Source: Prochlorococcus sp. AG-388-A04
GTDB taxonomy: Bacteria > Cyanobacteriota > Cyanobacteriia > PCC-6307 > Cyanobiaceae
Assembly (NCBI GenBank): GCA_003279935.1
Contig: QCGL01000009.1
Coordinates: 3,061 to 67,060 of the forward strand
Length of the DNA stretch: 64,000 nucleotides
Direction of reading: 5' to 3'
Shown: positions 1 to 64,000 of the stretch, in pieces
Layout of the letters: each line of letters starts with the position of its first letter
How positions within the stretch are numbered: position 1 is the stretch's first letter
The notes under the pieces: model-generated
Database searches by the model: none
What the model was told of the DNA's origin: nothing
What the model saw: only the letters and a program-made list of their open reading frames with translations
Made by a program: the position numbers and the translations under genes

Positions 1-147
1 TTTGGAAAGATACCTATTTGGAATTGACCTAGGTTATTGGTTAGAGGAATTATTAAAATTCTTGTCATATGAGATACCCAAAGAGTTCTTTAAATATGTG
101 CCAATATTCTTTTTTTTGAAATATATTTGGATTAAAAGATAAATAAT

Positions 148-690
148 TTAGAGAGACTCAATAAATTCTTGAAACCTTTCAAATAAGACATTGTCTTTAA
201 TTCTTCTAAGAATAAATAAAGTTCCTTTATCACCCCTGCAAATTCTAAGATTTTTGCTTAAAAAAGTAATTTCTAACCATCCTTTTTGTTCTTTTTGAAT
301 CTTAGTTAAAGCGTTTATTTTCCTTATTCCAATATAAGGTCCAATTATTCCAGCATGAGTAAAACTAACACCAATTTTCTTTTCATTTAAAGAACTCAAT
401 TTTGCTACTATTCCTGTTCCAACAATTGAATTAATCCCTCTGGGCTTGAGTAAATTCAAACCATTTAGATTTAATGGATCAAGAATTTGAAGGTTATCAA
501 CTAGAGGAGAGTAATTTAGAAATGGAGCTTTTGAACTACTCCATCTAAGCTCCCATATTCCTTCTAACTTATTAATATCATTGCTAAGGGTAAATTTTGA
601 TTCGTTCTCTAGTTCTTCAGCCATATTTTTAATCTTTTTTGTTTTAGGACTTGAAAGGATTAAGCCCATTAATTGTTGTTCTAAATTCAT
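148..690 (-). CDS. PAP/fibrillin family protein
   Basis: 180 aa; LEGIWELRWSS and GWLEITFLSKNLRICRGDKGTLFIL match the fibrillin lipocalin-like motifs. Confidence 0.85.
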   Translation of the reverse strand: MNLEQQLMGLILSSPKTKKIKNMAEELENESKFTLSNDINKLEGIWELRWSSSKAPFLNYSPLVDNLQILDPLNLNGLNLLKPRGINSIVGTGIVAKLSSLNEKKIGVSFTHAGIIGPYIGIRKINALTKIQKEQKGWLEITFLSKNLRICRGDKGTLFILRRIKDNVLFERFQEFIESL

Positions 691-768
691 TTAAAAAGAT
701 TTACAAAATAACTTAAGCAAAAATACTTACGTTGATGTGCTATATTCTACTGAAATTGTTTTGATTTC

Positions 769-1053
769 ATGACAAAGAGTTACTGGCTTAAGAAAATATC
801 TATTCCAAATGCTGATTTGTTTCTCGAATATATAAGGACAGTCTTGCCATGGATAAGATCTGTAGGTGGGGTTGTAGTAAAAAAAGATATTACCCAAGAT
901 TCCAACTCACACAAATGGGATGGAGGCCAACTAGGGATGGTAATTGAATTTGAATCTAAGATAGCTGCAAAAAGAGCTTTTTATTCAGATGTATTTCAAA
1001 ACTATTTGAAATCGAGAGATTTAATGGAACTAGTGACAATAAGCACTCTTTAG
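769..1053 (+). CDS. DUF1330-like small ferredoxin-fold protein
   Basis: 94 aa; Y...V.P.I...GG and VIEFES..AA..FYS..YQ pattern. Confidence 0.7.
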   Translation: MTKSYWLKKISIPNADLFLEYIRTVLPWIRSVGGVVVKKDITQDSNSHKWDGGQLGMVIEFESKIAAKRAFYSDVFQNYLKSRDLMELVTISTL

Positions 1054-1220
1054 TATTAAAAAAGTTAAATCTCTCAAAATAATATCTGCCGACTAAAAAC
1101 ATAAAAATCAATTTTCGAGACTAAGTATTTATTACTAGTAATCATTTTATGTAATGGTTATAACTTCATTACTTATGAAATATTTAGCAAAATCTAAGAT
1201 AATTATAAAAATTAAATTAA

Positions 1221-1400
1221 ATGAATTACTCTACGGAACAAGAAGACTATTTAATGACAACCCCATATACAAAAAAAATTCAAAAAAAATTTAAGGAAGT
1301 TAAAAATTATCTTGAGAAAAATGGATTTAACTCATCTTCCCAAGGACTAATGCAGGATATTATTAGTTCTCAAGAATATATTTCGAAAAATGATTTATGA
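1221..1400 (+). CDS. small hypothetical protein (59 aa, below track cutoff)
   Basis: Hand translation MNYSTEQEDYLMTTPYTKKIQKKFKEVKNYLEKNGFNSSSQGLMQDIISSQEYISKNDL; ATG 1221, TGA 1398-1400. Confidence 0.45.
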   Translation: MNYSTEQEDYLMTTPYTKKIQKKFKEVKNYLEKNGFNSSSQGLMQDIISSQEYISKNDL

Positions 1401-1413
1401 AAAAATATTTTTT

Positions 1414-1584
1414 TCATAGCGTTTTAAAATAATAAATCCCACCTATTAAGAACGGTAATAATATCCCTAAGAATAATAGAAAAGATTTTTTAGATTCTCC
1501 CTGTGTTATTGGATTAATTTCTGGTTCAATTGCAAATCCATTTTGTCTTCCACCACTTTCAGTTGTATATCCTTTTTTATTCAT
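1414..1584 (-). CDS. Ssl1498/Psb34-family PSII assembly-like protein (56 aa)
   Basis: Hand translation MNKKGYTTESGGRQNGFAIEPEINPITQGESKKSFLLFLGILLPFLIGGIYYFKTL; YTTE.GGR.N.FAIEP family motif plus one C-terminal TM helix. Confidence 0.75.
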   Translation of the reverse strand: MNKKGYTTESGGRQNGFAIEPEINPITQGESKKSFLLFLGILLPFLIGGIYYFKTL

Positions 1585-1671
1585 AAAAAAAAAATTTCAT
1601 ATGATTATCGCATGTATTTTTTTTTATTTAAATAAATTTTACATTTAGAAAATTTTTTAATTTTCTATAAA

Positions 1672-1806
1672 TTATAAGTTAATTTCAATTTTGGATTTTA
1701 ATTTAGCAGCTTTTTTAAGTAAACCAACAATTTCTTTTCTACCATTGGCTTGTTCTGCTCTATCAATTAAGTCACAATATTTTTTTGTAATTTCTCTATG
1801 GTTCAT
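1672..1806 (-). CDS. small hypothetical protein (44 aa)
   Basis: Hand translation MNHREITKKYCDLIDRAEQANGRKEIVGLLKKAAKLKSKIEINL; helical, resembles conserved Prochlorococcus small proteins (from recall). Confidence 0.6.
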   Translation of the reverse strand: MNHREITKKYCDLIDRAEQANGRKEIVGLLKKAAKLKSKIEINL

Positions 1807-1898
1807 TAATCTAAATTTATTATTTACATTATAAAAATAGAATTAATATTTTTTTGTATAAAAGATATCACAATCGTTTTTAAATTCTCTTAAATTGT

Positions 1899-2201
1899 CT
1901 ACCTAAACCATCCTTTCTTTTTCGGTTCTTCTACAACTTTTACTGGTTCTACTTTATTACCAAATAATCCCTTTTTCTTTGGTTTCATATCCTCAGTTAT
2001 CAGTTCTTTTTTTCTACCAAATAATCCTTGCTTCTTAGGTCTATCCTTTAAATCTTTTTTCTGATTTACTTTTTTAACAGGAGATTTAGATTTATTCTGT
2101 ATTGATTTTTTACCATCTGATAAAAGCTGATAGACAAAATATCCAAAAACACCAAAAAATCCTATTGCTTGGACTAAGGCGGTACCGATATTATCAAACA
2201 T
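1899..2201 (-). CDS. hypothetical membrane protein with Lys-rich repeated tail
   Basis: N-terminal TM (ALVQAIGFFGVFGYFVYQLL), then repeats KKQGLFG / KKKGLFG / KKKGWF. Confidence 0.7.
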   Translation of the reverse strand: MFDNIGTALVQAIGFFGVFGYFVYQLLSDGKKSIQNKSKSPVKKVNQKKDLKDRPKKQGLFGRKKELITEDMKPKKKGLFGNKVEPVKVVEEPKKKGWFR

Positions 2202-2325
2202 TGGCGATTCTAGTTTTTTAATTAAGTAATCAATTAATTATGGAAAAATATTTTTATAAATGCGGAATAAAAGAATGCAGATTTATGAATTAAAAATTAA
2301 GATATGAAATTTTTTTTAAATAAAA

Positions 2326-2505
2326 CTATTTATAGTAATTAATTAGATCGATTATTAATATCGTAAGGAGAGAAATTCCCAAGATATATGGAGCAAAAGG
2401 ATATTTATTCAAGAATTGATTTAAATTACTTTTTGAATCCTTTTTTGTTACTTTCTTTTCTCTAGGCGGCAATCCTAATTCTTCTCTTCTTTTAGCTTCT
2501 CCCAT
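2326..2505 (-). CDS. DUF2839-family protein (59 aa)
   Basis: Hand translation begins MGEAKRREELGLPPR (family signature) and ends in a TM helix; stop TAG 2326-2328. Confidence 0.75.
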   Translation of the reverse strand: MGEAKRREELGLPPREKKVTKKDSKSNLNQFLNKYPFAPYILGISLLTILIIDLINYYK

Positions 2506-2634
2506 TTTTTCAATTACCTACTTTAAAACAAATATAATCCATATACGTTCAAAGACAAAACTTAGATACTTCCAAAATCTGATTACAGATATGATTAAAA
2601 ATTTAGTTAATATGAAAATATTAATTAAATCAAA

Positions 2635-2742
2635 ATGATAGAAATTGTTTGGTCAGTAAATATTATGGTTGCAATTTTAATTGGTGGAGTTGGCTGGGTC
2701 TTATATTATATTTTTACTTACGACCAGAAATTTACATCTTAA
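2635..2742 (+). CDS. small single-TM protein (35 aa)
   Basis: Hand translation MIEIVWSVNIMVAILIGGVGWVLYYIFTYDQKFTS; stop is 7 nt before the next ATG, so likely one operon. Confidence 0.55.
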   Translation: MIEIVWSVNIMVAILIGGVGWVLYYIFTYDQKFTS

Positions 2743-2749
2743 TATCAAA

Positions 2750-2932
2750 ATGGCTGAAAAAGATTTAGTAAATTTCCTAAAAAAAATAGAACAATTAAAC
2801 AAAATTTCAGAATTAATTAAAAATAATCCTATAAAAAAGAAAGAGTTGTCGGATTGTAAAAATCATGAAGAAGTAATTTGCTTAACATCCAAATGGGGTT
2901 TTGAAATTGGCAAAAGATGGGGAGAATATTAA
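2750..2932 (+). CDS. Nif11-like domain protein (60 aa)
   Basis: Start moved from the track GTG/TTG to ATG 2750; MAEKDLVNFLKKI...CKNHEEVICLTSKWGFEI resembles the Nif11 helical pattern. Confidence 0.6.
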   Translation: MAEKDLVNFLKKIEQLNKISELIKNNPIKKKELSDCKNHEEVICLTSKWGFEIGKRWGEY

Positions 2933-3020
2933 ACAAATTAATATCCAACCAAGAAAAAAACATTTAAGTAACACCAATACTCATAAAATAAATTAATATA
3001 AAGTTTGTAAAAATCTTATT

Positions 3021-3773
3021 ATGACTGATATTGAGGAGATAAAAAAGAAGATATATCAAATAGCAGCTATTACTGACAGGGGGCAAAGACTGAACAAATT
3101 AATTGCACCTATGTATCAAGAAAAATCGAAAGAGATGGAAAAACTTATAAATAGTCTTGAGAATTTTAATATGGAAGTTTCTGAAGAAAAATTATCTGGA
3201 GAGTGGGAATTAATTTATTCAACAGTTGAATTATTTAGAAGTTCACCGTTCTTTTTAGCTATAGAAAAAGCGTTAAATGATGAATTTAAAAGTAATCTTT
3301 TTTTTAAACTACATCAATTACAAGTTGGATCATTTGGTCTTTCTACCATTGGAAGAATTGCTCAAAATATTGATTTTGATAAAAAAGAATTTTTATCAAC
3401 ATTTGATACCACAATATTTGGGCTTACAACAATTCCAATTCTTGGTTGGTTCAAGCTTCTTCCAACTTTTGGAGGAAAAGTAATAACGCTTGCTGATGAT
3501 TTAAATTTAGAGGACAGGGTACTTAAAATGAATTTGCAGAAAACCAAAGTCTCTAAAGTAGATGGACTTAATAAAATCCCAATATTTAGCAAAATTCTTA
3601 TGGATAGATGGTATCCAGTAAAAGAAGTTTGGGAGAAACTACCTTGGAATAAGGAAATCCCTTCATGTGAAGTTACAGTAATCTATTTAGATGATGAGAT
3701 AAGAATAATGAAAGACCTCTATGGGGAAATTTTTATTTACATAAAACCAACAATATCTTTATTTAATTTTTAA
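3021..3773 (+). CDS. PAP/fibrillin family protein
   Basis: 250 aa; N-terminal AAITDRGQ, LSGEWELIYST and C-terminal YLDDEIRIMK motifs. Confidence 0.85.
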   Translation: MTDIEEIKKKIYQIAAITDRGQRLNKLIAPMYQEKSKEMEKLINSLENFNMEVSEEKLSGEWELIYSTVELFRSSPFFLAIEKALNDEFKSNLFFKLHQLQVGSFGLSTIGRIAQNIDFDKKEFLSTFDTTIFGLTTIPILGWFKLLPTFGGKVITLADDLNLEDRVLKMNLQKTKVSKVDGLNKIPIFSKILMDRWYPVKEVWEKLPWNKEIPSCEVTVIYLDDEIRIMKDLYGEIFIYIKPTISLFNF

Positions 3774-3788
3774 TTGAAAATTAAAAAT

Positions 3789-4697
3789 TTAAAAAGTAGT
3801 AATTTGAGGTCGGAAAGGAGCGGAACCAAAAAATTCAATATCAGTATTATTTCCTCCAATTAAATATCCTCCTTGTTTAACAACTAGTTTAACTTCGATT
3901 CCACTTGTAGTATCAGAAATATTGATTTGACTAGTAGGCTCGAAAATTGCTAATAGTTTAGAGACGTTTGCTTGAGAAGTTGCTTTTGCTGAAGTTGTAT
4001 TACTACAAGAATTTGCAACATGATTACAATCATTTAAGAGAATAGCTGACATTTTACCGTTATCCATTTGAAAAGCTGAACTCATTTCAGCACCATTGGC
4101 TACCGTCCAAGACCCTTCCCCCAGTCCTATATTGTCAACTTCTTCTCCATGCTCTTGGGCCGCTGAAAGTGTTTTATCAGCAGCGCCGAATGGACCAAGA
4201 TCGTCGTTGCCTTGTTTTGAGTAATAGGTAGTTCCATCAGATAATGTATAACTACCCTTTAAATTAAAGGCTGAAGAAATCAAGATATAGGCATAATTAT
4301 AATTACCGTTCGCTGGCCTATCTGGAGCCGATGATAATGCTGCTATTTTGGAGTCAGAACTACCTGGTGCAAGATCAACTTTTGTTCCATTAATATCAGA
4401 AATCATTGTTGCAATACAAGTAGATTTATCCCATATTTTTGAACCAGAAGAACCTGTTATCGGGTTTGAAGAAGAAGAACATAGGCCCATTTCATAAATA
4501 GTAATTTCATACTTTTCTGGAGTACCTAAACATTCGAACTCATCTGAAGGTTCGGCTAATGCAAGCAATTGCGAGTAGGTAGGAGGAGTGGTGGGACATT
4601 TCGGCATATCAAATTCTTCGGCTTTTGTTGATTGAATGGTAAAAACATAATTCAACGATAAGAATCCAGTAAGCATTAATTTTTTGAAATTTTTCAT
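3789..4697 (-). CDS. secreted beta-rich hypothetical protein A (paralog of 4711-5649)
   Basis: 302 aa; Sec-type signal ending STKA; 6 Cys; Ser/Thr/Gly/Asn-rich; shares motif blocks with the upstream gene. Confidence 0.8.
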   Translation of the reverse strand: MKNFKKLMLTGFLSLNYVFTIQSTKAEEFDMPKCPTTPPTYSQLLALAEPSDEFECLGTPEKYEITIYEMGLCSSSSNPITGSSGSKIWDKSTCIATMISDINGTKVDLAPGSSDSKIAALSSAPDRPANGNYNYAYILISSAFNLKGSYTLSDGTTYYSKQGNDDLGPFGAADKTLSAAQEHGEEVDNIGLGEGSWTVANGAEMSSAFQMDNGKMSAILLNDCNHVANSCSNTTSAKATSQANVSKLLAIFEPTSQINISDTTSGIEVKLVVKQGGYLIGGNNTDIEFFGSAPFRPQITTF

Positions 4698-4710
4698 TAT
4701 TAATTACTAA

Positions 4711-5649
4711 TTAAAAGGTATTAAAAGTAGGAATAAAGTCTCCTGAATATGCCCAATTTGGTTGATAAGTTGAGTCTCCAGGTCCTCCTCCTTCAACATA
4801 AAGTCCTGAACCTGATACGACAAATTTTATTTCTAAACCATTTGTCTCTTCATTTATTTTAAGACTATTATTTGATTTGAAGACACCAACAACCCTTGCA
4901 ATTGAGCTGCAGTTGGTAGCCGTTTCTAATGAACTATTAGTTACAACAGCTCTAACTACACCTTGATTAGTCCCGCTAGATACTGTCCTTTGGTAATCGA
5001 ATCTGCAAGGACTATTAACGTTAAATCCGTATTCATCAAATTCATGTGTAAAAGATTGTGCGGCAGATAATGATTTATCAAACAGACCTGGTGAATTTGT
5101 GGACCCAGGATTATCAGATGGCTTCGTATAAAAAGTCCCGCCATTGGTCTCATCAGTAGTAGTATAAGAGCCTTTAATCTTAATATTATTAGCCATAACC
5201 ATAACGAAATGAGTATATGTTCCGTTTGGTGGTCTCGTAGATGCGCTTGGTAAAGCTAAAGATTGGTTTAAGGAGGCAGCAAGATCTACGGTAACACCAT
5301 TATCTGATTCCATTGACCAGGTACAGTTAGTATCTGAAAAATTAATATCTGCATCTGTAGAGTGAAAAGGATCATCTGTACACATCCCAATTTTATATAA
5401 AGTTATTTCGTATCCATCTGGGGTAGCATAACATGCAGAATGTGGCGGTGTTGCATTAGATGAATATGTGAATGGTTTACTATGTGAAGTCCCTATTGCT
5501 GCATCACTCATATTTTGTTGATTAGATTGACAACTTACAGCGGTATTACTTTCTGACCAATCTGTTGCTTTAGATGGCTCTGTATTTAGCAATATACCTG
5601 AAATACTTAAAGGTAGTAATACTATTTTTGTTAATTGTGAGTAGTTCAT
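4711..5649 (-). CDS. secreted beta-rich hypothetical protein B (paralog of 3789-4697)
   Basis: 312 aa; signal ending PSKA; 6 Cys; CYATPDGYEITLYKIGMC aligns with CLGTPEKYEITIYEMGLC of protein A. Confidence 0.8.
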   Translation of the reverse strand: MNYSQLTKIVLLPLSISGILLNTEPSKATDWSESNTAVSCQSNQQNMSDAAIGTSHSKPFTYSSNATPPHSACYATPDGYEITLYKIGMCTDDPFHSTDADINFSDTNCTWSMESDNGVTVDLAASLNQSLALPSASTRPPNGTYTHFVMVMANNIKIKGSYTTTDETNGGTFYTKPSDNPGSTNSPGLFDKSLSAAQSFTHEFDEYGFNVNSPCRFDYQRTVSSGTNQGVVRAVVTNSSLETATNCSSIARVVGVFKSNNSLKINEETNGLEIKFVVSGSGLYVEGGGPGDSTYQPNWAYSGDFIPTFNTF

Positions 5650-5657
5650 AAAAAATT

Positions 5658-6803
5658 TTAAACTCCTTTAGCTCTGTTTTGGAAAGTACCCGCGGATCTC
5701 TCTAGGAGAACATCATATTTGCGTTTAACTGGTTGTATCATTTGTGTAATCATATTTTTCTTGTAGTTTTTCTTAGAAAAAATTACTGGGCTTCCTGTCA
5801 AATTCATCCTCAAACCGAAAAAGGTCTCATCTGTTCCAGGAAGTTTTGAATTAAGGTTGGTCGAAGCTGCTGATATCTCATTAGAAACCCAAGCTTCAAG
5901 ACCAATATGTGGACTAGCTTGCCAACTAACTGCACCTTCTAATCCAGAATTATCCTGTGTATATTTATAGTCCCAATTAAAACCTCTTACAAAAAAAGCA
6001 AGTTCAGGATTATTAGGAAGTCTGTAGCCAAGTTCTACATCCCATCCATCAACTACTCTTTCTTTATATGATGTACCATTTACAGTTACATCTTTTTCAT
6101 CAGTAATTGCTATGTACCAGTTGTTTCTTAATTCAAAATCTTTCCAAAGATATTCTCCTCCAAGACCAAGTCTGCTATGAGCATCACTATATTCAGTCAT
6201 TCTGTAGTCCCAGAAAGCATTAGCTCCAAGCATTGATACATCATTAGGACGATGTCTAATACCAAGACCTAAATTTGTAGTTGAACCATCTGCATTTGTG
6301 GCTGTAGCAAATCTTGCTTGAGAAAAAGCAAGGGTCTTAACATCACCCTCATCATCTTGAGCTAGTTCTCCTAGTTTCATCAAACTATTAATAGAGAAAC
6401 TCGTATCTGATTCTGTTCCTCCAGAAATATTAACTGTTGTTTGAGCAAAGAAAGGAATACTTTTAATTGAGCTATTAGCTGTGGAATTTATGAAATCGAA
6501 TCCAGCATCAACTAATAACCTTTTACCATCATTGATCATTAAATTAGAATATTCACTACCTTCTGCACCCTCATTCATTAAAGGAACAAACTTAGTTGAA
6601 TAAGTTGCTCCATTGATTATGTATTTATCTAATTTGTTTTTGGGAATATAAATATCTGAATTATTATTTTTGGTCAGTTTATCTAGATTGTTTATGTAGT
6701 TAGACTCACTATCAAAATTTGGGGTTGAATAAGAAGAAGGGATAAATATTCCTAAAAAGGCTGTTGATAAAAAAGCTAAGAATAATTTTGTTCTAATCAA
6801 CAT
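5658..6803 (-). CDS. inverse autotransporter (intimin/invasin-type) beta-domain protein with no passenger
   Basis: Signal peptide; NLGLGIR, GANAFWDY, HSRLGLGGEY, NNWY, GWDVE and PVKRKYDVLLE match intimin/invasin barrel and linker motifs; ends 13 aa after the linker. ATG 6803 preferred over TTG 6806. Confidence 0.8.
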   Translation of the reverse strand: MLIRTKLFLAFLSTAFLGIFIPSSYSTPNFDSESNYINNLDKLTKNNNSDIYIPKNKLDKYIINGATYSTKFVPLMNEGAEGSEYSNLMINDGKRLLVDAGFDFINSTANSSIKSIPFFAQTTVNISGGTESDTSFSINSLMKLGELAQDDEGDVKTLAFSQARFATATNADGSTTNLGLGIRHRPNDVSMLGANAFWDYRMTEYSDAHSRLGLGGEYLWKDFELRNNWYIAITDEKDVTVNGTSYKERVVDGWDVELGYRLPNNPELAFFVRGFNWDYKYTQDNSGLEGAVSWQASPHIGLEAWVSNEISAASTNLNSKLPGTDETFFGLRMNLTGSPVIFSKKNYKKNMITQMIQPVKRKYDVLLERSAGTFQNRAKGV

Positions 6804-6939
6804 CAAAAATTTTTAAAGTTATTACATTTATAAAAGATTTTTTTTGATTTAATGCTGTTTATAACAAAACTCATAGAAATCTAGTTAAATTAAGTAGTTC
6901 TACCTAGAAGTAATGTCGCGAGATCTTAATAAATAAGTT

Positions 6940-7281
6940 ATGTTCATAGTGAACATTTTAAAAATTATGCTTAAAAATAAAGAAAAAAATTCTGTAGTAA
7001 GAGGAATCTTTTTAATTGGTGGTTGGGGTTTAGGTTTAGATAGATTTTACGAAGGAGATAAAAAAGGTGGAGTATTATCGATTATTGGATGGAGTATTAC
7101 ATTTTTTACTTTCCTCTACCTTAAATGTTCTGGATATGAATATGTTGATGGTGTAAAAAATTATTCAGATTACTCCCCAAATCCTTTAATTGTTTTACCT
7201 TTGATAGCTGGAGCTTATGGAGGGTTTCTCATAATTAAAAAGGCTTTCAGGTTAGCGAAACAATTTGAAAACGCTGAGTAA
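6940..7281 (+). CDS. TM2-domain membrane protein
   Basis: GGWGLGLDRFYEGDKKGGVLSIIGW is a TM2-type GLDRFY.G motif; start may be ATG 6967. Confidence 0.65.
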   Translation: MFIVNILKIMLKNKEKNSVVRGIFLIGGWGLGLDRFYEGDKKGGVLSIIGWSITFFTFLYLKCSGYEYVDGVKNYSDYSPNPLIVLPLIAGAYGGFLIIKKAFRLAKQFENAE

Positions 7282-7296
7282 TAACCTCAAACACAT

Positions 7297-7458
7297 TCAA
7301 GATAATAGACCTGATCCTTTCAAATAAAATTTAAATAAAAGAATAACTAGTAAATTAACAATTGCTAATGCCACTAGACCATTTCTATTTTTAACATCTA
7401 ATCTTTTAATTAAATTAGAAAGATAAACGACAGGGTTTTCGGGTTCTTTATTGTCCAA
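7297..7458 (-). CDS. possible small membrane protein (53 aa, TTG start)
   Basis: Hand translation (M)DNKEPENPVVYLSNLIKRLDVKNRNGLVALAIVNLLVILLFKFYLKGSGLLS; one TM helix. Confidence 0.35.
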   Translation of the reverse strand: MDNKEPENPVVYLSNLIKRLDVKNRNGLVALAIVNLLVILLFKFYLKGSGLLS

Positions 7459-7552
7459 TATTAATAAAATAAAATTTAGATCAAATTATCATGGATTTTT
7501 TTTAAAACCCAAGAATGTAAAGTTCAAATTTCAAACAGATACCGCTAGGTCA

Positions 7553-7906
7553 TTACATTATTCCTGCATTTCTCAAGAAAGCCTTACCTATATTTCCAAT
7601 AACAAAAAATAAAGACAAATTAATCAAAAGAATGATTAATAATGCCAACATTTTATAGTTAGGATTTGATGAAATTCCATCAAATCCATCGTTTAGAAAT
7701 CTTTTAAAAAGTGAATTGTCTTTAGTTACTGTTTTATCCCCTTCTAAATCAGATTTACCTTTTTCAGCCTCAATCACTTGATTACTTGCATTTTCAAGAA
7801 ATTCAGTAAATGCTTTAACATTCTCCTCTTTATTACTTTCTTTATTTATTTCGGAAGATGATTCAATTGAATTTTTCTCTTCAGGGATTTGCTTTGACTC
7901 TTCCAA
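7553..7906 (-). CDS. hypothetical protein with acidic N-terminus and C-terminal TM
   Basis: 117-aa ORF with a C-terminal hydrophobic helix. Confidence 0.6.
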   Translation of the reverse strand: MEESKQIPEEKNSIESSSEINKESNKEENVKAFTEFLENASNQVIEAEKGKSDLEGDKTVTKDNSLFKRFLNDGFDGISSNPNYKMLALLIILLINLSLFFVIGNIGKAFLRNAGIM

Positions 7907-8086
7907 ATTTTAAATTCACGCTAGGGGTATATTACACCATAAAAAAAAACCCACTCGATCAAATGAAGAGAAGGTTAGTTAAGATTAAAGTTCTTAATCT
8001 AATAATAATTAATTTTGATGAGTTTTGCGATTAGAAATTTATTTACTAAACAAAAAGAATTTTTAAAGTAATTATTAGTATAAACT

Positions 8087-8290
8087 ATGCTTGATTCACA
8101 AACAATAAAAAACTGCAAGGAGAATCCAACAATAAGAGACCTTAAGATAAAAAATATTGAGCATGCTATTGATCAAGCAGAAATGATGATCAAAGAATCA
8201 AAAATGAATCAAGAAGATTTAAGTTTTTTGAAAAGGAAAATATCTGATTCAAGGCAGGATCTGGAGATTCTTTATTTGATGAAAATTTAA
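8087..8290 (+). CDS. hypothetical helical protein
   Basis: 67 aa, ATG start, coiled-coil-like composition. Confidence 0.6.
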   Translation: MLDSQTIKNCKENPTIRDLKIKNIEHAIDQAEMMIKESKMNQEDLSFLKRKISDSRQDLEILYLMKI

Positions 8291-8381
8291 ATAAATAAAT
8301 GCTTTTCAAAATTAAGTTTTAGTATATTTGGAGACTTAATAATGTATAGAATAATGATTATATTTTAAAAAAAATAACATT

Positions 8382-8483
8382 ATGTCAAAGAAAAGTTTTT
8401 ATATACCGATAAAAGTAGTTCCATATATATTTGTCTCAATTGCTGCTATTACTATTGCTGCTACTACAAATATAATTATTTAG
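8382..8483 (+). CDS. small hydrophobic protein (33 aa)
   Basis: Hand translation MSKKSFYIPIKVVPYIFVSIAAITIAATTNIII. Confidence 0.4.
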   Translation: MSKKSFYIPIKVVPYIFVSIAAITIAATTNIII

Positions 8484-8575
8484 TACTTAACTACATTGTT
8501 TATGAATAATATATATAAAGTAATTCAATAGGATATATTAATTAATCAAAAAAATTAGATTAGAACAATAAATAC

Positions 8576-8818
8576 ATGAACAATTTAAGGAGAAATATCT
8601 TAGTGATTTTTTTATCTATGATCTTCTTGATTAGTTTAAAAACATATCGTGATTTTATTATTTCTAGTGATTTAAAAAATGAAGAAAAAAATAAATTGAA
8701 AAAATCAGCTGAAATCTTGAATGAATGTTTTGATCTTAAAAACAAGAGTAAGAGAACTATAAATGACTCAATGAATTTGATTGAATATTGTTTAGAAGAG
8801 TTTGGATCTGAAAAATAA
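8576..8818 (+). CDS. hypothetical protein with N-terminal TM or signal
   Basis: 80 aa; two Cys (ILNEC, LIEYC). Confidence 0.6.
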   Translation: MNNLRRNILVIFLSMIFLISLKTYRDFIISSDLKNEEKNKLKKSAEILNECFDLKNKSKRTINDSMNLIEYCLEEFGSEK

Positions 8819-8880
8819 TTTAATTAGCATATGCTCAACTACTTATATCTTTTTAAATAACTCATCTAGAATTTATAAAA

Positions 8881-9099
8881 ATGTTTATGGATAAAAATAA
8901 TATTAATAGATGGGAACCAACAAAACTGCAAATCGATAATATCATTCTTCCTGCCTATACCGATCTTTCTAAGAGATGTGTTGCTTATATCAATGAACTT
9001 GAATGCCCACCACAATACATAGCTGATATGTTGAGAGATTTAGCTGATTCAATAATGACTTCATATCCTGAAGTTAAAAACAATAGTTCTAGTTTATAG
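8881..9099 (+). CDS. hypothetical protein
   Basis: 72 aa; stop 7 nt before the OsmC gene. Confidence 0.6.
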   Translation: MFMDKNNINRWEPTKLQIDNIILPAYTDLSKRCVAYINELECPPQYIADMLRDLADSIMTSYPEVKNNSSSL

Positions 9100-9106
9100 T
9101 TTTTAA

Positions 9107-9514
9107 ATGAGTAAAATTACATGTTCTTATTTAGGGGACTTAAAATGCGAAGCTAAACATCTCCAATCTGGGAATCTAATCACAACTGATGCACCTATAG
9201 ATCATTGCGGGAAAGGTGAAAACTTCTCACCAACTGATTTACTCGCAACCTCCCTAGGCTCTTGCCTTCTAACGATAATGTCTATCAAAGCAAGATCAAA
9301 TGGTTGGGAATTAAAAAATATTTATTTAGATATTGAGAAAATAATGACTAAGAATAAAGAAAGGAAAATAGCAAAACTAAAAATAGATATTTATATTCCT
9401 GATGACTTATCAAAAGAAAAAATTGATTTTGTAAAAAATGCTTCTAAAGATTGTCCTGTCACTCGAAATCTTTCTGAATCGCTCGATATTGAAATAAATT
9501 GGCATAGCCAATAA
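9107..9514 (+). CDS. OsmC/Ohr family protein
   Basis: TDAP...G.G...SPTDLLATSLGSC plus CPV second Cys. Confidence 0.9.
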   Translation: MSKITCSYLGDLKCEAKHLQSGNLITTDAPIDHCGKGENFSPTDLLATSLGSCLLTIMSIKARSNGWELKNIYLDIEKIMTKNKERKIAKLKIDIYIPDDLSKEKIDFVKNASKDCPVTRNLSESLDIEINWHSQ

Positions 9515-9548
9515 ATTGTACAAAAATAATTTTTAATAATAGGATTAT

Positions 9549-9665
9549 ATGAAATACTTCATAGGAATAATTATTCTTTTACTTGGAATATTTATAATTG
9601 CTGATTTAGCATTTAAAACTAGATATACCAGAAAAAGACTGTCAAATAAGAATAAAAATGAATAA
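9549..9665 (+). CDS. small single-TM protein (38 aa)
   Basis: Hand translation MKYFIGIIILLLGIFIIADLAFKTRYTRKRLSNKNKNE; TM followed by a basic tail. Confidence 0.45.
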   Translation: MKYFIGIIILLLGIFIIADLAFKTRYTRKRLSNKNKNE

Positions 9666-9702
9666 GATTCTTGGTCTTATAAATCCATATATTAGAAATT
9701 AT

Positions 9703-9909
9703 TTAGGATACTTTTCTGGACTTTCTATTATTTTTTTCAACCCATGATTTTTGCCTTTTGTTTAAATCTGAGATGTATGCTCGAGATTTTCTCGCTAATT
9801 GAATTTTTTTCTCTCTTTGCCTAAGTTGATTTAACTCTTGAATAGAATAGATTTTAGTATCTTTTTTATCCTTAAAAATACTTAAAAAATTAAGAAAATA
9901 TTTTTTCAT
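9703..9909 (-). CDS. hypothetical basic protein
   Basis: 68-aa ORF, ATG start. Confidence 0.5.
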   Translation of the reverse strand: MKKYFLNFLSIFKDKKDTKIYSIQELNQLRQREKKIQLARKSRAYISDLNKRQKSWVEKNNRKSRKVS

Positions 9910-9992
9910 AAACTTAATCTACTGTCTTTTGTCATTTTGCCAATAGAGAAAAATTACTTTTATTAAATAATAAATTTAAAATAATTTTTGAA

Positions 9993-10280
9993 TTATTTAT
10001 ATTTATCAATTTTTTTATCAATTAAATCGATTAAAGGAATCATGAAATTAACATTTATGCCTACAGTGCACCATATGTATGTTAGACAAAATATCAACTT
10101 TATATATAAGTTAGAGGGTAAAGTAAGAAACAATTTAAAAAAGCTACCAATAAATAATATTAGTATTCCAATTTGCAATAATCCCTTAAATATCCAAATA
10201 AAACCTCGTTTCCTTATGTTCTTGTAGAACCAAAAAAAAATAGCTCCAAAAATAAATAATAAAATTAAATTTATTATCAT
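9993..10280 (-). CDS. hypothetical three-TM membrane protein
   Basis: 95 aa with three hydrophobic segments. Confidence 0.6.
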   Translation of the reverse strand: MIINLILLFIFGAIFFWFYKNIRKRGFIWIFKGLLQIGILILFIGSFFKLFLTLPSNLYIKLIFCLTYIWCTVGINVNFMIPLIDLIDKKIDKYK

Positions 10281-10421
10281 TTAAATTCTTTAATAAGACA
10301 TGTTAATAATAATGCTTTGGTTAAAGGAGATGATAAATATAACATTTTTAAAATCAATTAATATTAAAGATATTAATTGATTATCTATAAATATTTTTGA
10401 AAACTATGGATCTAAATTAAT

Positions 10422-10817
10422 TTAAAACAACTTCGATTTTAATAAATCAACCCTCTTTTGATTCACACCTAGGTCACTTTCACCGACTCTAGATTCAGAC
10501 CTAACGAGTAATTTACGAGATTCAGGAACAAAAGATACTTCTAAATCATCAATGTATTTCATCCATTTACTTGTTACTTCAGCATGAAGATAATCTCCGT
10601 CAAGATCAACTATTACTGATCTTGGGGTATTCTCGATAATTTCTTTAACTTCCTTAAAAGGTTGTTCGATTGAGTTAACTTCCCATTCTTCTCTGACACA
10701 ATGTGCTATTTCAACACACTCACTCAATTCAATGTGAGAAGCAAATGAAGCCGAGGGAAATATAAATCCTATGAATATAAACAAACTTACAAAAAAGATT
10801 TTCATTAAAACAAGCAT
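10422..10817 (-). CDS. DUF1499 family protein
   Basis: YLHAEVTSKWMKYIDDLE and VRSESRVGESDLGVNQKRV match DUF1499. Confidence 0.85.
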   Translation of the reverse strand: MLVLMKIFFVSLFIFIGFIFPSASFASHIELSECVEIAHCVREEWEVNSIEQPFKEVKEIIENTPRSVIVDLDGDYLHAEVTSKWMKYIDDLEVSFVPESRKLLVRSESRVGESDLGVNQKRVDLLKSKLF

Positions 10818-10943
10818 GAACTTTTCTTAATCTAACCAACAAAAATAAAAATTTGGTGGAATAATGTTAAGTAAAATTTATGTCTTATAGAAGAGCTAAA
10901 AACTTCTAAGATTTAGAATTAAGTTTCTATAAATCAACATATT

Positions 10944-11234
10944 GTGGAATTAACTGAACTAATAAAAGATTATATAGCCACAGAATTATTATCTAATGTT
11001 GAACTTGACTTTCTAGAAGGAGAATTATGGGAAACCATTCAACACATTTCAGAGATAAATACATTAACAATGGCTCCAAAGGATATATGCAATAAATTGA
11101 GACTTAAGGAAAAATCCTGTTGGCAATTATGTTGTGCTGCAGTACTTGATTTTTCAAGACCTTTAAAGGAGGAAAACGAGAGAGTTGTGAATTTCAACAA
11201 ATTAATTAATCAATATAACCTTTGCAGCAAATAA
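10944..11234 (+). CDS. conserved hypothetical protein
   Basis: 96 aa, GTG start, followed by a hairpin at 11238-11255. Confidence 0.6.
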   Translation: MELTELIKDYIATELLSNVELDFLEGELWETIQHISEINTLTMAPKDICNKLRLKEKSCWQLCCAAVLDFSRPLKEENERVVNFNKLINQYNLCSK

Positions 11235-11255
11235 AAAAGACCCCTTAAGGGGTCT
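11233..11255 (-). terminator. intrinsic terminator of the Yfr2-family RNA
   Basis: AGACCCC-TTAA-GGGGTCT hairpin followed by a T run on the minus strand. Confidence 0.85.
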
Positions 11256-11321
11256 AAATTGGTTCTAAAAAATCAAGTGTTTCCTTGTTTCCACTTATTT
11301 AATAAAACCACTCCTACACAC
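11233..11321 (-). ncRNA. yfr2: Yfr2-family (Yfr2-5 / Cyano-1) sRNA
   Basis: Minus strand reads GTGTGTAGGAG...GGAAACAAGGAAACACTTGATT...AGACCCCTTAAGGGGTCTTTTTT: conserved 5' motif, twin GGAAACA motif, terminator; about 89 nt. Which paralog is not resolved. Confidence 0.9.
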
Positions 11322-11447
11322 AAACTAAATATCACATGATTTTTAGAGTGAGGAAATACTTATTAGGCATCTATGATAACTGTCACAATGCTAAAAACAA
11401 AAAAGTACTAAGACTATAGTTCTATTATTTTGCACTATCCGAAAAAT

Positions 11448-11460
11448 GTGTGTGAGGAGT
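11448..11460. other. Yfr1-type motif copy (GTGTGTGAGGAGT / ACTCCTCACACAC)
   Basis: Identical 13-mer to the Yfr1 motif at 39997-40009; 126 nt from the Yfr2 5' end; orientation and function unresolved. Confidence 0.6.
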
Positions 11461-11578
11461 TTTTATTCAATCTATACTTCTTCGAATTAAAAAAGCTACG
11501 GTATTAATCCCTATTTATATTTATTTACTTATTAAAAAATAAAACTAGAATACTTGGGTTGGTTCAACATATTTTCAA

Positions 11579-11725
11579 ATGAGAAAAAGTTACAATAAAG
11601 TAATTTACATTTTTCTCACAATCATCCTTATTTCAATTATTGGAGGAGTTGTAAAATATTCATTTAAATACATCGACGAAAATCCTGATAAATATATTCC
11701 TAAAACAAAGCAAATAATAATTTAA
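11579..11725 (+). CDS. small single-TM protein (48 aa)
   Basis: Hand translation MRKSYNKVIYIFLTIILISIIGGVVKYSFKYIDENPDKYIPKTKQIII. Confidence 0.45.
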   Translation: MRKSYNKVIYIFLTIILISIIGGVVKYSFKYIDENPDKYIPKTKQIII

Positions 11726-11901
11726 ATCTTTTTTGAATAAATTTATTCAAATATATTTTAAAATTCCTTATTTCTTTTGACAAACATAGATTCTGAATAC
11801 TTAAAAAAATAACTAAGCATAAAAAGAAATTATTTGAGTATAAATCCACTTTCCAAAATAATAAATCTGTCTTATAAACTTCTCAATAATTGGAGGACTT
11901 T

Positions 11902-12042
11902 ATGAAAAGAAAAAACACATTTTTTATAAATAAAGAAAATAATCTAGAAGACTTTAAAATAAAACATAATTATCAAATAGTTGAAGAATACTGGAGGAAA
12001 AGAAAAAAAGAATGTGAAAAAAATCTTTCAAAATTTTGCTAG
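11902..12042 (+). CDS. small hypothetical protein (46 aa)
   Basis: GGAGGA Shine-Dalgarno upstream; MKRKNTFFINKENNLEDFKIKHNYQIVEEYWRKRKKECEKNLSKFC; stop 9 nt before the next ATG. Confidence 0.5.
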   Translation: MKRKNTFFINKENNLEDFKIKHNYQIVEEYWRKRKKECEKNLSKFC

Positions 12043-12051
12043 TCAAAAATT

Positions 12052-12300
12052 ATGAATTTTATAATTTCTATTTTTCTAGCATCTGTTATGTGGGTTCAAG
12101 TTCCTCAATGGGAGGCTGACTGGTCAAAGTGTGCAGTAGATGTTCCTGATACATCATGTCATTGGTATGTAGCTGCACCCGATAATACCTTTGGAGAAGG
12201 ATTTGATTGGGAAAGTGCTCCTTGGTTTGATGCTAACGGACTTCAAGATGTCGCAAAAATTGAAAAAGAAAGTGTAGTAGAAAAGCTTCAAAAAAATTAG
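12052..12300 (+). CDS. conserved small Trp/Cys-rich exported protein
   Basis: Hydrophobic N-terminus then WVQVPQWEADWSKCAVDVPDTSCHWYVAAPDNTFGEGFDW. Confidence 0.75.
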   Translation: MNFIISIFLASVMWVQVPQWEADWSKCAVDVPDTSCHWYVAAPDNTFGEGFDWESAPWFDANGLQDVAKIEKESVVEKLQKN

Positions 12301-12394
12301 ATAATATTCAATTAATAAATTACATTTTTTAGCAATAAAGTATTTATTTTCTTTCTAATAATATTTAACATAGAAATGACTTTATAAGATTTCA

Positions 12395-12541
12395 ATGCGC
12401 TTCAAAGTAAGTTTAAAAAAAGACGGCAAAGAGTTTGATGAGGTTGTGATAGCAAACAATAAGAAACATGCTATTGAAGTGGCTTTAAGAAACAATCCAG
12501 AAGCTGAGGTCCTTAAATCTGATTGGACATTTAAACTTTGA
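12395..12541 (+). CDS. small hypothetical protein (48 aa)
   Basis: Hand translation MRFKVSLKKDGKEFDEVVIANNKKHAIEVALRNNPEAEVLKSDWTFKL. Confidence 0.6.
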   Translation: MRFKVSLKKDGKEFDEVVIANNKKHAIEVALRNNPEAEVLKSDWTFKL

Positions 12542-12549
12542 AAAAAGTT

Positions 12550-13338
12550 TTAAAATTTATTTCCAATTTTTGGAATTATTAACGAAGCCACGCAAATAAC
12601 ACTTATTGCAGGACCAGGAGATAAGTTAAAAACAATTGAAAGAATAAAACCCATTAGAGAAATACAAAGTCCAAAGAATGAAGATCTCATCATTGCAATC
12701 CTAAGACTTTGTGCTTTATCAAGTCCTAATAAAGTAGGTGTTGAGACTAATGCAATTACTAAAATTACTCCAACAGCTGACATTGAACTAACGATAACTA
12801 GTGCCGTCGTGAAACTTAGAGCTAGGTTTAACAAAGACACATTTATTCCACTAGCTGAGGCGCCCTCTGGATCTAATCCGACATATACAACTTTTTCATA
12901 TCCGAACGTTACTAATAAAATGAATGTAAGAAAAGCAATAATTGTTCTTAACAAATCGCCAAGGTTTGCGGTTAATAAATCTCCAAATAATACTGCCTCT
13001 AAGTCAATTCTTATCCCAAGAAGTGGAATTAGTAAAACCCCAAAACCAAGCATGCCAGCAAGAATTGTATTCATAACTGCTTCATAATTTTCACTTTTTT
13101 TATTAGTTAAACTCTCCGCAATAATTGCACCAACAAGACCACTTATAACTCCTCCAATTGAGGGTTGAATACCTAGAGCTAGAGCTAGAGCTAGTCCCGG
13201 TAAAACACAATGAGAAATTAAATTTACTTGTAATAGTCTTCTATGAGTAATCAATACTGTTCCCATAGCTGGGCATAAGATTCCAGAGAAAATAGTAATT
13301 ATTAAAGGAATTAACCACCAGTTGTTTAAAAAAGACAT
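12550..13338 (-). CDS. znuB: Zn/Mn ABC transporter permease
   Basis: ABC-3 family motifs SHCVLPG, LFGDLL, VGVILVIALVSTP. Confidence 0.9.
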   Translation of the reverse strand: MSFLNNWWLIPLIITIFSGILCPAMGTVLITHRRLLQVNLISHCVLPGLALALALGIQPSIGGVISGLVGAIIAESLTNKKSENYEAVMNTILAGMLGFGVLLIPLLGIRIDLEAVLFGDLLTANLGDLLRTIIAFLTFILLVTFGYEKVVYVGLDPEGASASGINVSLLNLALSFTTALVIVSSMSAVGVILVIALVSTPTLLGLDKAQSLRIAMMRSSFFGLCISLMGFILSIVFNLSPGPAISVICVASLIIPKIGNKF

Positions 13339-13385
13339 TAATCGTATGATTCGTTATGATCTAAAAAACGGGACATTAAAAGATC

Positions 13386-13790
13386 TTGAAAATGATGGTA
13401 ACCAAGCCTGACATTACCAAAAGACAAGAGCAACTTCTTGAAGAACTTAAAAAATGTGATGATGAATTGAGTGGTCAAGAATTGCATAGGCAATTGATTA
13501 TCGAAGGAAAATCTATGGGATTGACAACAGTTTATAGAAATCTTCAAGCTCTTATAAAACATGGATTGATTCGATCTAGACATCTTCCAACAGGTGAAGT
13601 ACTTTACACTCCTGTTGATAGAGATATTCACCATGTGACATGTGTTCAATGTGGAGAAACCTCCAAAATGGAAGGTTGTCCGGTAAAAGATATTCATAGT
13701 CCTAAGAAAAACCCAAAAAAATTTCAACTTTTGTTTCATACACTTGAATATTTCGGCCTTTGCCAAAACTGTTATCAAGCTCAGAGTTAA
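13386..13790 (+). CDS. zur: Fur-family regulator, most likely Zur
   Basis: GLTTVYRNL helix-turn-helix, HHVTCVQC and CQNC; lies within a Zn-uptake cluster. Confidence 0.85.
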   Translation: MKMMVTKPDITKRQEQLLEELKKCDDELSGQELHRQLIIEGKSMGLTTVYRNLQALIKHGLIRSRHLPTGEVLYTPVDRDIHHVTCVQCGETSKMEGCPVKDIHSPKKNPKKFQLLFHTLEYFGLCQNCYQAQS

Positions 13791-13804
13791 ATTTAAAAAT
13801 ATCT

Positions 13805-14575
13805 CTAATCACAAGAATTATTCTCTTTTAAAGAACTAATATTAAGATCATCTAATTTGCTTTGTATTGAATTGGGAGTTCCTGATGCTAATACTTTTTT
13901 ATCTAAAACAACTACATGATCATAACTATTGAGAGACGAGCCCCAATCATGACTACTTATAAACAAAGCTAAGCCTGCATCTGCAAGTTGACGGACTATC
14001 TTAAGAAAATCCTCCTTTGCGGGAGGATCTAATGCAGCACATGGTTCATCTAGCAGAAGAATTCTTGCAGGAGACATTAAAGTTTTAGCCAAAAGTGCTC
14101 TTTGTTGTTGTCCACCTGAAAGAGAATCAAGTCTTCTATTTGCAAGATTTGAAATGCCAACTCTTTGCATTGTTGCTTCCAATTCGCAACATTTATTAAC
14201 CCAAGACTTTGGATTTGCGAGAAGAGCCTTAATTTGGAATGGATTAGTATTTTTTGATTTTGAATATTTTATTTGACCTAAAGAGACTAATTTTTCAACA
14301 GTAATAGGAAATTTCCAATTCATTGAGCTTCTTTGTGGCATAAGTGCAATCTTGGATCTAGTTCTAACTAAACTTTCACCATCAATAGTTATATCTCCAA
14401 TATCAGGATTATTTTGTCCTTGCAATAATTTCAAAAGAGTTGATTTACCAGCTCCATTTGGTCCAACAAGAGCAGTCAATGTTCCTGGTTTTATTTGAAC
14501 TGAAACCTTATTTAAAGCTGGTTTGCTTTGTTTTGAATAAGAATAAGTTAAGTTATCTGCAATTAAAGTAGCCAT
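13805..14575 (-). CDS. znuC: Zn/Mn ABC transporter ATP-binding subunit
   Basis: Walker A GPNGAGKST, signature LSGGQQQR, Walker B LLLDEP, SSHD. Confidence 0.92.
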   Translation of the reverse strand: MATLIADNLTYSYSKQSKPALNKVSVQIKPGTLTALVGPNGAGKSTLLKLLQGQNNPDIGDITIDGESLVRTRSKIALMPQRSSMNWKFPITVEKLVSLGQIKYSKSKNTNPFQIKALLANPKSWVNKCCELEATMQRVGISNLANRRLDSLSGGQQQRALLAKTLMSPARILLLDEPCAALDPPAKEDFLKIVRQLADAGLALFISSHDWGSSLNSYDHVVVLDKKVLASGTPNSIQSKLDDLNISSLKENNSCD

Positions 14576-14673
14576 TAAAAAATATATTTAAATCAGTTAG
14601 ACCTTTATTTTATCAATATTAAGGAATCCATACTTATTTCATAACAATTGATACCAAATATTGCAATTAATAG

Positions 14674-14694
14674 TGAAAATGATTATCATTTTTA
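14674..14694. promoter_or_regulatory. Zur box in the divergent znuC/znuA promoter
   Basis: TGAAAATGATTATCATTTTTA contains a perfect 8-1-8 inverted repeat (AAAATGAT-T-ATCATTTT). Confidence 0.85.
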
Positions 14695-14715
14695 AGTATT
14701 TAAAAAGTTTATTTA

Positions 14716-16224
14716 ATGTCAATTTTTAAAAAAGTAATTTTTAGTAATAAGAGATCTAATCATTCTGTTATCAAAAACTATTTATTAGCTGGAACCGTAT
14801 TATTATCAATAGTTGGTCAAGATGTTTTAGCGAAAGAAAAATCATATGTAGCTGTAGAGCCACTCACTTGCGATTTAGTAAAATCTATTGCCTTACCTTC
14901 TGATGAGGTAACCTGTTTGGTTGATAGAAAACAAGATGTACATGACTTAAAAATAACTCCAAGACAAGCTCAATTACTTAACAGTGCGGATAAAGTTTTT
15001 ACTCTAGGGAAAGAGATGACCCCAAGCATGAAAAATTGGGAGGGTAAGCCTCAAACAGTTGTAATTGGTGTAAGTGCTATAGATGTTGATGACCACTCTG
15101 ACCATGGTGGGCATGATGACCATGATGATCACTCTGCCGCAAAAGTAGATGATCATGGTGGACATGACGACCATGATGATCACGCTGGACATGATGACCA
15201 TGCAGAAGGTTCATTTGAATGGGCAGGCAAATTTCAACTCTCTAAAGGTTCCTACAAATGGTCATTCGCAAAGGTAGGTGGGGAATATGCAGATCCAGCT
15301 ATGAAAATGGTGATTCTAGAATCAAATGATATTGAATCTTCTGAAGAACTAGCTAAAGAGCTATTAGGATCTAAAGATTCAATAAACAAAAAAAATAATG
15401 GAATTCTCTTAGCGAGTAATAAAGCCTATGTTCTTAATTTTGATCAAGGGAAGGACAGTACAGTATTTAATGTAGAAATTCAAGAAGATGGCCAATATAC
15501 ATTCTTCACTGAACATATGCCTTTTGAGTTTGAAGCCGAAGAACACTTCTTTAAAGATTTATCTAATAGCGATGTTGAACCAATTGCACAAGTTCCAGAT
15601 GAAGGAGAGGGACATCACCACCATGATCACGGAGGATTAGATCCTCATGTTTGGCATGATCCTCATAACATCATAAAAATGGGAGAAGTTGTAAGTAAAA
15701 GTTTAAAGAAAGATATATCTGTTTTTAATAGACCTGACAGGAAATCAATCAATGCGAGCTTTGCTTCAGTAAATTCAACACTAGATAAACTCGATAGCTG
15801 GATTGTTGCACAGGTCTCAACAATTCCTGAATCTAACAGAGTTATTGTATCTAAACATAAAGCACTGGAATATTACGGCGATGCTTTTGGATTTGAGACT
15901 ATTAGCTTACTAGATTTTCTTGGTGACTCATCAAGTCTAAGACCTGACAATATTCAATCAACGTTGAAGATGCTTGATGAAGAAAATGTTAAGGCAATAT
16001 TTCCTGAACAAATACCTGCATCAAAGTTGTTAAAAAACTTAAGTAGGCAAAGTTCAGTTCCATTAGCTAATAGTCAAATATTTGTAGATGGATTAATGAT
16101 GACAGGTAATACAGTTTCAGTTGCTGTCCACAATACATGTACTATTGTTGATTCATTGGGTGGATCATGTGATAAAGAAGCAGGCTCCAACCTTGAAGGC
16201 ACCTGGAATTCTCTTCAAAATTAA
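14716..16224 (+). CDS. znuA: Zn ABC substrate-binding protein with His/Asp-rich loops and an inserted ~105-aa domain
   Basis: DVHDLKITP, DPHVWHDP and SKHKALEYY cluster A-I motifs; 502 aa is well above the usual ~300. Confidence 0.88.
   Translation: MSIFKKVIFSNKRSNHSVIKNYLLAGTVLLSIVGQDVLAKEKSYVAVEPLTCDLVKSIALPSDEVTCLVDRKQDVHDLKITPRQAQLLNSADKVFTLGKEMTPSMKNWEGKPQTVVIGVSAIDVDDHSDHGGHDDHDDHSAAKVDDHGGHDDHDDHAGHDDHAEGSFEWAGKFQLSKGSYKWSFAKVGGEYADPAMKMVILESNDIESSEELAKELLGSKDSINKKNNGILLASNKAYVLNFDQGKDSTVFNVEIQEDGQYTFFTEHMPFEFEAEEHFFKDLSNSDVEPIAQVPDEGEGHHHHDHGGLDPHVWHDPHNIIKMGEVVSKSLKKDISVFNRPDRKSINASFASVNSTLDKLDSWIVAQVSTIPESNRVIVSKHKALEYYGDAFGFETISLLDFLGDSSSLRPDNIQSTLKMLDEENVKAIFPEQIPASKLLKNLSRQSSVPLANSQIFVDGLMMTGNTVSVAVHNTCTIVDSLGGSCDKEAGSNLEGTWNSLQN
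15100..15183 (+). repeat. two imperfect 33-bp direct repeats encoding DHGGHDDHDDH
   Basis: 15100-15132 versus 15151-15183; 30/33 identical, all three differences synonymous. Confidence 0.85.
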
Positions 16225-16234
16225 ACTTTTCTTT

Positions 16235-16255
16235 AGATAACGGTTTTCATTATCA
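16235..16255. promoter_or_regulatory. second, degenerate Zur box upstream of the COG0523 gene
   Basis: AGATAACGGTTTTCATTATCA versus the idealised TGATAATGATnATCATTATCA: 4 mismatches. Confidence 0.65.
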
Positions 16256-16310
16256 ATCAATGTCTAATATATTATCTATTAGACATTATTTTATTTAGGT
16301 TAATTGGTTA

Positions 16311-17669
16311 ATGAGTATTAACGAAAAAGTGCCTGTGACAATACTCACTGGTTTTCTTGGTTCTGGTAAAACAACTCTTCTTAATAGAATATTGAGCGAA
16401 GAACATGGTAAGCGAATCGCTGTAATTGAGAACGAATATGGAGAAGTTGGAATTGATCAAGGATTGGTTATAAACGCCGATGAAGAAGTATTTGAAATGT
16501 CTAATGGTTGCATTTGTTGTACTGTTCGCGGAGATCTTATTAGAGTCCTTGGTAATTTAATGAAAAGAAGGGATAAATTTGACTACGTTTTAGTTGAAAC
16601 AACTGGGTTAGCTGATCCTGGTCCCGTTGCTCAAACATTTTTTATGGATGAAGAAATTAGTTCTGAATTCACACTTGATGGAATAGTTACATTAGTTGAT
16701 GCAGCTCATATTGATCAACAACTTGGGCGTAGTGATGAGAGTTCTGAGCAAGTGGCATTTGCAGATGTCTTAGTCCTTAATAAAACTGATTTAGTCTCAG
16801 ATGATGATCTTGATAACCTTGAATCAAGATTAAGAGATATGAATCGAATGACTCGTATTATTCGAGCAGAGAAAGCAGAGGTTCCTATTGAGACAGTTTT
16901 AAATTTGAGTGCATTCGATCTTGACCAAATTTTAAAGCGTAGACCAACTTTCTTAGAACCTGAATATCCTTTTGAATGGTCAGGAGTTTATGAGCTTGAA
17001 CCTGGAAAATATGAATTAAAACTTGAAGAAGGGCCTGATCCTGAAATGTCCTTAGTAGCTTTTGCTAATCAAGGATTGAGTGAAGAAGAATTAAAAGAGG
17101 GTGCAGAAGCCTCTGTAAGACTTTATGCAGAAAAAGCTAAAAACTTAGAACCTGGAAATAATATTCCATATGAAGAGCATGTAAGTCTTAAATTACAAAA
17201 CAAAGGATCTAAATCTTTTATTTTGGATGTTGAAAAAGCGTCAAAAGTTGGATTGTTCACACAACATACTGCTGAAGAATTCAATATGAAAGTGCTAAAA
17301 ATAGATTCCCAAAATAATGTTAAGGAAATTCCTTTTAAAACTGAAAGAAACTGGGTCGCAGAACATGAACATGATGATGAAGTTGGATCAATTGCAATAG
17401 AGCGTTTTGGAGATGTTGATCCTGAAAAGTTGAATACCTGGATGGGAAGACTTCTTTCCGAGAAAGGAGTTGATATATTCAGAACAAAAGGGTTTATTAG
17501 TTATTCTGGCAACCCACGTCGAATAGTATTTCAAGGAGTTCATATGTTATTTACTGCACAACCAGATAAAGAATGGGGAAATGAACCACGAAGAAATCAA
17601 CTCGTGTTTATTGGAAGAAATTTAAATGAAAAAGAAATGCAAGAGGGATTTGATAAGTGCCTGATATAG
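16311..17669 (+). CDS. COG0523/CobW-family G3E GTPase metallochaperone with an inserted domain
   Basis: GFLGSGKTT, GCICCTV, ETTG, NKTD, and CobW_C RTKG. Confidence 0.92.
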   Translation: MSINEKVPVTILTGFLGSGKTTLLNRILSEEHGKRIAVIENEYGEVGIDQGLVINADEEVFEMSNGCICCTVRGDLIRVLGNLMKRRDKFDYVLVETTGLADPGPVAQTFFMDEEISSEFTLDGIVTLVDAAHIDQQLGRSDESSEQVAFADVLVLNKTDLVSDDDLDNLESRLRDMNRMTRIIRAEKAEVPIETVLNLSAFDLDQILKRRPTFLEPEYPFEWSGVYELEPGKYELKLEEGPDPEMSLVAFANQGLSEEELKEGAEASVRLYAEKAKNLEPGNNIPYEEHVSLKLQNKGSKSFILDVEKASKVGLFTQHTAEEFNMKVLKIDSQNNVKEIPFKTERNWVAEHEHDDEVGSIAIERFGDVDPEKLNTWMGRLLSEKGVDIFRTKGFISYSGNPRRIVFQGVHMLFTAQPDKEWGNEPRRNQLVFIGRNLNEKEMQEGFDKCLI

Positions 17670-18730
17670 AACCTTTTAGCCCCAGAGGCATGTTTCATGA
17701 AGGATGGTCTGCTGAAGTTGATGATTATGCAATAGTTTGCGGTTGGGCTTTAAAAGGGAAACTCTTTGTCGTTGGAGACGTAATAGGAGGGCTTTATGGG
17801 TTCGAAGGAGATACAGGAAAGCTTATTTGGAAAAAGGATGAAGCCCATTCCGGAGGTCTTCTTGCAATGTCTATCCATCCAAATGGAGAGATTTTTGCAA
17901 CTTCAGGGCAAGACGGAATAGTTCGAATATTAAATTGCAATAATGGGGAGGAAATTAAAGCCATTAAACTTGGTAAAGGTTGGGTAGAACATTTAAGTTG
18001 GTCAAATGGAGGTTTATATTTAGCCGTAGCTTTTTCCAAAAAAGTATATGTTTTTAATCAAGATGGCAATGAACAATGGGTTTCAGAAGAACATCCGAGT
18101 ACAGTAAGTGCCATATCGTGGTCGAATAAGAATGAATTAGCAACTGCATGCTACGGACGCGTAACTTTCTTTGATGTAGCAAATAAAAAGACTAATCAGA
18201 AACTTGAATGGCAAGGTTCACTAGTTTCGATGCAGTTAAGCCCTGATGGAGATATTGTCGCCTGTGGGAGTCAAGATAATTCGGTACATTTCTGGCGTAG
18301 ATCAACTGGACTTGATGCTGAAATGACAGGTTATCCAGGAAAGCCTTCTCACCTTTCTTTCGATGATAGTGGCATGCTATTAGCAACTAGTGGTAGCGAA
18401 AGAATTACAGTATGGAGTTTTTCAGGAAATGGCCCTGAAGGAACAATGCCTGGAGAATTATGTCATCATACTGAACCAATTTCTAGCCTAGCTTTTTCTA
18501 ACAAAGGTTTGCTAGTTGCTTCAGGTTCAAGAGATGGTTCAGTAGTAGCTAGTTTTCTAAAAAACGACGGTAATGGAGATCCTGTAGGAGCTGCTTTTGC
18601 TGGAGATTTAGTTGGAGATATTGCTTGGAGACCCGATGACTGCGCTTTAGCTGCAGTTAATGCGAAAGGTGTTGTAACCGTTTGGAATTTTAAAGTCCGT
18701 ACAAGTTCTTCTTCAAAAGGGTTCAAGTAA
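17657..18730 (+). CDS. WD40-repeat beta-propeller protein
   Basis: Repeated AT(S/A)GxDG / VxxW units; GTG start overlaps the COG0523 stop by 13 nt. Confidence 0.88.
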   Translation: MPDIEPFSPRGMFHEGWSAEVDDYAIVCGWALKGKLFVVGDVIGGLYGFEGDTGKLIWKKDEAHSGGLLAMSIHPNGEIFATSGQDGIVRILNCNNGEEIKAIKLGKGWVEHLSWSNGGLYLAVAFSKKVYVFNQDGNEQWVSEEHPSTVSAISWSNKNELATACYGRVTFFDVANKKTNQKLEWQGSLVSMQLSPDGDIVACGSQDNSVHFWRRSTGLDAEMTGYPGKPSHLSFDDSGMLLATSGSERITVWSFSGNGPEGTMPGELCHHTEPISSLAFSNKGLLVASGSRDGSVVASFLKNDGNGDPVGAAFAGDLVGDIAWRPDDCALAAVNAKGVVTVWNFKVRTSSSSKGFK

Positions 18731-19228
18731 TTTCTAGCTTATATATTTACCAATAATTAGTTTTCAAATGTCTCTCAATACAAATCAATTCGCAATCATT
18801 ATCAATACCTTTTGGATGAATATCGCAATATGAAAGACATTGTAAATATTCATCTACGGGATTATTATTATTATTAATATCATAATTGTGATTATTTTGA
18901 ATTTTTGAATTAGTCATAAATAGATTTCCTCAATTCATTTAGGGTTAACATAAACGAGAGAGATAAGAAAATAAATAAGCAAAACTTACTAAAAAACTAA
19001 ACAAGAAATATATAAAATTTAACGCGGAAAATAAACAAATTGATTATAACTATCGGACGTTTTGGATTAAAAAGCAATGCGTATAAAAACGGATTGTTTT
19101 TTTAAAAGTTTTTAATTAATTTGTAATTGTTGAGTTTTAGGAGGTCTTTCAAAATGATCGATAGCCTGCCTGCAATTTCGGAATAATTCCGAACTAATTT
19201 AATTAACTGCTCCAATTATTTTTTATTA

Positions 19229-19348
19229 ATGTCTGAACTTACTTCTTTCGCATCGTTTAGGTGCCCTACAGGAAAAAGTTCAATTCTAGAGTCTTTGCCC
19301 CAGTTAAAAACTATTAGTTTTTTAAGGTTATTTTTAGCTGAAAAATAA
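19229..19348 (+). CDS. possible small protein (39 aa)
   Basis: Hand translation MSELTSFASFRCPTGKSSILESLPQLKTISFLRLFLAEK; upstream of a strong hairpin. Confidence 0.3.
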   Translation: MSELTSFASFRCPTGKSSILESLPQLKTISFLRLFLAEK

Positions 19349-19413
19349 TTAACAACAAGGATCAATGATTTAGGCTAGTTGTTAATTCTGATAGATAAAA
19401 TAAGTAAGAGAAT

Positions 19414-19445
19414 AAAAGGAGAGCTTTTAAAAGCTCTCCTTTTTT
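19414..19445. terminator. bidirectional intrinsic terminator
   Basis: Perfect 30-bp palindrome AAAAGGAGAGCTTTT/AAAAGCTCTCCTTTT (19414-19443) followed by more T. Confidence 0.8.
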
Positions 19446-19534
19446 ATTTGTGTTAAAAAAACAAACTTTTGCATTATTATACTTTTTTAGCTATTTATTG
19501 TAATAAGAAACTTTATTTGGATAGAGATAAAATA

Positions 19535-19678
19535 ATGTCAAAAAAACTTAGATTTTTTTCTGATTTATTAGCTAGAGCTGTTAATGAAATCGAATACAAA
19601 AATGTTCTTAAAAAATTAAAGAATCATGATCTTATAGCAGATGTAGATGATCAGAGATCACACCATTTCTATTCATAG
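19535..19678 (+). CDS. small hypothetical protein (47 aa from ATG)
   Basis: Track ORF starts at TTG 19469; ATG 19535 (MSKKLRFF) is more plausible. Confidence 0.45.
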   Translation: MSKKLRFFSDLLARAVNEIEYKNVLKKLKNHDLIADVDDQRSHHFYS

Positions 19679-19806
19679 AGAAGGGGACTAAATTGAACTA
19701 TTGTTATAAATCTTTTACTTCAAAAATCTTACTTTGGCTAGAAGTCTCATTACAAATTAAATTTTTTATATTTCTAATAATTCGAGAAAAAGTTTTGTTT
19801 TAATCC

Positions 19807-20133
19807 ATGAATAATTACTATTGTCCATACTGTAATCCCAAATATCAATTTCAAAAAAAATTAACGTCAGGAGAATTAATATGTGGGTTATGTGGTGACC
19901 CTCTAGTAAAAAAGCCATTGATTAAAATCAATCAAATAATTGCTATTATTGCCTCCTTATCGCTAGTCCTTCCATTGATTTACACGTTTATTATTTTAAT
20001 TAAAAACCAAATAAATACTCCTAGTAGAAATTACAATGCAAGTGCAGATTTTATCGAGAAAAATTCAAACACAAGATTTTATCAACCTCTGCAAAGTGAT
20101 TTACTTAAACAAGAATCATCATCTTCAATTTGA
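19807..20133 (+). CDS. Zn-ribbon plus TM hypothetical protein
   Basis: CPYC...CGLC followed by one TM helix. Confidence 0.7.
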   Translation: MNNYYCPYCNPKYQFQKKLTSGELICGLCGDPLVKKPLIKINQIIAIIASLSLVLPLIYTFIILIKNQINTPSRNYNASADFIEKNSNTRFYQPLQSDLLKQESSSSI

Positions 20134-20354
20134 TTTTTATAACTAGAATTATTTAACTCTTTATTCATAATTAATGGTTTATCAGAATCTTTACAATGAT
20201 TTTTACATCCTCCATTAAATGAATCGTGGGCCTGTAAAAAGTGAGTATTTATTAAAAAGATAAATAAGATTAATTTAAAAGTTTGTTTTATTTTGGATTT
20301 CATTTTTAGTAAATTATTTACCAAGCCTGGATTGATATTATCAACTAATTCCAA
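20082..20354 (-). CDS. hypothetical exported Cys-containing protein
   Basis: Hydrophobic segment then GGCKNHC...CLSKSLCRG; 3' end overlaps the previous gene by 52 nt. Confidence 0.5.
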   Translation of the reverse strand: MELVDNINPGLVNNLLKMKSKIKQTFKLILFIFLINTHFLQAHDSFNGGCKNHCKDSDKPLIMNKELNNSSYKNQIEDDDSCLSKSLCRG

Positions 20355-20581
20355 GGAGTGTTAATCAATCCCCAAATATCAAAAAAGAAAAATAAAATTG
20401 CGATAACAACTAAATCCCAGGCCCTTTCCCTAAAAGCCCAAGGAGCTATAAAAACTTCTCCCAAACCATGAAGTGCAGCTCCAGTAGGTAGATGATCTAA
20501 AACAAGTAAACTATGAGAGAGAATAAAAAGTAAACTCGCAAAATATCTAAAAAAAACAAATTGCCAATTGCCAGAATTCAT
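20345..20581 (-). CDS. conserved small membrane protein
   Basis: 78 aa, 2-3 TM segments, WDLVVIA motif. Confidence 0.65.
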   Translation of the reverse strand: MNSGNWQFVFFRYFASLLFILSHSLLVLDHLPTGAALHGLGEVFIAPWAFRERAWDLVVIAILFFFFDIWGLINTPWN

Positions 20582-20657
20582 ATTTTTTATATTTTTAAGA
20601 AATATAGTTCAATGGATAAAATATTGAAATAGATTTAGTTTATGGATATTTCTTTTT

Positions 20658-20671
20658 GTAGTTTTAAATAC
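20658..20671. promoter_or_regulatory. NtcA-like binding site
   Basis: GTA-GTTTTAAA-TAC (GTA-N8-TAC), 36 nt before ATG 20708; no clean -10 at canonical spacing. Confidence 0.55.
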
Positions 20672-20707
20672 TAAATATCGTCCCAAGCTAAAGTAAAAAG
20701 TTAACAA

Positions 20708-22153
20708 ATGAAGAGATATATGTTTTCAAATTATCGTCCTAAAAATAATTATGATGAATACTTTAAAGATAATTTAAATTCTTCCAGAGAAATTTTAACC
20801 CCCTTATTATCTTCCTTAGATAACATGGGTTTAGAAGAACTAAACAGAAATCATTCGGCGGCCAAGAAGTTATTATTAAGACATGGCGCAACTTTTAGGT
20901 TAAACGACACAGGCATTAAAGGTACAGAAAGAATATTACCTTTTGACCCTTTACCAAGAATAATAAGTAAGCACGACTGGATAACCTTGGAAGAAGGCTT
21001 AAAACAGAGACTTGAGGCAATAGATCATTTCTTAGATGATATATATAATTCTCAAAATATAATTAATGATGGAATAATTCCAAGGGAACTAATTGAGAGT
21101 TCAGAAGGATGGAGGCCTCAAATGTTAGGTTTTAAGCCTCCATTAAACAAATGGTGTCAAATATCAGGACTTGATTTAATAAGAGATGGTCAAGGTACTT
21201 GGCATGTTCTAGAAGACAACTTAAGATGTCCTTCTGGTGTGGCTTATTTTTTAGAGAATAGATTAGTGATGAAGAATATCTTCCCTAATCTTTTCTCAGG
21301 CAGGATAGTTAAACCTATTGATGAATACCCATCATTTTTATTAAAGACTCTCAAAGAACTAGCTATTTGGACTGATACACCAAAAATAGTTTTATTAACA
21401 CCTGGGATTTTTAATAGTGCATATTTTGAACATAGTTATTTAGCTCAAGAAATGGGTATTCAATTAGTTCAAGGTCATGATTTAATTTGTAACGATGAAT
21501 ATGTTTACTTAAAGACTACTTCTGGATTAAAAAGAGTAGATGTAATTTATAGAAGGATTGATGATGATTTTTTAGATCCTATACATTTTAGAAAAGATTC
21601 ATATTTAGGCGTTAGTGGTTTACTAGATGTCATGAAGGCAGGTCATGTTGCTGTTGCGAATGTCCCCGGGACAGGAATAGCAGATGACAAAATGATTTAT
21701 TCTTTTGTTCCTAAAATGATCAAATATTTTCTTGATGAAGAACCAATAATAAAAAATGTTGAAACCTATATTTGTTATTACGAAAAGGATAGAGAATATG
21801 TCTTAAAGAACCTTCCAAAACTTGTTGTAAAATCAGTCTCTGAAGCTGGTGGTTATGGTATGTTAATTGGTCCTCAATCAACTACAACTGAGATAAATGA
21901 ATTCTCAGATAAAATTAAAAATAACCCTAGAAATTTTATAGCTCAACCCACTCTAGAACTTTCTACAGTTCCCTCATTATGCGATGGTGAACTTTATCCA
22001 TGTCACGTTGATTTAAGACCTTACATTTTAAGGGGAAAGGATTCATGGGTAAGTCCAGGAGGTCTAACTAGAGTTGCTTTAAAAAAAGGTTCATTAGTAG
22101 TCAATTCTTCTCAAGGAGGGGGTTGCAAAGATACATGGGTTGTAGGAAATTAG
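20708..22153 (+). CDS. circularly permuted type 2 ATP-grasp protein
   Basis: VLEDNLRCPSGV, VDVIYRRIDD, GGYGMLIGP, HVDLRP, VVNSSQGGGCKDTWV. Confidence 0.92.
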   Translation: MKRYMFSNYRPKNNYDEYFKDNLNSSREILTPLLSSLDNMGLEELNRNHSAAKKLLLRHGATFRLNDTGIKGTERILPFDPLPRIISKHDWITLEEGLKQRLEAIDHFLDDIYNSQNIINDGIIPRELIESSEGWRPQMLGFKPPLNKWCQISGLDLIRDGQGTWHVLEDNLRCPSGVAYFLENRLVMKNIFPNLFSGRIVKPIDEYPSFLLKTLKELAIWTDTPKIVLLTPGIFNSAYFEHSYLAQEMGIQLVQGHDLICNDEYVYLKTTSGLKRVDVIYRRIDDDFLDPIHFRKDSYLGVSGLLDVMKAGHVAVANVPGTGIADDKMIYSFVPKMIKYFLDEEPIIKNVETYICYYEKDREYVLKNLPKLVVKSVSEAGGYGMLIGPQSTTTEINEFSDKIKNNPRNFIAQPTLELSTVPSLCDGELYPCHVDLRPYILRGKDSWVSPGGLTRVALKKGSLVVNSSQGGGCKDTWVVGN

Positions 22154-22154
22154 A

Positions 22155-23111
22155 ATGCTTTTAAGTCGGGTAGCTGAATCTCTTTATTGGATTAATCGTT
22201 ATTTAGAACGTGCGGAAAATATATCTCGTTTCGTAGAGGTTAGTGAAGCAATGTCTTTAGATTGTCCACCAGGCAGTGCTGAACCATGGCTGCCTCTAAT
22301 TGATGCTTCAAGTGATAGAGAAACATTTGACTCTAGATTTCCTGAGAAAAAACAGGATGATGTTATTAATTTTTTAATTAGGGATCGAATAAATCCCAAC
22401 AGCATAATCTCTTGTATCCAATTAGCTAGAGAAAACGCTAGGCAAATAAGGGATGTAATGACATCTGAAATGTGGGAACAAATAAATATTTTATATTGGA
22501 ATTTACAAGAAGGGGAAACTATATGGGACCTTCCAAGGCAGGAGCAATTAAGCGAAATAAGAAGAGGATGTCAGTTATTTTATGGCATTACAGACGCCAC
22601 TCTTAGCAAAGATCTTGCATGTCAATTTAGTATTTTAGGTAGATTAATAGAAAGAGCTGATAAGACATCTAGAATCTTAGATGTAAAATATTACTTATTA
22701 CTTCCAAGCTTAGACGAGCTTGGAGGAGTCCTGGATGAGTTGCAGTGGATAGCTCTTCTGCGTTCGGCAGGTGCTTATCAAATGTTCAGGAAAGCAGAAC
22801 AAAATTCTATCCAGCCGAATTCAGTAGCACGATTTCTATTACTAGATAATAATTTCCCAAGATCTGTTAGATACTGTTTGGATGGTATAAGTAATACCCT
22901 AAAAATGATAAATACCTCTCCAAGTTCAGATAATCCCTCAAAACTTGAGTGCATGAGGGGTCTACTTAAAGCAAAGTGGAGTTATATCAGAATTGAAGAT
23001 ATAATTAATGATGGACTACATGAGGCTATTGATTCCTTACAAATTGATTTAAACAAACTGCATAATCTCATAGAAGATAAATATTTTATAAATAAAGAAT
23101 TTGATCAATGA
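22155..23111 (+). CDS. alpha-E domain protein
   Basis: MLLSRVAESLYWINRYLERAEN and IERADKTSRILDV ER motifs; FPRS. Confidence 0.92.
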   Translation: MLLSRVAESLYWINRYLERAENISRFVEVSEAMSLDCPPGSAEPWLPLIDASSDRETFDSRFPEKKQDDVINFLIRDRINPNSIISCIQLARENARQIRDVMTSEMWEQINILYWNLQEGETIWDLPRQEQLSEIRRGCQLFYGITDATLSKDLACQFSILGRLIERADKTSRILDVKYYLLLPSLDELGGVLDELQWIALLRSAGAYQMFRKAEQNSIQPNSVARFLLLDNNFPRSVRYCLDGISNTLKMINTSPSSDNPSKLECMRGLLKAKWSYIRIEDIINDGLHEAIDSLQIDLNKLHNLIEDKYFINKEFDQ

Positions 23112-23968
23112 AAATTAAATATATTCATAACCTTAAATATTCCTATGAAGAATCAGTTCAATTGGGGGAACATCGATTATGTATCAAGCCAAGATCGCAT
23201 GGATTTCAAAGGCTAATAAACTTTAATTTAAATATTTCTCCAAATCCTAAAATTCTTTATCCTTTGCTTGCTGCCAGTGGTGAAGAGATTAACAGAATTA
23301 CCTTTGAGGGATATACCGATTCATTATCTATCAAAGCAATAAGTGAGGTTGAGACACTTAAACATCCTTGCATTCTTGATGGTGTAAAAGAAAGGGACCT
23401 TACGTTACCCTTTTGTAGAAGTATCATTAATAGAGATCTTCAGGGCGCTTTGGAAGGATGGATGCCAAATGGACAGCATGATCCTTCTGCTGTTGAATTA
23501 GCGCAAGAGTCATTAGCAGGAAGTAGCAATAATGCCTTATCTTTTACATTTCAACTTATAGAAATTATTCAGGATCGAGTTAAGTATACGAAAAGACATA
23601 CTGGCCCAGCATGGCCAGCGAGCAGGACTCTTAGAGAAAGGGTTGGGTCATGCAGAGACTTAGCAATGCTAATGGTTGAGTCATGCAGGTCAGTCGGAAT
23701 ACCAAGCAGATTTGTTAGTGGTTATCATTTTGAAGATCCTTTACCAAAAGAATTTGAATTACATGCATGGGCTGAATTATATATCCCAGGAGCAGGATGG
23801 AGAGGTTTTGATCCAAGCGGTAAAGGATTAATAGACGAAAGGTATTTAACATTAGTATCTTCTTCAAAATCGAACCTAACAGCAGTGATTACTGGAAACT
23901 TTAGAGGCAAAACAAACCTTAAGAATAATTTGACATGGGAAATAAAGCCTTTAGAAATTTGTAATTAA
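23108..23968 (+). CDS. transglutaminase-family protein
   Basis: Catalytic triad motifs GSCRDLA, LHAWAE, GFDPS; 4-nt overlap with the previous gene. Confidence 0.92.
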   Translation: MKIKYIHNLKYSYEESVQLGEHRLCIKPRSHGFQRLINFNLNISPNPKILYPLLAASGEEINRITFEGYTDSLSIKAISEVETLKHPCILDGVKERDLTLPFCRSIINRDLQGALEGWMPNGQHDPSAVELAQESLAGSSNNALSFTFQLIEIIQDRVKYTKRHTGPAWPASRTLRERVGSCRDLAMLMVESCRSVGIPSRFVSGYHFEDPLPKEFELHAWAELYIPGAGWRGFDPSGKGLIDERYLTLVSSSKSNLTAVITGNFRGKTNLKNNLTWEIKPLEICN

Positions 23969-24165
23969 TAAAGCCTTTTAATCTTTACAGTTATTTTGAA
24001 GGATATTTAAAAAATAATCTTAATTATTAATTTAATAGAGGTGTTCCTTAATTGGTGTTAACTGATACGTTATCTTCAAAATTTATCTGTTTTCATTTAA
24101 TTAATATTTCAAATAAATTGAACTCAACTTTAAAAATTGAACTTTCCAAGCCAAACAAATCTGAA

Positions 24166-24639
24166 ATGTTTGAATTGAAAAGTTACGAAAAATTTCGTGA
24201 TACGGAAGATGTCAGATTTTTCGATATAAGTATTAATAACTCAAATTTTAGAGACTTAGTAATTCATAATGGGCCAGCTGTGAGTCCACCTAATGATAAA
24301 GAATTAGGTAATTGGCAGTTTTATATTCATCATAAACAAGAGGATAACCTTTTAGCTATTTCAGGAGGAAGAACTTTTTATCTCGTAAACTTAGGCTGGG
24401 AGTATCCTTTCTACAAAGTAAGATTAGAATCATGTGGATTAATCTTAAAAATCCCTAGAGGAACTTTTCATAGATCTGTTTCTGATGAAAATGGTTCTGT
24501 TGTTTTAAATCAAGCTATAAGAGATAAGGGAGGAAGTGTTGAATCTGAATTCAAAGTTACCAATAGCAAAGATAATAAAAAACTTCACGATTGCATAACA
24601 AATTTACAACCTAAATTTAAAATTTATAGTGTTAAATAA
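24166..24639 (+). CDS. cupin-like (RmlC-fold) hypothetical protein
   Basis: HHKQEDNLL and IPRGTFHRS; ATG 24166 preferred over TTG 24052. Confidence 0.6.
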   Translation: MFELKSYEKFRDTEDVRFFDISINNSNFRDLVIHNGPAVSPPNDKELGNWQFYIHHKQEDNLLAISGGRTFYLVNLGWEYPFYKVRLESCGLILKIPRGTFHRSVSDENGSVVLNQAIRDKGGSVESEFKVTNSKDNKKLHDCITNLQPKFKIYSVK

Positions 24640-24722
24640 CTTTAAAAACTTTATTCAAATTTTAAAAACAATTTAAATCATTATCTTATTGAGATAAGAT
24701 AAAAGCACTGTAAAATTTCAAC

Positions 24723-25241
24723 ATGAATCGATTTAGCTTTTTGAAATACTTTTTATGTCTGACTTTTTCTTTTCTGATTTTTACCTCTCCTGTCTTTGCA
24801 GGTGCAAATGTGGCCGTTAAAGGAGAGGGAGATGAGGTTCCTAGCTACGTAAGATCTAATATTACTGGTTTTGATTTTCATGGAGAGGATCTTCATTTAT
24901 CCTCAATAGCAGGAGCAGTAGCAAGAGATGCTGACTTTAGTGAAGTCGATCTTCATGGAACAACATTAACTTTATCTGACTTAAAAGGTTCTAATCTTAA
25001 TGGAATAGATTTAACTGATACTCTCGCAGATAGAGTGAATTTCCAAAAAACAGATTTAAGGAATTCCATTTTGATAAACATGATAGCTTCTGGGAGTAGC
25101 TTTGCTGGTGCTCAAATAGAAGGAGCAGATTTTTCTTACGCGATTCTGGATAGTGAAGACCAGAGAAATCTTTGCAAAATTGCTGAAGGAGTTAATCCAA
25201 CTACAGGAGTTTCTACTAGAGATAGTCTTGAATGTAATTAA
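24723..25241 (+). CDS. pentapeptide-repeat protein
   Basis: Signal peptide, A(D/N)(L/F)xx repeats, QRNLCKIAEGVNPTTGVSTRDSLEC tail. Confidence 0.9.
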   Translation: MNRFSFLKYFLCLTFSFLIFTSPVFAGANVAVKGEGDEVPSYVRSNITGFDFHGEDLHLSSIAGAVARDADFSEVDLHGTTLTLSDLKGSNLNGIDLTDTLADRVNFQKTDLRNSILINMIASGSSFAGAQIEGADFSYAILDSEDQRNLCKIAEGVNPTTGVSTRDSLECN

Positions 25242-25252
25242 GTAGTTTTATA

Positions 25253-25612
25253 TTAGATAAATTTTTTCTTCCCATTAATATATTTATAGATCTTTTGATC
25301 TGGATCTATAAATATAGTTTCTCCATTTAATTTTGACTTCTTAAATTTTGAGAGTCTTGCTCTATGAATATTAGATTTTCTATTTGTAATATCTTCATTA
25401 TCATAAATTCCTATATTGATATTAATATCCGGATCTGAAAATGTTTTTTCATCATCTCGTGAAAAAATTTTTTCAATATTTGACTCTTTACTAAGAAGTT
25501 TCTTTTTAAATTTAGATAACTTATTATTCTTATTTTTTTTTATATTTGTAATTTTTTTGATTAGTAAAATTAAAACTAAAGCACAAGCAAAGCCAATTAA
25601 ATATATATTCAT
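25253..25612 (-). CDS. hypothetical protein with N-terminal TM
   Basis: 119 aa; 4-nt overlap with the upstream ORF. Confidence 0.6.
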   Translation of the reverse strand: MNIYLIGFACALVLILLIKKITNIKKNKNNKLSKFKKKLLSKESNIEKIFSRDDEKTFSDPDININIGIYDNEDITNRKSNIHRARLSKFKKSKLNGETIFIDPDQKIYKYINGKKKFI

Positions 25613-25803
25613 TTAATTTTAATTTTGAAATCAAATCCTAAATTGCTTTTAGTGGTTAATATTTCCTTTTTAAAAATGCCATAGGTAAAAATCCCAGATA
25701 AAGTTTTTAGAGATTCAAAAACCAAAAAAGAGATTAATAAGAAGAAAATCATAATTGAATCAACAAGATAACTTCTTTTTTTATTTAACAAATTATTCAT
25801 CAA
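25609..25803 (-). CDS. small hypothetical membrane protein
   Basis: 64 aa; coupled to its neighbours. Confidence 0.5.
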   Translation of the reverse strand: MMNNLLNKKRSYLVDSIMIFFLLISFLVFESLKTLSGIFTYGIFKKEILTTKSNLGFDFKIKIK

Positions 25804-25811
25804 AAATTCAC

Positions 25812-26684
25812 TTAACTATAGTTGTTAACATTTTTATATGGTCCAAAATGTTCACTGCAATTTCTACCCATTATTTTAGCAAGATTTAAACTTTCTTCTA
25901 TATTCCAATCTGAGGTAAGTCCATAAAGAATTCCTGCCGCGAAAGAATCTCCGCATCCATATGAATCAATTTTATTTTTTTTATTTTTAATAGCTTTATA
26001 TCTACCTCCTGGGAATACTATCCCGCCATTCTCACCTTCTGTTTTGATAACATATTTTGGGTTTAATATTAATTCATTTAAAGAAAAAACTTCTCCGGGA
26101 TCAAGATTACTTCCAATTAATCCATCTAAAAATATCCCGGATTCGTTAATGATATTTAATCCTACTCTGGGTGTGGCACATAATGTTTTAGCTATCCTCG
26201 ATTTTTTAAATAATTCTTTATCGCCTGCTGTTATAAATACTCCATCCATATCATTAAGTGTAGCCCAATCTAAATCATCATTATGATTAGGAGACAATCT
26301 ATCTCCAATAATAGTGATAGATCTTTCGCCATCAGAATCAATTACACTGAAACCTTTTCTTGTTGGTTTATCTCGCCATGCTACATGTAATTTAATACCC
26401 ATATTTTCAAGAATATTTAAACATTGTTTGCCATAAAAATCATTACCCAAAGCTGTAAAGAAATGGACTTCGCTATTAGTTAATTCCCGTAGTCTTTTAG
26501 CTATGACTGATCCTCCTCCAGCAGGATATTCTAAAGATTTTTTAGAATGAGAGATTAAACCTGGTTTAGGTAATTGATCTACTTCAATAAAATTTATCCA
26601 CTCAATATGTCCAATAACAGCAAACTTTAGGTTTCCTTTTATAAATTGATATTCCTGAAAATTATAATTTTTTTCTTCAATCAT
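25812..26684 (-). CDS. PfkB-family carbohydrate kinase
   Basis: AGGGSVIA and DSYGCGDSFAAG; ATG 26684 (MIEEK) removes the overlap with the divergent gene. Confidence 0.88.
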   Translation of the reverse strand: MIEEKNYNFQEYQFIKGNLKFAVIGHIEWINFIEVDQLPKPGLISHSKKSLEYPAGGGSVIAKRLRELTNSEVHFFTALGNDFYGKQCLNILENMGIKLHVAWRDKPTRKGFSVIDSDGERSITIIGDRLSPNHNDDLDWATLNDMDGVFITAGDKELFKKSRIAKTLCATPRVGLNIINESGIFLDGLIGSNLDPGEVFSLNELILNPKYVIKTEGENGGIVFPGGRYKAIKNKKNKIDSYGCGDSFAAGILYGLTSDWNIEESLNLAKIMGRNCSEHFGPYKNVNNYS

Positions 26685-26725
26685 AAGTTTATTAATACTA
26701 TTATTAGGGTATATATCATTTGCAT

Positions 26726-27094
26726 ATGAATTCACTAAACATACTAAAAGATAATAAACAAAAACTATCGTATCTTTACCTTTTTCTATCATTCCTTGGA
26801 GCAGTACTTCCAATGATGGCAAATTTTGATTTTGCTATTGAATATGGAAATAGTTTTGACATTAAAAATTTTATTTCATTAGCAAATGCTAATCCAGCAG
26901 CTCAATCCATTTCAAGAGATTTATTGGTGGGTGCTACTGCAGTTTTTATTTGGATAGTAAATGAATCTAAAAAATTGAATATAAAAAATATGTGGGTTGT
27001 TTATATTGGAACCTTTTTAATAGCATTTGCTTTCTCTGCTCCTTTTTTCTTATTTCTTAGAGAAAGAAGAATAATTGAAATAGAAAAAAAATAA
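26726..27094 (+). CDS. DUF2834-like membrane protein
   Basis: ANPAAQSISRDLL and AFAFSAPFFLFLRER; ATG 26726. Confidence 0.75.
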   Translation: MNSLNILKDNKQKLSYLYLFLSFLGAVLPMMANFDFAIEYGNSFDIKNFISLANANPAAQSISRDLLVGATAVFIWIVNESKKLNIKNMWVVYIGTFLIAFAFSAPFFLFLRERRIIEIEKK

Positions 27095-27114
27095 ATATTA
27101 TTTATATAAAACTT

Positions 27115-28344
27115 TTAAAATGATTTCTTAAATATCATCGAAAACATTAAAAAACAAAAAGATGAAATAGCTACCCACATAATCGATGCATACCCAAAAA
27201 GATCTAGTACCCTCCCAGAAATAAATGGTCCAAAGAAATATCCCATTGCAAAACATTGTGATAACAGTGCTAGTGCATAACCTTTTTTATTTGTAGGGGC
27301 AATACTGAAAACAACATCTGTAGATGTTGGTAGGAAGGAAGATGTGCCTAAACTTATTAAGACGATTGCAAAAAACACGAAATAAAAAGCTGCAATATTT
27401 AAATAACTAGAAATAAATAACAAAAGTGAGGCGAAAGAAAAGTTGATTAAGCTAAATTTCAATCCAAATAATTTTCCTTTTTTTGATATCCATGAACCAA
27501 TTGGCCATTGTAAAATTAATAATAAAATTAACTGAAAAGAAATTATAATACTAATAACTTGTTCATTTAAGACATCTCTAGTAACGCCACCCTTAACAAG
27601 ATCAAGTGGTAATGTCACCTGAATTAAAGCAAGAGATGTAGTTATCAATATCACAGATAAAACTATTATGGTTGTATTTTTATTCCATCTCTTTTGATAA
27701 ATTCTAACTTCATCTAAAGCCTTTTTTTGAGAGTTCTCTAAAGTTTTTTTTATAGACTTTTTATTTCTTAAAATCAAAAAAATAATAGAAAGCATACAAA
27801 ATATATCATTAAAAAAAATCGATTTGAGATAAATAAAATTATTCATAAATCCACCAATAAATACTCCTAAAAATATCCCTAAAGCCTCAGAAGTTCTTAC
27901 GAGGGCATAAGCTTTTCTTGTATCAATAGGTTGACAAAAATATGGGACTACAAATTCTGCAGTAGGCCAATATATCCCAGCGGCTGCTCCAATAAAAGCT
28001 TGACCAAGGATGTAAAAGTAAATATCTTTTGAAATAATTAAACAAAACCCTGCAGTAATATTTATGAATGAAGATATAACTAAAGGATTTTGAATTTTGC
28101 CTGTTTTATTTAGGTAATTTCCAGTAACGATTCTTGTTAAAGTACCTATGATTGCTGATATCGTGAAACCTAGACCAATTTCTGTTGCTGACAATCCAAT
28201 ATTATTGAAAATAAGGGATGTTAAATAAATTACTCCTCCTGCTCCAAATGAAGCAAAGAATCTTATTTTAGTAATTAACCTTAAATGAAAGGGAAATTGA
28301 CTCCACCAAAGTTTACCTGTAAGTAATTTATTCGGAATAACCAC
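27115..28344 (-). CDS. MFS transporter
   Basis: About 12 hydrophobic segments; IGAAAGIYWP and GPFISG motifs. Confidence 0.88.
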   Translation of the reverse strand: MVIPNKLLTGKLWWSQFPFHLRLITKIRFFASFGAGGVIYLTSLIFNNIGLSATEIGLGFTISAIIGTLTRIVTGNYLNKTGKIQNPLVISSFINITAGFCLIISKDIYFYILGQAFIGAAAGIYWPTAEFVVPYFCQPIDTRKAYALVRTSEALGIFLGVFIGGFMNNFIYLKSIFFNDIFCMLSIIFLILRNKKSIKKTLENSQKKALDEVRIYQKRWNKNTTIIVLSVILITTSLALIQVTLPLDLVKGGVTRDVLNEQVISIIISFQLILLLILQWPIGSWISKKGKLFGLKFSLINFSFASLLLFISSYLNIAAFYFVFFAIVLISLGTSSFLPTSTDVVFSIAPTNKKGYALALLSQCFAMGYFFGPFISGRVLDLFGYASIMWVAISSFCFLMFSMIFKKSF

Positions 28345-28346
28345 AA

Positions 28347-29909
28347 TTGAAATTCATTTTTATACTTTTTTTAAGTTTCTTTAGTTTTTGTTCAGCAAAA
28401 GATGTAATGGCGGCTGAAAAGATAAATATCAAGTTCGAAGAGATGTCAATCCCTTTAACTATAGATCAATTATTAAACTTAGAGAATGATAAGTATGATT
28501 CTACAGAAGTAATAGACTGGTTTAAGCAGAATGGTTTTTTAAAAGTATTTGAGATATCAAGATTTTTAAAATACCCAGTTTTTAAAGAAGAAAGTTTAAA
28601 CAGGAAAGTATTAAGAAGTTGGGTAGGTAACAAGATTCTTTCAGAGTTAAGTAATACTATTTTGGTTCCCGATGACAAAGATGGTATTAAGGTTTTTAAT
28701 ACCATAGAAAGTTTGTTGGAAGTCAAAAATGAAGTTTCGACTTTGGACATTCTAAAGGGTTTACCTTCTGAAGAAATTTCATTAGATATTGATAATTTAA
28801 TTTTAGTAATTTCTTCATGGAAAAAGGAATTAGCAAAACAACAAAGTCTAAACCTTAAATTAAAATCATTAGAAAAAACCAATAACTCTTTTTCCAATAA
28901 AAAAATATATAAAGGGGATTCAGATCTTATAAAAATTAATAAGAAAATTTACTCGTCTCATAGAGGTGAGCCTTTAAAAATTGAATTATGGAAAAATAAG
29001 AAAACCAAATCAAATAAAGATCTAATTATATTTATGCCAGGACTTGGAGGAAATATTGATAATTTCAGATGGATTGGCATTGAATTAGGTAAGAGAGGTT
29101 GGCCCGTATTATTTATAGACCATGAAGGCAGTAATTCAGATGCTTTTTTGGAAGTTATCGAAGGTACTAATTCAATTCCAACTAGTGCTGACTTTTTCTT
29201 ATACCGTATCAAAGATTTAGATGCCGTAATAAAAGCGCATAATAATGGGAAATTAGGATTAGCCAATGATTCATATATTTTAATGGGACATTCATTAGGA
29301 GCTTTAATAGCTTTTTTGTATGAAGGTGATTTACCCAAAGATGACTTTGAAAATAGATGTGATTTAGCTTTAAAAGATTTTGCAATAACAAATTTATCAA
29401 AATTACTTCAATGTCAATTAAACGAAATTCCATTACCCGAAATAATCAATTCAAAGAAAGCAAATGGAATTATAGGATTTAATTCATTTGGAAGTTTAAT
29501 CTGGCCAAATGAAAAAAATTCTGGGATTGAGATTCCAGTACTGTTAATTGGAGGGACTTATGATCTTATAACTCCCTTAATAAGTGAGCAATTCAAAGTG
29601 TTTTTATCTACGACTAATAATCCTTTAAATAGATTCTTGATTATTGAGGGATCAAGTCATTTTTCACCAATAAGAATCAATGATAAGTATTCAGAAAATA
29701 TCGAAAATAATGATATTTTTAAAATCAATAAATCTTTTATTGGATCTAATCCTTACTCTTTTCAAAATTTATCTTTAAAAGTTATCGTAGAGTTTTTAGA
29801 TAATATAAAAAATAATGAAAGCATTAAAATTATAAAAAATCAAACTGAAAGCAATCTTGATTTTCATCTTTTAGATAGAAAGACTTTAAAAGCAATAATC
29901 AAAAATTAG
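28347..29909 (+). CDS. alpha/beta hydrolase with DUF1400-like N-terminus
   Basis: MPGLGG, nucleophile GHSLG, GSSHFSP; TTG start giving a signal-like N-terminus. Confidence 0.85.
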   Translation: MKFIFILFLSFFSFCSAKDVMAAEKINIKFEEMSIPLTIDQLLNLENDKYDSTEVIDWFKQNGFLKVFEISRFLKYPVFKEESLNRKVLRSWVGNKILSELSNTILVPDDKDGIKVFNTIESLLEVKNEVSTLDILKGLPSEEISLDIDNLILVISSWKKELAKQQSLNLKLKSLEKTNNSFSNKKIYKGDSDLIKINKKIYSSHRGEPLKIELWKNKKTKSNKDLIIFMPGLGGNIDNFRWIGIELGKRGWPVLFIDHEGSNSDAFLEVIEGTNSIPTSADFFLYRIKDLDAVIKAHNNGKLGLANDSYILMGHSLGALIAFLYEGDLPKDDFENRCDLALKDFAITNLSKLLQCQLNEIPLPEIINSKKANGIIGFNSFGSLIWPNEKNSGIEIPVLLIGGTYDLITPLISEQFKVFLSTTNNPLNRFLIIEGSSHFSPIRINDKYSENIENNDIFKINKSFIGSNPYSFQNLSLKVIVEFLDNIKNNESIKIIKNQTESNLDFHLLDRKTLKAIIKN

Positions 29910-30928
29910 TATTCAATTCGAGGATCTAATATAGCAATTAAAATATCCACAAAAAGATTTAATGAGACTATTAGTAAAGAGGTGACAATTACAATTCCTT
30001 GAACAACAGTATAATCCCTTTGTGAAATAGCTTCATGCAACCTTAAAGCTATCCCTGGCCATGAAAAAGTAACTTCAAAAAGAAGCGCTCCTCCTGCTAA
30101 AGAAGCTATTGTTAAGCCTGAAATAGTAACAATAGGCAAAAGTGCATTAGGTAAAGAGTGATTTAAGATAATTTTCCTTCTTGAAATTCCTCTGCATAAA
30201 GCTGCATTTACATAATCACTTTTTAGTGTCTTGTCTAAATTTATTCTTAAAGATCTACTAAAAATTCCGCTCAAAAGAAACCCAAGAGTTATTGAAGGAA
30301 GCGCAAGATGATATAAGCTTTCTCTTAAAAAGATAAGATTATTATTTAGAAGACTATCTAAAACTAGAAAGCCTGTATTTTTAGGTTGGCTATAAGTGAT
30401 TGGGAACCTCCCACCAATTGGAAAGATTCTAAAATATACCGAAAAAATTAATTGAGCTAAAATTGCCCCCCAGAAAGGTGGAATTGCATATGAAGAGATT
30501 CCTATTACTCTAGCAATGTAGTCTCCTTTTTTTCCTTTATTTTTTAAACCAAAAAAACCAAGCGGAAAGCCTATAAAGATTGCAAAGAATATTGAAAAGA
30601 TACCTAGTTCTACACTCGCTGGTAATGATTTAAGAATAATATCAAGAACCGGTTCTTGAGTACTTAAAGATTCTCCAAAATTTAAGTGCAAAATATTATT
30701 AATGTAAGAAAGATATTGATTAAGAAGAGATTCATTTAAACCTAATTTATTTCTAAGAATTTCTCTTGTAGCTTCATTAGCTCCAGATCCTAAAATTGCG
30801 TCAACTGGGTCTCCTGGCGCAACTCTCAACAAAATAAAAACTAATGTAGATATAATCCACAACATTAAAGGTATTAAAGAAATCTTTAATAAAGAATAAT
30901 TTAAAAGTTTATTAAGATCTCTACTCAT
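29906..30928 (-). CDS. dppB: peptide/nickel ABC transporter permease (DppB-like)
   Basis: APGDPVDA, LINQY-type segment, RDYTVVQG; ATG 30928 preferred (track start 30946). Confidence 0.85.
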   Translation of the reverse strand: MSRDLNKLLNYSLLKISLIPLMLWIISTLVFILLRVAPGDPVDAILGSGANEATREILRNKLGLNESLLNQYLSYINNILHLNFGESLSTQEPVLDIILKSLPASVELGIFSIFFAIFIGFPLGFFGLKNKGKKGDYIARVIGISSYAIPPFWGAILAQLIFSVYFRIFPIGGRFPITYSQPKNTGFLVLDSLLNNNLIFLRESLYHLALPSITLGFLLSGIFSRSLRINLDKTLKSDYVNAALCRGISRRKIILNHSLPNALLPIVTISGLTIASLAGGALLFEVTFSWPGIALRLHEAISQRDYTVVQGIVIVTSLLIVSLNLFVDILIAILDPRIEY

Positions 30929-32492
30929 TAATGAATTTGAGATCACTCATTAAAATAATTCCTGCACCATTAAAAATAGGTTTTGAAATTTCATTTTGCG
31001 ACCAAGCTTTTTGAGATGAAATCCATATTGGAATATAAGGTATTGATTCTGAAGCTATTTTCTCTATTTCAATTAATTTCGCTAATCTTTCTTTACCGTT
31101 TAAATTTTCGCTATCAAGAAATAAATCTTCTACAGTATTCGATCCCCAAAAACTTCCACTGTAAACAGATTCTCCTTTTTTACAGTTTTTACCATCTATT
31201 TCACTGCAACTTAGAAGGGGTGTTAAATATGCCTCGGGGTCAGAATAAGCGCCTGTCCAATCAAGAATAACTGCTGTATATATCCCTAAATTTAGGTTCT
31301 TATAAATAGTTGTGGACTCTACTCCATTAAGTTGAATATTAATACATTCATTCAAAATGTTTTTTATTTGTTCTTGCCAAGAAAGAGCAATAAGTTTATC
31401 AGCAGGTACGTTAGATCTATAAGTAAGAGGTAGATCTAAAATATTACCATTACAGTAACCTTCTTTTTGTAGTAACACTTTTGATTCTAAGGGATCATAT
31501 TTTGGCCATAGTTCTTTCTTATTTTTTTTATAAATTGGTGGAACAAGTGATCTTGATGGTTGCCTTAATCCATAACTAACCTTTTCGCTAATAAAGTCCC
31601 TATTAAGACTTTTAGCTATAGCCAACCTTACATTAAGATTATTTAAGGGATAAGAATTTGTTCTTAAACTAATAAAACTTATTTCTGTAGCAGGACTATT
31701 TCCTTCTTTAATTTCTTTGTTATTGCTTAATAAATTTAAATTATTTCTTTGAATATCATCGATTGAATTTGATAAAAGAACATCAATTTGTTTACTTTTT
31801 AGAGCTCCGAAAAGAGAAGAAGAGTTGGAATATCCAATAAAACTAATACCTTGATTATTAGGTTTATCACTCCAATAATTTAAATTTGGATCAATTATTT
31901 GAATTTCATTCGAAAATCTCTTCAATATATATTTACCTGTACCAACAAATTTATCATTTAAAAATTTATCAGAATAATCTTTATAAAAAGTAGGTGAAAT
32001 AGGTGTCAAATTTATAGATGTAAGTAAACCATTAACAGAGCTTGATGGTTTGTTTAGATTAATGATTACCTTATATTCACTTGGAGTTTCTATAGATTTA
32101 ATTTTATTCCCCAAGATATAATTCATTGTTCCGATTCTTTTAAATCTATCAAAAGAAAACTTTATAGCATTTGAATTAAATAAAGTTCCATCATGAAAAA
32201 GAACATTTTCTTTTAAATTAATTATTATTTGTAATTTATCTTTTGAAAAAATTGGCATTCCTGATGCTAATTCAGGAATCAATTCTCCTTCAGAATTTAA
32301 TTCATATAAAGTATCTCCAAGCGAACTTAATAGTTGTATTGATTTAAGAGTACTTGCCCTAGCCGGATCTAAGGATTCAATTTTACCTGAACTTGCAACT
32401 ATTATTCTTTTGGATTTATTATTAGAAACACAAGAATATTGCGATAAAGAAATTAAAAAAACGAATAAAGCTATTAAAAAATTATTTTGCAT
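30921..32492 (-). CDS. dppA: peptide/nickel ABC substrate-binding protein (family 5)
   Basis: Lipobox-like QYSC, SLDPA, LFHDGT, GTGKY. Confidence 0.85.
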   Translation of the reverse strand: MQNNFLIALFVFLISLSQYSCVSNNKSKRIIVASSGKIESLDPARASTLKSIQLLSSLGDTLYELNSEGELIPELASGMPIFSKDKLQIIINLKENVLFHDGTLFNSNAIKFSFDRFKRIGTMNYILGNKIKSIETPSEYKVIINLNKPSSSVNGLLTSINLTPISPTFYKDYSDKFLNDKFVGTGKYILKRFSNEIQIIDPNLNYWSDKPNNQGISFIGYSNSSSLFGALKSKQIDVLLSNSIDDIQRNNLNLLSNNKEIKEGNSPATEISFISLRTNSYPLNNLNVRLAIAKSLNRDFISEKVSYGLRQPSRSLVPPIYKKNKKELWPKYDPLESKVLLQKEGYCNGNILDLPLTYRSNVPADKLIALSWQEQIKNILNECINIQLNGVESTTIYKNLNLGIYTAVILDWTGAYSDPEAYLTPLLSCSEIDGKNCKKGESVYSGSFWGSNTVEDLFLDSENLNGKERLAKLIEIEKIASESIPYIPIWISSQKAWSQNEISKPIFNGAGIILMSDLKFINE

Positions 32493-32513
32493 AACATTTG
32501 ATTTTTCAGAAAT

Positions 32514-32774
32514 TTAATTTTTATTAGAAGTTTCAGAGCAATAGGTTTGTAGTGTAATTTGATTAATTTCCAAGGAGAATGTCTTATTAACTTCCAAAGC
32601 AAAGGGCCACTCTCTTATCCAACAAACTTTACTCTCTGGATTAATTCCTACAACCTGAAATGTCTTTTGACTATTTTTAATTTTCACGCAAGCTCCTTTA
32701 TAGAGGTTATTACAACTGTTATTAGGATTAAATATAAAGTTATTTTTATTTTCTTCTAATTTTGAAAAACTCAT
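32514..32774 (-). CDS. hypothetical protein
   Basis: 86 aa; FQVVGIN..CWIREWP. Confidence 0.6.
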   Translation of the reverse strand: MSFSKLEENKNNFIFNPNNSCNNLYKGACVKIKNSQKTFQVVGINPESKVCWIREWPFALEVNKTFSLEINQITLQTYCSETSNKN

Positions 32775-32837
32775 TACATAAATTCATTTCCTCTCTTTGG
32801 TTTAACAAGCTAAAGAGAGATATGCAAATGTTTTTCT

Positions 32838-34139
32838 TCAAATACAACTTAATTGGCTAGCAATTAATTCAACTTCAGAAAGAGCATTTATTTCCTTCTT
32901 TGATTTTTCAAATTTACCATTTGAGACTTCGTGAGTGATAACAACTATTTCTGCTTTATTTTCACTTGCGTCTAATTGGACAATTGATTCTATTGATACT
33001 TCATTCTTACCAAAAAGATCTCCAATCTTTCCAATTACTCCTGGACTATCTAAACAAATAATTCTGAGATAATTCTTTTTTGATATTTGATTAAAATCAA
33101 TGATATGAGAGTCTCTCCAAAAATTAAAAGATAATAATGGATCAATGGATTTCGTATCTTTTGTTAATGCAGACTGAAGATTTAAAATATCAGAAACAAC
33201 AGAAGCAGCCGTTGGTCCACCTCCCGCACCTGGTCCATACAACATTATTTCCCCTAGTGGATCAGCATCTATAAGGATGGCATTATTCACACCATCAACC
33301 GTTGCCAGAGGATGAGCTTTGGGGATTAAAGAAGGACCTACCCAAATATTTAGAGAGAGAGAATCATTAATGTTGATAGCATTTCTCTCCGAAAAGGCTA
33401 AAAGTTTTATTTCAAAACCTAGTTTATTCGCATATTCAATATCTTTAATATCTATTTGATTTATACCCTCTGTACTAATTGAATCTCTATTAATTTCACC
33501 TCCAAATGCGAGTTCAGAAAGAATTGAAATCTTATCAGCCGCATCGTGTCCTTCAACATCAGCAGTTGGATCAAATTCCGCGAAACCAAGTTTCTGAGCT
33601 AATTGTAATGTTGCCTTATAATCAGCTTTTTCATTTGACATTTTTGTAAGTATAAAATTTGTTGTACCGTTTATAATCCCAACCATTTTATTTATTTGAT
33701 TACTTTTAAGAGATCTTTTTAAAGGTTCAATTATTGGAATCCCTCCACATACTGCTGCTTCTGTTAAAACATAGGTTCCATTCTTAGCCGCCGTGGAATA
33801 TATTTCACTCCCATATCTTGCAATTACCGCTTTATTAGCTGTGACTACTGATTTTCGAGCCTTTAGAGATTTAAGAATAATATCCTTGGCTATATCTGTC
33901 CCTCCCATTACTTCTACAATCACATCAACATTTGGATCTTTAATTAATTCATAAGGATCATTGATTAATAGATTATTCTCTAATTCAATGTCCCTTTTTT
34001 TGTTGATATTTTTAACAGCTATTCCTATGATTTCTATATCTTTTAAAATTGGATGTAGGTCATTTTTCGATTTTAGGATTTTATAAATACCTTTTCCTAC
34101 AGTTCCAAAACCAATAATTCCAATTTTACATTTTTGCAT
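32838..34139 (-). CDS. thrA: homoserine dehydrogenase with ACT domain
   Basis: GFGTVG, VVTANK, EAAVCGGIP, DVEGHDAADK, GPGAG, C-terminal DSPGVIG. Confidence 0.95.
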   Translation of the reverse strand: MQKCKIGIIGFGTVGKGIYKILKSKNDLHPILKDIEIIGIAVKNINKKRDIELENNLLINDPYELIKDPNVDVIVEVMGGTDIAKDIILKSLKARKSVVTANKAVIARYGSEIYSTAAKNGTYVLTEAAVCGGIPIIEPLKRSLKSNQINKMVGIINGTTNFILTKMSNEKADYKATLQLAQKLGFAEFDPTADVEGHDAADKISILSELAFGGEINRDSISTEGINQIDIKDIEYANKLGFEIKLLAFSERNAININDSLSLNIWVGPSLIPKAHPLATVDGVNNAILIDADPLGEIMLYGPGAGGGPTAASVVSDILNLQSALTKDTKSIDPLLSFNFWRDSHIIDFNQISKKNYLRIICLDSPGVIGKIGDLFGKNEVSIESIVQLDASENKAEIVVITHEVSNGKFEKSKKEINALSEVELIASQLSCI

Positions 34140-34174
34140 TAGTTATCTTTTATTATAATTTCAATTTTATAATA

Positions 34175-34600
34175 TTATTTCGACAAAAAATAGTTTGCTT
34201 GAGACTGCATTTTTAAGAGAATATTTAAAAAACCATTTGATCTTGATGGGGTTAGACTTGCCTTAAGACCAGTATCTTCTATAAATTTATTGTTTATATT
34301 AACGACTTCTTGTGGCGTTAATTCATTCATTCCATTAATAAGAAATGCAAGCAACCCCTTTGTTATCAAAGCATCAGAATAGCCTTCCCAATAAAGTTTA
34401 CCCTCTTGAAAACTTGCTTTAACAAAGACTTCAGAAACACAACCTTGGACTTTATTTTCAGGAATTAAGATATTATTATCTGGAACTTTCAATTTTTTAC
34501 CTAACCATAAAATAAATTCATATTTTCTCTTAGGGTCTTCTGCATTTTTCAGCTTCTCAACTAATTTAAATAATTTAGTATAAGTTTCTTTTTTTTCCAT
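34175..34600 (-). CDS. sufE: SufE family Fe-S sulfur acceptor
   Basis: KVQGCVSEV, SDALITKGL, LTPSRSNGF. Confidence 0.92.
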   Translation of the reverse strand: MEKKETYTKLFKLVEKLKNAEDPKRKYEFILWLGKKLKVPDNNILIPENKVQGCVSEVFVKASFQEGKLYWEGYSDALITKGLLAFLINGMNELTPQEVVNINNKFIEDTGLKASLTPSRSNGFLNILLKMQSQANYFLSK

Positions 34601-34632
34601 TCTTATACAACCATTAAAAAACTAAATACACA

Positions 34633-35190
34633 CTATACTAATATTTCTTTTTCCGTAATAAAACCTGATAGAGGGATATCCCAATCAGCTCTAGTCAATA
34701 ATTTATGGCTTACACAATTAGAAGTTAAGATACCAATGCAAGGAATAGCTCTCCAATTCTTATCTTCCCTTAATTTATCAAAATATCCCCCACCGTAACC
34801 TAATCTTATTAAGTTTTTATCAACGGATAGACACGGGATAAACATCATACTAATTTCTTCAAAACTTAATTTATTTGAAGAATCAGGAGCTAATATTCCA
34901 TGTGAATCTTCAGATAATTGTTTCTTATCCCAGAGACAAAATGATAGTTTTTTATATTTTTCACATCTTGGCAAAGCTAATAAATAGTCATTTCCAAGAC
35001 TTCTTAAATCAACTTCGTTTTCAAGAGGCCAATAAATTCCAATATATTTTTTTTTTAAATCTTCACTAAAAATTGAATCAACATATTTTTTTACATTAAT
35101 TTCAACATTTCTCATTTCAACAGCTGTACTTTTATTTCTCAAATTTTTAAAGAATTTCCTCTCAAAGTTCTTTTTTTCTGAGATGATCAT
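34633..35190 (-). CDS. 5-formyltetrahydrofolate cyclo-ligase
   Basis: YWPLENEVD, RLGYGGGYFD, WDIPL. Confidence 0.9.
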   Translation of the reverse strand: MIISEKKNFERKFFKNLRNKSTAVEMRNVEINVKKYVDSIFSEDLKKKYIGIYWPLENEVDLRSLGNDYLLALPRCEKYKKLSFCLWDKKQLSEDSHGILAPDSSNKLSFEEISMMFIPCLSVDKNLIRLGYGGGYFDKLREDKNWRAIPCIGILTSNCVSHKLLTRADWDIPLSGFITEKEILV

Positions 35191-35199
35191 AATTTATAT

Positions 35200-35673
35200 T
35201 TAATTAAATCCTTCTTCATTTAATTTTGTTAGTGCTATGGCTAGTGCATCTGCAGAGTCATCTGGTTTAGGCGCATTAGTCAAATTTAGGTTATACATTA
35301 CCGCTTCAATAACATCCTTCTTTGATGCTTTGCCAGAGCCTGCAATAGTAAGCTTGACTTGAGATGGTGCGTACTCACTAACTTTGATGCTCTTGGCCGC
35401 AAAAACCATCATGATTACGCCCCGAGCCTGAACGACACTAATCGTAGTGCTAGATCTATAAAAGAAAAACTTCTCTACCGCAGCAATATCAGGTTTCCAC
35501 TTATCAATTAATGTATTGAGATCAATAAAAATTTCATAAAGTCTATCTCCTTCTTCTTTATTTTTATTGGTTTCAATTACACCACAATCAAGAAATATCT
35601 TCCTGTCTTTTTTAATCTCAATAATTCCATATCCTACTCTTCCTAATCCAGGATCAATGCCAATAATCCTCAC
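35200..35673 (-). CDS. ruvC: Holliday junction resolvase RuvC
   Basis: [22 protein letters not shown]; GTG 35673 avoids the overlap with chlI. Confidence 0.93.
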
Positions 35674-35677
35674 TTTA

Positions 35678-36766
35678 TTATTCTTGTGTTGATAATTGAA
35701 ATTTGGAAAGGTCATCTTTTTCATTTAAATCGAAGACCTTACAGAAGGCTTGAATAACTCGTTCTCCTGAATCGACTTGTTCTAAGGGATCTTTTCTTAA
35801 TCGATGTCTTAAAGAACACGTAATTACTCTAGCGATATCTTCTTCTTGCACTTCAGTTCTTCCCTCAAATGCAGCAATTGCCCTAGCAGATCGATTAGTT
35901 ACAATATCCCCTCTTAGGCCATCAACATCAAGTTCTCCACATATAGCAGATATATTTAATCTAAGATCATCGTCCAATTGAACTGAATTTAATATCTCTT
36001 GAGCTTTAATAACTTTTTGCTGAAGGTCATCTTGCTGTTTCTCAACACTTATTGAAAATTCATCAGGATTATCATCAAATGAAGTTCGCTGATCAACAAC
36101 TTTAACCCTTAATTCTGCATCTCTTACTGTCTTAACCTCAACACTCATACCAAACCTATCTAATAACTGAGGTCTAAGTTCTCCTTCTTCTGGATTGCCA
36201 GAGCCAATTAAAACAAACCTTGCAGGATGTCTAACTGAAACTCCCTCTCTCTCAACTGTATTCCATCCAGATGCGGCGGAATCTAAAAGAACATCAACTA
36301 AATGATCATCTAGTAGATTAACTTCGTCGACGTATAACAAGCCTCTATTAGCTTTTGCTAATAAGCCTGGTTCAAAGGCCTTAATTCCTTCGCTTAAAGC
36401 CTTTTCTATATCAATAGTTCCGCACAGTCTGTCTTCTGTTGCCCCCAATGGCAAATCAACCATTGGGACTTGTTTTTTATCTTTCTCCAAACTTTCACCT
36501 TGTACAATTTTCTCCAAAACTTCTTTACTCTGTAAATCAGGATCTATAAGTGAACTATTATACGGATCATCTTTAACAACATCTATAGCTGGTAACAAGT
36601 CTGCTAGAGCTCTTATAGTAGTAGATTTACCAGTTCCTCTGTCACCCATAATCATTACTCCTCCAATTCTTGGATCTATAACATTTAATAAAAGAGCTAA
36701 TTTCATTTCTTCTTGACCAATTACAGCAGTAAAAGGAAAAACTCTTCTTTTCTTTGTTGTATTCAC
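35678..36766 (-). CDS. chlI: magnesium chelatase subunit ChlI
   Basis: [40 protein letters not shown]. Confidence 0.97.
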
Positions 36767-37028
36767 AGCTTTAGTTTTACTTTATTTTCGAATGATCAAT
36801 AGATGATACTTCAGAAAATGTTATTAGTAAATATCCAAATTAAATTGAACATTTTGACTATATCTGAGCTTACTTTATATACAAATTCATTTCTTAATCC
36901 AATTTTATTGTTTAGAGTTTATTTTTTAAGTAAAATCTTATCTTTTGAATATATTCAAAAAGTCAACCTTAAAAAGTTTTAACTAAGGGGTATAAATTTT
37001 TACTCGATTTTAATTTAACTTTATAAAT

Positions 37029-37772
37029 TTACTTGCCTTTTGAACTATTTAAAAACCAGTTAATTTGATGAACGATTCCTCTCAAAACATTAATATCATG
37101 ACTTGAAGTCTTCGCTTTTAATAAAAATTTTTTAAATTTACTGATTTTTGAATTAGCTGTATGTTCTAAAAGATACCCAGTTTTAATAAGCATTTCTTCT
37201 ATTTCTTTAAAAGATTCATAAATTTGTTTTGATGATGCAAGGTCAAAAACTTGTAAATCTCTCTCTAAATTATTTGTTGAAGATTTATTTAATTCATACA
37301 AGATTATTGATACTGCATGAGATAGGTTTAAAGAAGGATAATTTTGAGAAGTGTTTATATTAAGAATCTTATGTGCAAAAAGTAATTCATTATTACTTAA
37401 TCCTCTATCCTCTCTTCCAAATAAAATTCCTAAATTATTAATCTCAACAAAAGATGAAATCCATTTAGAAATATCCTCAGGAGATTCACATTCAATATCA
37501 TTACTTAAATCAATCCTTCCACAAGTAGCAAGGACCAAGTCACAATCAAAAATTGCATGCTCAATAGTATTAAAAATTTTACAACTATCAATATATCTAT
37601 TTCCTTTAAGAGCCATTTTTTTTGCCTCTAAGGAAAAAATATCACATTTTGGAGAAACAATCCTTAATTCATTAACATCAAAATTAGAACATAATCTTGC
37701 GATGCTTCCAACATTTATAGGTCCATTTGGTTCGACCAATACAACATTCAAATTAAGACTTTTTTTCTTCAA
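37029..37772 (-). CDS. TrmJ/LasT-family SPOUT RNA methyltransferase
   Basis: VLVEP.GPINVGSIAR, FGREDRGL, SLNLSHAV. Confidence 0.9.
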   Translation of the reverse strand: MKKKSLNLNVVLVEPNGPINVGSIARLCSNFDVNELRIVSPKCDIFSLEAKKMALKGNRYIDSCKIFNTIEHAIFDCDLVLATCGRIDLSNDIECESPEDISKWISSFVEINNLGILFGREDRGLSNNELLFAHKILNINTSQNYPSLNLSHAVSIILYELNKSSTNNLERDLQVFDLASSKQIYESFKEIEEMLIKTGYLLEHTANSKISKFKKFLLKAKTSSHDINVLRGIVHQINWFLNSSKGK

Positions 37773-37777
37773 ATTTA

Positions 37778-38161
37778 TTACAAGCTATGTAAATACGTTA
37801 ATAAATTAGACATATTTTGAGGATCAATTTCAAAACTTGGCATAGGAGGAGTAACTCCCTCAATAACTTGTTTTATGATTTCTGAATCATTTAAACGCAG
37901 AGTTATTGAATGTAAATCTGGTCCAACTAATCCTCTCGCAGTAATACCATGGCATCCAACACAATTCATTTTAAAGAGAGTATCTCCATCTATAACAGAA
38001 CCCTTGAGTTCAAGAGTTTTAAGAATATATGTATTATTTTCTTCATGATTAAAATAAAAGTAAGAGCTACTAATTAATAAAATCACACAAACAATAAAAA
38101 ACCATTTCCAGATTTTCGTTTTCAAAGTTTTTTCTGCTGCAGATGATGAAGATGTTGTCAC
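37778..38161 (-). CDS. cytM: cytochrome cM
   Basis: N-terminal TM, CVGCH heme motif, GPDL, PPMPSF. Confidence 0.85.
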   Translation of the reverse strand: MTTSSSSAAEKTLKTKIWKWFFIVCVILLISSSYFYFNHEENNTYILKTLELKGSVIDGDTLFKMNCVGCHGITARGLVGPDLHSITLRLNDSEIIKQVIEGVTPPMPSFEIDPQNMSNLLTYLHSL

Positions 38162-38216
38162 AAAAAAATGTCTCTGTGTAACAATTGTGAATGAGAAATG
38201 AAAAAAATGCCAGAAA

Positions 38217-38336
38217 ATGATTGAACCTCTTTTATGTGGAATAGTTTTAGGATTAGTTCCAATAACCCTTCTAGGATTATTTGTTAGCGCGTGGAATCAA
38301 TATAGGAGAGGCTCAGGAATGTTAGATATGGATTAA
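38217..38336 (+). CDS. petG: cytochrome b6f subunit V (39 aa, below track cutoff)
   Basis: Hand translation [39 protein letters not shown]. Confidence 0.95.
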
Positions 38337-38909
38337 AAAAGTCAATTTTGATTGACCATAAGTCCTAACATCATAAATCTTCCAGAGAATATTCGACTTA
38401 ATATCCATATCTAATGAATGTTCGCAAATTACAATAGTATCTTTCTTTATAAAATTACAATTAAATATTTGATTTAAAACTAATTCATGGTAATTAGCTT
38501 TGTATGGCGGATCTAAATAGATAAAGTCAAATTTTATTTTATCAAAATCATTTGAAGAGGAGATATTCCTCTCAGTGTTTGGCTTGGTCCAAATTAATAC
38601 ATCTTTGCAAATAACTTCAATATCTTTTTTTCGATTATCTATATTTTGCAATGAGTGAAGATTATTTAAACATATTTTTGAATTGTTTTTATTTTTTTCA
38701 ATAGCAACTATTTTTTTTGCTCCATGATTATAGGCTTCACAGGACACAGCACCTGTTCCACTAAATAAATCTAACCAATTAGAATTTTTTACAGTATTTT
38801 TCAAAATATTAAAAATTGCTTCTCTAACCATTAAGGTTGTTGGCCTAGTATCAATACTTCTTGGGCTTTCAAGCCTTCGTCCTCCTATTAACCTCAAATT
38901 TGTTTTCAT
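38322..38909 (-). CDS. rsmD: 16S rRNA m2G966 methyltransferase
   Basis: [27 protein letters not shown]. Confidence 0.93.
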
Positions 38910-38924
38910 ATATCACAAATCAAA

Positions 38925-39542
38925 TTATTGAATACTTTTAACCCATCGACGTAAAAGTTTTTCTCCGGTTTTCCCTGATTTTTCAGGATGAAACTGGCAA
39001 GCCAGTAAATTATCTCGTTCTATCATTGCTGTTAATTTTTCAGAACCATAACTAACATTAGCAGTTATTAAATTAGTATTTGAGGGCACTGCATGATAAG
39101 AATGAACAAAATATACCCAATTATTTAATTCATCCTCTTTTAATAAGCTATTAGTACTTGTTGGTATAAGTTCGCACCATCCAACATGAGGGGTTCTTTG
39201 ATCAGATAATTCAGGGATTTTTTTTATTTTGCCTTTTACTATTCCAAGTCCATTAGTTGATCCTTCCTCACTTGATTCAAAAAGTAGTTGCAATCCAAGA
39301 CAAATACCTAAAAATGATTTACCACTTTTAATCCAAATTTTAATATCGTTTATTAGATCTGTATTTTTGAGATTTTTGATTGCAGGGTCAAACGAACCCA
39401 CCCCAGGAAATATAAGAGCTTTACAGTCTTTTGTTTGATCTTTATTTTTAATTAAAATTATCTCTTGTTCAAGACTCTCTAAGGCTTTCGTTACTGAATG
39501 AATATTACCCATCCCATAATCTATGAGTCCTATTTTAGACAA
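38925..39542 (-). CDS. hisH: imidazole glycerol phosphate synthase glutaminase subunit
   Basis: PGVGSF, GICLGLQ, PHVGW, QFHPEKSG. Confidence 0.96.
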   Translation of the reverse strand: MSKIGLIDYGMGNIHSVTKALESLEQEIILIKNKDQTKDCKALIFPGVGSFDPAIKNLKNTDLINDIKIWIKSGKSFLGICLGLQLLFESSEEGSTNGLGIVKGKIKKIPELSDQRTPHVGWCELIPTSTNSLLKEDELNNWVYFVHSYHAVPSNTNLITANVSYGSEKLTAMIERDNLLACQFHPEKSGKTGEKLLRRWVKSIQ

Positions 39543-39551
39543 TGCCTTATT

Positions 39552-39875
39552 TTATAAGTGTTTAGATAAGGTACTTGAAAGAGTCGCTTTTGGTACTGCT
39601 CCAACAACAGTGTCAACTTTTTGACCACCTTTGAAGATCATTAAGGTCGGGATACTTCTGATTCCGTATTGACTTGCAACATTTGGATTTTCATCTGTAT
39701 TTAATTTAAATACTTTGATTTTACCTTCAAAGTCTTTCGAAATCTCCTCTACAACTGGTGCGACCATCCTGCAGGGTCCGCACCACGGAGCCCAAAAATC
39801 AACTAAGACTGGCAGATCACTTTGCAAAACTTCTTTGTCGAATGAAGAATCAGTTACGGCGGCGGCTGATGACAT
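39552..39875 (-). CDS. trxA: thioredoxin
   Basis: WCGPC active site. Confidence 0.97.
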
Positions 39876-39968
39876 AATTTAGATATTCCTTTAGGAAAAT
39901 TTAGCAAGCTATTTTTTTAATTGATGATTTCATTACAGATAAAAACATATAAGTAACAAAACAAACTT

Positions 39969-40025
39969 AAAAAAGCCCGATAAATCGGGCGATTTGGTGT
40001 GTGAGGAGTATGGGGTTTCCCCCAT
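39969..40025 (-). ncRNA. yfr1: Yfr1 sRNA
   Basis: ATGGGGGAAACCCCAT hairpin, ACTCCTCACAC motif, GCCCGA-TTTA-TCGGGC-T6 terminator; sits in the usual guaB-trxA spacer. Confidence 0.95.
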
Positions 40026-40083
40026 AACTTAATAATAACTCCTAAAGAGAAATTTTTTCCATACTAAGATATAAGATTTTATG

Positions 40084-41247
40084 TTATTTACCCATTCCAA
40101 GTCGTTGGGCTTTTTGATAAACCTTGCCCTCTGTCAAGAGAGATGGTGCAATAACAATCTCAACTTTTTGCATTTCTTTAATATTTTTAGCTCCAAGAGT
40201 ACTCATTGATGTCCGTATAGCTCCAAGTAAATTATGTGTCCCGTCATCAAGTAATGCTGGTCCTTTTATGATTCTTTCTAAAGAACCTGTAGAACCTACC
40301 TCAATTCTTGTACCTCTCGGTAAAATTGGACTAGGGGTAGCCATTCCCCAATGAAATCCATTACCTGGGGCACTTGATGATTTAGCTATGGGGGAACCAA
40401 TCATTACAGCATCAGAACCACAAGCAAAACATTTACAAATATCTCCACCAGTAATAATTCCTCCATCTGCAATTATGGGAACATAACGACCAGTTTCTTC
40501 AAAATAATCATCTCTTGCTGAACTGCAGTCAGATATTGCTGTTGCCTGAGGGATTCCGATTCCTAAAACCCCTCTAGAAGTACATGCAGCGCCAGGACCG
40601 ATTCCCACCATAAGTCCTGCCACACCTGCTTTCATAAGCAGATTTGCGACTTCGTAAGTTACACAATTTCCAGCGACAACGGGAATTTTTAAAGATTTAC
40701 AGAGACTTTTAATATTTAATGTCTCCTTTCCGTCCATACCTAAATGCTCAGTTGAAACTACTGTTCCCTGCAGAAAAAATAAATCTATTTTTGATTTGAC
40801 AAGTGTTTCTTTAAATTTAATGGCAGCTTGAGGTGTCCCACTTAAAGCGGCTATCCCTCCTTTTTCTTTAATTTCATTAATTCTTTGTATTATTAGATCT
40901 TCTTTTATAGGTTCACTATATATTTTTTGCATTAGAGGAACGAATTCACTTTTCCCAACAGATGAGATTTGACTCAATATCTCTTTTGGATTTTCATATC
41001 TAGTTTGAATACCCTCCATATTAAGAACACCAAGAGCTCCTAACTTAGAAAGCTCTACAGCTGTATCTACATCAACCACACTATCCATTGCACTCGCAAT
41101 AATAGGAATTTGTCTTTTAATATTTCCAATTGACCAAGAAGGATTAGTTAAATCATAATCAAGAGTTCGAGTTCCAGGCACTAACGCTATTTCATCAATA
41201 CCATAAGCTCTTCTAACTTTTTTGTTTAAACCAATTTCAATATTCAC
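40084..41247 (-). CDS. guaB: GuaB3-type IMP dehydrogenase-related protein
   Basis: YGIDEIALVP, GIGPGAACTSR, IADGG; GTG 41247 preferred (track start 41316). Confidence 0.92.
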   Translation of the reverse strand: MNIEIGLNKKVRRAYGIDEIALVPGTRTLDYDLTNPSWSIGNIKRQIPIIASAMDSVVDVDTAVELSKLGALGVLNMEGIQTRYENPKEILSQISSVGKSEFVPLMQKIYSEPIKEDLIIQRINEIKEKGGIAALSGTPQAAIKFKETLVKSKIDLFFLQGTVVSTEHLGMDGKETLNIKSLCKSLKIPVVAGNCVTYEVANLLMKAGVAGLMVGIGPGAACTSRGVLGIGIPQATAISDCSSARDDYFEETGRYVPIIADGGIITGGDICKCFACGSDAVMIGSPIAKSSSAPGNGFHWGMATPSPILPRGTRIEVGSTGSLERIIKGPALLDDGTHNLLGAIRTSMSTLGAKNIKEMQKVEIVIAPSLLTEGKVYQKAQRLGMGK

Positions 41248-41426
41248 GATTTTTTTATTTATTCTGATTAAATTAACAACTAAAGGTGTAATAAGACAAT
41301 AATTATTGAAAAACAAAAGAGTTTTTTTATTATTTGTGTATAAATGTGAGTATTTGAAAATTAATTATTAGCTTTTTTTTATTCATTCTGACAATCAGGG
41401 ATTATTATTAAATAAAGGTTTTTTAT

Positions 41427-44024
41427 ATGTCTGATATTGTTGATTCTGAGAATTCTGGTTTGAGTGAAAATAACGATCGAATCATTCAGACTGATTTAAG
41501 AAATGAGATGTCGCGCTCTTACCTAGAGTATGCGATGAGTGTTATCGTCGGACGTGCTCTCCCTGATGCAAGAGATGGATTAAAGCCAGTTCATAGAAGG
41601 ATTTTATATGCGATGTATGAGCTTGGTTTAACAAGCGGTAGGCCATATAGAAAATGTGCGAGGGTCGTCGGAGAGGTTTTAGGAAAGTACCATCCTCATG
41701 GAGATACTGCTGTTTACGATGCATTAGTACGGATGGCACAGGATTTCTCTATGAGAATGCCACTAATAGATGGACATGGGAACTTTGGTTCCGTAGATAA
41801 TGATCCCCCTGCCGCGATGAGATATACAGAATCACGTCTTCAATCCCTAACAGATGAAAGTTTGCTCGAGGATATTGAATCTGAAACTGTGGATTTTTCT
41901 GATAATTTTGATGGTTCACAACAAGAACCAACTGTTTTACCAGCCAGGATCCCCCAACTCCTATTAAATGGATCATCAGGTATTGCTGTTGGAATGGCAA
42001 CTAATATACCTCCGCATAATTTAGGAGAATTAATTGATGGTCTTAAAGCTATAATCAAAAATCCCTCAACAGAAGATAAAGAACTTTTTGAATTAATTAA
42101 AGGACCCGATTTTCCAACTGGAGGCCAGATTTTAGGAAGAGATGGTATCAGAGAGACCTTCAAATTTGGCAAAGGGTCAATAACGATGAGAGGGGTTGCA
42201 GATATTGAACAAATCAAATCTCCTGGAAGAGCAGAAAAAGATGCTGTAATAATCACTGAGCTTCCATTTCAAACTAATAAAGCATCTCTTATAGAAAGAA
42301 TCGCAGATCTAGTAAATGAGAAAAGATTAGAGGGTATATCAGATATTAGAGATGAAAGTGATAGAGATGGTATGAGAATTGTAATTGAGCTTAAAAGAGA
42401 TGCCTATCCTCAAGTTGTTCTAAATAATTTATTTAAAATAACACCTCTACAAAATAACTTTAGTGCAAATATTCTAGCTCTTGTCAAAGGAGAACCCACA
42501 ACCCTTTCTCTTAGAAAAATGCTAGATGTATTTTTAGAATTTAGAATTGAAACAATAAAAAGGAGAACAAGTTTTTTATTAAAAAAAGCAGAGGAGAGAG
42601 ATCATATTATCAAGGGTCTTCTTTTAGCTCTTGACGCTATGGACAACATTATAAATTTAATAAGATCTGCAAAAGATACGAATTCAGCGAGAGAACAACT
42701 GCAAAATGATCATGAATTATCTGTAATCCAAGCAGATGCAATTTTACAAATGCAATTAAGAAGATTAACAGCTTTAGAGGCCGATAAAATTAAAGCAGAA
42801 CATGATGAGCTTACAAGAAAAATTACAGATTACAAAAATATATTGAATGATAAAGAGAGAATAAATGAAATTATTCTTGAAGAGCTTAGTAAAATAGATG
42901 AAAGATTTTCATCTCCGAGAAAAACAGAAATTCTCAATTTAGGCGGGGGGCTAGATGATATCGACTTAATAGCTAACGAAAGATCCGTTGTTTTATTAAC
43001 GACTGCAGGATACTTAAAAAGAATGCCTGTAAGTGAATTCGAATCTACAAGCAGGGGGTCTAGAGGTAAAGCTGGAACAAAGAATCAACAAGATGATGAA
43101 GTTAAATTATTCATAAGCTGCAATGATCATGATAATCTTTTACTTTTCAGTGACAGAGGGGTAGCTTATGCACTCCCAGCTTATCGAGTACCTATGAGTA
43201 GCAGAACAGCTAAAGGGACTCCCTCTGTTCAACTGCTCCCAATACCAAGAGAAGAACAAATTACTTCTCTTGTTTCAGTAGATTCTTTTGATAACGAGTG
43301 TTATTTATTAATGCTCACCAAAGCTGGATTTATAAAAAGAACTCCATTATCCGCTTTTTCAAAAGTACGATCAAATGGTCTTATAGCCATTAACCTAGAA
43401 GAAGGAGATGCTTTAACTTGGGTTAGATTATCAACAGAAGGAGATAGTGTCTTAATTGGGTCGAGCAAAGGAATGACAATTCATTTTAGGTTAGATATTC
43501 ATGAATTAAGACCTCTTGGAAGAACTGCTAGAGGTGTTAAATCAATGAACTTAAAAGAAGGAGATGAACTTGTATCAATGGATGTTTTAAGTTGTACAAT
43601 GGTTGATCAATTAGCAAATATTGAAGAGGAAGATATTGAGAATGACAATGAGGAAGATCTTGAAAGTAAGTCTTTAAAAGGACCTTGGGTTCTAGTGGCC
43701 AGTGCTTTTGGTCTTGGAAAAAGAGTTCCAGTTACAAAATTTAGATTACAAAAACGTGCGGGTATGGGACTAAGAGCAATAAAATTCAGAATCAAAAATG
43801 ATTCACTCGTCGGCCTTAAGGTTCTCGGAGAAGGTGAAGAAATACTTTTAGTTACCGAAAAAGGTGTAATTGTAAGAACTAATGCCGATAAAATCTCTCA
43901 ACAATCAAGAGCTGCTACAGGTGTAAAGTTACAACGACTAGATGATGGAGATCATTTATCCGAGGTTGTTTTGGTTCCTCATGAACAAATTGATGAAGAA
44001 GATCAAATAATTTCCAATGAGTGA
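41427..44024 (+). CDS. gyrA: DNA gyrase subunit A
   Basis: [22 protein letters not shown] catalytic Tyr, C-terminal beta-pinwheel repeats. Confidence 0.95.
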
Positions 44025-44058
44025 AGAAACTTAACAACCTTTAGATTAGAAAGTTCTT

Positions 44059-45270
44059 ATGGAAATTCTTGATATTTTAATATTAGGTTCTGGGCCTGCT
44101 GCATTATGTTTAGCTTCAGAATTAGCCAAACAAAATCTTAATATCAAGGGGATATCAACAAAATCTCCTTATGAAAAATGGGAAAACACTTATGGTATTT
44201 GGGCTTCTGAGTTAGAAGAATTTGGTTTGGCGTCTTTGTTATCTCATAGATGGTCAAATACTATAAGCTATTTTGGAGATGGAAAAAAGAAAAAAGGGAA
44301 TTATCCCACAAAACATTCTTATGATTACGGTTTAATTAATCAGGAAGCTTTTCAAAATGAACTTTTGAAGACCTGCAAAGGTATTCAGTGGTTGAATGAA
44401 ACTGCAAAATTAATTAAATCGGAAAACAAGATTTCTGAAGTGATTTGTTCATCAGGGTTAAAACTAAAGGCAAGATTAGTTATTGATGCAAGCGGACATA
44501 AGAGTAAATTTATAAAAAGACCATTTTTAAAAGAAGTCGCACAGCAAGCCGCTTACGGAATAGTTGGTAAATTTTCTACTCCTCCTGTAGAAAAAGAGCA
44601 ATTTGTTTTAATGGATTTTCGTTCTGACCATTTAGAGGATGAAGAGTTGTTAAAATCACCCTCTTTTCTTTACGCAATGGATTTAGGGAGTGAAACTTAT
44701 TTTCTTGAAGAGACATCACTAGCTAGTTATCCTTCTTTTTCAAAAGACCATCTAAAAAAAAGACTTTTAAGTAGATTAAATAATAAAGGTATAAAAGTAT
44801 TAGAAATTTTTCATGAAGAAAATTGCTTATTTCCTATGAATTTACCTCTACCATATAAGAACCAATCAGTTCTTGGTTTTGGAGGTGCCGCAAGTATGGT
44901 TCATCCCGCATCTGGATATATGATTGGATCTCTATTAAGAAGAGCTCCACTTCTCGCTAAAAAATTAGCAATCTTTTTGAAAGAACCAAACTATAGTTCA
45001 CTAGAATTAGCCACTAAAGGATGGTCAGTCTTATGGCCATATGAATTAATTCAAAGACATAGGCTCTATCAATACGGACTCAGGAGATTAATGAGCTTTG
45101 ATGAAAGTAGATTAAGATGTTTCTTTTCTAATTTTTTCAAATTATCAACGGAAGAATGGGTAGGTTTTCTAACCAATACTCTTCCATTACCTAAATTGAT
45201 TTATGTAATGAGTAAAATGTTTATAAATTCACCATTAAAAGTTAAGCTTGGGATGTTAAAGATAAAATGA
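44059..45270 (+). CDS. crtL: lycopene cyclase (CrtL type, likely beta)
   Basis: GSGPA FAD motif, NTYGIW, FLEET, GGAASMVHPASGY. Confidence 0.9.
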   Translation: MEILDILILGSGPAALCLASELAKQNLNIKGISTKSPYEKWENTYGIWASELEEFGLASLLSHRWSNTISYFGDGKKKKGNYPTKHSYDYGLINQEAFQNELLKTCKGIQWLNETAKLIKSENKISEVICSSGLKLKARLVIDASGHKSKFIKRPFLKEVAQQAAYGIVGKFSTPPVEKEQFVLMDFRSDHLEDEELLKSPSFLYAMDLGSETYFLEETSLASYPSFSKDHLKKRLLSRLNNKGIKVLEIFHEENCLFPMNLPLPYKNQSVLGFGGAASMVHPASGYMIGSLLRRAPLLAKKLAIFLKEPNYSSLELATKGWSVLWPYELIQRHRLYQYGLRRLMSFDESRLRCFFSNFFKLSTEEWVGFLTNTLPLPKLIYVMSKMFINSPLKVKLGMLKIK

Positions 45271-45275
45271 GATTC

Positions 45276-46859
45276 TTATAATTGCCAATCTTTAATTCTT
45301 ATATCAGGAAATATTTTATCTTCTTCTTCAATATTTTTGAGAAATTTATAATCAATAAAAGATTTATTTTCTAACATCTCAATTAATCTCCAGAATCTAA
45401 AAAGATGTCTATCAATCCTTTCTTTAGCAAGTTCAGTTGTAGTTCCCGCCTTTAAAATAAAACTCCAATCAGAGGATTCAGAAAGAAGTAACTCTCTTGC
45501 TGCTTGCTTTAATAATCTTATAGATAAATCATCATTAAAATTCTTACTCGATAATTCAACAAAAACAGAACCTGCTTTTGTGATTTCTGGAACTATCCAT
45601 GCATTTTTATCATTAAGCCAGTATTTATGAAATCCGCCTTGACCCCAGCTTGAAGGAGATGGATCACAAATTTGAAGGTTAGGATTTTGTATGAGAATTT
45701 CCCTTAGGTTTGTAAGCTTAATGAAATATTTTGTAGATTTTTTTAGTATATTTTCAATAAATCTTGGTCCTTCATACCACCAATGTCCAAATAGTTCAGC
45801 ATCAAATGGAGCAATTAATAGAGGTTCGAATGATGCGGATAAAGAAAGGTTCTTTAATTGTTTAGATCTTGATAAAAGATAATTATCAGCATGTTCTTCA
45901 ACTTTTTTTATAGCTTCATCTTCTATATAAAATTCTTTTTTGCCTAATGAACACTCATTATTTGTAATTCTATGAAATTTCAATCCTAAAGGCCTGCTTG
46001 TTGGAATTCCTTTTTTTTGTAGTTCTGTGGAAGACAATTCCCACCCTAAGTCTTTATGGAATTCCCTATAAACTGGATTTCCTGGGTATCCCTCTCTTGA
46101 GGACCAAACTGGCAATGTTGATTCACCATCTCTTCCAAAAAAAGCTACCCCTTTATTTGAACAAATGGGTGCATATACACCATACCTTGGCCTTGGTGAT
46201 CCATTTAAAATTCCATGACCATCTAAAACTGCATATCTAATTCCGCAATTAAGTAATATGTCATCAAGATTTTCATAATAAGCACACTCAGGTAACCAAA
46301 TCCCTAAGGGTCTTGTTCCAAAAATAACTTCATGACTTCTTATTGCAGTATTTATTTGACCCAAGACTGTTTCAGGGTTTTCTCTAAGGATTGGTAAATA
46401 TCCATGTGTTGCCGCACAAGTAAGGATATCTAAATTTCCAGTCAAATTTAAATTTTTAAATCTTTCAATTAAATCTCCAGAACATTTTTCCCAATATAAA
46501 TAATTATTTTTAATATTTCTCAGAAGAAATTCAGATGCAGCTTGTTCTTTTGTAGGTAAATCATTCAAAAATTCTATTCTTGTTTTAATCCAAGATGAGT
46601 ATTTCTTTTGAATTTGTTTATTTTGAAGAAGTGACAATAAGGTTGGAGATAAACTAAGCGTTAATTTTGTATTGCTAGTATTTTGCTTTTTGCTTGATTC
46701 CATTACTTGAAGTAATGGAATATAACATTCGAGTATTGCTTGGAATAACCAATCTTCTTCTAAGGAATTTTTTTCATTTTTTCTAACATAAGGCAGATGA
46801 GCATGTAGAACTATTGCCAATCTGCCTAAGTAATTTTTATTAGGGAGAGGCCCATTCAT
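45276..46859 (-). CDS. GH57 family glycoside hydrolase (DUF1957, branching-enzyme type)
   Basis: HAHLPYV, WLPECAY, PFDAELFGHWWYEG, SSDWSF. Confidence 0.92.
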   Translation of the reverse strand: MNGPLPNKNYLGRLAIVLHAHLPYVRKNEKNSLEEDWLFQAILECYIPLLQVMESSKKQNTSNTKLTLSLSPTLLSLLQNKQIQKKYSSWIKTRIEFLNDLPTKEQAASEFLLRNIKNNYLYWEKCSGDLIERFKNLNLTGNLDILTCAATHGYLPILRENPETVLGQINTAIRSHEVIFGTRPLGIWLPECAYYENLDDILLNCGIRYAVLDGHGILNGSPRPRYGVYAPICSNKGVAFFGRDGESTLPVWSSREGYPGNPVYREFHKDLGWELSSTELQKKGIPTSRPLGLKFHRITNNECSLGKKEFYIEDEAIKKVEEHADNYLLSRSKQLKNLSLSASFEPLLIAPFDAELFGHWWYEGPRFIENILKKSTKYFIKLTNLREILIQNPNLQICDPSPSSWGQGGFHKYWLNDKNAWIVPEITKAGSVFVELSSKNFNDDLSIRLLKQAARELLLSESSDWSFILKAGTTTELAKERIDRHLFRFWRLIEMLENKSFIDYKFLKNIEEEDKIFPDIRIKDWQL

Positions 46860-47097
46860 AGTTTTTTTAAGATTATGATTAAAATTTCGTTTAAAATGTC
46901 AAAATTTACTTTTAGGCAAATATTTAATTATTTAATTTTTTTAAATAATACTTTATTAAACAAATATAAAAACTTTTTATTTATAATAAGTTAATCAATA
47001 ATTAATAAGATATTGATTCATATAGAATAGATTTATTTATCCGTGTCTAGTAATTTTTTTTTAATTAGCTTAATATAGAAGTAATCGTAATAAATTA

Positions 47098-48738
47098 ATG
47101 TCCAGAGATCCTGGCAGAATATTGATCTTTGATACAACATTGAGAGATGGTGAGCAATCTCCTGGTGCGAGTTTAAATCTTGAGGAAAAGCTTGCAATTG
47201 CACATCAACTTGCAAGATTAGGAGTAGATGTTATTGAAGCAGGATTTCCATTTGCTAGTCCTGGAGATTTTAAGGCAGTAAATAAAATTGCTGAAGTAGT
47301 TGGTGGAGAAAATGGTCCAATAATTTGTGGTTTGGCTAGGGCTTCTACAAATGATATAAAAGCTTGTTACGAAGCTATAAGCCCAGCCCCTAAAAAAAGA
47401 ATTCATACCTTTATAGCCACTAGTGATATCCACCTAAAACATAAACTTAGAAAAACACGAGCAGATGTTCTTTGTATAGTTCCTGAAATGGTTAGTTACG
47501 CTAAATCATTAGTTGATGATGTTGAATTCTCTTGTGAAGATGCCTCAAGGAGTGATCCTGAATTTCTTTATGAAGTAATTCAACTAGCGATAACATCAGG
47601 AGCTACAACAATTAACATTCCAGATACAGTTGGTTTCACAACTCCAAGTGAATTTGGGAAGCTTATTTTTGATATTAATAAAAATGTTCCAAATATTGAT
47701 GAAGCTATAATTTCAGTTCATGGTCATAATGATTTAGGATTAGCTGTTGCCAATTTTCTAGAAGCAGCAAAGAACGGAGCGAGGCAATTAGAGTGCACAA
47801 TAAATGGAATAGGTGAAAGAGCTGGGAATGCCTCCCTAGAAGAATTAGTTATGGCGTTACACGTGAGGAAAAGTTTTTTTAATAGTTTCTTTGGAAGAAG
47901 TTCAGATTCCCCTACTCCACTAACAGCCATAAGAACAGAAGAAATCACAAAAACTTCAAGATTAGTATCTAACTTAACTGGAATGAATGTTCAGCCTAAT
48001 AAGGCAATTGTTGGTGCAAATGCTTTTGCTCATGAGTCGGGAATCCATCAGGATGGTGTACTTAAAAATAGACTCACATATGAAATTATTGATGCAAAAA
48101 CTGTTGGTTTGAATGATAATAAAATTTCATTAGGGAAACTTAGTGGAAGAAGTGCCGTAAGAGCAAGATTGGAAGAGTTGGGATACGATTTAAGTAGAGA
48201 AGACCTGAATGATGCTTTTGCTCGTTTCAAAGATCTCGCTGATAGAAAACGAGAAATTACTGATAGAGATTTAGAGGCTATTGTTAGTGAACAGGTTCAA
48301 CTTCCGGAATCTAAATTTCAACTAAGTCATGTTCAAGTTAGTTGCGGCAGTACATCCAAGCCTACAGCGACAGTAACTCTTATAAATACAGAAGATCATA
48401 CTGAAGATACTGCTGTCGCAATAGGTACTGGGCCTGTAGATGCGGTTTGCGAAGCACTAAATGCATTAACTAAAGTTCCCAATGAACTAATAGAGTTTTC
48501 AGTAAAATCTGTAACCGAAGGGATAGATGCCTTAGGGGAAGTTACTATAAGAATAAGGAACAAGAACAAAATATATTCAGGCCATTCTGCGGATACAGAC
48601 GTAGTTGTTGCTGCTGCGAATGCTTTTGTAAATGCTTTAAACAGGCTTGTCTTTTCAGAGAAGAAAAACTCTATTCACCCCCAATTTGATAATTTAGAAA
48701 ATCCAAAAAAAAAGATATTATCAAATCCTAAAAAATAA
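47098..48738 (+). CDS. leuA: 2-isopropylmalate synthase
   Basis: [41 protein letters not shown]. Confidence 0.97.
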
Positions 48739-48828
48739 TTTAGTTTTGGGATTATTAAGTTAAGCCGAAAACTAGTCGCCTAATAATGTAGATTAAAGCT
48801 TTAATTTTATATTTAATCAACTAAGTTA

Positions 48829-49221
48829 ATGAGAGATAGGGTATTAGGATATTGGACTCTTGCATGGGTTGGTTTAATAGGTAATATCATTGCTTTACCC
48901 ATAATCGCTTTAATAGTTAGTTATGGGCCTCCATTAAAAGTGGCTAATATTACTCTAGCTATAAGTATTGGTTGGCCTGCTGCAATAGTTGGAATAGTAT
49001 CTGCTTCTGCTCTTTTAGCGGAGAAGAAATGGGGTATTACCTTAACTCAAGTATCTCTTTCAATGATAATTTCTGGAACAGCTCCATATTCTATTTTTCG
49101 ATTAGTCGCCCTTAAAGATATTTTTGGAATTGGAGGTATTACACTTTTGTCCACGTTATTTGGTATCTTAGCTTTAATATATTGGTGTAATCCGAGACAT
49201 CGAAGAAATATTAGATTATAA
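48829..49221 (+). CDS. hypothetical four-TM membrane protein
   Basis: 130 aa with four hydrophobic helices. Confidence 0.7.
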   Translation: MRDRVLGYWTLAWVGLIGNIIALPIIALIVSYGPPLKVANITLAISIGWPAAIVGIVSASALLAEKKWGITLTQVSLSMIISGTAPYSIFRLVALKDIFGIGGITLLSTLFGILALIYWCNPRHRRNIRL

Positions 49222-49232
49222 AAAATATTAAA

Positions 49233-50714
49233 TTAAGAAAAAGTATTATTTTTTGTTGTTGGGTATTGAATTCGTCTATGTCTAATTCTTTTCCAAACAT
49301 TTAAAAAAGATTTTTTTATTAGAAAAATTTCTCCTTTGGAGAGATTACTATCATTTAACTGGCCATCAGTTTCCCTTGAATTAACTATTTTAGATATTGT
49401 TACTAGTGCTTCAGAATCAGAAGCATTGATATCCATTGCTCTTAATGCAGCTTCACATCCATCGGCAAGCATCAAGATAGCCGTTTCTTTAGATTGAGGG
49501 ATAGGTCCTTTATATCTAAAATCGCTCTCATTAAAATTTAATTTTTTCTCTTCAGCTTTATTAAGAAAATATCCCATTTTTAGAGTTCCTTGATGTTCTG
49601 GGATGAAATTAGCTATTGGTTTTGGTAATCTATTTTTTCTTGCAAATTTCAGGCCTTCGTCTACGTGGGCCTGTAAAACCTCTGCGCTTTTTAAAGGATC
49701 ATCTATTTCATCATGTGGATTTTTCGCGCCATCTTGATTCTCAATGAACCAATTTGGGGCATGTAATTTACCAACATCATGATACAAAGAGCCCGTTTTA
49801 ATAAGATCAATATCTCCTCCTATCATTCTTGTCGCCTCTTCAGCAAGACCACATATCAATAAAGTATGTTCGAAAGTCCCTGGAGCTTCAATAGAGAGTC
49901 TTCTAATAAGAGGTTTTTCTTTATCAGCCAATTCCAATAATCTTGCCTTTGTTAACAATCCAAATATTGACTCAAAAATGGGAATAAATAATATTGTAAT
50001 GAGCATTATTATTGCTAATAGCAGAGAATCAGAAAATATTTTGCCATTTAAAGTGAAAAATTCTTGGTTATCCAATAATGAATATTCCTCATTGCCAATT
50101 AGTAGCCATTGAGAAAACATTGCCCCAATGGGAACAAATATTGAAAGTTGAAGTAACTGAGCTCGACTTCTTATTCTTCCTCCAAGAACTGAAACGACAC
50201 ATGCGCAAATCAAGGTTATGAATAGTAGATTACTATTAATATTTGTCAATGAATCTGGCCAACTTAGACTTGCTATTGAGACCCAAGCTAAGGCAGTTAT
50301 GGTTCCCATACCTTGAGAAATAATTAACGCAGGAGGTATGATGATAGATAAAGGACTTAATCCTGGTTCAAATATATTTTTTATCATCTGAACGACTAAC
50401 AGCAGTGAAATAATTAACAAGATTTGTCTTGAATTAATGTTTGGATTTTCTTTTCTAGAAACTAGTATTAAAAATCCACACGTGAATAAGACTTCAGCAA
50501 AATTCAAGCCCCAAGAAAAAACATCTGAAACTCCTAACGTTGGAGCAATAAGAATTTTATAGGAAGATATTATGGATATAACAATACATATAAGGAAGAT
50601 AATTAATTTATCTATTGTTGAAATTTGAATAGGATTCTGTGCAGGGAATTGACTTCTTTTCCATAATTTATTTAATTTTTTTATAATTCTTGTAGTAGTT
50701 TCCACAGAATACAA
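49233..50714 (-). CDS. 7TM-HD (HDIG) phosphohydrolase, PgpH-like
   Basis: Multiple TM segments then APGTFEH, LYHDVGK, F.ENQ, EHQGT, MLADGCEAA. Confidence 0.88.
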   Translation of the reverse strand: MYSVETTTRIIKKLNKLWKRSQFPAQNPIQISTIDKLIIFLICIVISIISSYKILIAPTLGVSDVFSWGLNFAEVLFTCGFLILVSRKENPNINSRQILLIISLLLVVQMIKNIFEPGLSPLSIIIPPALIISQGMGTITALAWVSIASLSWPDSLTNINSNLLFITLICACVVSVLGGRIRSRAQLLQLSIFVPIGAMFSQWLLIGNEEYSLLDNQEFFTLNGKIFSDSLLLAIIMLITILFIPIFESIFGLLTKARLLELADKEKPLIRRLSIEAPGTFEHTLLICGLAEEATRMIGGDIDLIKTGSLYHDVGKLHAPNWFIENQDGAKNPHDEIDDPLKSAEVLQAHVDEGLKFARKNRLPKPIANFIPEHQGTLKMGYFLNKAEEKKLNFNESDFRYKGPIPQSKETAILMLADGCEAALRAMDINASDSEALVTISKIVNSRETDGQLNDSNLSKGEIFLIKKSFLNVWKRIRHRRIQYPTTKNNTFS

Positions 50715-50779
50715 TTAGATATAATTGATTAATCTAAAATTATAGGCATGCTAGAAGTAAAAAGGAGAAGTTTTTCTAA

Positions 50780-51676
50780 ATGTCATTAAAACTAGATGGT
50801 AAAAAATTATCTTTAGAAATCGAAGAAAGGTTAAAAAACTATATTCAAATTAATAAAACAATTGCAAAAAGAAATCCAGGTTTGGCTGTAATAAGAATTG
50901 GCGAAGATCCCGCAAGCGGAGTTTATGTAGGGAATAAAGAAAAAGCTTGTTCGCGAGTAGGAATAAAGAGTTATATTTTTCATCTAAAAGATTCAGTAGA
51001 GCAAAAAGAAGTTGAACAATTATTAAATAAATTAAACCTTGATAATGATATTGATGGAATGTTATTACAACTACCCATATCAAAGAAATTTGATGAACAA
51101 AGATTGATAAGTTTCATTAATCCAGGTAAAGATGTAGATGGATTAAATGAGCAAAATATTGGGAAGTTAGTAAAAAATGAACCTGCGATGAGATCCTGCA
51201 CACCAGCTGGGATAATTAATTTACTAAGATCCCAAAATATTGAAATTGAAGGAAAGAAAATTGTTGTTATTGGAAGAAGTTTGTTGGTTGGAAAACCACT
51301 ATCCCTTATGTTGCTGAATCTTAATGCGACGGTAACAATGACTCATTCGAAAACTATAAATTTAAATAAAATATGCAAGGAAGCGGATATATTAATTGCT
51401 GCTGCAGGAAAACCTAACCTAATAGATTCGAGTTTTATTAAAGAGGGTGCTGTAATTATTGATGTTGGAATTCATCGATTAAAAAGTTCCGACAAAAGCA
51501 AAAACAGATTATGTGGAGATGTATTATTAGAAGATGTAATTCCCAAAGTATTTGCATACACTCCCGTCCCTGGTGGTGTTGGACCAATGACAGTAACAAT
51601 GTTACTAGTAAATACTATTTCCAGCTGGCAAAAACAATTTGGTTTATCATCAACTCTTAATGACCTGCAGCCATAA
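50780..51676 (+). CDS. folD: methylenetetrahydrofolate dehydrogenase/cyclohydrolase
   Basis: [33 protein letters not shown]. Confidence 0.97.
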
Positions 51677-51712
51677 AGCCAATGATGCAGAAAAAAATTA
51701 CTCAACGTAAAA

Positions 51713-52615
51713 ATGACAGAAGTTATAGATAATATTCAAGATTTTGAAAAATATCTAACAGACACAAGAAGTGTCGTCGAAGAAGCTCTTAATTTATCAT
51801 TAGGCCCAGAGAATCCAGAAGTACTTAGGGAATCAATGAGATATTCTCTACTGGCTGGAGGTAAAAGGATACGTCCTATTTTGTGTCTAGCATCTTGTTC
51901 TCTAGCCGGAGGTGATCCCTCTCTAGCTGTTCCTACAGCGGTTGCCATAGAAATGATTCATACCATGTCCTTAATTCATGATGATTTACCTGCGATGGAC
52001 AATGACGACTTAAGGAGAGGAAGACCTACTAACCATAAAGTTTATGGAGATGCATTAGCTATTTTGGCTGGCGATGCATTATTAACTAGAGCCTTTGAAA
52101 TGGTCTCATTAAGAAGCCCTGGCGTTGATCCCAATAGATTATTAAATGTAGTTGGAGAACTTTCCCTTGTAGCAGGAGCACCTGGACTAGTTGGAGGTCA
52201 AGTTGTTGATTTGGAATGTGAAGGGAAAGAGGTTGATCTCGAAACCCTTGAGTACATTCATCTTCATAAGACCGGTGCATTATTAAAAGCTTGCGTAAGA
52301 ACTGGAGCAATGATTGCCGGAGCTAATGAAGAATTATTAAAGGCCCTAACTACATATGCAGAAGGAATAGGTTTAGCATTCCAAATAATAGATGACATCC
52401 TTGATTTAACTTCAAGCAGTGAGAAGCTTGGCAAAACAGCAGGTAAAGATCTTTTGGCAGATAAAACTACGTATCCTAAATTACTTGGAATGGAGGAATC
52501 AAAGAAAAGAGCTTTCGATTTAGTGGACAAAGCTAAGAAAGCAATTGAGCCTTGGGGTTTAAATGCAAAACATTTAATCTCCTTAGCTGATTTCATTACA
52601 AATAGAGATAGGTAA
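51713..52615 (+). CDS. crtE: geranylgeranyl diphosphate synthase
   Basis: [21 protein letters not shown] (FARM), FQIIDD (SARM). Confidence 0.95.
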
Positions 52616-52629
52616 AGAGTATTTAACTT

Positions 52630-53109
52630 ATGTCAGAATTTTCAGCTTTCTTTGATAATTCAGTTCTTTTCTGGAGTTTATTATCTTGTTTAATAGCTCA
52701 ATTTTTCAAAATTATATTTAATTTCTTTTCAACAGGAAAGATTAGATTTGGAATTATGTTTGAAACAGGAGGGATGCCCTCAAGCCATTCTGCTTTAATA
52801 ACTGGAACTACTTCAGGAATAGGTTTTCAATTAGGCTTTGATAACCCAATATTTGCATTAGCGATTGCACTTTCACTAATTGTTATGTACGACGCCAGTG
52901 GGGTTAGAAAATCAGCCGGTATTCAGGCTGCAGAAATAAACAAACTCGCAAAGAAATTAGATCCTGAGTCTCAATTGGCTTTAAAAGAAACTCTTGGTCA
53001 TACAAAATTTGAAGTTATTGTAGGAAGTCTTTTAGGTCCACTAATTACATTACCAGGAATAGTTTTTATAGGTTCACCTCTAAACATAATTAATTTGATA
53101 ATAAATTAA
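52630..53109 (+). CDS. divergent PAP2 family protein (DUF212)
   Basis: ETGGMPSSHSA, YDASGVR, LGHT..EV. Confidence 0.9.
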   Translation: MSEFSAFFDNSVLFWSLLSCLIAQFFKIIFNFFSTGKIRFGIMFETGGMPSSHSALITGTTSGIGFQLGFDNPIFALAIALSLIVMYDASGVRKSAGIQAAEINKLAKKLDPESQLALKETLGHTKFEVIVGSLLGPLITLPGIVFIGSPLNIINLIIN

Positions 53110-54500
53110 GAATTTTGAGAATAATTAACTTGTGTAGCATTTATAAAGTTTTTTGCAGCTTCTGGGCAACTTGGTAAATGTAAATGAATCCAACTTGCAT
53201 GTAATTTGTTATCTGACCACCCTTCATTTTTAAACTTAGTCTCCCACGATTTAATTTCCCATGGAAAAGATAATTGGCTATTATATTCATTTTTCTTTAA
53301 CTCAAATTCTGAGGAAGAACGTTCAACTTCCCAATAATGAAATTCATGTCCTCTTATTAATTGATTTTGTTTAATTATTGGAGTGTCTTTAAGACCCTTT
53401 ATATATCTATAACCTACCGACAAATTACTTTTTATTGATTTAAAAGGTAATATTCCACTCATTTTATGGTTGTTACCATTTTCATCTTTTATTAAATCTC
53501 CTAAGATCATCATCCCACCACACTCTGCATAAATAAATCCTTTTTTACGGAATTCTCTTAATGACTTTAAGCTTTTATCTGAATTACTTATATGACTAGC
53601 ATATTTTTCAGGAAAACCTCCTGGAATAATTAAAGATGAAGCCTCATTTGGAATTTCTTCATTATTAAAAATGCTCCATGAAATTAGAGGAATTCCTATT
53701 TCATCAAGAAACTCCTTCGTTTCAGGATATTGGAAATGAAAGATTTTATCTTCTGCAATTGCGATAGGTTTATTTTTATCTATTTTAAAATCATTACTAA
53801 TAGTGGTATTTAATATATTTTTTTTTGGAGGGGATTTCAGGAATTTGCTTAGAGAAACAACATCAAGATTTTTTTCAGCAAAACTTGCAAAATAATCAAC
53901 ATCAATTTTTCTATCACTATCAAATGGAGAAATTAAACCTAAATTAGCTTTATTAACAGTTATTTTAGAATCAGAAGGTAAAAAACCAAGAATTTCGATA
54001 TCTTCATTTTTAAAAACTTCTCTAATTAATCTTTTATGTCTATCTGAATTGACATTGTTAAATATAATTCCTTTTATTGATAATTCATTATCAAAATCTC
54101 TAAAACCTCTAACTGTTGGGAGAAGAGAGGTTACTTGACCTTTAGCATTAACAATAAAAATTATTGGAGTATCAAGTAGTTTTGCAACATTTGCAGTGCT
54201 TGAATAAGCAGTTGCACCTAATCCATCAAAAAGACCCATGGCTCCTTCTATCAATGAGAGCTCATACTTCAAAGAATGCTTTAAAAAATTTTTCTGAACC
54301 CATTCTTCACCACTTAAAAAAATATCTAAATTTCGACAAATAGGTTGGCCAATTGAACTAAGTTGTTGTTGATCAAGATAATCTGGTCCAACCTTGAAAG
54401 TTTGTATTTTTATGCCTTTTGAAAAAGCCCAACAAGAAATCAACAGAGCTAAAGTAGTTTTCCCAGTATCAGTTGAAGGAGAAGATATTACACAAGGCAT
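53106..54500 (-). CDS. cobB: cobyrinate a,c-diamide synthase
   Basis: DTGKTT, FKVGPDYLD, IEGAMGLFDG, YAECGG, GHEFHY. Confidence 0.93.
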   Translation of the reverse strand: MPCVISSPSTDTGKTTLALLISCWAFSKGIKIQTFKVGPDYLDQQQLSSIGQPICRNLDIFLSGEEWVQKNFLKHSLKYELSLIEGAMGLFDGLGATAYSSTANVAKLLDTPIIFIVNAKGQVTSLLPTVRGFRDFDNELSIKGIIFNNVNSDRHKRLIREVFKNEDIEILGFLPSDSKITVNKANLGLISPFDSDRKIDVDYFASFAEKNLDVVSLSKFLKSPPKKNILNTTISNDFKIDKNKPIAIAEDKIFHFQYPETKEFLDEIGIPLISWSIFNNEEIPNEASSLIIPGGFPEKYASHISNSDKSLKSLREFRKKGFIYAECGGMMILGDLIKDENGNNHKMSGILPFKSIKSNLSVGYRYIKGLKDTPIIKQNQLIRGHEFHYWEVERSSSEFELKKNEYNSQLSFPWEIKSWETKFKNEGWSDNKLHASWIHLHLPSCPEAAKNFINATQVNYSQNS

Positions 54501-54510
54501 TTAATTAGTT

Positions 54511-55812
54511 TTATTTATTAAAACCATTAAATATTTGTACTGCGACCTTGATAGCATTCTCAAAAAGTGGACTGGTATTTCCTCTACTACTTCCCAATAA
54601 CTTACTTACATCTGATTCTGAGGAAGCAAAAGCATTGGGAACGACTTGCTCTATTAATTGCATATCAGCCATACCTCCTGCTTCAAGTCTCATACATTCA
54701 ACAGATTCACAGCCAAGTATTACACAAGTATTGTTTTTACGAACCTCACTAATTTTGGAAATCAACCTTAATCCAATAACTTGGCCAGAATGAATACTTG
54801 GATTTCCCAAAGGCACAGGATTTATACATGTAGAAATTTTCTCGCCATTATTTCTTTCGAATTCAATTTTTATTAATTCTCCATGATTATCTATTTTTGA
54901 AAATACCCATTCTAGTTTGTCACTAATCCACGAAATTAAAAGTAACGCTTGAAGAAAATTACCTTCTGCTATATCTATATCTATATCTGAGATATGATCT
55001 AAAATAGGTCTCCTGGATGGAGGATCAAAAATCATTGCTAATGATTCACGCCAACTTTTAAGTCTTACCCAATTTAAATCGTTAATAGCCTTGTTTGATT
55101 TTATTGATTGATAGAGGATTTTTAAGCATCTTTTGGGCGACCCATTTGCAGTATCAATAATTAATCTAATACCTTGATCAGTAAGATAATTAAAAATATC
55201 TTGAGATTCATCAAGGCTGCCATTCCACCATAACCATGTAGGTAAATCTTTTATAGATAGGTCATCAATAATTTTCAATCCTTTTTTATTAATAGAATTA
55301 GAGTCACCCCTTATGACAACTAAATCGCCACAAATAGGTTGAGTTATAGTGTTGTCACTAAGTGGGCAATAGGCGGATACAAAAGTTTTTATCTCTGATT
55401 CTTTATTTAAAGTTGGTGCTAAAGTAATCAATCTTCTAGGATTTAAGGTACTTATTGAAGATTCAAAGAATTGCCCTCTTAAGTCTTCTTGATCTTTATT
55501 TGTTAAATTTTCCTTCAATAAAGTCAATAACTCTTCACTATATATTGAGGTAGTATGTGATAATCCTTTATCTATAATTAAATTTTTAGCAACTTTAATT
55601 ATCTCTGGACTTAATGTCCCAGTAATTGGTCCACTTATTAAGCCTGATTTAACTAAACATTGTTCAAGCCATGCAGGCTGCCAGACCATCAAAGTAAAAG
55701 TATTTGCTCCAGAACTATCTTCATCTTCAGAAATCCATAATTGATTTAAATAATTAGATATTTCTTGATGAGGCAACTCTAATGGGGTTTGAAGTGTTAA
55801 TTGAGGTTTCAT
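54511..55812 (-). CDS. opcA: glucose-6-phosphate dehydrogenase assembly protein OpcA
   Basis: Follows zwf by 7 nt; NPRRLITL and DLNWVRL..WR. Confidence 0.9.
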   Translation of the reverse strand: MKPQLTLQTPLELPHQEISNYLNQLWISEDEDSSGANTFTLMVWQPAWLEQCLVKSGLISGPITGTLSPEIIKVAKNLIIDKGLSHTTSIYSEELLTLLKENLTNKDQEDLRGQFFESSISTLNPRRLITLAPTLNKESEIKTFVSAYCPLSDNTITQPICGDLVVIRGDSNSINKKGLKIIDDLSIKDLPTWLWWNGSLDESQDIFNYLTDQGIRLIIDTANGSPKRCLKILYQSIKSNKAINDLNWVRLKSWRESLAMIFDPPSRRPILDHISDIDIDIAEGNFLQALLLISWISDKLEWVFSKIDNHGELIKIEFERNNGEKISTCINPVPLGNPSIHSGQVIGLRLISKISEVRKNNTCVILGCESVECMRLEAGGMADMQLIEQVVPNAFASSESDVSKLLGSSRGNTSPLFENAIKVAVQIFNGFNK

Positions 55813-55819
55813 TATAAAG

Positions 55820-57343
55820 TTAAGGTCTGCGCCAGAAAATATTGTCTTTGGAAAGTAATTGATCTGATTCAGGAGGTCCCCAAGTCATTGATTCGTATTT
55901 GTGTATAGGTAACTTCCAAGGAGCATCTTCCATTAATTCTATTAATGGTGTATAAAGTTTCCAAGCAGCTTCAACCTCATCACTTCTTGTGAACAAGGTA
56001 GGGTCAGAAAGCATGGCATCAGCCAACAACCTTACATAACCTTCATCAGAAGGTTCTCCAAAAGATTCATCATAAGAAAATTCCATCTCAACTGGTCTTG
56101 ATTTCATCCCAGACCCAGGTGATTTGACTTCAAATTTAAAAGTAGCTCCTTCATTAGGCTGAATCCTAAGAATAAGCTGATTTGGCGCGGGATTAATTAT
56201 TGTTGATTCAAACAAATGTACTGGTACATCTTTAAATGTCAATACAATTTCCCCAAGTCTTTTTGGCAGTCTTTTACCTGTTCTTAAGTAGAAAGGAACT
56301 CCTTGCCATCTCCAATTATCAATAAATACTTTTGTAGCGATATAAGTTTCTGTTGTACTGTTCAAATTTACTCCGTCTTCATCTCTATAACCTTGAAGTC
56401 TTTTTAGGCTATTTCCTCCTTTTGCATACTGTCCTCTGATACAACAATTCCAAGGTTCATCCTCATCGGCAAGTTTTGAAGCTTGAAGAACTTTTGCTTT
56501 TTCATTTCTTATTGCCTCAGGTTCAAATTTACCAGGAGGCTCCATTGCAGTAACAGCAAGCATTTGAGTTAAATGATTTTGGAGCATATCTCTTAAAGCT
56601 CCAGAGCTTTCATAATAACCAGCTCTATCTTCAACCCCAACTGTTTCCGATGATGTTATTTGAACACTTGAAATATAATTTCTATTCCATATAGGTTCAA
56701 AAATAGTATTAGCAAACCTCATAACTAGTATGTTTTGAACAGTCTCTTTCCCTAAATAATGATCTATTCGATATATTTGACTTTCATCTGCACAACTTTG
56801 AACGATCTTATTTAATTTCTTAGCACTTGAATAGTCTCTTCCAAAGGGTTTTTCAATAACAATTCGACTTTTCTTAGGATCATCTAGTAATCCAGCAGCC
56901 TTTAGAGCCTTACATCCACTTCCATAGAAGTTTGGAGATACTGATAAGTAGAAGGTCTTATTACCATGTGTAGCCTGTAATTTATCAATTTCATTTAATC
57001 TTTTGGAAAGTCTTACAACATGATCTTCTTGCTGCAAATCAACTGGCTCATAGAATAGATAATTTGAAAACTGTTCCCATTCCTTTTCATTTTCAGATAT
57101 TTGATCAGCTAGCTTAGCTTGCATTTTTTCCTTAAAATCTTGATCACTCCACGGCCTTCTTGCACATCCAACTATAGCGAATTCACTAGGTATCCTTCTT
57201 TGCAAATAGAGTTCAAATAAGGCAGGTATAAGCTTCCTGTGGGTAAGATCTCCACTAGCTCCGAATATTATTAGGCATTGTGGAGATATTACTCTTTCTT
57301 GTCGCAAACCTAATCTAAGAGGATTACTTAAGGTTGGGGGCAT
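55820..57343 (-). CDS. zwf: glucose-6-phosphate 1-dehydrogenase
   Basis: GASGDL, EKPFG, RIDHYLGKE, LRTGK. Confidence 0.97.
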   Translation of the reverse strand: MPPTLSNPLRLGLRQERVISPQCLIIFGASGDLTHRKLIPALFELYLQRRIPSEFAIVGCARRPWSDQDFKEKMQAKLADQISENEKEWEQFSNYLFYEPVDLQQEDHVVRLSKRLNEIDKLQATHGNKTFYLSVSPNFYGSGCKALKAAGLLDDPKKSRIVIEKPFGRDYSSAKKLNKIVQSCADESQIYRIDHYLGKETVQNILVMRFANTIFEPIWNRNYISSVQITSSETVGVEDRAGYYESSGALRDMLQNHLTQMLAVTAMEPPGKFEPEAIRNEKAKVLQASKLADEDEPWNCCIRGQYAKGGNSLKRLQGYRDEDGVNLNSTTETYIATKVFIDNWRWQGVPFYLRTGKRLPKRLGEIVLTFKDVPVHLFESTIINPAPNQLILRIQPNEGATFKFEVKSPGSGMKSRPVEMEFSYDESFGEPSDEGYVRLLADAMLSDPTLFTRSDEVEAAWKLYTPLIELMEDAPWKLPIHKYESMTWGPPESDQLLSKDNIFWRRP

Positions 57344-57456
57344 ATTTTTTTATAAGTCTCTTATAGATAAAATCGTCTTTTTTTAGCTAATTAGCTACAT
57401 TTTGTGTCTAAACCAAAAAAGTCTTTTAGTTATTTAAAAAAACTGTTTAGAAAAAT

Positions 57457-58581
<1,125 letters not shown>

Positions 58582-58763
58582 TTATATTAAAAGTTTATAT
58601 TAAAAGATTATCAATTTGTATCTTAAATTGTATGTGTTTTATAAAAATAGTTACGTTTTGAGATCGGAATATTTAATTATAAATCTTTCCATTTCAAAAT
58701 TTTTATAAATTTTGTCGGTATAGTTACACAGGAATAATTTTTTATTTAATAAAAAATTCATCT

Positions 58764-59300
58764 ATGAATAATTCTCAAAGATCAGTAACTCATTCTCAGG
58801 AAAATGATTATAGAACAATTGAGCAGACCATGGAAAAGCTTTCTGGAGGAACAAGAAGGCTTGCTGCTCAGTTAACTACTTCTGCGACTTTCGAGTCTTT
58901 ATGGAATGTACTAACTGATTATGACCGCCTAAATCTCTATATCCCAAATTTGTTATCTAGTAGAAAAATTTATAAAAATAATAATAATGTTCATCTAAAA
59001 CAAGTTGGGGCTCAAGATTTCCTTGGAATGAAATTTTCAGCGGAAGTTACTATTGATTTATTCGAAGAGAAAGAACTTGGTTTATTAAAATTTAGTTTAA
59101 TTAAAGGAGATTTCAGAAGATTTGAAGGGAGCTGGAAAATTAAAAAAATTAAAGACACTTCAAAAAACTCATTAATTTATGATCTGACTGTACAGGGTTG
59201 TCAATGGATGCCGATAGGAATGATAGAAAAAAGGTTAAAAAAAGACCTTTCTGAAAATTTGATTGCAGTAGATAAGCAAGCAAAAACCTCAATAAAATAA
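58764..59300 (+). CDS. SRPBCC / polyketide cyclase-dehydrase family protein
   Basis: LWNVLTDYDRL..YIPNL and GDFRRFEGSW. Confidence 0.88.
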   Translation: MNNSQRSVTHSQENDYRTIEQTMEKLSGGTRRLAAQLTTSATFESLWNVLTDYDRLNLYIPNLLSSRKIYKNNNNVHLKQVGAQDFLGMKFSAEVTIDLFEEKELGLLKFSLIKGDFRRFEGSWKIKKIKDTSKNSLIYDLTVQGCQWMPIGMIEKRLKKDLSENLIAVDKQAKTSIK

Positions 59301-59327
59301 ATAATTAAAATTTTGAAAATTAATTTA

Positions 59328-59400
59328 TAGCCCCAAGGGGATTCGAACCCCTGTCGCCTCCGTGAAAGGGAGGTGTCCTAGGCCTCTAGACGATGGGGCC
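59328..59400 (-). tRNA. trnE: tRNA-Glu (UUC)
   Basis: GGCCCCATCGTCTAGAGGCCTAGGACACCTCCCTTTCACGGAGGCGACAGGGGTTCGAATCCCCTTGGGGCTA; anticodon TTC; 73 nt; CCA not encoded. Confidence 0.97.
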
Positions 59401-59441
59401 AAGGAAATAGCTTAATAGCTAATAAAAAATTAGGAGTAAAG

Positions 59442-60560
59442 CTATCCTTTCGTCAAGTGTTGTTGATCTTTGTTTTGGCCTTGCCACACTGGAACAGTAA
59501 AATGAAAGCATGAACCTTCACCAACTTCTGATACAACCCATATTCTCCCTCCATGAACTTCAACAATTCTTCTGCAAACAGATAGGCCAATACCGAATCC
59601 TGATGTTCCCTCAGATGTCTGTGGTAGTCTAACTCTATCGAGAAATATTCTTTTTTGCTCACTTACTGGAATTCCAGCACCTTTGTCACAAATCGTTATT
59701 TCTACCCATTGATTTGTTTTATGAATCAATGTAATTTTAATTCTTCCAGAATCTTCTGAAAATTTAAGGGCATTTTCAATTAAGTTTAAAAATACCTGTC
59801 TCATTCTTCTTTGATCTGCATATACGCTTGGGAGATCAGATGGTATGTCAGTATCAATTTCTATCTTCCTTAATCTCCAAAACTTTTCTAATTCAAGAAT
59901 TGCCTCAGCACTTATGTTTCCTAAATCAATTTTTTGAGGATTAAAAAGAGCTTCCCATTTAGTTGTTCCAACCTCAAGAAGATCTTGAGATAAAAGTTCA
60001 ATTTCTTCTAAACGTCGTTTAATTACGTCTTGCAATTTTTTTATATCAATTTGTCCTAGTTTTTGACTTTGAATAGCAAGAGTTGCTGCCGTCAGTGGCG
60101 TTCTCAATTCATGTGCAACCATTCTTAACAGTCTTTCTTGTGATTCAATTCTTTTTGTAAGTGTTTCGTTTTCTTGTCTAAGGACCAATAATTCTTCCTC
60201 AAGGAGAAACTCTTTTTGGGTTCTAATTGAATCTATTTTAGAAGGTTGAAGATTAATACCTAAATTTTGTGTAACTCCTTCTTGTTTCCATCTAGGCAAC
60301 CAAGTCTGCAACTGAACAAAAATATTACTACCTGCAAATATTTGCTTTGGAGCTGGTGAAACTTTAATAAGAGCAGGAATAGCAACCAATCTATGCAATT
60401 CAAGTAGTTCAGGTTGTTCCGTTGGTTCAGAAATCTGAAGAGAAATCTCAAACTCGCAGTCATCAGACTCTAAATAAGATAGTAATGATTTAAGATCGCC
60501 CCTAGAAAGATGATTTCTAGCAGCTACTAATATTAATTTTAATTCTTTTTTTTCATTCAA
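59442..60560 (-). CDS. sasA: KaiB-like-domain histidine kinase SasA
   Basis: N-terminal KaiB-like [17 protein letters not shown]; [23 protein letters not shown]. Confidence 0.93.
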
Positions 60561-60666
60561 ATCGTTTGCCCAGAATATTTCATAAGCTGTTTTTGCTTAT
60601 AAACACATTAAGATATTTATACATATTTTACAGTTAAGCTATCAAATAAATAGACGATATTTAGAA

Positions 60667-61209
60667 ATGGTTGCTAATATTCAAAGCAATAATACTAATT
60701 ATGGTGGATATAATTCCCCTGAAGTGAGCATAGATAGTAATTTAAAAAGATGGTTTTCTCGTAATATTGGACTTTGGAAATCAAATAGGACATATTTTCT
60801 CGAAGAAGAAAGGAAAACTTACAACCTGTGCATGTTCATAAATATTGAGTCTCTTGAAAATAAAAAAGAATGGGAATCTCATTATAAATTCACTTGGTAT
60901 CCAGAAAAGAAATATAGTTTTTTTGATGAACATCCCAAATATAAAGAAAAAGGCGAAATGCAAGCATTTATAAAGGATCACCAATTAATAAGAGAAAAAT
61001 TTTATTTAAGTGATATTGATGGAATATCCAATATTAAACAAGTTGATGAACATGAGATGATTTTCGAATCGTCTTATGAAGACTGGTATATACTTGAACA
61101 TACAAGGCTTATTGACGGAGATAATTATAGATATAGGGTTATATATTCATGGCATAAAGATAAACTTAAAATAGTAGAGAATCATCATGAAATAAAAATT
61201 ATTACATAA
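60667..61209 (+). CDS. hypothetical protein, possibly CpcS/CpeS-like lipocalin
   Basis: WF..N.GLWKSNRTY and a C-terminal EHTRL..G..RYR...EI pattern resemble S-type bilin lyases; weak. Confidence 0.4.
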   Translation: MVANIQSNNTNYGGYNSPEVSIDSNLKRWFSRNIGLWKSNRTYFLEEERKTYNLCMFINIESLENKKEWESHYKFTWYPEKKYSFFDEHPKYKEKGEMQAFIKDHQLIREKFYLSDIDGISNIKQVDEHEMIFESSYEDWYILEHTRLIDGDNYRYRVIYSWHKDKLKIVENHHEIKIIT

Positions 61210-61280
61210 ATTTTATTTCCTAATTTAGTTTAAAAATAAAAAATGTTATCTTTAAAAAGTAAATAAAAAAAAATTGATTA

Positions 61281-61709
61281 ATGTTTATAAATTTGTCTTC
61301 AAATAAATTTTTTAAAATTTTAAGTCTTCCTATATTTTTATATTTAATTTTTTTTGACATAACAATACTAAATAAAGAAATAAAAGCCAACAAGAAATTA
61401 AAACCGGCTACGGAACAAGATTTATATTTATATAAAGGTATGGGGGCTTCATATCTTTGCATAGCTTCAAAAGCTGGTATAGAATTTCCAAAAGCGTTAG
61501 GAGTTGCTACTGCCACCTATGTACAAGTAGTTGAGGGTAAACATGGAGGAGCAGTAAAAGAGTTAGGAGATGACAAATTAGAAAGAGAAAAATTATTTGC
61601 CGGTGCAGAATTTCAAATAGTTACTACAGCTATACAATATTGCCCTGATAGCGTTCCAAAAGAAGTGTCTAAAAAAGTTACAAAAATACTAAAAGAAAAT
61701 AAAAAATAA
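61281..61709 (+). CDS. conserved hypothetical protein with N-terminal TM or signal
   Basis: 142 aa; YLCIASKAGIEFPKA...AIQYCP Cys pair. Confidence 0.7.
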   Translation: MFINLSSNKFFKILSLPIFLYLIFFDITILNKEIKANKKLKPATEQDLYLYKGMGASYLCIASKAGIEFPKALGVATATYVQVVEGKHGGAVKELGDDKLEREKLFAGAEFQIVTTAIQYCPDSVPKEVSKKVTKILKENKK

Positions 61710-61714
61710 ATTTA

Positions 61715-62710
61715 TTATCTAAACATAGAGCTAACCGAACTTTCTTCATGAATTCTCCATATTGCCTCTCCTAACATATTTGCTACAGAAAGTACTTTTA
61801 ACTGAGGGAATTCGCCATTATCAATGACTGGAATACTGTTAGTAACAATAACTTGTTCAAATAAATCTTTTGAACTTAATCTTTCATAAGATGGTGGAGA
61901 GAAAACTGCATGAGAAGCACATGCGAAAATTCTCTTTGCACCTTCTTTTTTTAATAAATTTGCACCTGAACAAATAGTACCGCCAGTATCAATCATGTCA
62001 TCTATTAGAATAGCCGTTTTCCCCTTGACTTCTCCAATAACAGTCAAACTCTCTGCGATATTATGAGCAGATCTTCTTTTATCAATAATCGCTAATGGAG
62101 CATCATTCATTAATTTGGCAAATGCTCTGGCTCTGGCTACTCCACCCACATCAGGAGATACAACAACAACTTCCTCCAACTTTAGAGATTCAAGATAATC
62201 AATTAAGACAGGAGATCCATATATATGATCGCAAGGAATATCAAAATATCCTTGTATTTGGGCTGAATGTAAATCCATGGCAAGAACTCTATCCACTCCT
62301 GACTTCTCAAGTAAATTCGCTGTAAGCTTTGCTGTAATTGACTCTCTTCCTGAAGTTTTTCTATCCGCCCTTGCATATCCAAAATATGGAATGACCGCTG
62401 TAATCTGTCTGGCTGAAGCTCTTTTACAAGCATCAACCATAATCATCAACTCCATTAAACTATCATTCACTGGAGCGCATGTAGGTTGAATAAGGAATAC
62501 ATCACAACCTCTTATAGATTGTTGAATTTGAACATAAAGTTCCCCATCAGCAAATCTTTTAGATACTAAGGGAACATTTTCAATCCCTAAATATGATGCA
62601 ATTTCTTCAGCTAATTTAGGATTAGAAGTTCCACTAACTAACCTAAGTCGACTATTAGTTAGATTAAAAGTTGGCTCTTCATTTTCTACTGCCGTGATAA
62701 AACTTGTCAC
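61715..62710 (-). CDS. prs: ribose-phosphate pyrophosphokinase
   Basis: FADGE, YARADRK, DLHSAQIQG, SPDVGG, DDMIDTGGT. Confidence 0.97.
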   Translation of the reverse strand: MTSFITAVENEEPTFNLTNSRLRLVSGTSNPKLAEEIASYLGIENVPLVSKRFADGELYVQIQQSIRGCDVFLIQPTCAPVNDSLMELMIMVDACKRASARQITAVIPYFGYARADRKTSGRESITAKLTANLLEKSGVDRVLAMDLHSAQIQGYFDIPCDHIYGSPVLIDYLESLKLEEVVVVSPDVGGVARARAFAKLMNDAPLAIIDKRRSAHNIAESLTVIGEVKGKTAILIDDMIDTGGTICSGANLLKKEGAKRIFACASHAVFSPPSYERLSSKDLFEQVIVTNSIPVIDNGEFPQLKVLSVANMLGEAIWRIHEESSVSSMFR

Positions 62711-62959
62711 GAAATTTAGCTTTTAAAATCTATTCATATCGTAGTACCTTATATTAATTTCGCAAAAATTAATTAACTTATTTATCTTTCATAGTTATAA
62801 GTACTAAGTTTGAATATTAAATATTCTGAACTATATAATTTTAAAATTTATCGGCAAATATAAGAAACATCTAAATTTATTTGTTAAGTGATAAATATTT
62901 AATTATTCTTAATCTTAGATAATAATTGATAAAAGAATTAAAAAAATCACTTTATATTA

Positions 62960-64000
62960 ATGAGTTTAAAATCAGTTCTTAAAAGAAAATCGTTAGGTAT
63001 ACTTGTTCATCCTTCAAGTCTCCCCGGAGGTAGTTACTGTGGGACCTTTGGAGAAGGCGCTAAAGATTGGATTGAGAAGCTTTGTAAGTATAGGATTAAT
63101 CACTGGCAATTCTTACCTCTTACTCCAACAGATGCAACTGGATCTCCATATAGTTCGCCCTCCAGTTTTGCTTTAAATCCTTGGTTGCTTGATATCAATA
63201 AATTAATTGAAGAAAACTTTATCATTTCATTAAATAAGAAGGATTTACAATCAAGCAATCAGACCGAAGATCATTTTGATTTTGATTTTGCAAATAATTT
63301 ATCGAAAAAATTAGGAGAATATCTTTTATTTGATTGGGAATCTCAATCTGAAATGAGGAAAACTGATTTTTATTTATGGAATAAAAAAAATACTTGGGTT
63401 GAAGATTATTCAATATTTATGGTCTTAAGAGAGAAATTCAATATGTTACCTTGGTGGGAATGGCCATTGGAGTTTAAACAAAAGGAAAATGAATTTATAA
63501 AAACATGGATAAAAGACAAAAAAAATGAAATACTTAAAAAAAAATTAATACAATGGCATCTTGATAAACAGTGGAAGGAGATCAAAGTCTTTGCCAAAAC
63601 TAAAGGAATTACACTCATAGGAGATTTGCCTTTTTATGTTTCAAGAGACAGTGCCGATGTATGGAGTAATAAATCACTATTTTCAATATCACAAAATGGA
63701 GATTTACTTTTTCAAAGTGGGGTTCCTCCTGATTATTTCTCATCTTCGGGACAACTATGGGGTACTCCCACCTACTATTGGACTAAGCACAAAAGTACAG
63801 CATTTAGTTGGTGGAGAAAAAGATTTAAAAGACAATTTGAACTTGTTGACATATTAAGACTTGATCATTTCAGAGCGTTGGCTGGATATTGGAGAGTTGA
63901 GGGTAATGCCAAAAATGCTATTAATGGGACTTGGATTAATTCTCCTGGTAAAGAGCTATTAAATATTTTAAAAAAAGATTTAAAATCTGATTATCTACCT
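62960..64000 (+). CDS. malQ: 4-alpha-glucanotransferase (partial, runs off the window end)
   Basis: Hand translation from ATG 62960: GILVHPSSLPGG, WQFLPL, SPYSSPSSFALNP, IGDLPFYV, GVPPDYFS, LRLDHFR; absent from the track because no stop lies in the window. Confidence 0.93.
   Translation, partial: MSLKSVLKRKSLGILVHPSSLPGGSYCGTFGEGAKDWIEKLCKYRINHWQFLPLTPTDATGSPYSSPSSFALNPWLLDINKLIEENFIISLNKKDLQSSNQTEDHFDFDFANNLSKKLGEYLLFDWESQSEMRKTDFYLWNKKNTWVEDYSIFMVLREKFNMLPWWEWPLEFKQKENEFIKTWIKDKKNEILKKKLIQWHLDKQWKEIKVFAKTKGITLIGDLPFYVSRDSADVWSNKSLFSISQNGDLLFQSGVPPDYFSSSGQLWGTPTYYWTKHKSTAFSWWRKRFKRQFELVDILRLDHFRALAGYWRVEGNAKNAINGTWINSPGKELLNILKKDLKSDYLP

What the first reader, a model, noticed from the sequence alone, without database searches (positions are those of the whole stretch)
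3789..6803. Candidate split inverse-autotransporter secretion system: passenger-less intimin-type barrel plus two secreted paralogs
Seen: three co-oriented genes separated by only 8 and 13 nt. The first has a signal peptide and intimin/invasin beta-domain motifs but stops 13 aa after the linker, so it has no passenger. The next two are signal-peptide-bearing, beta-rich, 6-Cys paralogs. Known: classical type Ve proteins fuse barrel and Ig-like passenger. Salmonella ZirT/ZirS(U) is, as I recall it, the precedent for an intimin-like barrel exporting separately encoded partners. Inference: a two-partner type Ve-like export, adhesin or surface-fibre system in a streamlined picocyanobacterium, possibly affecting aggregation or phage and grazer recognition. 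I know of no description of it in this lineage. It sits in the variable part of the window.
Basis: partly seen in the sequence, partly recalled or inferred. Interest (0 to 1): 0.85.

Follow-up and report, generated by a model that had tools for sequence, protein, structure and literature searches.

The report
Passenger-less intimin barrel with hypervariable partner genes
A Prochlorococcus genome carries a conserved outer-membrane barrel of the intimin type that has lost its adhesin part and is always followed by one or two fast-evolving genes of an undescribed protein family. The same gene pair occurs in other abundant ocean bacteria, so it looks like a widespread, unstudied cell-surface display or export system.

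Summary
Three co-oriented minus-strand genes lie 8 and 13 nt apart.

- **Barrel:** a 381/382-aa signal-peptide protein that is only an inverse-autotransporter barrel (Pfam IAT_beta, E=6e-64). It ends 18 aa after the model.
- **Partners:** two signal-peptide, all-beta, 6-Cys paralogs (30% identity, E=1e-28).

The barrel is not a truncation. The 120 best of 1,313 relatives are all 380-410 aa. Ten distant barrels all end 15-18 aa after the model.

The partners belong to an unannotated family:
- It has 843 clusters at 50% identity.
- It has no Pfam, NCBIfam or PDB match.
- A confident AlphaFold model has no structural neighbour.

In 90 of 95 partner-ascertained loci an IAT_beta barrel lies directly upstream. 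Four of the other five are cut at a contig edge. The loci come from Prochlorococcus, Synechococcus and marine Alpha- and Gammaproteobacteria.

At the same chromosomal site in other high-light Prochlorococcus genomes:
- flanking proteins are 83-96% identical to the window;
- barrels are 81-91% identical;
- partners are only 28-38% identical.

Nucleotide homology breaks exactly at the partner genes.

Best reading: a two-partner, type-Ve-like system in which a conserved barrel exports or anchors a hypervariable surface protein. Export itself is untested. ZirT/ZirS is the nearest precedent, but membership fails on defining features.

The parts
5658..6806 (-). Barrel gene. It encodes a passenger-less inverse-autotransporter (intimin/invasin-type) outer-membrane beta-barrel protein. 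The likely start is the ATG at 6803 (381 aa); a TTG at 6806 gives 382 aa.
   Evidence: ORF. Pfam IAT_beta E=6.4e-64, with no other domain. Partial NCBIfam hits to the SinH, IatC, Ilp and Inv barrels only. Intimin 4E1S at E=2e-07. 1,313 relatives, of which the best 120 are 380-410 aa with IAT_beta only.
5715..6551 (-). IAT_beta domain (residues 86-364): the 12-strand barrel plus the linker motif QPVKRKYDV.
   Evidence: The match runs from profile position 15 to 279 of 279. The linker motif QPV+R..(D/E)VLLER is conserved in all cyanobacterial barrels, and VRRNNAI / VKRENRI in the proteobacterial ones.
5661..5714 (-). Conserved 18-aa C-terminal tail of the barrel protein (LLERSAGTFQNRAKGV). No passenger follows it.
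   Evidence: Tail length is constant: 18 aa in the window and in L094, and 15 aa in nine other distant barrels. The motif F-x-N-R-A-x-G is kept across Prochlorococcus clades, and F..G.GG(V/T/F) in proteobacteria.
4711..5649 (-). Partner A: a 312-aa protein with a signal peptide and an all-beta fold, from an unannotated family. It is the extra paralog present only in some genomes.
   Evidence: ORF. No Pfam or NCBIfam family. AlphaFold pLDDT 80.6, pTM 0.81, about 16 strands. No PDB or BFVD neighbour. A-type copies occur in L001 and L012 only.
3789..4697 (-). Partner B: a 302-aa paralog of A, and the type closest to the single partners of other genomes.
   Evidence: A versus B E=1e-28. Partner HMM E=8.7e-114. 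In each of L005, L009 and L010 the single partner matches B better than A.
3764..5655 (.). Hypervariable replaceable cassette, made up of the two partner genes. Nucleotide homology to three genomes with the same flanks is lost across this stretch.
   Evidence: blastn of the window against L097, L099 and L100 gives homology over 690-3763 (86%) and 5656/5665-10875 (90-93%). Between those blocks there is nothing except one 131-nt 69% match in L099. Partner identity is 28-38%, against 81-91% for the barrel and 83-96% for flanking proteins.
5650..5657 (-). 8-nt spacer between the barrel stop codon and the start of partner A.
   Evidence: A metatranscriptome contig spans 5597-5767. No terminator-like site on this strand.
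4698..4710 (-). 13-nt spacer between the stop codon of A and the start of B.
   Evidence: A metatranscriptome contig spans 4541-4717.
3759..3795 (.). AT-rich inverted repeat between the convergent ends of B and the PAP_fibrillin gene. It may be a weak bidirectional terminator, and it marks the lower boundary of the cassette.
   Evidence: Inverted repeat I3: 17-nt arms, 88% complementary, 3 nt apart. Its function is inferred only.

Best explanation
This is a two-gene (here three-gene) outer-membrane module related to type Ve secretion.

- **Barrel.** The first gene makes a Sec-exported 12-strand intimin-type barrel. It keeps its pore-filling linker and a fixed 15-18-aa tail, but it has no passenger.
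- **Partners.** The downstream gene or genes make Sec-exported, disulfide-containing, all-beta proteins of a new family. I propose that the barrel takes them to the cell surface, or holds them there. They would play the role that the fused passenger plays in intimin.
- **Selection.** The barrel is the conserved chassis. The partner is a hypervariable, exchangeable cassette, most likely under diversifying or frequency-dependent selection from phages or grazers.

Shown here: the domain content, the constant tail, the strict gene linkage across phyla, the hypervariability confined to the partner, and transcription in the sea.

Inferred: the surface location of the partner, its dependence on the barrel, and the selective agent.
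For: 1. The barrel is an IAT_beta barrel with nothing after the linker.
2. The passenger-less form is the conserved state.
   - The best 120 relatives are 380-410 aa.
   - The 42 intact stop-to-stop barrel ORFs are 304-456 aa.
   - Ten distant barrels all end 15-18 aa after the Pfam model.
   - The tail motif is conserved.
3. Linkage is close to absolute.
   - 90 of 95 partner-ascertained loci have the barrel immediately upstream on the same strand.
   - Four of the other five are cut less than 35 nt upstream of the partner.
   - Three barrel-ascertained loci each have a partner 40-150 nt downstream.
4. The loci span Prochlorococcus high-light and low-light clades, Synechococcus RCC307, a Pseudomonadales MAG, Alphaproteobacteria and a 30% GC marine genome.
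5. The partners have signal peptides and 4-6 conserved Cys.
6. The partner domain always sits at the C-terminus. In one case it follows a long GGxINNxG repeat region of the kind seen in surface adhesins.
7. At one orthologous site, OsmC is 94-96% identical, PAP_fibrillin 83-87%, the barrel 81-91% and the partner 28-38%. Homology breaks exactly at the partner genes.
8. Barrel and partner similarities are incongruent. Window versus L097: barrel 91%, partner 30%. Window versus L005: barrel 65%, partner 52%.
9. Marine metatranscriptome contigs cover the barrel at high depth and span both gene junctions.
10. ZirS secretion depends on the intimin-like ZirT, so trans-export by this barrel family has experimental precedent (PMC2270342).
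Against: - No experiment or complex model links the partner to the barrel physically.
- The barrel's own linker should plug the pore. This is the same unresolved problem as for ZirT (PMC4943183).
- A folded, disulfide-bonded 30-kDa beta protein is an awkward cargo for a 12-strand barrel.
- The model of A looks like a complete fold, so a donated strand from the barrel tail is not obviously needed.
- The barrel model failed (pLDDT 39.5), so the topology of the tail rests on homology alone.
- Fast evolution of the partner could partly reflect relaxed constraint.
- One locus (L007) shows no barrel fragment within 284 nt upstream.
- Most metagenome loci come from one alphaproteobacterial lineage, so they are not independent observations.
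Confidence: 0.55

Rival explanations
1. The two proteins work together, but the partner stays in the periplasm. It would bind the 60-aa N-terminal periplasmic part of the barrel or its periplasmic face. The pair would form an envelope tether, a plug regulator or a ligand-binding and uptake unit. The barrel would not export the partner.
For: - The barrel's pore should be filled by its own linker (PMC4943183).
- The partner is a folded protein with disulfides.
- The weak best structural hits are lipocalin- and TbpB-like ligand binders.
- Classical inverse autotransporters carry a periplasmic N-terminal domain.
Against: - A periplasmic protein has no obvious reason to be the one hypervariable gene between conserved neighbours.
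- It also has no obvious reason to be swapped between clades.
- The Foldseek hits are not significant: E above 0.08 and TM at most 0.12.
- No LysM or other periplasmic domain was found in the barrel.
Confidence: 0.2
2. The partner is a secreted polymorphic toxin or bacteriocin-like effector, and the barrel is its dedicated exporter. This would be analogous to CdiB/CdiA, with the variability driven by competition between strains.
For: A conserved transporter next to a highly polymorphic cargo is the pattern seen in contact-dependent inhibition systems. The cassette is exchanged between lineages.
Against: - There is no immunity-like ORF after the partner. The next gene is a convergent, conserved PAP_fibrillin gene 15 nt away, in the window and in L097, L099 and L100.
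- The variation runs along the whole protein, not just a C-terminal tip.
- No toxin or enzyme domain was found in Pfam, NCBIfam or PADLOC.
- The family occurs in free-living, dilute-ocean plankton such as Prochlorococcus.
Confidence: 0.08
3. The barrel is a stand-alone outer-membrane protein, for example a structural protein, a porin-like protein or a phage receptor. The downstream gene is merely co-transcribed, with no direct physical or export relationship.
For: No interaction has been shown. 'invasin_beta-only' proteins are already known as an architecture (PMC4943183).
Against: The gene order and spacing of 2-150 nt are kept across cyanobacteria and Alpha- and Gammaproteobacteria, with barrel identity down to 28%. 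That degree of conservation is hard to explain without functional coupling. The conserved fixed-length tail also suggests a specific function.
Confidence: 0.1
4. The barrel gene is a decayed inverse autotransporter whose passenger was lost by truncation, and A and B are unrelated island genes.
For: None beyond the first impression that the passenger is missing.
Against: - Hundreds of orthologs have the same length.
- The tail is a constant 15-18 aa in distant lineages.
- The tail motif is conserved.
- The gene is transcribed.
- The linkage with the partner is strict.
Confidence: 0.02

Closest known systems
[quoted passage not shown]
   Same: - An intimin/invasin-family barrel gene is followed on the same strand by one or two genes for Sec-dependent proteins that lack a barrel.
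- The downstream proteins can be paralogs of each other.
- ZirS secretion was shown to need ZirT (PMC2270342; reviewed in PMC4943183).
   Different: - ZirT and its relatives keep C-terminal Ig-like domains. ZirS and ZirU are Ig-like and similar in sequence to those domains (PMC4943183).
- Here the barrel protein ends 18 aa after the barrel model.
- The partner has a fold with no Ig or other structural match and no sequence family.
- The partner is hypervariable at a fixed locus.
- The hosts are free-living marine plankton.
Classical type Ve inverse autotransporters (intimin, invasin)
   Same: Signal peptide, the IAT_beta 12-strand barrel and the conserved linker motif.
   Different: There is no passenger in the same polypeptide and no LysM domain. 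The surface-exposed function, if there is one, is encoded in separate genes.
Type Vb two-partner secretion (FhaC/FHA, CdiB/CdiA)
   Same: The logic is the same: a dedicated outer-membrane transporter gene sits next to its Sec-dependent cargo gene. In CDI systems the cargo is polymorphic while the transporter is conserved.
   Different: - The transporter family differs (Omp85 with POTRA domains there, IAT_beta here).
- The cargo has no TPS domain.
- There is no immunity gene.
'invasin_beta-only' / intimin-invasin barrel proteins noted in cyanobacteria (Heinz et al. 2016; Simm et al. 2015)
   Same: These are probably the same barrel proteins. They were reported in five Prochlorales and nine Synechococcus strains (PMC4365693), and as a domain architecture (PMC4943183).
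   Different: Those surveys listed the barrel only. The papers found here do not describe the linked partner family, its hypervariability or its spread into marine proteobacteria.

Membership tests
Inverse autotransporter (type Ve, intimin/invasin family) | N-terminal Sec signal peptide | tested here: met
   Read directly from the sequence: MLIRTK, then the hydrophobic stretch LFLAFLSTAFLGIFIP, then SSYS. No dedicated predictor was run.
Inverse autotransporter (type Ve, intimin/invasin family) | IAT_beta 12-strand outer-membrane barrel | tested here: met
   PF11924 at E=6.4e-64, 216.7 bits against a cut-off of 22.3, covering profile positions 15-279 of 279. Intimin 4E1S at E=2e-07. The AlphaFold model of the barrel was too poor to add anything.
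Inverse autotransporter (type Ve, intimin/invasin family) | Linker that runs back through the barrel pore | tested here: inconclusive
   The Pfam model is matched to its last position, and the motif QPVKRKYDVLLER is conserved. The topology was not modelled.
Inverse autotransporter (type Ve, intimin/invasin family) | C-terminal passenger (Ig-like, lectin or other domains) in the same polypeptide | tested here: not met
   Only 18 residues follow the barrel model. The same holds for the 120 best relatives and for ten distant barrels.
ZirT/ZirS-type inverse-autotransporter two-partner systems | Barrel gene followed by co-oriented gene(s) for signal-peptide proteins without a barrel | tested here: met
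   Gaps of 8 and 13 nt in the window. The arrangement is conserved in 90 of 95 loci.
ZirT/ZirS-type inverse-autotransporter two-partner systems | Barrel protein retains Ig-superfamily domains that resemble the substrates | tested here: not met
   No domain follows the barrel. The three window proteins share no Pfam or NCBIfam family.
ZirT/ZirS-type inverse-autotransporter two-partner systems | Substrates have an Ig-like fold | tested here: not met
   The confident model of A (pTM 0.81) has no PDB match better than E=0.088, and TM is at most 0.12. No Big or other Ig-like Pfam family was found.
ZirT/ZirS-type inverse-autotransporter two-partner systems | Secretion of the partner depends on the barrel | not testable with these tools
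   This needs genetics or heterologous expression.
Type Vb two-partner secretion | Omp85/POTRA transporter and a TPS domain on the cargo | tested here: not met
   No such Pfam or NCBIfam hits on any of the three proteins.

The most novel reading that the evidence does not exclude
The IAT_beta-only barrel and its partner form a distinct, widespread outer-membrane display system of marine bacterioplankton: Prochlorococcus, Synechococcus, marine Alphaproteobacteria and Pseudomonadales, and possibly SAR11-like cells. The barrel presents a separately encoded protein of a new fold on the cell surface. The hypervariable alleles of that protein are a main determinant of which phages or grazers recognise each cell. 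That would make the partner locus a single-gene counterpart of the large cell-surface genomic islands.
Probability: 0.3. Interest if true: 0.88.

Novelty: new variant of a known kind. Interest (0 to 1): 0.72.

Why it matters
Three reasons.

1. **Secretion mechanism.** How an intimin-type barrel could handle a protein encoded in trans is an open problem, first raised by ZirT. Here nature supplies a minimal version: a barrel, a linker, a 15-18-aa tail and a separate partner. The barrel's own Ig domains are absent, so they cannot confuse the picture. That makes the question directly testable.

2. **A new protein family.** The partner family has at least 843 clusters at 50% identity. It has no annotation, no known fold and no literature, yet it sits in some of the most abundant organisms on Earth.

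3. **Ecology.** In Prochlorococcus the partner is a sharply bounded hypervariable cassette between conserved genes. This is the signature expected of a target of phage or grazer selection. It gives a compact, trackable marker for strain-level surface diversity in ocean metagenomes.

Tried and rejected
**Searches on the partner that found nothing**
- Pfam, NCBIfam, PADLOC and PHROGs gave no family.
- DUF6723 gave only sub-threshold hits (best E=0.016, 15.4 bits against a cut-off of 27; 5 of 39 members). I rejected them as chance.
- A PDB sequence-profile search with the partner alignment found nothing below E=0.58.
- Foldseek of the model of A found nothing significant in PDB or BFVD. The weak top hits were lipocalin and TbpB and were not used.

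**Ideas about the partner that were dropped**
- That A/B are themselves membrane beta-barrels, because of the C-terminal Phe. No outer-membrane-protein structure matched the confident model. The C-terminal motif F-x-P-x-F-x-T-F does not have the alternating pattern of a canonical beta-signal. Distant members do not end in an aromatic residue.
- Toxin plus immunity. There is no ORF between the partner and the convergent PAP_fibrillin gene.

**Barrel structure**
- The AlphaFold model of the barrel, built from 18 close homologs, gave pLDDT 39.5 and is unusable. Deeper barrel sequences from the loci could not be submitted.
- The C-terminal 110 aa of the barrel against PDB gave no intimin or invasin alignment.

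**Collection scans**
- The second used a narrow pattern and gave only 6 loci.
- Viral contigs hold no partner or barrel relatives.

**Local sequence signals**
- The promoter and terminator scan found fewer promoter-like sites than shuffles, and no minus-strand terminator.
- The repeat scan found no convincing repeats at the cassette boundaries. The one feature is an AT-rich palindrome at 3759-3795.

**Literature**
- Searches on inverse autotransporter with Prochlorococcus, cyanobacteria or SAR11, on PF11924, and on invasin with exoproteome found no description of the partner.
Full report
**1. The observation**

The window is low-GC (31%). Its closest relatives are high-light Prochlorococcus single-cell genomes. 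On the minus strand, one search lists three ORFs:
- 5658-6806 (382 aa from TTG; 381 aa from the ATG at 6803, which matches the homologs);
- 4711-5649 (312 aa);
- 3789-4697 (302 aa).

The gaps are 8 and 13 nt.

The first protein matches Pfam IAT_beta (PF11924) at E=6.4e-64 over residues 86-364, up to the last position of the model. Only 18 residues follow. NCBIfam gives only partial hits to the barrel regions of SinH, IatC, Ilp and Inv. phmmer finds the intimin barrel 4E1S.

The other two proteins are paralogs: 30% identity, E=1e-28. All three begin with a signal-peptide-like segment, and A and B each have six cysteines. Both points are read from the sequences.

**2. The barrel is not a truncated adhesin**

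- Of 1,313 relatives, the best 120 are all 380-410 aa and carry IAT_beta alone.
- Of the 46 stop-to-stop barrel ORFs that do not start at a locus edge, 42 are 304-456 aa. Four shorter ones look broken.
- Ten distant barrels were re-checked with Pfam. All end 15 aa (nine cases) or 18 aa (one case) after the end of the model.
- The tail sequence is conserved within lineages. In picocyanobacteria it is VLLERS.G.FQNRA.G. In proteobacteria it is QTKF..G.GG(V/T) or KKFSASAGGF.

A short tail of fixed length is therefore a feature of this subfamily.

**3. The partners**

A and B have no Pfam, NCBIfam, PADLOC or PHROG family.
- A word-seeded search with an alignment found 124 clusters at 90% identity.
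- A full HMM scan of 1.84 billion representatives found 843 clusters at E of 0.001 or better.
- Nearly all members are 245-355 aa, with the domain running to the C-terminus.
- Where a source names them, the name is 'hypothetical protein'.

Invariant or nearly invariant positions include four cysteines (C40, C73, C90, C109), two more at about 86% (C215, C247), the TP..YEI.IYEMGLC hairpin and the C-terminal GSAPF.P.F strand.

An AlphaFold model of A built from 39 sequences is confident (pLDDT 80.6, pTM 0.81) and all-beta, with about 16 strands. Foldseek finds nothing significant in PDB (best E=0.088, TM at most 0.12) or in BFVD. A profile search of PDB sequences finds nothing either. The fold is therefore not Ig-like and not a membrane barrel.

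One member (P0251) carries the domain at the C-terminus of a longer protein full of GGxINNxG repeats. The upstream ORF on that contig has the same repeats.

**4. Linkage**

I collected 95 loci through the partner:
- lookups of partner-family proteins from the 90%-identity and 50%-representative searches and their clusters;
- a species-representative genome scan;
- a metagenome scan seeded with non-cyanobacterial partners.

A local HMM analysis shows a barrel, or a barrel fragment at the contig edge, immediately upstream on the same strand in 90 of them. In four others, less than 35 nt of upstream DNA is available. Only L007 has 284 nt upstream without a barrel fragment.

I then went the other way. 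Three loci ascertained through the barrel (L097, L099, L100) each have one partner gene 40-150 nt downstream, with partner HMM E-values around 1e-70.

The organisms include:
- high-light and low-light Prochlorococcus;
- Synechococcus RCC307 and, for the partner gene, Synechococcus sp. LTW-R;
- a Pseudomonadales MAG, on a contig that also carries a giant flagellar hook gene;
- Alphaproteobacteria, with neighbours named Puniceispirillum or Paracoccaceae and a partner named 'Alphaproteobacteria bacterium';
- a 30% GC locus whose neighbours cluster with a 1.29-Mb contig. This would fit a SAR11-like genome, but that is only an inference.

Most loci have one partner. The window, L012 and the SS120-like L001-L003 have two.

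**5. The partner is a hypervariable cassette at a conserved site**

L097, L099 and L100 share the window's neighbourhood: DUF1499, OsmC, small ORFs, barrel, partner, PAP_fibrillin, Nif11, DUF1330, PAP_fibrillin.

| Protein | Identity to the window |
|---|---|
| OsmC | 94-96% |
| PAP_fibrillin | 83-87% |
| Barrel | 81-91% |
| Partner | 28-38% |

blastn homology runs over 690-3763 and 5656/5665-10875. It vanishes over 3764-5655, which is exactly the two partner genes.

L012 is collinear and has both partners. There A is 57% identical and B 71%, against 83% for the barrel and mostly 83-95% for real flanking genes.

Similarities are also incongruent. The window's B is 52% identical to the partner of L005, whose barrel is only 65% identical. 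It is 30% identical to the partner of L097, whose barrel is 91% identical. This points to cassette exchange or very old alleles kept by selection.

No immunity-like ORF follows the partner. No copies were found on viral contigs.

**6. Expression**

Four marine metatranscriptomes hold contigs matching the barrel at high depth, up to about 1,100 in one run. Matches to A and B are sparse, as expected for such divergent genes at 90% likeness or better. One contig spans the A/B junction (4541-4717) and another spans the barrel/A junction (5597-5767). No terminator-like site lies between the genes on the minus strand. Co-transcription is likely but not proven, because these are assembled contigs from mixed populations.

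**7. Mechanism**

The best-supported reading is a type-Ve-related two-partner system.
- The barrel is inserted in the outer membrane.
- The partner crosses the inner membrane by Sec, forms disulfides, and is then exported or held at the surface with the help of the barrel.
- The conserved parts of the partner and the conserved tail of the barrel would provide the contact. The variable parts would face outward.

The sharp hypervariability is the main argument for surface exposure. The experimental precedent is ZirS, whose secretion needs the intimin-like ZirT (PMC2270342).

The main difficulty is the one Heinz et al. raise for ZirT: the barrel's own linker should block the pore (PMC4943183). 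Their proposal is a reversible plug, as in FhaC. That could apply here, with the linker and tail acting as the plug. A donated-strand anchoring of the partner by the tail is another possibility. Neither could be tested, because no multimer prediction was available and the barrel model failed. I put this reading at 0.55.

The rivals are:
- a periplasmic barrel-partner complex (0.2);
- mere co-transcription (0.1);
- a toxin exporter (0.08);
- a decayed gene (0.02, effectively refuted).

**8. Comparison with what is known**

The barrel domain belongs to the IAT_beta family. The protein fails the defining feature of an inverse autotransporter, a passenger in cis.

The module shares gene organisation with ZirT/S/U, SinH/SinI and Yfr4/Rat. 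It fails two defining features of that group: Ig-like domains on the barrel protein, and Ig-like substrates related to them (PMC4943183). It shares only the logic of type Vb systems.

Intimin/invasin barrels had been noted in Prochlorales and marine Synechococcus (PMC4365693), and 'invasin_beta-only' had been noted as an architecture (PMC4943183). None of the nine literature searches found a description of the partner family, of its linkage to the barrel, or of its hypervariability.

**9. Verdict**

I rate it a new variant of a known kind: a passenger-less type Ve barrel with a trans-encoded partner of new fold. The central functional claim is still untested. Interest 0.72.

**Limits**
- The loci were mostly ascertained through the partner.
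- Many metagenome loci come from one alphaproteobacterial lineage.
- Taxonomic labels are partial.
- No experimental or complex-modelling evidence exists.

Noticed in passing
window 2744-2932 (+); L001 4389-4568; L097 6976-7158; L099 7127-7309; L100 6998-7180: A small Nif11-domain protein (Pfam E=3.5e-08) lies near the module. In the high-light genomes it is separated from the partner by the PAP_fibrillin gene. In the SS120-like L001 it sits directly upstream of the barrel on the same strand, ending about 100 nt before the barrel start. The recurrence in two different arrangements may or may not be meaningful.
   Followed up: partly
window 148-690 (-) and 3021-3773 (+): Two PAP_fibrillin-family genes lie on the same side of the module, beyond the partner cassette, with small ORFs between them. 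The nearer one converges on partner B with a 15-nt gap and forms the conserved lower boundary of the hypervariable cassette.
   Followed up: partly
window 6940-7281 (+): A 113-aa membrane protein with no Pfam family is transcribed divergently from the barrel. It is 95% identical in L012. In metatranscriptome contigs it shows very high depth, up to about 1,400 in run X3.
   Followed up: no
L016 2620-3456 and L017 2545-3381: In one Prochlorococcus lineage a prepilin peptidase gene (Peptidase_A24) follows the partner gene on the same strand, about 115 nt downstream.
   Followed up: no
L069 356-2832 and 14 similar loci (e.g. L031, L049, L066): In the alphaproteobacterial group a LuxR/NarL-type response regulator is transcribed divergently just upstream of the barrel in 15 loci. 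A membrane histidine kinase accompanies it in 11 of them. This suggests regulated expression. The barrel in L069 has a lipoprotein-type signal peptide (LSLTGC).
   Followed up: partly
L096 (P0251) 283-1779 and upstream ORF 2-229: The partner domain is fused to the C-terminus of a longer protein made of GGxINNxG repeats (beta-helix-like). The upstream ORF has the same repeats. The contig is too short to show whether a barrel gene is nearby.
   Followed up: partly
L004 1-4574: A very large flagellar hook protein gene (FlgE domains, at least 1,599 aa) lies about 400 nt upstream of the barrel-partner pair, with a small ORF between, in a Pseudomonadales-like metagenome contig.
   Followed up: no
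window 4000-6400: GC content is 34-40% across the partner genes and most of the barrel, against 21-30% in the flanks. This may reflect the Gly/Ala/Ser/Thr-rich proteins rather than foreign origin.
   Followed up: no
L001 58-3961 and 8042-12573: In the SS120-like low-light genome the module sits among envelope-glycan genes: EamA, a glycosyltransferase, PMT_2, UDP-galactopyranose mutase and methyltransferases. A chlorophyll-binding PSII-family (pcb-like) gene is also there. This is a different context from the high-light site.
   Followed up: no
L007 1-284: This is the only informative locus in which a partner gene has no barrel fragment in the 284 nt upstream (Prochlorococcus AG-363-B11, a 2.5-kb contig). 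It may be a longer spacer, a rearrangement or a solitary partner.
   Followed up: partly

Follow-up and report, generated by a model that had tools for sequence, protein, structure and literature searches.

The periplasmic metal-binding protein ZnuA and the COG0523 GTPase encoded next to it in Prochlorococcus sp. AG-388-A04 both contain one homologous domain, which is probably, judged from its sequence and from the proteins that harbor it, an undescribed metal-binding module. The two genes adjoin each other in the 64,000-nucleotide stretch of DNA that we analyzed (the window), in the company of znuB, zur, znuC and a WD40 gene (Table 1). With moderate confidence, we consider the domain to be an ancient, autonomously folding unit of about 130 residues that would serve as a folded accessory module for the binding of Zn, and probably of Co/Ni, equivalent to the His-rich loops of metal-handling proteins.

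Table 1. Features of the locus that encodes both copies of the domain (positions are those of the window; aa, residues of the encoded protein).
Feature	Position	Strand	Evidence
znuB, ABC-3 permease	12550..13338	-	Pfam ABC-3 E=9.8e-43
zur, FUR-family regulator	13386..13790	+	Pfam FUR E=1e-18
znuC, ABC ATPase	13805..14575	-	Pfam ABC_tran E=2.6e-31
Perfect palindrome AAATGATTATCATTT, candidate Zur box, znuC-znuA intergenic	14677..14691	.	sole zero-mismatch match in window
znuA, cluster A-I periplasmic metal-binding protein, 502 aa	14716..16224	+	Pfam ZnuA PF01297 E=3.6e-42
Asp/His-rich loop of ZnuA, aa 123-162, directly upstream of domain	15082..15201	+	sequence
ZnuA domain copy, aa 162-293	15199..15594	+	HMM envelope, AlphaFold2
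His cluster HHHHDH, aa 300-305, shortly after domain and before conserved DPHVWHD of ZnuA fold	15613..15630	+	sequence
COG0523 (G3E) GTPase, 452 aa	16311..17669	+	cobW PF02492 E=1.8e-61; CobW_C PF07683 E=9.8e-25
COG0523 domain copy, aa 216-342	16956..17336	+	HMM envelope, AlphaFold2
WD40 beta-propeller gene, start overlapping COG0523 stop	17657..18730	+	Pfam WD40 E=6e-26

The relationship of the two inserts is supported at three levels. In a single BLASTP comparison of the full proteins, residues 164-304 of ZnuA aligned with residues 218-355 of the COG0523 protein at 26% identity (E=2e-6). A profile-profile comparison of ZnuA-type inserts (n=29) with COG0523-type inserts (n=54), the two sets having been aligned independently beforehand, extended over 126 columns with a probability of 99.9% (E=6.9e-32). 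AlphaFold2 models of both copies are confident (pLDDT 95.7 and pTM 0.89 for ZnuA; pLDDT 95.6 and pTM 0.88 for COG0523), and the order of strands and helices, the level at which the models were compared, is identical; the predicted architecture is a beta-sandwich with one long helix. These data bear out an earlier note on this DNA, which had claimed from the letters alone that one domain is inserted in both proteins and which had suggested such modeling: the peptides that it quoted are reproduced exactly by translating positions 15214-15531 and 16971-17282, and the motifs FEWxG, GxY, DPxM and FT(E/Q)HxxxEF are collinear in the two copies. Its estimate of about 105 residues does not hold, as 104-106 residues correspond to the span from the first to the last motif, whereas the domain is about 127-132 residues long according to its HMM envelope and to both AlphaFold2 models. 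The same note had regarded the event as old sharing and not as a recent duplication. Consistent with this view, the ZnuA type is nearer in profile-profile comparison to the copies found in ZIP transporters (E=7e-50) than to the COG0523 type of its own neighbor gene (E=7e-32), and this closeness, together with the wide spread of each subtype, rules out recent local copying.

In ZnuA, the domain is inserted within the Asp/His-rich loop, part of which is encoded by tandem DNA repeats with periods of 9 and 27 at positions 15087-15202, and loop and insert together split the PF01297 match into two stretches. The alignments with the ZnuA relatives present in the PDB, AztC, PsaA and TroA (E down to 8.5e-13), begin only at about residue 292. 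H76 (DVH76DL), H311 and H314 (DPH311VWH314D) and H381 (SKH381KA) are candidate histidines of the canonical site, as assigned by motif. A His content of at least 20% in the 30 residues that follow the domain is found in 21 of 28 ZnuA-type hosts. In the COG0523 protein, which possesses the P-loop GFLGSGKTT (residues 14-22), the CICC motif (residues 67-70) and the CobW_C domain (residues 359-451), the insert is flanked by the two blocks that match YjiA (E=2.4e-62) and falls between residues 214 and 215 of the E. coli YjiA protein, that is, into the linker that joins the GTPase domain to the C-terminal domain. Both positions are those claimed previously, namely the sites at which the two families normally have a His-rich loop. 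None of the 48-49 COG0523-type copies assessed has His-rich flanks, so that the link to His-rich loops is purely positional there. Since candidate primary-site motifs are present in both ZnuA and the COG0523 protein, the domain would represent an addition to these sites and not their replacement.

The copy in the COG0523 protein had already been noticed. Barnett et al. (2012, Front Microbiol 3:142; PMC3323870) noted an insert of about 150 residues, not rich in His, in "branch 1a" of the cyanobacterial COG0523 proteins; it was predicted to contain between four and six beta strands together with one or two helices, was considered a possible domain of its own, and had no InterPro match. The branch 1a protein of marine Synechococcus WH8102 is, according to the same paper, among those that have the insert. 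As far as the parts of that paper on branch 1a go, their insert is identical in kind to the one described here, with protein family and neighborhood (znuABC, zur, WD40) also agreeing, and relative to these parts our analysis adds the copy in ZnuA, the homology of both copies, the conserved signature and the other host families. Our literature search found no description of the domain beyond this 2012 note on the COG0523 insert; neither the copy in ZnuA nor the family at large was reported in what it retrieved.

The znuA, COG0523 and WD40 genes appear to form one Zur-controlled operon. The candidate Zur box overlaps the -10 element of a promoter-like site for znuA (TTGCAA-17-TATCAT, positions 14661-14689), and a Zur box has been reported at this place in Prochlorococcus in the section of PMC3323870 that deals with this locus. 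Upstream of the COG0523 gene, no second Zur box was detected at ≤3 mismatches, and no terminator is present between the genes of the locus downstream of the palindrome. The association of the WD40 gene with the COG0523 gene, also noted in that section of PMC3323870, is a consistent one: a WD40 homolog occurs in 78 of the best 80 related loci, which were retrieved by an alignment of COG0523 only and all stem from Prochlorococcus.

A search for known relatives of the domain met with little success. Neither insert matches any Pfam or NCBIfam family at E≤1 except for CBM_35 (E=0.054), and the latter match reaches 14.2 bits versus the Pfam cut-off of 28. No Pfam model covers the domain among the best 131 of 680 family members, and for two of the stand-alone homologs, Pfam gave no match of any kind, in keeping with the earlier note, which was not aware of a named Pfam family for it. 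Profile searches of PDB sequences with the domain gave best values of E=0.28-0.33, and Foldseek found nothing in the PDB at E≤1e-3 (TM ≤0.44) and no significant match among the viral models of BFVD; a megablast search of phage genomes with the locus gave no match either. The top similarities, all of them non-significant, are to jelly-rolls of the CBM35, PA14 and galactose-binding-like kinds (Foldseek TM of about 0.34 for CBM35 and of 0.44 for PA14 adhesin domains), which have the beta-sandwich in common with the new domain. Yet the scores are far under the family thresholds, there are no evident common motifs, and the hosts of the new domain are metal proteins instead of glycan-active ones. 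Since generic jelly-roll binding domains are resembled only weakly, they offer no functional anchor for the domain.

A much broader family came into view with an exhaustive profile search, which recovered 680 cluster representatives at E≤1e-3. In word-index searches with single inserts, all hits had been ZnuA or COG0523 proteins, mostly short fragments from metagenomes, and the host range was understated in comparison. Among the best 131 of the 680 representatives, Pfam detected CobW_C (32), cobW (24), ZnuA (23) and ZIP (13) domains, HlyD/CusB-type fusion proteins (3) and one each of CDF, CbtA and CbiM; many additional matches are stand-alone proteins of about 180 residues with a signal peptide or a lipobox. 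The hosts hence comprise ZnuA, COG0523, ZIP and CDF proteins, membrane fusion proteins of the CusB/CzcB type, CbtA, CbiM and small secreted lipoproteins, and beyond ZnuA and COG0523 the domain would, by these assignments, be present in about seven further kinds of metal transporters and chaperones. Transition-metal handling is the sole common denominator of these hosts, and the presence of CbtA and CbiM among them indicates Co/Ni besides Zn. Prochlorococcus, proteobacterial MAGs, Bacillota and haloarchaea are included in the named sources, and many hosts come from marine samples. The earlier note had proposed a mobile Zn-handling module used on both sides of the cytoplasmic membrane, and an HMM search for further hosts such as ZIP transporters. 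Mobility among metal-handling proteins and occurrence on both sides of the membrane are borne out by this survey, which recovered several host families, ZIP proteins included, with periplasmic or secreted as well as cytoplasmic members.

The placement of the domain in these hosts coincides with known accessory metal sites. It is located at the extracellular N-terminus of 13-15 ZIP hosts and at the N-terminus of three fusion-protein hosts, in many cases as a tandem pair; in a Paenibacillus CDF protein, it resides in the C-terminal tail with His-rich runs on both sides. The ZIP hosts are found on contigs of about 2 kb, and one of their clusters includes sequences assembled from the read set ERR1719446; our guess is that they originate from eukaryotic plankton. 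The diatom protein ZCRP-B was considered as a named relative and rejected, as it is NikA-like (PMC9010474). On an Alicyclobacillus plasmid, a stand-alone homolog is encoded among cation transporters and metal-responsive regulators; the gene context of two other stand-alone homologs was uninformative.

The signature E-W-G...D-P-x-M...H-x-x-x-E-F is near-invariant across the instances of the domain. Over 156 instances, each of its eight residues (E, W, G, D, M, H, E, F) is kept at a frequency of 80-97%; the complete signature is present in 101 of them, and losses of signature residues tend to co-occur. Both copies in the window have it in full (E168, W169, G171, D193, M196, H267, E271 and F272 in ZnuA, plus H277 of the extracytoplasmic subtype; E222, W223, G225, D243, M246, H319, E323 and F324 in the COG0523 protein). 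The ligand positions proposed beforehand (E, D/M, H and E) are the most conserved ones over these instances. The binding site may be formed by two Glu residues, those of the FEW and EF motifs, together with the Asp in DPxM and the His in T(E/Q)H, and the strand order of the models suggests that these four residues are clustered at one end of the sandwich; the conserved Met could belong to the core or serve as a fifth ligand. A conserved Met would be unusual in a Zn site, and this counts against the metal-site reading. The conservation of the four residues could likewise be explained by a network of structural salt bridges or by the binding of a ligand other than a metal.

In Prochlorococcus ZnuA, the domain is naturally interchangeable with a His-rich stretch. 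The 73 complete genes encode proteins with no copy (6), one copy (55) or two copies (12); those with none, for instance that of strain MIT 9302, have a long Asp/His loop alone. Two-copy forms lack the upstream His-rich stretch, their His fraction being 0.00 versus 0.27 in one-copy forms.

These observations lend themselves to a model for the function of the domain. The task of its hosts would be to move or deliver divalent transition metals, and the domain sits where the host families otherwise have flexible His-rich stretches, so that it might do the same job. Beside the primary site, it would provide a secondary one that takes up metal ions and then buffers them or passes them on; in Prochlorococcus, the periplasmic copy would serve ZnuA and the cytoplasmic copy the COG0523 metallochaperone. 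Homology, a confidently predicted common fold, the range of hosts, the pattern of conservation and the exchange with His-rich stretches are observed; that the domain binds metal at all, which residues act as ligands, which metal is preferred and that metal is handed on are inferred. The His-rich or Asp/His-rich loops of ZnuA and the corresponding linkers and tails of COG0523, CDF and ZIP proteins occupy the same position as the domain, which in ZnuA and CDF hosts is itself flanked by His-rich stretches, and the presumed shared role is a secondary, lower-affinity capture of metal beside the primary site. In contrast to these known loops, which are disordered and of low complexity, the domain is confidently predicted to be folded, comprises about 130 residues and has one invariant His.

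A folded accessory element has a precedent in the AdcA protein of Streptococcus, a cluster A-I protein to which a ZinT/YodA-like metal-binding domain is fused that aids in Zn acquisition. The latter is a C-terminal fusion of a different family, whereas the domain described here is an insertion within a loop of ZnuA; the NCBIfam model for AdcA aligns only with residues 296-439, i.e., with the ZnuA fold and not with the insert (39.7 bits versus a cut-off of 700). In fusion proteins of the CusB/CzcB type, the new domain also takes the position of the N-terminal metal-binding region, and in ZIP hosts that of the extracellular N-terminal domain which some ZIP proteins have; we found no relation in sequence or fold to solved structures, including these regions.

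Instead of binding metal, the domain might be a docking module that recruits a partner protein via a surface formed by its conserved polar residues, potential partners being the WD40 protein in the cytoplasm and, in the periplasm, either the permease or a component of the outer membrane. The company that the COG0523 type keeps with the WD40 gene in the best 80 loci and in the account of this locus in PMC3323870, the lack of His-rich flanks around this type, and the common use of beta-sandwich and jelly-roll folds as interaction modules speak for such a function. A partner common to both sides of the membrane and to bacteria and archaea, in all of which the signature is kept, is however implausible; moreover, stand-alone secreted copies are known from the profile search, and the domain of ZnuA swaps with a His-rich stretch. 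We therefore regard docking as rather unlikely.

Organic ligands bind the greater part of the dissolved Zn and Co in seawater. The domain could bind a metal-ligand complex or another small molecule, such as an organic Zn/Co chelate, instead of the bare ion, in the manner of carbohydrate-binding jelly-rolls. The marine provenance of many hosts and the nearest similarities, those to CBM35 and PA14, fit this proposal, but none of these similarities is significant, the conserved positions are occupied by residues that typically act as hard or borderline ligands of metals, and the cytoplasmic copies (COG0523, the CDF C-terminus) have no obvious need for it, which renders it improbable in our view. 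Little credence can be given to a structural spacer or regulatory plug without binding of its own that would, for instance, separate or gate the lobes of its host: although the domain is located in inter-domain linkers and some natural ZnuA variants do without it, the E...D...H...E signature is kept over the 156 instances in unrelated hosts, a stand-alone secreted form exists, and the hosts are restricted to metal handling. A resemblance through chance, composition or recent duplication, to which two adjacent genes with merely 26% pairwise identity might point, is refuted and has practically no probability left, given the BLASTP and profile-profile values, two confident models with the same element order, and subtypes that are each widely distributed on their own, with the ZnuA type closer to the ZIP type.

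The accessory metal-binding module is consequently the reading that we carry forward. A bolder form of it is, as a whole, a tentative and rather doubtful proposition: the Glu/Asp/His/Glu (plus Met) site would reside in a metal-binding fold without structural precedent, a folded equivalent of His-rich loops that at least seven families, importers and exporters as well as chaperones, have plugged in as a "metal antenna"; the copies in ZnuA and COG0523 would be the two ends of a matched Zn/Co relay across ZnuBC; and each ecotype would have adjusted the number of copies in ZnuA (0, 1 or 2) to its trace-metal regime.

Accessory elements for metal capture on zinc importers, exporters and COG0523 chaperones are usually seen as disordered His-rich stretches, the role of which is debated, and a folded, conserved and reused domain in the same positions provides a tractable handle on this question. 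Once defined, the family would give an annotation to hundreds of clusters of currently hypothetical proteins and would flag new genes for metal homeostasis, for example those for stand-alone lipoproteins. The requirements of Prochlorococcus for Zn and Co are still debated, and the number of domain copies in its ZnuA protein, zero, one or two, could mark genomic adaptation to trace-metal scarcity in this organism.

Translation of positions 15214-15531 and 16971-17282 exactly reproduces the peptides from which the earlier note had proposed that ZnuA and the adjacent COG0523 protein carry the same domain of about 105 residues, and the two inserts are homologous: BLASTP, which yields a single significant alignment between the whole proteins, aligns ZnuA 164-304 with COG0523 218-355 at 26% identity (E=2e-6). 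Their positions within the host proteins had also been read correctly. Aligned with E. coli YjiA, the COG0523 protein gives two matching blocks (query 7-214 and 347-447) that abut at YjiA 214/215, so that its residues 215-346 form an insertion in the inter-domain linker. For ZnuA, the Pfam match is split, matches to PDB relatives start only at about residue 292, and the insertion sits within an Asp/His-rich loop, with a DH-rich run (residues 123-162) before it and an HHHHDH cluster (300-305) after it. As both proteins have their candidate primary-site motifs (in ZnuA three His motifs, in the COG0523 protein the P-loop and CICC), the domain would be an addition. The DNA of the Asp/His-rich loop contains short tandem repeats of period 9 (4.7 copies) and period 27 (2.0 copies), and the differences in loop length among strains (compare the Prochlorococcus loci L065, L057 and L027) suggest that it expands and contracts by slippage. 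A 65-aa ORF (MVIMSSVIIMVVM...) lies antisense to this region; most likely it merely reflects the repetitive GAT/CAT codons and is no gene.

An exhaustive profile search of 1.84 billion cluster representatives, begun from an alignment of 16 inserts obtained by word-index searches, returned 680 proteins at E<=1e-3 and 279 at E<=1e-10, the best 150 of the 680 being inspected; the profile mixed both subtypes and favours recovery of both, while the pairwise BLASTP is independent of it. The motifs singled out in the two window proteins hold across the family: in 80-97% of 156 near-full-length instances we find the Glu and Trp of FEW, the next Gly, the Asp and Met of DPxM, the His of T(E/Q)H and the Glu-Phe four residues on, together with one Leu and one Phe in the central strands. 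The complete seven-residue signature occurs in 101 of the 156, and losses among its E/D/H/E residues are usually joint (at least two lost in 12 instances versus, by a rough estimate, about 5 expected under independence). When ZnuA-type, COG0523-type and ZIP-type copies were aligned independently and compared by hhalign, all three sets proved related (ZnuA-type versus COG0523-type, probability 99.9%, E=6.9e-32; ZnuA-type versus ZIP-type, E=6.7e-50; COG0523-type versus ZIP-type, E=1e-26). The extracytoplasmic subtype has the motifs YADPxMK and EFExxxH(F/Y)(F/L)K, the cytoplasmic one EPEYPFEW, GPDPxM and FTQHxxEEF. The window copies are homologous yet belong to different, old subtypes, in keeping with the ancient sharing event envisaged in the earlier note; a recent local duplication between ZnuA and the COG0523 gene is excluded by their placement in different old subtypes in the hhalign comparison.

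AlphaFold2 models built from domain-only alignments were very confident for both the COG0523 copy (54 sequences; pLDDT 95.6, pTM 0.88) and the ZnuA copy (43 sequences; pLDDT 95.7, pTM 0.89). In the order of their elements the two models agree: a helix of 13-15 residues follows the first three strands, and after another four to five strands come a short helical turn with H-x-x-x-E-F and the terminal strands. Foldseek found no match in the PDB at E<=1e-3 for either model, its best TM values (0.3-0.44) falling on generic jelly-rolls (viral capsids, haemagglutinin heads, CBM35, PA14); no match emerged from a fold search of a viral model library or from profile searches of PDB sequences. The domain had been suspected to lack a Pfam name, and neither Pfam-A (2025 copy) nor NCBIfam (2026) matches either insert; the sole weak Pfam signal is CBM_35 (E=0.054, 14.2 bits, far under the cut-off of 28), and Pfam leaves the domain uncovered in all of the best 131 of the 680 family members.

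ZIP transporters, which the earlier note had put forward as possible further hosts, were indeed recovered. Pfam scans and our own classification of the best 131 of the 680 representatives gave COG0523 proteins (CobW_C in 32, cobW in 24), ZnuA (23), ZIP transporters (13), CusB/CzcB-type membrane fusion proteins, in which the domain precedes the barrel-sandwich (3), and one CDF exporter, one CbtA and one CbiM. The ZIP hosts (e.g., the relatives P0168, P0194, P0201, P0202, P0220 and P0283; locus L084) are typically about 630 aa long and have, after a signal peptide, two extracellular tandem copies N-terminal to the membrane domain; they were found on contigs of about 2 kb without any other ORF and may derive from eukaryotic plankton. 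Many more matches are proteins of about 180-200 aa with signal peptides, lipoboxes or Tat motifs and frequently His-rich tails. Judged from a handful of named records, the sources include Prochlorococcus and Gammaproteobacteria and Pseudomonadota MAGs. The CDF protein of Paenibacillus solisilvae (WP_379192094.1) carries the domain after its cytoplasmic dimerisation domain, flanked on both sides by His-rich runs, and in several haloarchaea the domain is encoded on megaplasmids, as part of ZnuA-type binding proteins and of hypothetical proteins. On the Alicyclobacillus curvatus plasmid CP071185.1 (locus L087), a hypothetical protein with the domain is encoded beside a divalent cation transporter, two cation transporters, ArsR-type and CsoR-type regulators and a ferredoxin-domain protein; this cluster is a plasmid-borne metal-homeostasis island.

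The genetic setting in the window is compiled in the table. The window has a G+C content of about 30%, from which its Prochlorococcus is probably high-light-adapted, and identities of up to 96% between its COG0523 insert region and Prochlorococcus single-cell genomes (tblastn) mark the window as Prochlorococcus DNA. The spacer from which znuC and znuA diverge contains a perfect 15-nt palindrome, AAATGATTATCATTT, that has no other exact match in the window. It overlaps the -10 element of a promoter-like site directed towards znuA, where a Zur operator would be expected, and is likely to be one; a Zur box has been described at the same place in Prochlorococcus (Barnett et al., 2012; PMC3323870). 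No comparable box was found upstream of the COG0523 gene in the window. Since no plus-strand terminator-like sites were found there between znuA, the COG0523 gene and the WD40 gene, the three are probably co-transcribed. A WD40 homolog is present at 78 of the 80 Prochlorococcus loci; the protein may be a partner of the COG0523 chaperone, or its client.

Features of the znu/COG0523 locus, signature residues and examples from other loci
Feature	Position	Strand	Remark
znuB	12550-13338	minus	Pfam ABC-3
zur	13386-13790		FUR family
znuC	13805-14575	minus	ABC ATPase
Promoter-like site	14661-14689		
Palindrome	14677-14691		
znuA	14716-16224		502 aa
65-aa ORF	15004-15201	minus	
Asp/His-rich loop repeats	15087-15202		
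COG0523 GTPase gene	16311-17669		452 aa
WD40 propeller gene	17657-18730		start overlaps COG0523 stop codon by 13 nt
Several small ORFs	19469-20581		
481-aa ORF	20708-22153		downstream of the locus
ZnuA signature	E168, W169, G171, D193, M196, H267, E271, F272		
COG0523 signature	E222, W223, G225, D243, M246, H319, E323, F324		
ZnuA variation, L057	4147-5286		
ZnuA variation, L001	3440-5284		
ZnuA variation, L067	3416-5287		
L087 hypothetical protein	4788-5699		303 aa

At the 80 Prochlorococcus loci, the COG0523 gene invariably carries one copy of the domain; the 73 adjacent complete ZnuA genes carry none (6), one (55) or two (12). In ZnuA proteins with no copy (e.g., MIT 9302) the site is taken up solely by a long loop of Asp/His repeats, and those with one copy present an Asp/His run, the domain and a His cluster in succession. 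The tandem copies of two-copy ZnuA proteins are 66-73% identical to one another; the extra copy replaces the upstream His-rich run (His fraction of up to 39 preceding residues, 0.00 versus a mean of 0.27 in one-copy proteins), and a short His-containing linker leads to the second copy. Of all the findings, this exchange among natural variants points most directly to related jobs for the domain and His-rich sequence.

On the most economical reading of the sequences, the domain is a folded accessory module and a putative binder of divalent transition metals. In importers, exporters and chaperones it would sit beside the primary site, in a place otherwise taken by His-rich stretches, and its candidate metal site would comprise the Glu of FEW, the Asp of DPxM and the His and Glu of H-x-x-x-E. 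The first Glu is predicted before strand 1, the Asp in the loop by which the chain returns from the hairpin of strands 1 and 2, the His after strand 7 and the second Glu in the following turn; with the strands in this order, one end of the sandwich should carry all four. The conserved Met may act as a ligand or belong to the core. The context points strongly to zinc (Zur box, ZnuABC, ZIP, CDF, czc-type fusion proteins); CbtA and CbiM among the hosts, however, argue for a broader Zn/Co/Ni preference. A protein-docking module, for which the WD40 link speaks, explains the host range and conserved signature less well, as does a binder of chelated metal. An inert spacer likewise fits both less well.

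Cyanobacterial COG0523 proteins of "branch 1a" were already reported to have a non-His insert of about 150 aa, with 4-6 predicted strands and 1-2 helices, possibly a separate domain, without InterPro match and with a WD40 neighbour (Barnett et al., 2012; PMC3323870); those passages of that paper that match our search terms make no mention of a ZnuA insert or its relation to the COG0523 insert. Our literature search, whose coverage left out most subscription journals, found no further description of the shared domain. What appears to be new is one domain family common to ZnuA, COG0523, ZIP, CDF, fusion proteins, CbtA and CbiM, its signature, its confidently predicted fold without match, and its copy-number variation in Prochlorococcus. 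Behind this finding stands a familiar theme, that of accessory metal-binding elements on metal-trafficking proteins.
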